IMG/VR virus record: IMGVR_UViG_2529292976_000006
Length of the DNA stretch: 15,731 bases
Source: a virus
Taxonomy: Duplodnaviria; Heunggongvirae; Uroviricota; Caudoviricetes
Direction: 5' to 3' (one strand)
Shown here: positions 1 through 15,731 of the stretch, piece by piece
Position numbering within the stretch: the stretch's first letter is position 1
How the letters are laid out: each line of letters opens with the position of its first letter
Made by a program: the position numbers and the translations under genes
Notes under the pieces: model-generated
Told to the model about the DNA's origin: nothing
What the model saw: the letters and a program-made list of their open reading frames with translations, nothing else
The model's database searches: none

Positions 1-8545: not shown

Positions 8546-8865
8546 ATCTGGAGCTTTACAGCGTCAATGACCTGTTTAGACCCCTACACGTAAACGTGCT
8601 GTATCATCGGGTGCGATCCGGTCGATGAGAGAGTATCCCCGCGCGAGAGCGAGAACGGCGTGAGAACGGGCAACACTGGCAGGAAGTTGGCGCTGACCAA
8701 TACAGGGAATGTTTTGGGGTGTGGTGAAGGGTTCATGGACGGGAATATGTCGCACGTAAAGCGGCGAGGCCCGAGGGACTATTGCTGAAGATAAGTAGGC
8801 CGAATCGGGTCGAAATGGGTCTCCCACCTGCCACATCGCCAAAGCATTTCCGAGAAAGGACGGTA

Positions 8866-8894
8866 TTGACTGCGTGTGATGCCGGGGCTATATT
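8866..8894 (+). promoter_or_regulatory. Near-consensus sigma70 promoter (TTGACT, 17 bp spacer, TATATT)
   Basis: -35 TTGACT at 8866-8871, 17 nt spacer, -10 TATATT at 8889-8894. Predicted transcription start about 8901. Confidence 0.5.
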
Positions 8895-8955
8895 GGGCGA
8901 ACACCTTATAAAACGGGTGTCGGGATTCTCACCCCGCTGACAATCGAGGCGATAC

Positions 8956-8977
8956 AGACGCGCCAGCGTCTTTTTTT
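8956..8977 (+). terminator. Rho-independent terminator about 75 nt downstream of the 8866 promoter
   Basis: Stem AGACGC (8956-8961) / GCGTCT (8966-8971), loop GCCA, followed by six T (8972-8977). Confidence 0.5.
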
Positions 8978-9142
8978 GTATCGACATACACGCACATCTT
9001 ATCAATGGTGGGCTGTATGGGGCCGACTTCGGTCGGGCTGGTTCCCTTGATTGCCAGTTGTGAGAACCCTGTACAGTCCACCGCCAGCGAGCTTCTCACC
9101 TCCTGCGGTGGTTATTAATCACCAATCAAGGAGGCTGCCATT

Positions 9143-9790
9143 ATGGCTACTATCCCAGTCCTTTCTCAACCTGAAATCACCATTTCCAATGGCCGCGCTG
9201 TTACTACGTCCTTTGCCGTTGCCGAATATTTTTGCAAGCGACACGATAACGTATTACGTGCCATTGCAAATATTGAATGCTCAGAGAAATTTAACGCCCT
9301 CAATTTTGAGGACGTTACCTACACCGACGCCAAAGGCGAACAACGCCCAATGTACCAAATCACCAAAAACGGATTCGTCTTCCTGGTGATGGGCTTCACT
9401 GGTAAAAAAGCAGCTGCATTCAAGGAAGCCTATATTGCTGAATTCGATCGCATGGAAAAACAGCTATGGGAACAGAAACAACTGGCTCTGTCTTCTCCTG
9501 CGATGAATATCAATTTTCCTTTATCGTGGTTTTCAGAGCATCACCCCTACGCCACGATGAACTATGTTGATCGCAAGGTTATCAGCCTTGATGCTTCCGT
9601 ACTCTTCGACATGCCAAGCCCAACTATGCGCATCCTCAACGAGCTACACAGCAAGGGCTATAACGTTGACGCCGCTGTCGCCGAATTTAACGCCTTCAAG
9701 CATCTGACGGAAGAAATGCGCCGTAAATTGCTGGATATTTCCCGCACATCGGAAAAATCTTCCCGCTTTGGTTTCAACGTTAATCTTTAA
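9143..9790 (+). CDS. Rha-family phage regulatory protein
   Basis: 215 aa. N-terminal signature ...GRAVTTSFAVAEYFCKRHDNVLRAIANI... is typical of Rha-family proteins. Strong SD AAGGAGG 8 nt upstream. Confidence 0.7.
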   Translation: MATIPVLSQPEITISNGRAVTTSFAVAEYFCKRHDNVLRAIANIECSEKFNALNFEDVTYTDAKGEQRPMYQITKNGFVFLVMGFTGKKAAAFKEAYIAEFDRMEKQLWEQKQLALSSPAMNINFPLSWFSEHHPYATMNYVDRKVISLDASVLFDMPSPTMRILNELHSKGYNVDAAVAEFNAFKHLTEEMRRKLLDISRTSEKSSRFGFNVNL

Positions 9791-9799
9791 TTAAATCTC

Positions 9800-9820
9800 T
9801 CCCCGATTATATATCGGGGA
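9800..9820 (+). terminator. Perfect 8 bp hairpin after the Rha-family gene (possible attenuator or weak terminator)
   Basis: TCCCCGAT (9800-9807), loop TATAT, ATCGGGGA (9813-9820), followed by an interrupted T/A tract (TTAAATTAAATAT). No clean U-run, so termination efficiency is uncertain. Confidence 0.3.
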
Positions 9821-9860
9821 TTAAATTAAATATCTGGATTAATTAACCGGAGGATTTGTC

Positions 9861-10073
9861 ATGCTCAAACCTCACTACGGAACCATATTAGTTTCTCGCA
9901 AGGACGTTAAACCCGGCACAGCAATTCTTTACAACGGGCGTTATTACATGGCGTCAGCTAACGTTAATAATGCACTTTACGCACATTCACTGATTGAAAA
10001 AATTCGCATTATTTCAGATGCAATAGAAGTTTACCTGAACCATAAAGGCCAGCCGTTAATCTCACCAGCCTGA
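9861..10073 (+). CDS. Hypothetical small protein in the early-left operon
   Basis: 70 aa ORF with SD GGAGG upstream, closely packed in the operon. Confidence 0.45.
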   Translation: MLKPHYGTILVSRKDVKPGTAILYNGRYYMASANVNNALYAHSLIEKIRIISDAIEVYLNHKGQPLISPA

Positions 10074-10084
10074 AAGGAAATATC

Positions 10085-10366
10085 ATGCTCAATCAAAAAA
10101 TTAATATCAATGTAAAAAGCGTCGTAACGCCAGCAGAAACTATAATGGGTGAAGTTTTTATGGATGATAAAATCATCGCCTATTTTTTTGTCCTGCCTGA
10201 TGAGGCTATTTCTGTTATTGATACGGAAGGCAATGTTATGTTTATCGCAGAAAATCCAGAAGACATCGCATTACAGGCCGCTGCATATTTCTTCGCTAAG
10301 GAGCAGGAGGAAGAATGTGACTGCCCTGTCTGTCAGCTTTCCCGACAAATTAATTTAATGCATTAA
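10085..10366 (+). CDS. Hypothetical small protein in the early-left operon
   Basis: 93 aa ORF with SD AAGGA upstream. C-terminal CDCPVCQ motif. Function unknown. Confidence 0.45.
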   Translation: MLNQKININVKSVVTPAETIMGEVFMDDKIIAYFFVLPDEAISVIDTEGNVMFIAENPEDIALQAAAYFFAKEQEEECDCPVCQLSRQINLMH

Positions 10367-10386
10367 CCGAAATCAGGAGTTCCACC

Positions 10387-10668
10387 ATGAACGCATACCT
10401 CACCTGTGACCGAATAGAGGAGCGTCGCTGGGTTAATCAGCACATTCAGGATGAAAAGGATAAATGGATTGACGATCGGGCGCAGGAGCTTATCAGCATG
10501 TTCCCCGATAAACCATTGCTTATGAGCAGCCTTTTTTTACCCAAAGAAGCCCAGCTGGCACTTACTGGCGATAAAGCGGAAGAGGCTTACAACGATTATA
10601 TCTCAGCGATCGCCTATGCACGGGCGGAAGAAGAATGGGAGAGGAAATTCTCCCCCTGTCCTTTCTGA
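10387..10668 (+). CDS. gam: Gam-like host nuclease (RecBCD) inhibitor
   Basis: 93 aa. N-terminus MNAYLTCDRIEERRW parallels the lambda GamS N-terminus as recalled (MNAYYIQDRLEAQSW). Conserved position immediately upstream of the annealase gene. SD AGGAG. Confidence 0.55.
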   Translation: MNAYLTCDRIEERRWVNQHIQDEKDKWIDDRAQELISMFPDKPLLMSSLFLPKEAQLALTGDKAEEAYNDYISAIAYARAEEEWERKFSPCPF

Positions 10669-10686
10669 TTTTCAGGACCAATAAAA

Positions 10687-11637
10687 ATGTTCGATATCGT
10701 TGAATTTGTTAAACAGCAGGAGCGCTTTTTCTGCGAAGCATTAACTGAACCGACGCTGACATGGGCTAAGGAAAGTCAGTTTGCAATTCAGCAATTCCAG
10801 AAAAATTCCTTTCTGGCTGACACAGCACGGGGAAATCTGTCCAGCGCACAGAACGCTATCATCAATGTTGCCGCCATAGGCATAACCCTGAACCCGGCCA
10901 GCAAGCTGGCGTATCTGGTACCACGAAAAAAGGCTGTATGCCTGGATATCAGTTATATGGGGCTTCTGCATCTGGCACAGGTCACAGGAGCCATTCAGTG
11001 GGGGCAATGCAAACTTGTTTACGAGAAGGACATTTACGAGTCCAACGGTATTGACTGCGCCCCCACGCACAAATACAACCCATTCGTCGACAGGGGCGCA
11101 CGCATTGGCGGTTATTGTGTCGTAAAAACATCCGAAGGCGACTATCTGACCGAAGAGATGAGCAACAGGGAAATCGAGGTCATCAGGGCGTGCAGCAAAG
11201 CCGGAAATAACGGAGGAAGTAGCCCGTGGGATAGTTTCCCCGATGAAATGGCCAGAAAAGCCATTGTTAAGCGCGCCAGCAAATACTGGCCCCGTCGCGA
11301 TCGCCTGGATACAGCTATCGACTACCTGAACACTCAGGGCGGTGAAGGTATCATCCTGAATGCTGATCACATCCCTGAGCGTGACGTCACTCCCGCATCA
11401 GATGAGATTATCAATGAGATCACTCAGGCAATCACCGAAATTAACAAGACATGGGATGACCTGCTTCCCTTATGTTCCAAAACATTCCGTCGCACGATTG
11501 CATCACATGAATATCTCAGTCAGGAAGAAGCTGTCAAAACGCTTGATTTTGTCAAAAAGAAAGCTGCCAGAAACAAGGCCACGGCGGAAGCGAAAATTCA
11601 CGCCACCACGGAAAATAACAGCGAGGCCGTGTCATGA
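10687..11637 (+). CDS. RecT-family single-strand annealing protein
   Basis: 316 aa. Motif block [42 protein letters not shown] matches the Rac RecT core as recalled (QIELVRSLSKAGNNGPW...EEMAKKTAIRRLFKYLP). Stop overlaps the exo start. Confidence 0.8.
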
Positions 11638-12323
11638 CACCAGAAATTATTCTCCAGCGAACTGGCGTGGATATTACCAGCCTCGACCAGGGCGATGATG
11701 GATGGCACAAGCTGAGACTCGGTGTTATCACTGCTTCAGAAGTTCACAATGTGATAGCAAAGCCACGTTCCGGCAGCAAATGGCCTGATACAAAAATGTC
11801 ATACTTCCACACCCTGCTGGCTGAAGTTTGTACTGGCGTGGCACCGGAAGTTAACGCTAAGTCGCTCGCATGGGGAAAGCAATACGAAGATGATGCCCGT
11901 GCCCTCTTCGAGTTTATCGCGGATGTTACCGTCTCGGAAACGCCAATAATTTTTCGTGACGAAAGCATGCGCACCGCCTGCTCTCCCGACGGTTTATGCA
12001 GCGACGGTAACGGCCTTGAGCTTAAATGCCCCTTCACTTCCCGCGACTTCATGAAGTTCCGGCTTGGCGGCTTTGACGCTATCAAGCCTGCTTACATGGC
12101 CCAGGTGCAATTCAGCATGTGGGTTACAGACAAGGACGCCTGGTACTTCGCCAACTACGATCCACGCATGAAGCGTGAAGGCCTGCATTATGTCGTGGTC
12201 GAACGGGATGAGAAGTACATGACGAGTTTTGATGAGATGGTGCCGGAGTTCATCGACAAAATGGACGAAGCACTGGCGGAAATTGGTTTTGTATTTGGAG
12301 AACAATGGGGGGTTAATAACTAA
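11634..12323 (+). CDS. exo: Lambda-type 5'-3' exonuclease (Red-alpha)
   Basis: 229 aa, near-identical over its length to lambda Exo as recalled ([47 protein letters not shown]...[21 protein letters not shown]...[14 protein letters not shown]). Confidence 0.9.
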
Positions 12324-12910
12324 TGGATGAAGTGATTTTTACTTATAACGAAGAATCAGCACTGACCGCCGGACAAGGTGGTTTTATTACCGAAACGGGT
12401 GCGCATATCATTAACATCACCGAAGCAGAACTCAAGCAATCAGAAAAAGGTGCCCGATTCATTGAGTTTTCTGGAGAATCCGACGACGGACGGAAAATCC
12501 AATATCTCAGTGTTTGTGTTCAGAAGAATGACGGCACTGAAAATAAATTTGGGGCGAGCATTATTCACGCCATGATGGGATGCACAGGAATTGGGCAGTT
12601 AACGCAGCATATGGTTTCCGTCAGTAAATATGTTGCACCTGAGTTTCACGGAAAGAAAATCGGACTCGTCCTCCAGAAAGTATTAACCACAAACAGAAAG
12701 ACTGGCGCAGACGGTTACCAGATGGAAATCCGCATTCCATTCATTGCAGAAACAGGGCAGACACTGAAAGAAAAAGCTGAAGGAAAGAAACCAGAAACTG
12801 TAGCAAATATGGTTTCCACTCTCAAAGACAAAGACAATCGCAGCAAAAACGTAAACCCGAATCACACGGACGCCCCAGGTTACTGGCAGTACGGCAGCGA
12901 TAGTTTTTAA
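12323..12910 (+). CDS. Hypothetical protein
   Basis: 195 aa ORF whose start shares a base with the exo stop (TAATG). Coding-like composition, no motif recognised. Confidence 0.55.
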   Translation: MDEVIFTYNEESALTAGQGGFITETGAHIINITEAELKQSEKGARFIEFSGESDDGRKIQYLSVCVQKNDGTENKFGASIIHAMMGCTGIGQLTQHMVSVSKYVAPEFHGKKIGLVLQKVLTTNRKTGADGYQMEIRIPFIAETGQTLKEKAEGKKPETVANMVSTLKDKDNRSKNVNPNHTDAPGYWQYGSDSF

Positions 12911-12985
12911 TTCACAAACAAAACCAGGCTTTAAATGCAGTAAACAACCGAAGCCTCAATACACTCTCTACACGGAGATATAAAT

Positions 12986-13333
12986 ATGAGTCAGCATCAG
13001 ACAGATGTTAATATTTTCATTAACGACCTCGACGGCGGGGTATTTGTTAACAAACTTGGCGCGGTATTAAGTGAAGTTGCCTTTGGCGTAAACAGCACAA
13101 ACAAAAAAGGAAAGGTATGTGTTGAATTCGAATTATCTTCACTTGATGAAAATCGCGTATCAGTTTCCCATAAACTAAAATTCACACGCCCGACAATGCG
13201 TGGTAGTAAATCAGAAGAAGACACAACTAACACCCCGATGTTTGTAAATAAAGGTGGTGAGCTTACTTTGTTCCAGAAAGACCAGGGACAGCTTTTCGAT
13301 AAACAGGGTCAACATGACGCTGTTTTACGCTGA
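12986..13333 (+). CDS. Hypothetical protein
   Basis: 115 aa ORF with SD-like ACGGAG upstream. AT-rich, no motif recognised. Confidence 0.45.
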   Translation: MSQHQTDVNIFINDLDGGVFVNKLGAVLSEVAFGVNSTNKKGKVCVEFELSSLDENRVSVSHKLKFTRPTMRGSKSEEDTTNTPMFVNKGGELTLFQKDQGQLFDKQGQHDAVLR

Positions 13334-13396
13334 ATAATCCCCGCCTTAAAACGCTCGCGCATTATCCCCAAATCCATAAATTAAAGGTAAATATAC

Positions 13397-14218
13397 ATGT
13401 CTCAGTTAGATAGCAATGCCATTAAAGAAATTGTAAAACTCACCACTACTGCTTTTTCTGGTGAAAATTTGCCGCTTACGGAATGCCCTGTTGCGTTATT
13501 GCCGGACAATGTAAATATCGAAAGTCTGGAACGATTCATGACAGAACGTTTTCGTTTCCGTGGAGTCATGACCACAACCAGTATTGATGACTTTGTTGAA
13601 TACAGCAAAGGGTATGCCGATGAGCACTCCCGCTGCTTCATTAACGCGGAAACGATGAAAGCAGTCACTGTGTTCAATATCGGCACTCTGGAGCAACCTG
13701 GACACGCTGACAACAAGGCACTGCTGGAACTGAAAGCCACATCACCATATCGCGCATTGCGTGACGTTGACGGCAAAAAACAACTCCAGAAGTCTCTCGC
13801 TGAATGGCTGGAAGACTGGGCCGACTTCCTCACAGCCTATGACAGCGACGGTAATGTGCTGGATATCAAACAGGCTATCTCTGCTGTCCGTCGTCTTACC
13901 ATCGATGCAAAACGCAGTGCTGAATATGAAGAGCAAAACTTCAGCGGTAGCCGCTCAGTCATGGAGTCCGTGGAGGCTAAAAGCAAAGAAATCATGCCTG
14001 CCACTTTCCGCTTTGAATGCATCCCATACGAGGGCCTGGGCAACAGGGAATTCACGCTGCGATTAAGCATTCTGACAAGCGAACAGCCTGTTCTGGTGCT
14101 ACGTATCGTGCGTGTTGAAGCTGCGGAAGAAGAAATTGCCAAAGAGTTCCGTGACCTGCTGAAAGAGCGTTTCGAAGAAGAAGATATCTTAACCTTCATC
14201 GGCACGTTCTCAGTGTGA
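13397..14218 (+). CDS. Hypothetical protein (possibly DUF2303/YfdQ-like, unverified)
   Basis: 273 aa ORF with SD AAAGG upstream. Size and position resemble YfdQ-type prophage proteins, recalled from memory without sequence verification. Confidence 0.55.
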   Translation: MSQLDSNAIKEIVKLTTTAFSGENLPLTECPVALLPDNVNIESLERFMTERFRFRGVMTTTSIDDFVEYSKGYADEHSRCFINAETMKAVTVFNIGTLEQPGHADNKALLELKATSPYRALRDVDGKKQLQKSLAEWLEDWADFLTAYDSDGNVLDIKQAISAVRRLTIDAKRSAEYEEQNFSGSRSVMESVEAKSKEIMPATFRFECIPYEGLGNREFTLRLSILTSEQPVLVLRIVRVEAAEEEIAKEFRDLLKERFEEEDILTFIGTFSV

Positions 14219-14294
14219 TGAAATCTGTGACAGGGACGTCACGACATATCGCTCATATTTCACGAGAAAATACACAGTTCTTGGAGGGTATACT

Positions 14295-14738
14295 ATGCAA
14301 TTTAAAGATTTACCAGAGGATATTCAGAAAATAGCTGCGGATACGCTTAAAGCCCATTTATCGGTGCTTGATTTAACAAAGGAACCAAAGGCGAATCTGG
14401 AAAATATATCCCGTAACGTGCGAGATGTTTTTGTCGGGCTGTATGCTTATGACAATGAAAAGCACGAGGAACATATTCAAAATGGTTGCATTAATAAATG
14501 TCAACAAAATATCAAACTTCCTGTTGCTGATAAAACAGAGCAGAAAACAGATGTATTAGTATTCTGGAATACCGTTGAGGCTATCGCCAGGAGCACGATG
14601 TTGGAGTTTAACAACATCAATCATTCCGGGATCGACACTCATCAATCATCACATCGTGAGGGGTTTTCCATTCTTCTAACTCTGTTACAAGAGCAAGGCG
14701 AATATCCTCAGCCGACATCAAACGATACTGAGCAATAG
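14295..14738 (+). CDS. Hypothetical protein
   Basis: 147 aa ORF with strong SD GGAGGG 7 nt upstream. AT-rich, no motif recognised. Confidence 0.5.
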   Translation: MQFKDLPEDIQKIAADTLKAHLSVLDLTKEPKANLENISRNVRDVFVGLYAYDNEKHEEHIQNGCINKCQQNIKLPVADKTEQKTDVLVFWNTVEAIARSTMLEFNNINHSGIDTHQSSHREGFSILLTLLQEQGEYPQPTSNDTEQ

Positions 14739-14845
14739 TCTATTCTCGTACGCTGCAACGTGAGGTCGTACCCCGGACACGGGTAAACATCCGGCAATTC
14801 CAGCTTACCACCTATTTAACCCCCTCCCCGTAACGAGACGAAGAA

Positions 14846-15731
14846 ATGAGCACTCATCATGTTGTGAGTTTTTCAGGCGGTCGGACATCGGCGTACCTCG
14901 TCCACCTTATGGAGCAACGCAGAAAAGCTGGTGAAAACGTTCATTACATACTCATGGATACGGGATGTGAACACCCGCTGACGTACCGGTTTATTCGGGA
15001 GGTTGTGAAGTTCTGGGATATTCCGCTAACCGTGTTGCAGGTCGATATAAATCCAGAGCTTGGGCAGCCAAATGGTTATACGGAATGGGAACCAAAGGAT
15101 ATTCAGACGCGAATGCCGGTGCTTAAACCGTTTATGGACATGGTAAAAAAATATGGCACGCCATACATCGGCGGCGCGTTCTGCACTGACAGATTAAAAC
15201 TCACCCCCTTCATAAAATACTGCGATGACCATTTCGGACAAGGGAACTACATCACGTGGCTGGGTATTCGTGCAGACGAACCCCGTAGGCTGAAACCGAA
15301 ACCGGGCGTCCGGTATCTTGCCGAACTGTCAGATTTTGATAAGTCGGATGTTATCCGGTGGTGGCGAAAACAACCTTTTGATTTGCAAATCCCGGAGCAC
15401 CTCGGGAACTGTGTTTTCTGCATCAAAAAGTCAACGCAAAAGCTGGGGCTTGCATGTAAAGACGAACCTGGTCTGATGCGGGTTTTTAATGAACTGGTTA
15501 CAGGCAAACACGTCAGGGATGGTCATCGCAGAACAGGTAAAGACGTTATGTACCGTGGTCACCTGACGCTTGACGGGATTGCCAGGATGTATGCCGACAG
15601 CGACTACAGCAATTTGTATCAAGCGATGGTGCTGGCCAAGCGGTTTGATACTGGTTTGAACCGCCCCGGGTTTCCTGGAGAGTGTTTTATCTGTGAACTC
15701 AGGCTGCCAGATCATCGTTTCCGATGGAAGC
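14846..15731 (+). CDS. PAPS-reductase-like PP-loop (ATP pyrophosphatase) family protein, 3' end truncated by the window edge
   Basis: Open frame from the ATG at 14846 to the window end (>295 codons), not in the supplied ORF track because it has no stop. N-terminal PP-loop signature SFSGGRTSAYLV and later Cys-containing motifs (CVFCIKK, CFICE). SD is weak, so the start is uncertain. Confidence 0.65.
   Translation, partial: MSTHHVVSFSGGRTSAYLVHLMEQRRKAGENVHYILMDTGCEHPLTYRFIREVVKFWDIPLTVLQVDINPELGQPNGYTEWEPKDIQTRMPVLKPFMDMVKKYGTPYIGGAFCTDRLKLTPFIKYCDDHFGQGNYITWLGIRADEPRRLKPKPGVRYLAELSDFDKSDVIRWWRKQPFDLQIPEHLGNCVFCIKKSTQKLGLACKDEPGLMRVFNELVTGKHVRDGHRRTGKDVMYRGHLTLDGIARMYADSDYSNLYQAMVLAKRFDTGLNRPGFPGECFICELRLPDHRFRWK

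Follow-up and report, generated by a model that had tools for sequence, protein, structure and literature searches.

Gene content of the locus

Positions 8283-9142 of the window (the whole stretch of 15,731 nucleotides of phage DNA that was analysed) are 100% identical to the Stx phages PA2, VT2phi_272, ArgO145 and others, and hits to this segment were obtained in 182 phage records and in 247 of 5426 complete E. coli genomes. In the RefSeq annotation of an identical prophage, Q, the nin genes, the replication genes and cro share one strand. The opposite strand carries, in order, the LexA-family cI, a type II restriction-modification pair, an 860-bp gap, and then Rha, Kil, GamL, RecT and Exo. 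The gap is the subject of this analysis, and no RNA is annotated in it in the RefSeq record of this prophage. It lies downstream of the cI-restriction/modification operon and upstream of rha-kil-gam-recT-exo, which is the place that pL-nutL-N occupies in lambda. No N-like gene is present. The CI gene of the window is at 5055-5768.

The gene behind the gap (9143..9790, plus strand) encodes a Rha-family protein of 215 amino acids, residues 21-106 of which match Pfam Phage_pRha (E = 2.1e-32). The protein also matches PHROG 995, described as 'transcriptional regulator' (E = 2.2e-110), and its C-terminal half matches PHROG 1760, described as 'anti-repressor'. These matches suggest that it belongs to the modular Rha/Bro/Ant antirepressor network, and its gene is the putative regulated gene. 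To judge from the RefSeq names of its neighbours, the kil-gam-recT-exo early-left cluster begins with this gene.

The whole window was scanned with Rfam and gave two matches over the curated thresholds, IsrK and C4, both full length and both on the plus strand. A permissive scan of 8283-9300 added nothing credible beyond these two. The same two RNAs are annotated at homologous positions in the GenBank record of Stx2 phage F039, which is 94.4% identical here, as the ncRNA features 'isrK Hfq binding RNA' and 'C4 antisense RNA', and conservation of isrK in E. coli O157:H7 was already listed by Padalon-Brauch et al. 2008 (PMC2330248). In RefSeq and in most GenBank records of these phages, both RNAs are omitted or are overlaid by spurious or pseudogene CDS ('ash family protein', 'Rha ... 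internal stop'). A separate ORF of 65 amino acids at 8431-8628 has no Pfam or PHROG match. The microRNA-size RNA 24B_1 of Phi24B was considered as a possible counterpart and set aside, as it maps to the lom region among the late genes and is unrelated to the IsrK locus (PMC4426718).

Promoter and IsrK small RNA

The first-pass annotation of this DNA, made from the letters alone, had proposed a sigma70 promoter leading through two adjacent hairpins into an intrinsic terminator. Each of these elements is present where it had been placed. The candidate promoter of the IsrK transcript (8866..8894, plus strand) consists of TTGACT and TATATT separated by 17 nt and has 10 of 12 consensus matches. The predicted start, near 8901, is 7 nt past the -10 and agrees with position 1 of the IsrK model. 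Taken alone, this promoter is no better than chance, with 17 promoter-like sites in the window compared to 18.8 +/- 4.7 in shuffles.

CI operators were also looked for at the IsrK promoter and were not found. The cro-cI intergenic region and the segment 8283-8900 share no 11-mer, even with one mismatch allowed. The -35 elements of pR, of the IsrK promoter and of a promoter-like site at 8426 all carry the motif CGGTRTTKAC, but its count (6 occurrences, 2.9 expected) is not significant because 17 of 200 shuffles reach the same number.

The IsrK small RNA (Rfam RF01394; 8901..8977, plus strand) is equivalent to seqA of P4 and to the a1/b1 leader of P1. The covariance model is matched over positions 1-77 of 77 by 8901-8976 of the window, with 58.7 bits against a family threshold of 50 (E = 1.3e-10), a margin of only 8.7 bits. 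Hairpin 1 (8901-8920) and hairpin 2 (8921-8936) are the first two helices of the Rfam model, and both are also found in the minimum free energy (MFE) fold. The terminator has a stem at 8956-8971 with six pairs, four of them G-C, a GCCA loop and a run of seven T to 8977. Two short segments between the first hairpin and the terminator are referred to below: a1 (TTCTCAC, 8926-8932), which occupies the loop and 3' arm of hairpin 2, and b1 (CAATCGAGG, 8941-8949), which lies between hairpin 2 and the terminator. The MFE fold of the 77 nt (-22.3 kcal/mol, z = -2.04) was equalled or bettered in 5 of 200 shuffles; the fold on its own is only moderately unusual. The unit stands above chance because of the comparison with relatives.

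The earlier statement that no ORF is enclosed also holds, as no ORF of at least 20 amino acids lies within 8901-8977. The ORFs that run across this segment are mechanical, with TTG or GTG starts only and without a family match, and a protein-coding alternative was rejected.

By family membership, the unit is a copy of IsrK, a catalogued prophage small RNA, and an ordinary member of an experimentally studied family. This bears out the proposal that the prophage encodes a small RNA, about 75 nt long and with its start near 8901, in so far as the element is a full-length IsrK. The proposal had also called the small RNA independent, and this part did not stand, because IsrK is the first part of a three-part module made up of IsrK (a1/b1), C4 (a'/b') and a2/b2. 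By analogy with its relatives, the window IsrK would be expected to bind Hfq.

C4 RNA, upstream ORF and leader of the Rha gene

The C4-type antisense RNA (RF01695; 9001..9088, plus strand) starts 24 nt past the end of IsrK in the window and is equivalent to the P4 CI RNA and to Salmonella STnc1160. It matches its model over the full length with 77.1 bits against a threshold of 45 (E = 6.1e-14) and displays the C4 architecture of two hairpins inside a long outer stem. In the predicted fold, the loop of the second hairpin holds most of b' (CCTTGATTG, 9045-9053), while a' (GTGAGAA, 9060-9066) lies within an unpaired stretch behind that hairpin. An ACC(A/G)CC stretch is conserved behind the outer stem. 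In P1 and P4 the C4 precursor is processed by RNase P, and the relatives suggest that the C4 RNA of the window may be processed as well.

An upstream ORF of 37 codons (9005..9118, plus strand) overlaps the C4 RNA, and its stop lies 24 nt ahead of the rha ATG. It is the positional equivalent of orf45 of Gifsy-1. In all 12 cassettes, the conserved ATG is followed by an open frame of no fewer than 37 codons.

The target of C4 in the mRNA leader (9093..9134, plus strand) comprises a2, b2 and the Shine-Dalgarno sequence of the Rha gene. Within it, a2 (TTCTCAC) is at 9093-9099 and b2 (CAATCAAGG) is at 9123-9131, where it overlaps the Shine-Dalgarno sequence AAGGAGG (9128-9134) ahead of the ATG at 9143.

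Distribution and conservation of the cassette

Thirteen related loci were fetched and scanned with Rfam. In 12 of them, IsrK is followed by C4 at the Rfam threshold, with a spacing of 20-45 nt (mostly about 25 nt). Seven of these loci are in lambdoid Stx phages (phiP27, Stx2_14040, Stx1_14040, vB_EcoS_P27, Stx2_EH0337, Stx2_131990 and F039). The others are in P88 (P2-like), N15 (a linear plasmid prophage), RCS47 (P1-like), an integrase-bearing E. coli island and Gifsy-1 of Salmonella. At the thirteenth locus, the E. coli island L012, C4 alone is over threshold, and an IsrK sequence is present in the alignment. The Rfam family 'c4-a1b1' (a1 and b1 targets of C4 antisense RNA) overlaps IsrK in three loci; in the window, the RF03163 threshold was missed and the IsrK model alone matched that segment. 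The cargo downstream of the cassette differs among loci and is Rha, Ant, Icd-like or a 'derepression protein'. The cassette also occupies sites other than the pL position: it follows Q in Gifsy-1, lies within the nin region of Stx phages, and is carried by P2-like, P1-like and N15 genomes.

The promoter and the RNA helices were compared in 12 aligned cassettes. A TAnnnT -10 lies at a constant distance from the IsrK 5' end in all 12, and a TTGnnn -35 does so in 10; the -35 is missing in the two E. coli-island cassettes. The Gifsy-1 promoter reads TTGACA...TATATT, and in Gifsy-1 both the 77-nt IsrK RNA and its terminator were mapped experimentally, the 5' end by primer extension (PMC2330248). 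These relatives suggest that the window transcript would start at the same point.

Compensatory changes occur in 5 of 7 pairs of hairpin 1 and in 2 of 6 pairs of the IsrK terminator. The stem of hairpin 2 is invariant and therefore provides no support from covariation. The three C4 helices are paired in 100% of cells, with compensatory changes in 14 pairs. Taken together, the internal helices of IsrK and C4 are 95.4% paired, compared to 38-47% in slid controls, and 21 pairs have changed on both sides. The AAA of the A-rich loop of hairpin 1 is invariant in 12 of 12 cassettes.

Complementarity between IsrK, C4 and the Rha leader

In the window, b' and b2 form nine of nine Watson-Crick pairs and a' and a2 form seven of seven. 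The upstream copies are close to the downstream ones: a1 is identical to a2, and b1 differs from b2 by one base. The a and b sequences vary from phage to phage, and the three sites vary in concert. The pairings were tested in the alignment of 12 cassettes. For a1-a'/b1-b', 95.3% of cells are paired (35-50% in slid controls), 12 of 20 pairs show changes on both sides, and the covariation score is 0.594 as compared to 0.183 in shuffles. For a'-a2/b'-b2, 90.9% of cells are paired (27-51% in slid controls), with changes on both sides in 12 of 16 pairs and a covariation score of 0.653 as compared to 0.199 in shuffles.

Duplexes between the IsrK middle and the C4 loop region have a mean energy of -35.1 kcal/mol for cognate combinations and -20.6 kcal/mol for non-cognate ones. 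By duplex energy, the cognate IsrK is the top-ranked partner for each of the 12 C4 RNAs. Nested cofolding of C4 with its targets gave small energy gains only, because loop-loop contacts cannot be scored in this way; duplex energies and covariation were therefore used instead. In the MFE structure predicted for the read-through transcript, the IsrK middle is paired with the C4 region (-102.1 kcal/mol, compared to -93.3 kcal/mol for independent folding); this structure resembles 'structure A' described for Gifsy-1 (PMC4825925).

Between the window and F039, 8901-9142 contains 13 substitutions, nine of which fall into coordinated triplets, one each in a1 (8928-8930), a' (9062-9064) and a2 (9095-9097) (hypergeometric P = 2.6e-8). 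Stx2_131990 has the promoter and hairpin 1 in common with the window, yet it carries a third specificity, so that the a/b specificity triplets of the window, F039 and Stx2_131990 are all different. Membership of the two RNA families, the architecture of the module and its three-way, co-varying complementarity are established by these observations.

Comparison with known RNA control systems

The design of this module is already known from immI of P1 and P7, seqA-CI-seqC of P4, N15, and isrK-orf45/STnc1160-anrP of Gifsy-1. The Gifsy-1 locus has been described by Padalon-Brauch 2008 (PMC2330248) and Hershko-Shalev 2016. Its IsrK is in the same Rfam family as that of the window, is equally long (76-77 nt), folds into the same three helices including a terminator of its own, and is preceded by a nearly identical -10 region (CCGGGGCTATATT). 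In both loci, a C4-type RNA and an upstream ORF follow about 25 nt on, then a gene of the antirepressor network, and the 3' part of the C4/orf45 region has complementarity to the IsrK middle. However, the specificity sequences differ, with a being TTCTCAC in the window and TTGGCGT in Gifsy-1, and b being CAATCGAGG in the window and TTTCACCG in Gifsy-1. The Rha-domain protein of the window is not homologous to AnrP (BLASTP E = 0.46). The window ORF is 37 codons long and leaves 24 nt to the start of the gene, whereas orf45 is 45 codons long and overlaps its gene. The window module heads the early-left operon after cI, whereas that of Gifsy-1 is directly downstream of a Q-type antiterminator gene.

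The order of elements in immI of P1 and P7 (a1/b1 - c4 - a2/b2 - icd/ant; RF01695, RF03163), which Citron and Schuster reportedly worked out in 1990, is the same, as is the C4 family. There too, b2 overlaps the ribosome-binding site of the next gene, and short a/b sequences carry the specificity and differ between heteroimmune relatives. Both IsrK and C4 were matched in the P1-like phage RCS47. Descriptions of P1 usually place the upstream a1/b1 segment within the c4 precursor and do not treat it as a separate terminated small RNA. The cargo differs as well, being icd-ant in P1 and a Rha-family gene followed by recombination genes in the window.

In P4, the target of the processed RNA is likewise duplicated upstream and downstream (seqA-CI RNA-seqC). 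The isrK sequence has been equated with P4 seqA and C4 with the P4 CI RNA (PMC4825925; PMC10111431); in the Gifsy-1 study, IsrK is termed a structural homologue of seqA (PMC4825925), and IsrK and C4 profiles detect relatives of seqA and CI (PMC10111431). Unlike the relief seen in Gifsy-1, the outcome in P4 is premature transcription termination, by which the replication genes are kept off. N15 has the same arrangement upstream of gp32-gp30 (IsrK 62.4 bits, C4 78.8 bits), with the IsrK terminator annotated, and differs from the window phage in being a linear plasmid prophage. At the anti-immunity locus of N15, a small processed RNA controls icd-antA-antB.

Proposed mechanism and alternatives

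We consider it probable, at roughly 85%, that the unit is the IsrK gene of an RNA control module common to many temperate phages and satellites, in which C4 masks the Rha ribosome-binding site and IsrK relieves the block. Transcription would begin near 8901, and most polymerases would end at the terminator (8956-8977) and release the 77-nt IsrK RNA. A minority would read through, so that the C4-type RNA and the leader of the Rha-family gene would be transcribed as well. C4 would present b' and a' in single-stranded form for pairing with b2 and a2 in the leader. Since b2 overlaps the Shine-Dalgarno sequence, this pairing would hold the Rha/antirepressor-type gene untranslated, and the genes behind rha would probably also be held down via polarity. 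Since IsrK carries near-copies of the target sequences, it would compete for a' and b', both as a segment of the read-through transcript (in cis) and as the free short RNA (in trans). Abundant IsrK would then lift the block, as was shown for Gifsy-1.

The direction of regulation in this scheme is modelled on the relatives. In Gifsy-1, the isrK promoter gives the 77-nt RNA and also read-through transcripts into the downstream antirepressor gene (PMC4825925). Because that promoter also feeds the read-through, the unit is to be seen as a small RNA gene and an mRNA leader at once. The Gifsy-1 read-through transcripts are translationally silent, as the IsrK middle pairs with the 3' part of the orf45/STnc1160 region in 'structure A' (PMC4825925). 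Short IsrK acting in trans opens this structure, whereupon orf45 is translated and AnrP is made by coupling; translation of orf45 is required for that of anrP (PMC4825925). AnrP in turn activates antQ and brings about prophage induction (PMC4825925). As for P1 and P7, their C4 RNA blocks the downstream ribosome-binding site (PMC12197685). The upstream ORF of the window stops 24 nt before rha, and translational coupling may therefore not apply here.

Two readings that would deny the unit this role find little room in the data. That a chance promoter-like site and a terminator-like hairpin without function lie side by side would fit the number of promoter-like sites (17, with 18.8 in shuffles) and the modest z of the fold (-2.04), but it is refuted by the full-length covariance-model match, by conservation of the unit in 13 loci of very different phages and by the compensatory changes, and its probability is next to nil. 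The first-pass annotation had also offered a reading after HK022 put, by which the nascent hairpins would bind RNA polymerase in cis and confer resistance to the terminator at 8977 and to those beyond, in place of N. The position suits it, being that of pL-nutL-N in a phage without an N-like gene, and there is some read-through of the IsrK terminator in Gifsy-1 (PMC4825925). The likeness to putL and putR goes no further than a site downstream of an early promoter, a phage without N and a structured nascent RNA. The put regions of HK022 were located by their mutual similarity, because they are unannotated in the HK022 record, and alignment of 8895-8980 with them gave z = 1.0 (putL) and z = 0.2 (putR). 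In the same local alignments, putL against putR gave z = 9.9 and the window against IsrK homologues gave z = 10-21. No IsrK or C4 match was found at E <= 1 in the HK022 immunity region, and Rfam holds no put family. The put RNAs are about 70-73 nt long and have two long stem-loops (stem I with a triplex) without a terminator of their own (PMC9378689), whereas in the window element two short hairpins (of 6-7 and 4-5 pairs) are followed by a linker and an intrinsic terminator. The put ligand is RNA polymerase, whereas the conserved partner of the window element is the C4 RNA; bases that co-vary so as to pair with C4 would be unexpected if the ligand were the invariant beta' zinc-binding domain. 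The occurrence of the cassette at non-pL positions in other phages also argues against this reading. With neither similarity to putL/putR nor their architecture, it is not supported, and we regard it as very unlikely.

The sign of the IsrK-C4 contact is less uniform among the relatives, as IsrK in trans activates in Gifsy-1, while pairing of CI RNA with seqA promotes premature termination in P4. Attenuation of the P4/N15 type, in which C4 pairs with a1/b1 (and a2/b2) in the nascent leader and enforces premature termination, would give the contact the opposite sign and would make the 77-nt RNA chiefly a terminated by-product of immunity and not an activator. It is a serious alternative for the sign of this contact and is possible, if doubtful. 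The covariation between a1/b1 and a'/b' fits it equally well. N15 has the cassette, with the IsrK terminator annotated as 'putative rho-indep. transcription terminator' upstream of the antirepressor operon, and a small processed RNA is said to promote termination there (work attributed to Ravin et al. 1999). In P4, CI RNA pairs with seqA and seqC and premature termination follows, and the Gifsy-1 study considers that STnc1160 might act likewise (PMC4825925). In that study, however, over-expression of Gifsy-1 IsrK in trans raised translation of anrP 139-fold (114- to 171-fold in repeat assays), and constitutive STnc1160 failed to counteract IsrK (PMC4825925). Nor did the folds of the window sequence, on inspection, offer a convincing antiterminator structure that could replace the IsrK terminator. 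A different extension would have short IsrK act additionally or mainly in trans on host mRNAs in an Hfq-dependent manner, like AgvB and AsxR of E. coli O157. The family name in Rfam ('Hfq binding RNA'), the terminator hairpin with its U7 tail and the conserved A-rich loop of hairpin 1 are consistent with this, and EHEC phage small RNAs with host targets exist (PMC12197685). Against it, the variable bases follow the cognate C4 RNA and not host sequence, and we know of no host target of IsrK in any organism. Such a role appears improbable for the window RNA.

Significance for Stx phages

A control module in which C4 masks the Rha ribosome-binding site and IsrK lifts the block has precedents, and what is new here is mainly where it lies, in front of the early-left operon of a Stx phage that lacks N. 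For annotation, the 860-bp 'empty' gap behind the restriction-modification genes turns out to contain two catalogued regulatory RNAs. The coordinated swaps of a1, a' and a2 between near-identical Stx phages are a clear case from nature in which an RNA immunity system has switched its specificity. In our search of the literature, no paper was found that tests IsrK or C4 in an Stx phage, or that tests the operon-head position or the swaps experimentally; Tree et al. 2014 makes no mention of IsrK. The remaining interest lies in these two features, the position at the operon head in N-less Stx phages and the specificity swaps among them.

The antirepressor-type gene that the module would control heads the early-left operon of Shiga-toxin phages, and the module could therefore affect how often these phages are induced spontaneously and how much toxin is made. 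A more speculative extension, which we hold to be rather unlikely, is that IsrK-C4 is the gate of the whole early-left operon in N-less Stx phages (Rha-type antirepressor, Kil, Gam, RecT, Exo and beyond), with RNA pairing replacing the protein or put antitermination of other lambdoid phages and with the rapidly swapped triplets defining RNA 'immunity types'. If this were true, the ability of co-resident Stx prophages to cross-activate one another's antirepressors would depend on these immunity types, and with it induction and toxin release.

C4 RNA and its target adjoin IsrK

A C4 antisense RNA was located at 9001-9088, starting 24 nt past IsrK, as a full-length match to Rfam family RF01695 (77.1 bits). 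Its target, a2/b2, lies at 9093-9134 and covers the Shine-Dalgarno sequence of the Rha-family gene. C4 and a2/b2 belong to the same module as IsrK, although they lie beyond the coordinates of IsrK itself.

The a/b specificity of this module is swapped among otherwise nearly identical Stx phages. Between the window and the Stx2 phage F039, 9 of the 13 substitutions in 8901-9142 are coordinated triplets, at 8928-8930 in a1 (the target copy in IsrK), 9062-9064 in a' (a pairing sequence of C4) and 9095-9097 in a2 (the target in the rha leader). Phage Stx2_131990 (L015, 3042-3290) keeps the promoter and hairpin 1 and carries a third a/b set. Unrelated Rfam matches were also seen in the relatives: sRNA-Xcc1 (75.7 bits) 3' of the ant gene in phage Stx2_EH0337 (L010, 3260-3343), and, at 5108-5224 of Stx2_131990, an ALIL pseudoknot, which is a frameshift element of insertion sequences.

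Sequence upstream of the IsrK promoter

The region 5' of the IsrK promoter (8283-8866) is long and without a convincing gene. Two features fall within it: another promoter-like site, at 8426-8454 (TTTACA, 17 nt, TATATT), and an ORF of 65 aa (8431-8628) with no family match. Positions 8448-8721 are 98% identical to F039 and Stx2_131990, and the next 112 nt (8722-8833) are an indel with respect to both; in place of 8302-8447, F039 carries two additional hypothetical genes. Further upstream, downstream of cI and on the same strand, is a type II restriction-modification pair (5863-8282); one member has an Eco57I-type methylase domain and the other is an endonuclease of the BsuBI/PstI family. This pair takes the position that rexAB holds in lambda, and a bidirectional terminator (8301-8322) is found at its end.

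The motif CGGTRTTKAC overlaps the -35 element of the cro promoter (5008-5017, minus strand), of the promoter-like site at 8426 (8421-8430, plus strand) and of the IsrK promoter (8861-8870, plus strand). It could be an operator half-site common to the three sites, but the window is not significantly enriched in it: it occurs 6 times where 2.9 are expected, and 17 of 200 shuffles reach 6.

Open reading frames overlapping the RNA genes

An ORF (9005-9118) has as its start codon a conserved ATG on the 5' side of the C4 stem, and in each of the 12 aligned IsrK-C4-leader cassettes its frame extends for 37 codons or more. In F039, phiP27, Stx2_14040 and Stx1_14040 this frame continues uninterrupted into the gene that follows; the window's copy is closed by a TAA (9116-9118), 24 nt ahead of the rha start.

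In the Salmonella prophage Gifsy-1 (L013, 34131-34329, minus strand), Rfam's C4 model matches at full length (69 bits) the part of the IsrK locus published as 'orf45'/STnc1160, and IsrK there overlaps a match to the c4-a1b1 family. On these matches, the uORF model in the literature and the C4 antisense model are therefore two accounts of one sequence.

Public annotations overlay both RNA genes with protein calls: a RefSeq pseudogene, 'Rha family transcriptional regulator, internal stop' (9017-9790), an 'ash family protein' pseudogene in an E. coli island (L011, 2340-2720) and a long 'regulatory protein' CDS in Stx2_14040 (L004, 2272-3105). The 37-aa ORF within C4 has a weak match to Pfam Phage_ASH (E = 0.01). 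Some members of the Phage_ASH family may therefore be translated C4/CI RNA genes.

Follow-up and report, generated by a model that had tools for sequence, protein, structure and literature searches.

A lambda NinC-family PP-loop gene interrupted by IS1203/IS629 in a lambdoid phage early-left region, with a possible role in DNA anti-restriction

The gene beginning at position 14846 of the window (the whole stretch of DNA analyzed here, 15,731 nt of a Caudoviricetes virus, IMG/VR record IMGVR_UViG_2529292976_000006) is a disrupted member of the lambda NinC family (PHROG 424). The reading we favor, with a probability of roughly 0.6, is that the gene belongs to the early-left region of an Oslovirus-type (Stx-converting) lambdoid prophage, that its intact product would be a stand-alone PP-loop ATP pyrophosphatase of the PAPS-reductase/DndC/SspD branch serving as a sulfur-type DNA anti-restriction enzyme, and that the copy in the window has been disrupted by an insertion sequence (IS).

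On the plus strand, an open reading frame starts with the ATG at 14846 and, in translation, stays open up to the end of the window. It carries all of the core NinC motifs (SGGx[TS]S, DTG, CTDRLK and GNCxxC), which are invariant or nearly so among 123 diverse family representatives sharing at most 50% identity with one another. The features of the gene are as follows.

14846..15656, plus strand: native portion of the NinC-like gene, codons 1-270 and the first base of codon 271 (from the translation)
14867..14890, plus strand: PP-loop SFSGGRTS, residues 8-15, the ATP/pyrophosphate-binding motif, invariant in the family
14957..14965, plus strand: DTG motif, residues 38-40, common to PAPS/APS reductases and DndC
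15179..15199, plus strand: FCTDRLK motif with invariant Cys113 and Lys118, aligning to WCTDRLK of DndC
15404..15421, plus strand: GNCVFC motif with the CxxC pair Cys189/Cys192, both invariant

In the alignment of the 123 representatives, hardly any variation occurs at the S-G-G-x-[TS]-S positions, and Cys113, Lys118, Cys189 and Cys192 are each kept in 123 of 123. A further, C-terminal pair is present in nearly as many (Cys272 in 116 and Cys276 in 119, the exceptions being mostly alignment gaps). The intact allele, found in Stx phages such as PA2, comprises 292 codons; in PA2 it continues after G270 with GSCSESCE and its tail reads GSCSESCEIWGDQLELKFEEVVA, and the same C-[ST]-E-S-C-E (CSESCE) signature is found across the NinC family. 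The AlphaFold model has a pLDDT of 87.8, with disorder limited to residues 267-292. By motif, Pfam threshold and adenine-nucleotide alpha-hydrolase fold, the window gene product is a member of the PP-loop ATP pyrophosphatase superfamily and of PF01507. The PP-loop that the first-pass annotation had recognized from the letters is thus real: SFSGGRTS lies at 14867-14890, its positions are near-invariant and the PAPS_reduct profile scores above its cutoff.

Several lines of evidence place the gene in the NinC family. The intact allele matches phrog_424 over residues 2-291 (E 2e-92), lambda NinC is 81% identical to the window protein over residues 5-270 (266 aa), and the DNA is 100% identical as far as 15656 to that of the Stx phages PA2, VT2phi_272 and ArgO145, where the gene is annotated as NinC or PAPS reductase; under these names, this gene of Stx-converting phages is already catalogued. 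The family is large, with 5010 homologs at E<=1e-5 and 3211 clusters (50% identity) at E<=1e-3. Pfam PAPS_reduct also matches the window protein (E 2.3e-8; 34.7 bits, cutoff 22.5), with the match limited to residues 5-72, corresponding to profile positions 2-66 of 175. Both PAPS_reduct and phrog_424 uphold the earlier assignment to the PAPS-reductase-like branch of PP-loop proteins; what that assignment had missed is that the gene belongs to the lambda NinC family. Searching the literature for studies of NinC itself, we came upon only an essentiality screen, according to which lambda ninC is dispensable (PMC10695390).

Comparison with bacterial defense systems points to a relationship that is confined to the N-terminal half of the protein. 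Among the PADLOC defense-system models, SspD scored best (E 2.4e-14), followed by DndC (E 6e-4) and BrxP, and the SspD match spans residues 4-148 and profile positions 1-121 of 277. Using hhalign, we aligned the family profile to a bona fide DndC with a probability of 94.6%; the PP-loop (SFSGGRTS of the window protein with FSGGKDS of DndC), DTG, CTDRLK and LGxRxDE motifs are matched, NinC residues 5-148 fall on DndC residues 37-174, and nothing aligns past residue 148. The curated DndC model TIGR03183 gives 15.5 bits, whereas its cutoff is 290.4. We therefore rejected DndC as the identity of the protein on this score, the N-terminal-only alignment and the missing dnd operon context, and SspD on the partial model match and the lack of ssp neighbors. 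Accordingly, the kinship to DndC-type enzymes raised by the first-pass annotation stands at the level of motifs, and identity with DndC or SspD does not. With no similarity to DndC past residue 148, and with every curated DndC and CysH model far short of its cutoff, DndC-like chemistry for the NinC family is an extrapolation.

The sole recurrent partner of the NinC family is an N6-adenine DNA methyltransferase, either fused, in both orders, or encoded nearby. Dam (PF05869) is fused at the N terminus in two homologs (P0121 and P0123) and at the C terminus in three (P0122, P0127 and P0150), and a D12-class methyltransferase (PF02086) is fused in another (P0129). A methyltransferase gene adjoins the NinC homolog of Riemerella phage RAP44, and one lies approximately 1 kb from the homolog on Acinetobacter plasmids. 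One Dam-fused homolog has been studied genetically: when vibriophage 44E38.1 p0018 (PAPS-Dam) and p0019 were transferred together, a host carrying Dnd could be infected (Piel et al., bioRxiv 10.1101/2021.05.05.442762). The NinC-like module of p0018 (P0088) is 56% identical to the window protein over residues 5-270. Because two genes were moved and the PAPS module is fused to Dam, the anti-Dnd effect is not assignable to the NinC-like module alone. We set aside a 2025 mBio paper on an "anti-Dnd" factor, as it concerns an unrelated kinase/shutoff protein, JSS1_004. A role in DNA modification or anti-defense, as previously suggested for this gene, is nevertheless a reasonable reading because of the DndC/SspD kinship and the presence of a homolog in a Dnd-escape cassette.

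These observations allow us to outline how an intact NinC-like protein might work. The 292-residue protein, with its canonical SGGxxS loop, three universal cysteines (in CTDRLK and GNCxxC) and flexible tail bearing C-[ST]-E-S-C-E, would bind ATP and adenylate a nucleic-acid oxygen, most likely in DNA. The cysteine triad could hold an Fe-S cluster or another metal center, by analogy with DndC, APS reductase and TtuA/NcsA, and the mobile C-terminal cysteine pair would then hand over sulfur originating from a host cysteine desulfurase. Phage DNA marked in this way may be protected against modification-dependent restriction, such as that of Dnd, and in some phages and plasmids the fused or adjoining N6-adenine DNA methyltransferase could supply DNA targeting. 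We thus infer that the intact protein most likely functions as an ATP-dependent, DNA-acting anti-restriction factor of the Cys/Fe-S sulfurtransferase type. More tentatively, and with the odds against it, we speculate that NinC proteins in general, including lambda NinC itself, are single-polypeptide ATP-dependent enzymes that insert sulfur into DNA, alone or with an N6-adenine methyltransferase, and so hide it from Dnd/Ssp-type or other modification-sensing restriction.

Two other activities of the intact protein were weighed against a sulfur-inserting DNA enzyme. It could be an enzyme of the TtcA/TtuA/NcsA type that thiolates or modifies tRNA and retunes translation, or that protects or repairs tRNAs hit by host defenses. 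We consider this unlikely, as the protein is closer in sequence to SspD, DndC, BrxP and CysH than to tRNA thiolases, its fusion partners are DNA N6-adenine methyltransferases from two Pfam families and in both orders, and the sole genetic phenotype in the family involves a defense based on DNA modification. Alternatively, the protein could modify DNA in an ATP-dependent manner that does not involve sulfur, for example through amidotransferase-like hypermodification coupled with adenine methylation, with its cysteines binding structural zinc. The recurrent methyltransferase fusions are compatible with such an enzyme, many PP-loop superfamily enzymes that do not handle sulfur (TilS, QueC, and the GMP and NAD synthetases) are among the structural neighbors, and CxxC together with CxxxC could make a zinc site. 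However, the closest sequence relatives (SspD, DndC, BrxP and APS reductase) are all sulfur enzymes and Cys113 belongs to CTDRLK, a motif that DndC also has, and we judge the chance of a non-sulfur activity to be similarly low.

Whatever the activity of the intact protein, the copy in the window departs from it at a sharp boundary. The native sequence stops at 15656, past codon G270, and intact phages diverge from the window exactly there. Two features occupy the remainder.

15657..15731, minus strand: 75-nt end of an IS3-family IS1203/IS629 element, starting with the terminal inverted repeat TGAACCGCCCCGGG
15731 to 15699, minus strand: end of the transposase gene, the last 10 codons and stop (tail ASIGNDDLAA, then stop)

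For this element, an 82-nt query gave approximately 24,650 matches, spread over 4068 of the 5426 E. coli genomes and carrying the annotation "IS3-like element IS1203 family transposase." The final 25 "codons" of the open frame (LNRPGFPGECFICELRLPDHRFRWK) are consequently IS sequence rather than a native protein tail, and the fused frame would extend for 78 codons, given a standard IS copy. The C-[ST]-E-S-C-E motif with Cys272 and Cys276 is absent from the window copy, the IS beginning at 15657. As the near-invariant C-terminal cysteine pair is replaced by IS-derived residues, this copy is very probably an inactive pseudogene. The gene had been described as truncated at the window edge; its frame does run open to the edge, but the actual break is the IS1203/IS629 junction at 15657. 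Across the insertion site, uninterrupted sequence reads ...GATACTGGTTCGTGTTCC...; a true insertion would give a GGTT duplication followed by the 3' remnant CGTGTTCCGAATCATGTGAA..., outside the window; with the 4-bp duplication, that remnant would read GGTT-CGTGTTCCGAATCATGTGAAATC.... In L003, both the IS ends and a 4-bp duplication are visible.

The junction could instead be an assembly or window artifact, with the gene intact in the source genome. The window ends just 75 nt inside an IS present in many copies, as contigs assembled from short reads typically do, and no match spanning the junction was found in a 38-mer search of GTDB species representatives and IMG/VR or by megablast in 5426 complete genomes of E. 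coli as well as 50,697 phage records. A break at precisely the first base of an IS terminal inverted repeat is, on the other hand, what transposition produces and what a repeat-induced misjoin normally would not, and IS629/IS1203 insertions are common at other sites in related Stx phages. We regard an artifact as quite improbable.

The protein is also distinct from CysH. The CysH models NF002537, TIGR00434 and TIGR02057 give 22.6, 16.1 and 12.6 bits, with cutoffs of 154, 165.1 and 254.2, respectively, and CysH enzymes have a degenerate SSSFGIQA where the window protein has the canonical, ATP-type SGGxxS loop. CysH is defined by a C-terminal catalytic ECGLH motif; the 292-aa intact sequence lacks it and has CSESCE instead. 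Whether run with one sequence or with the family profile, sequence searches of the PDB returned no close solved relative, and CysH enzymes were matched by the N-terminal ~95 residues only. We ruled out CysH on the curated cutoffs and motifs, and the housekeeping sulfate-assimilation enzyme that the first-pass annotation had set against its own proposal is therefore not what the full-length protein matches (at most 22.6 bits against cutoffs of 154-254). That the gene is an auxiliary metabolic gene encoding a genuine PAPS/APS reductase that raises host sulfate assimilation during infection, as the above-threshold Pfam match, the PHROG category "moron, auxiliary metabolic gene" and the APS and PAPS reductases as best structural neighbors would have it, is highly improbable in light of these scores and motifs, the restriction of the Pfam match to the start of its profile, and the repeated DNA methyltransferase fusions, which would be senseless for sulfate assimilation.

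The setting of the gene is that of an early-left accessory gene, as had been proposed. Upstream and on the same strand lie genes for a cI-like repressor, Rha, Kil, a Gam-like protein, RecT, an exonuclease, an SSB-like protein and a DUF2303 protein, and this order, from repressor to DUF2303, supports the placement. One further feature separates them from the NinC-like gene.

14739..14845, plus strand: intergenic spacer upstream of the NinC-like gene (promoter/terminator scan, same-strand gene order)

Our scan of this spacer for promoters and terminators found nothing, and in view of the lack of a convincing promoter the gene is presumably transcribed as part of the early-left operon. To read downstream, we turned to intact phage PA2 and six contigs bearing a 95%-identical homolog (P0001), where the gene is followed by two small ORFs of no assigned function and by Ea22-like genes. 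No Dnd, Ssp or ParB genes occur downstream in PA2 or the six contigs, and dndB/D/E, dndA or iscS, and sspA/B/C are absent both upstream in the window and downstream in the intact relatives. The suggestion that partners lie beyond the window thus finds no backing, and the gene neighbors of NinC homologs are wholly different from phage to phage. PA2 does encode a separate Dam-type gene approximately 7 kb further along the operon, which is itself split by an IS. A small conserved partner resembling p0019 was also considered and rejected: BLASTP of p0019 against the 147-aa upstream window protein and the 192-aa protein from the P0001 context gave no match, and of these three proteins only p0019 is assigned to Pfam DUF6475.

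For this locus, the outcome is mainly a correction, from a gene with unseen partners to a known gene that was very probably inactivated by an IS. Beyond the locus, the five conserved cysteines, the DndC-like N-terminal half and the repeated, independent fusions to adenine methyltransferases lead to a testable hypothesis, namely that these proteins are counter-defense enzymes acting on DNA rather than sulfur "AMGs." If this is true, a lambda gene hitherto without an assigned function would gain one, a single gene would mimic the multi-protein phosphorothioation machinery of the host for counter-defense, and the window copy would represent a natural knockout of NinC function. As a caution, "cysH" matches of this kind in viromes should not be counted as auxiliary metabolic genes.

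Relative to known systems, the gene shares with lambda ninC the length class of ~290 aa for the intact allele, the PP-loop, CTDRLK, GNCxxC and C-terminal GSCSESCE motifs (present in the lambda-like sequence P0009), and the status of an accessory, non-essential gene of lambdoid phages. It differs in location, lying in the early-left operon past the recombination module, whereas NinC canonically sits between NinB and NinE in the nin region, and in being cut by IS1203/IS629 after codon 270. The interrupting element is represented by its terminal 75 nt only, which are identical or nearly so to thousands of E. coli copies, a match that takes in both the terminal inverted repeat and the stop codon of the transposase. 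Vibriophage p0018 has the same conserved cysteines and CSESCE motif, but bears a C-terminal Dam domain where the window gene is unfused, and was tested with p0019, a DUF6475 protein without a homolog near the window gene. With CysH, only ~160 of 292 residues superpose. With DndC, SspD and BrxP, the protein shares the N-terminal PP-loop nucleotide-binding half (FSGGxxS, DTG, CTDRLK and LGxRxDE) and a cysteine-rich catalytic design. Typical DndC proteins are much longer, the Aureimonas DndC used in our alignment having 379 aa to the 292 of the intact NinC-like protein. In contrast to these systems, the window gene has no dndA/B/D/E or sspA/B/C neighbors, and the C-terminal helical domain and CSESCE tail of NinC are specific to its family.

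The gene opening at 14846 belongs to the NinC family (81% protein identity to lambda NinC; phrog_424 match, E 2e-92). The first-pass annotation had placed its product in the right superfamily, as a PAPS-reductase-like PP-loop protein, but had missed this identity. The relevant features are as follows.

5055-5768, + strand: cI-like S24 repressor
5863-8282, + strand: methylase/endonuclease pair
5863-7332, + strand: Eco57I-type N6-adenine methylase, 489 aa
7329-8282, + strand: BsuBI/PstI-family endonuclease, 317 aa, its start overlapping the methylase stop
14846 (ATG) through the window's final base, + strand: NinC-like ORF, from translation
14867-14890, + strand: PP-loop SFSGGRTS, residues 8-15, from translation
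15657-15731: IS1203/IS629 end, 75 nt, with the transposase end on the - strand

The PP-loop signature read from the sequence held up. The Pfam PAPS_reduct model scores 34.7 bits against a gathering score of 22.5 (E 2.3e-8), with a match limited to profile positions 2-66 of 175, and S-G-G-x-[TS]-S is near-invariant in 123 family representatives (<=50% identity). An AlphaFold2 model of a 95%-identical, full-length homologue (P0001) adopts the PP-loop ATP-pyrophosphatase fold (pLDDT 87.8, pTM 0.85), with a disordered tail (residues 267-292). Many members (P0124, P0130, P0131 and others) carry an insertion of ~60-90 aa between LGIRADEP and the YLA strand, near residue 150 in window-protein numbering. 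For the Stx phage PA2 (NC_028449, L001), the annotated CDS spans 6910-7725 and the full gene 6847-7725 (window equivalents 14909 versus 14846). The RefSeq start is an internal Met (MEQRRK...) that loses the invariant SFSGGRTS, and the upstream ATG is the start in homologues and in P0001 gene calls; judged on sequence, the RefSeq start is probably wrong.

Although the frame stays open to the end of the window, as the original call of a gene cut at the edge had it, native sequence stops at 15656, and the disruption there had been overlooked. Identity of 100% to Stx-converting Oslovirus phages (PA2, VT2phi_272, ArgO145 and others) ends at this base by megablast, and in alignments with PA2 and Stx2_110509 divergence begins exactly after it. 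The remaining 75 nt open with the terminal inverted repeat TGAACCGCCCCGGG, hold the transposase's final ten codons and stop on the minus strand, and match ~24,650 sites across 4068 of the 5426 complete E. coli genomes, where the annotation reads IS3-like IS1203 family transposase. Because identity is lost after 15656 and an IS1203 end begins at 15657, we conclude, with a probability of about 0.95, that this NinC-family PP-loop gene was disrupted by IS1203/IS629 after codon G270. Naive translation gains 25 IS-encoded residues, LNRPGFPGECFICELRLPDHRFRWK, and the fused NinC/IS frame would run 78 codons to a stop, assuming a standard IS copy. The junction could alternatively be an assembly artefact, as a window ending 75 nt inside a multicopy IS resembles a short-read contig end; however, the break sits at the exact IS terminus, which favors true transposition over misassembly. 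This junction was absent from 5426 complete E. coli genomes, 50,697 phage records, GTDB species representatives and IMG/VR.

Other insertions were seen in related settings. A separate IS1203 copy, with a GGTT duplication, interrupts an unrelated N4-gp56-like capsid gene in E. coli O111:H8 1056-1 (L003, 1596-1612 and 2913-2925). The 12-nt target, ATACTGGTT|CGT, is common to that gene and the window NinC gene (15645-15660), an overlap that a target preference of IS629/IS1203 could explain, as could coincidence. Stx2_110509 carries an IS copy ~760 bp downstream of its NinC gene. Further down the early-left operon of PA2, a Dam-type DNA adenine methyltransferase gene (L004, record 2219-4158) is split by an IS3-family element, indicating that IS hits recur in the early-left accessory region of these Stx phages.

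The intact PA2 allele (L001:6847-7725) encodes 292 aa ending in ...RFDTG-SCSESCEIWGDQLELKFEEVVA, and alignments of 17 and of 66 homologues (52-95% identity) show little or no variation at G270, C272, E274, S275, C276 and E277. In the wider family, Cys113, Cys189 and Cys192 are each present in all 123 representatives, Cys272 in 116 and Cys276 in 119 (exceptions are mostly alignment gaps); Cys126 showed no conservation across this set. Since the IS removes exactly the family tail signature, C-[ST]-E-S-C-E, the window copy is, on sequence grounds, very probably non-functional and likely a pseudogene.

The proposed early-left accessory placement agrees with the same-strand gene order, which runs from the repressor through Rha, kil, gam-like, RecT, exonuclease, SSB-like and DUF2303 genes and a 147-aa unknown to the PP-loop gene. 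Between the repressor and the early-left operon, the methylase and endonuclease (5863-8282) constitute a type II restriction-modification (R-M) pair, a system that the prophage carries within its immunity region. In the minus-strand replication module (1372-3853), a primase-like protein (Zn_Ribbon_Prim, DUF7146, Toprim_3) precedes an SF2 helicase (ResIII/Helicase_C); this is no lambda O/P pair.

The gene itself is not new, being annotated in many Stx phages; the interest lies in what the NinC family does, not in the window locus. Lambda ninC is dispensable (PMC10695390), and our literature search found no biochemical study of a family member. Searches returned 5010 homologues at E<=1e-5 and 3211 clusters (50% identity) at E<=1e-3. 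In lambdoid prophages, the canonical NinB-NinC-NinE slot is taken by a 55%-identical paralogue (P0097); P0001 resembles the window gene in lying in early-left accessory regions, where the same two small ORFs, of 67 and 79 aa, and Ea22-like genes come after it. In other phages, NinC-like genes lie between the terminase and portal genes, next to tRNA genes or within sets of early genes. They also occur on ~140 Acinetobacter plasmids, many conjugative, and on E. coli plasmids whose size (~90-100 kb) would fit phage-plasmids. The expectation of partners beyond the window proved wrong: the contexts compared share no conserved neighbor, dnd or ssp genes included, and vibriophage p0019, the window 147-aa protein and a 192-aa protein encoded upstream of P0001 show no relationship to each other. 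Overall, the module behaves like a mobile accessory gene that stands alone. On prophage contigs L018-L022 (700-4224), a Metallophos phosphoesterase, a 420-aa unknown and a HAD_PNKP-type phosphatase lie upstream of P0001, an arrangement reminiscent of RNA-repair or counter-defense modules.

Several associations point toward DNA. Seven long fusions occur among the top 150 representatives; by Pfam, Dam (PF05869) is fused N-terminally in P0121 and P0123 and C-terminally in P0122, P0127 and P0150, and a D12-class N6-adenine methyltransferase (PF02086) C-terminally in P0129. Dam fusions in both orders, together with the D12-class fusion, suggest more than one independent fusion event. A methyltransferase gene adjoins the NinC-like gene of Riemerella phage RAP44. 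On Acinetobacter baumannii plasmid p15A34_1 (L026, 2352-6057), the NinC-like gene directly follows a 363-aa PAPS-reductase-family gene, with an N-6 DNA methylase ~1 kb away and ParA/ParB near, in what could be an anti-restriction cluster. Genetic data come from one family member, the PAPS-Dam fusion p0018 of Vibrio phage 44E38.1 (P0088), which over residues 5-270 shares 56% identity with the window protein; moved jointly into a sensitive phage, p0018 and p0019 permitted infection of a Dnd-carrying host (bioRxiv 10.1101/2021.05.05.442762). A 2026 survey places PAPS-reductase genes in operons regulated by anti-CRISPR-associated (Aca) proteins and raises an anti-defense role for them (PMC13551039).

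We tentatively propose, at somewhat less than even odds, that the intact protein is a DNA-directed counter-defense enzyme. Its PP-loop would take ATP and adenylate an oxygen on a nucleic-acid substrate; sulfur, donated by a host cysteine desulfurase, would then pass via the Cys/Fe-S center and the mobile C-terminal Cys pair, marking phage DNA or shielding it from modification-dependent restriction. Alternatively, the enzyme may perform a non-sulfur DNA hypermodification. A true sulfur-metabolism gene is poorly supported.

The first-pass annotation had named a housekeeping CysH match as evidence against its reading. CysH models score far below their cutoffs (NF002537, TIGR00434 and TIGR02057: 22.6, 16.1 and 12.6 bits versus 154, 165 and 254), and solved CysH enzymes resemble the protein in sequence only across its first ~95 residues. 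CysH has SSSFGIQA at the loop position, whereas the window protein retains the ATP-type SGGRTS. The ECGLH tail characteristic of CysH is absent from the 292-aa intact PA2 sequence. On these grounds, the protein is not a CysH.

The first-pass interpretation is partly supported, and its general direction is right. Membership in the Dnd or Ssp families fails: TIGR03183 (DndC) reaches 15.5 bits against a cutoff of 290.4, the PADLOC SspD model matches (E 2.4e-14) at positions 1-121 of 277 only, and the gene has no dnd or ssp neighbors. Against a bona fide DndC of Aureimonas plasmid pAU20f, encoded next to dndD, the NinC-family profile aligns by hhalign with a probability of 94.6% (E-value 6.7e-8), matching FSGG(R/K)(T/D)S, DT..E.P, (F/W)CTDRLK with Cys113, and LG(I/V)R.DE; the alignment ends at residue 148. 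DndC is described as a PP-loop ATP pyrophosphatase in which three Cys hold a [4Fe-4S] cluster and an additional cysteine dyad is thought to carry sulfur (PMC10853773). The NinC-family inventory, with three universal Cys and a pair on the disordered tail, is formally similar, and by analogy the equivalence with DndC may extend beyond Cys113.
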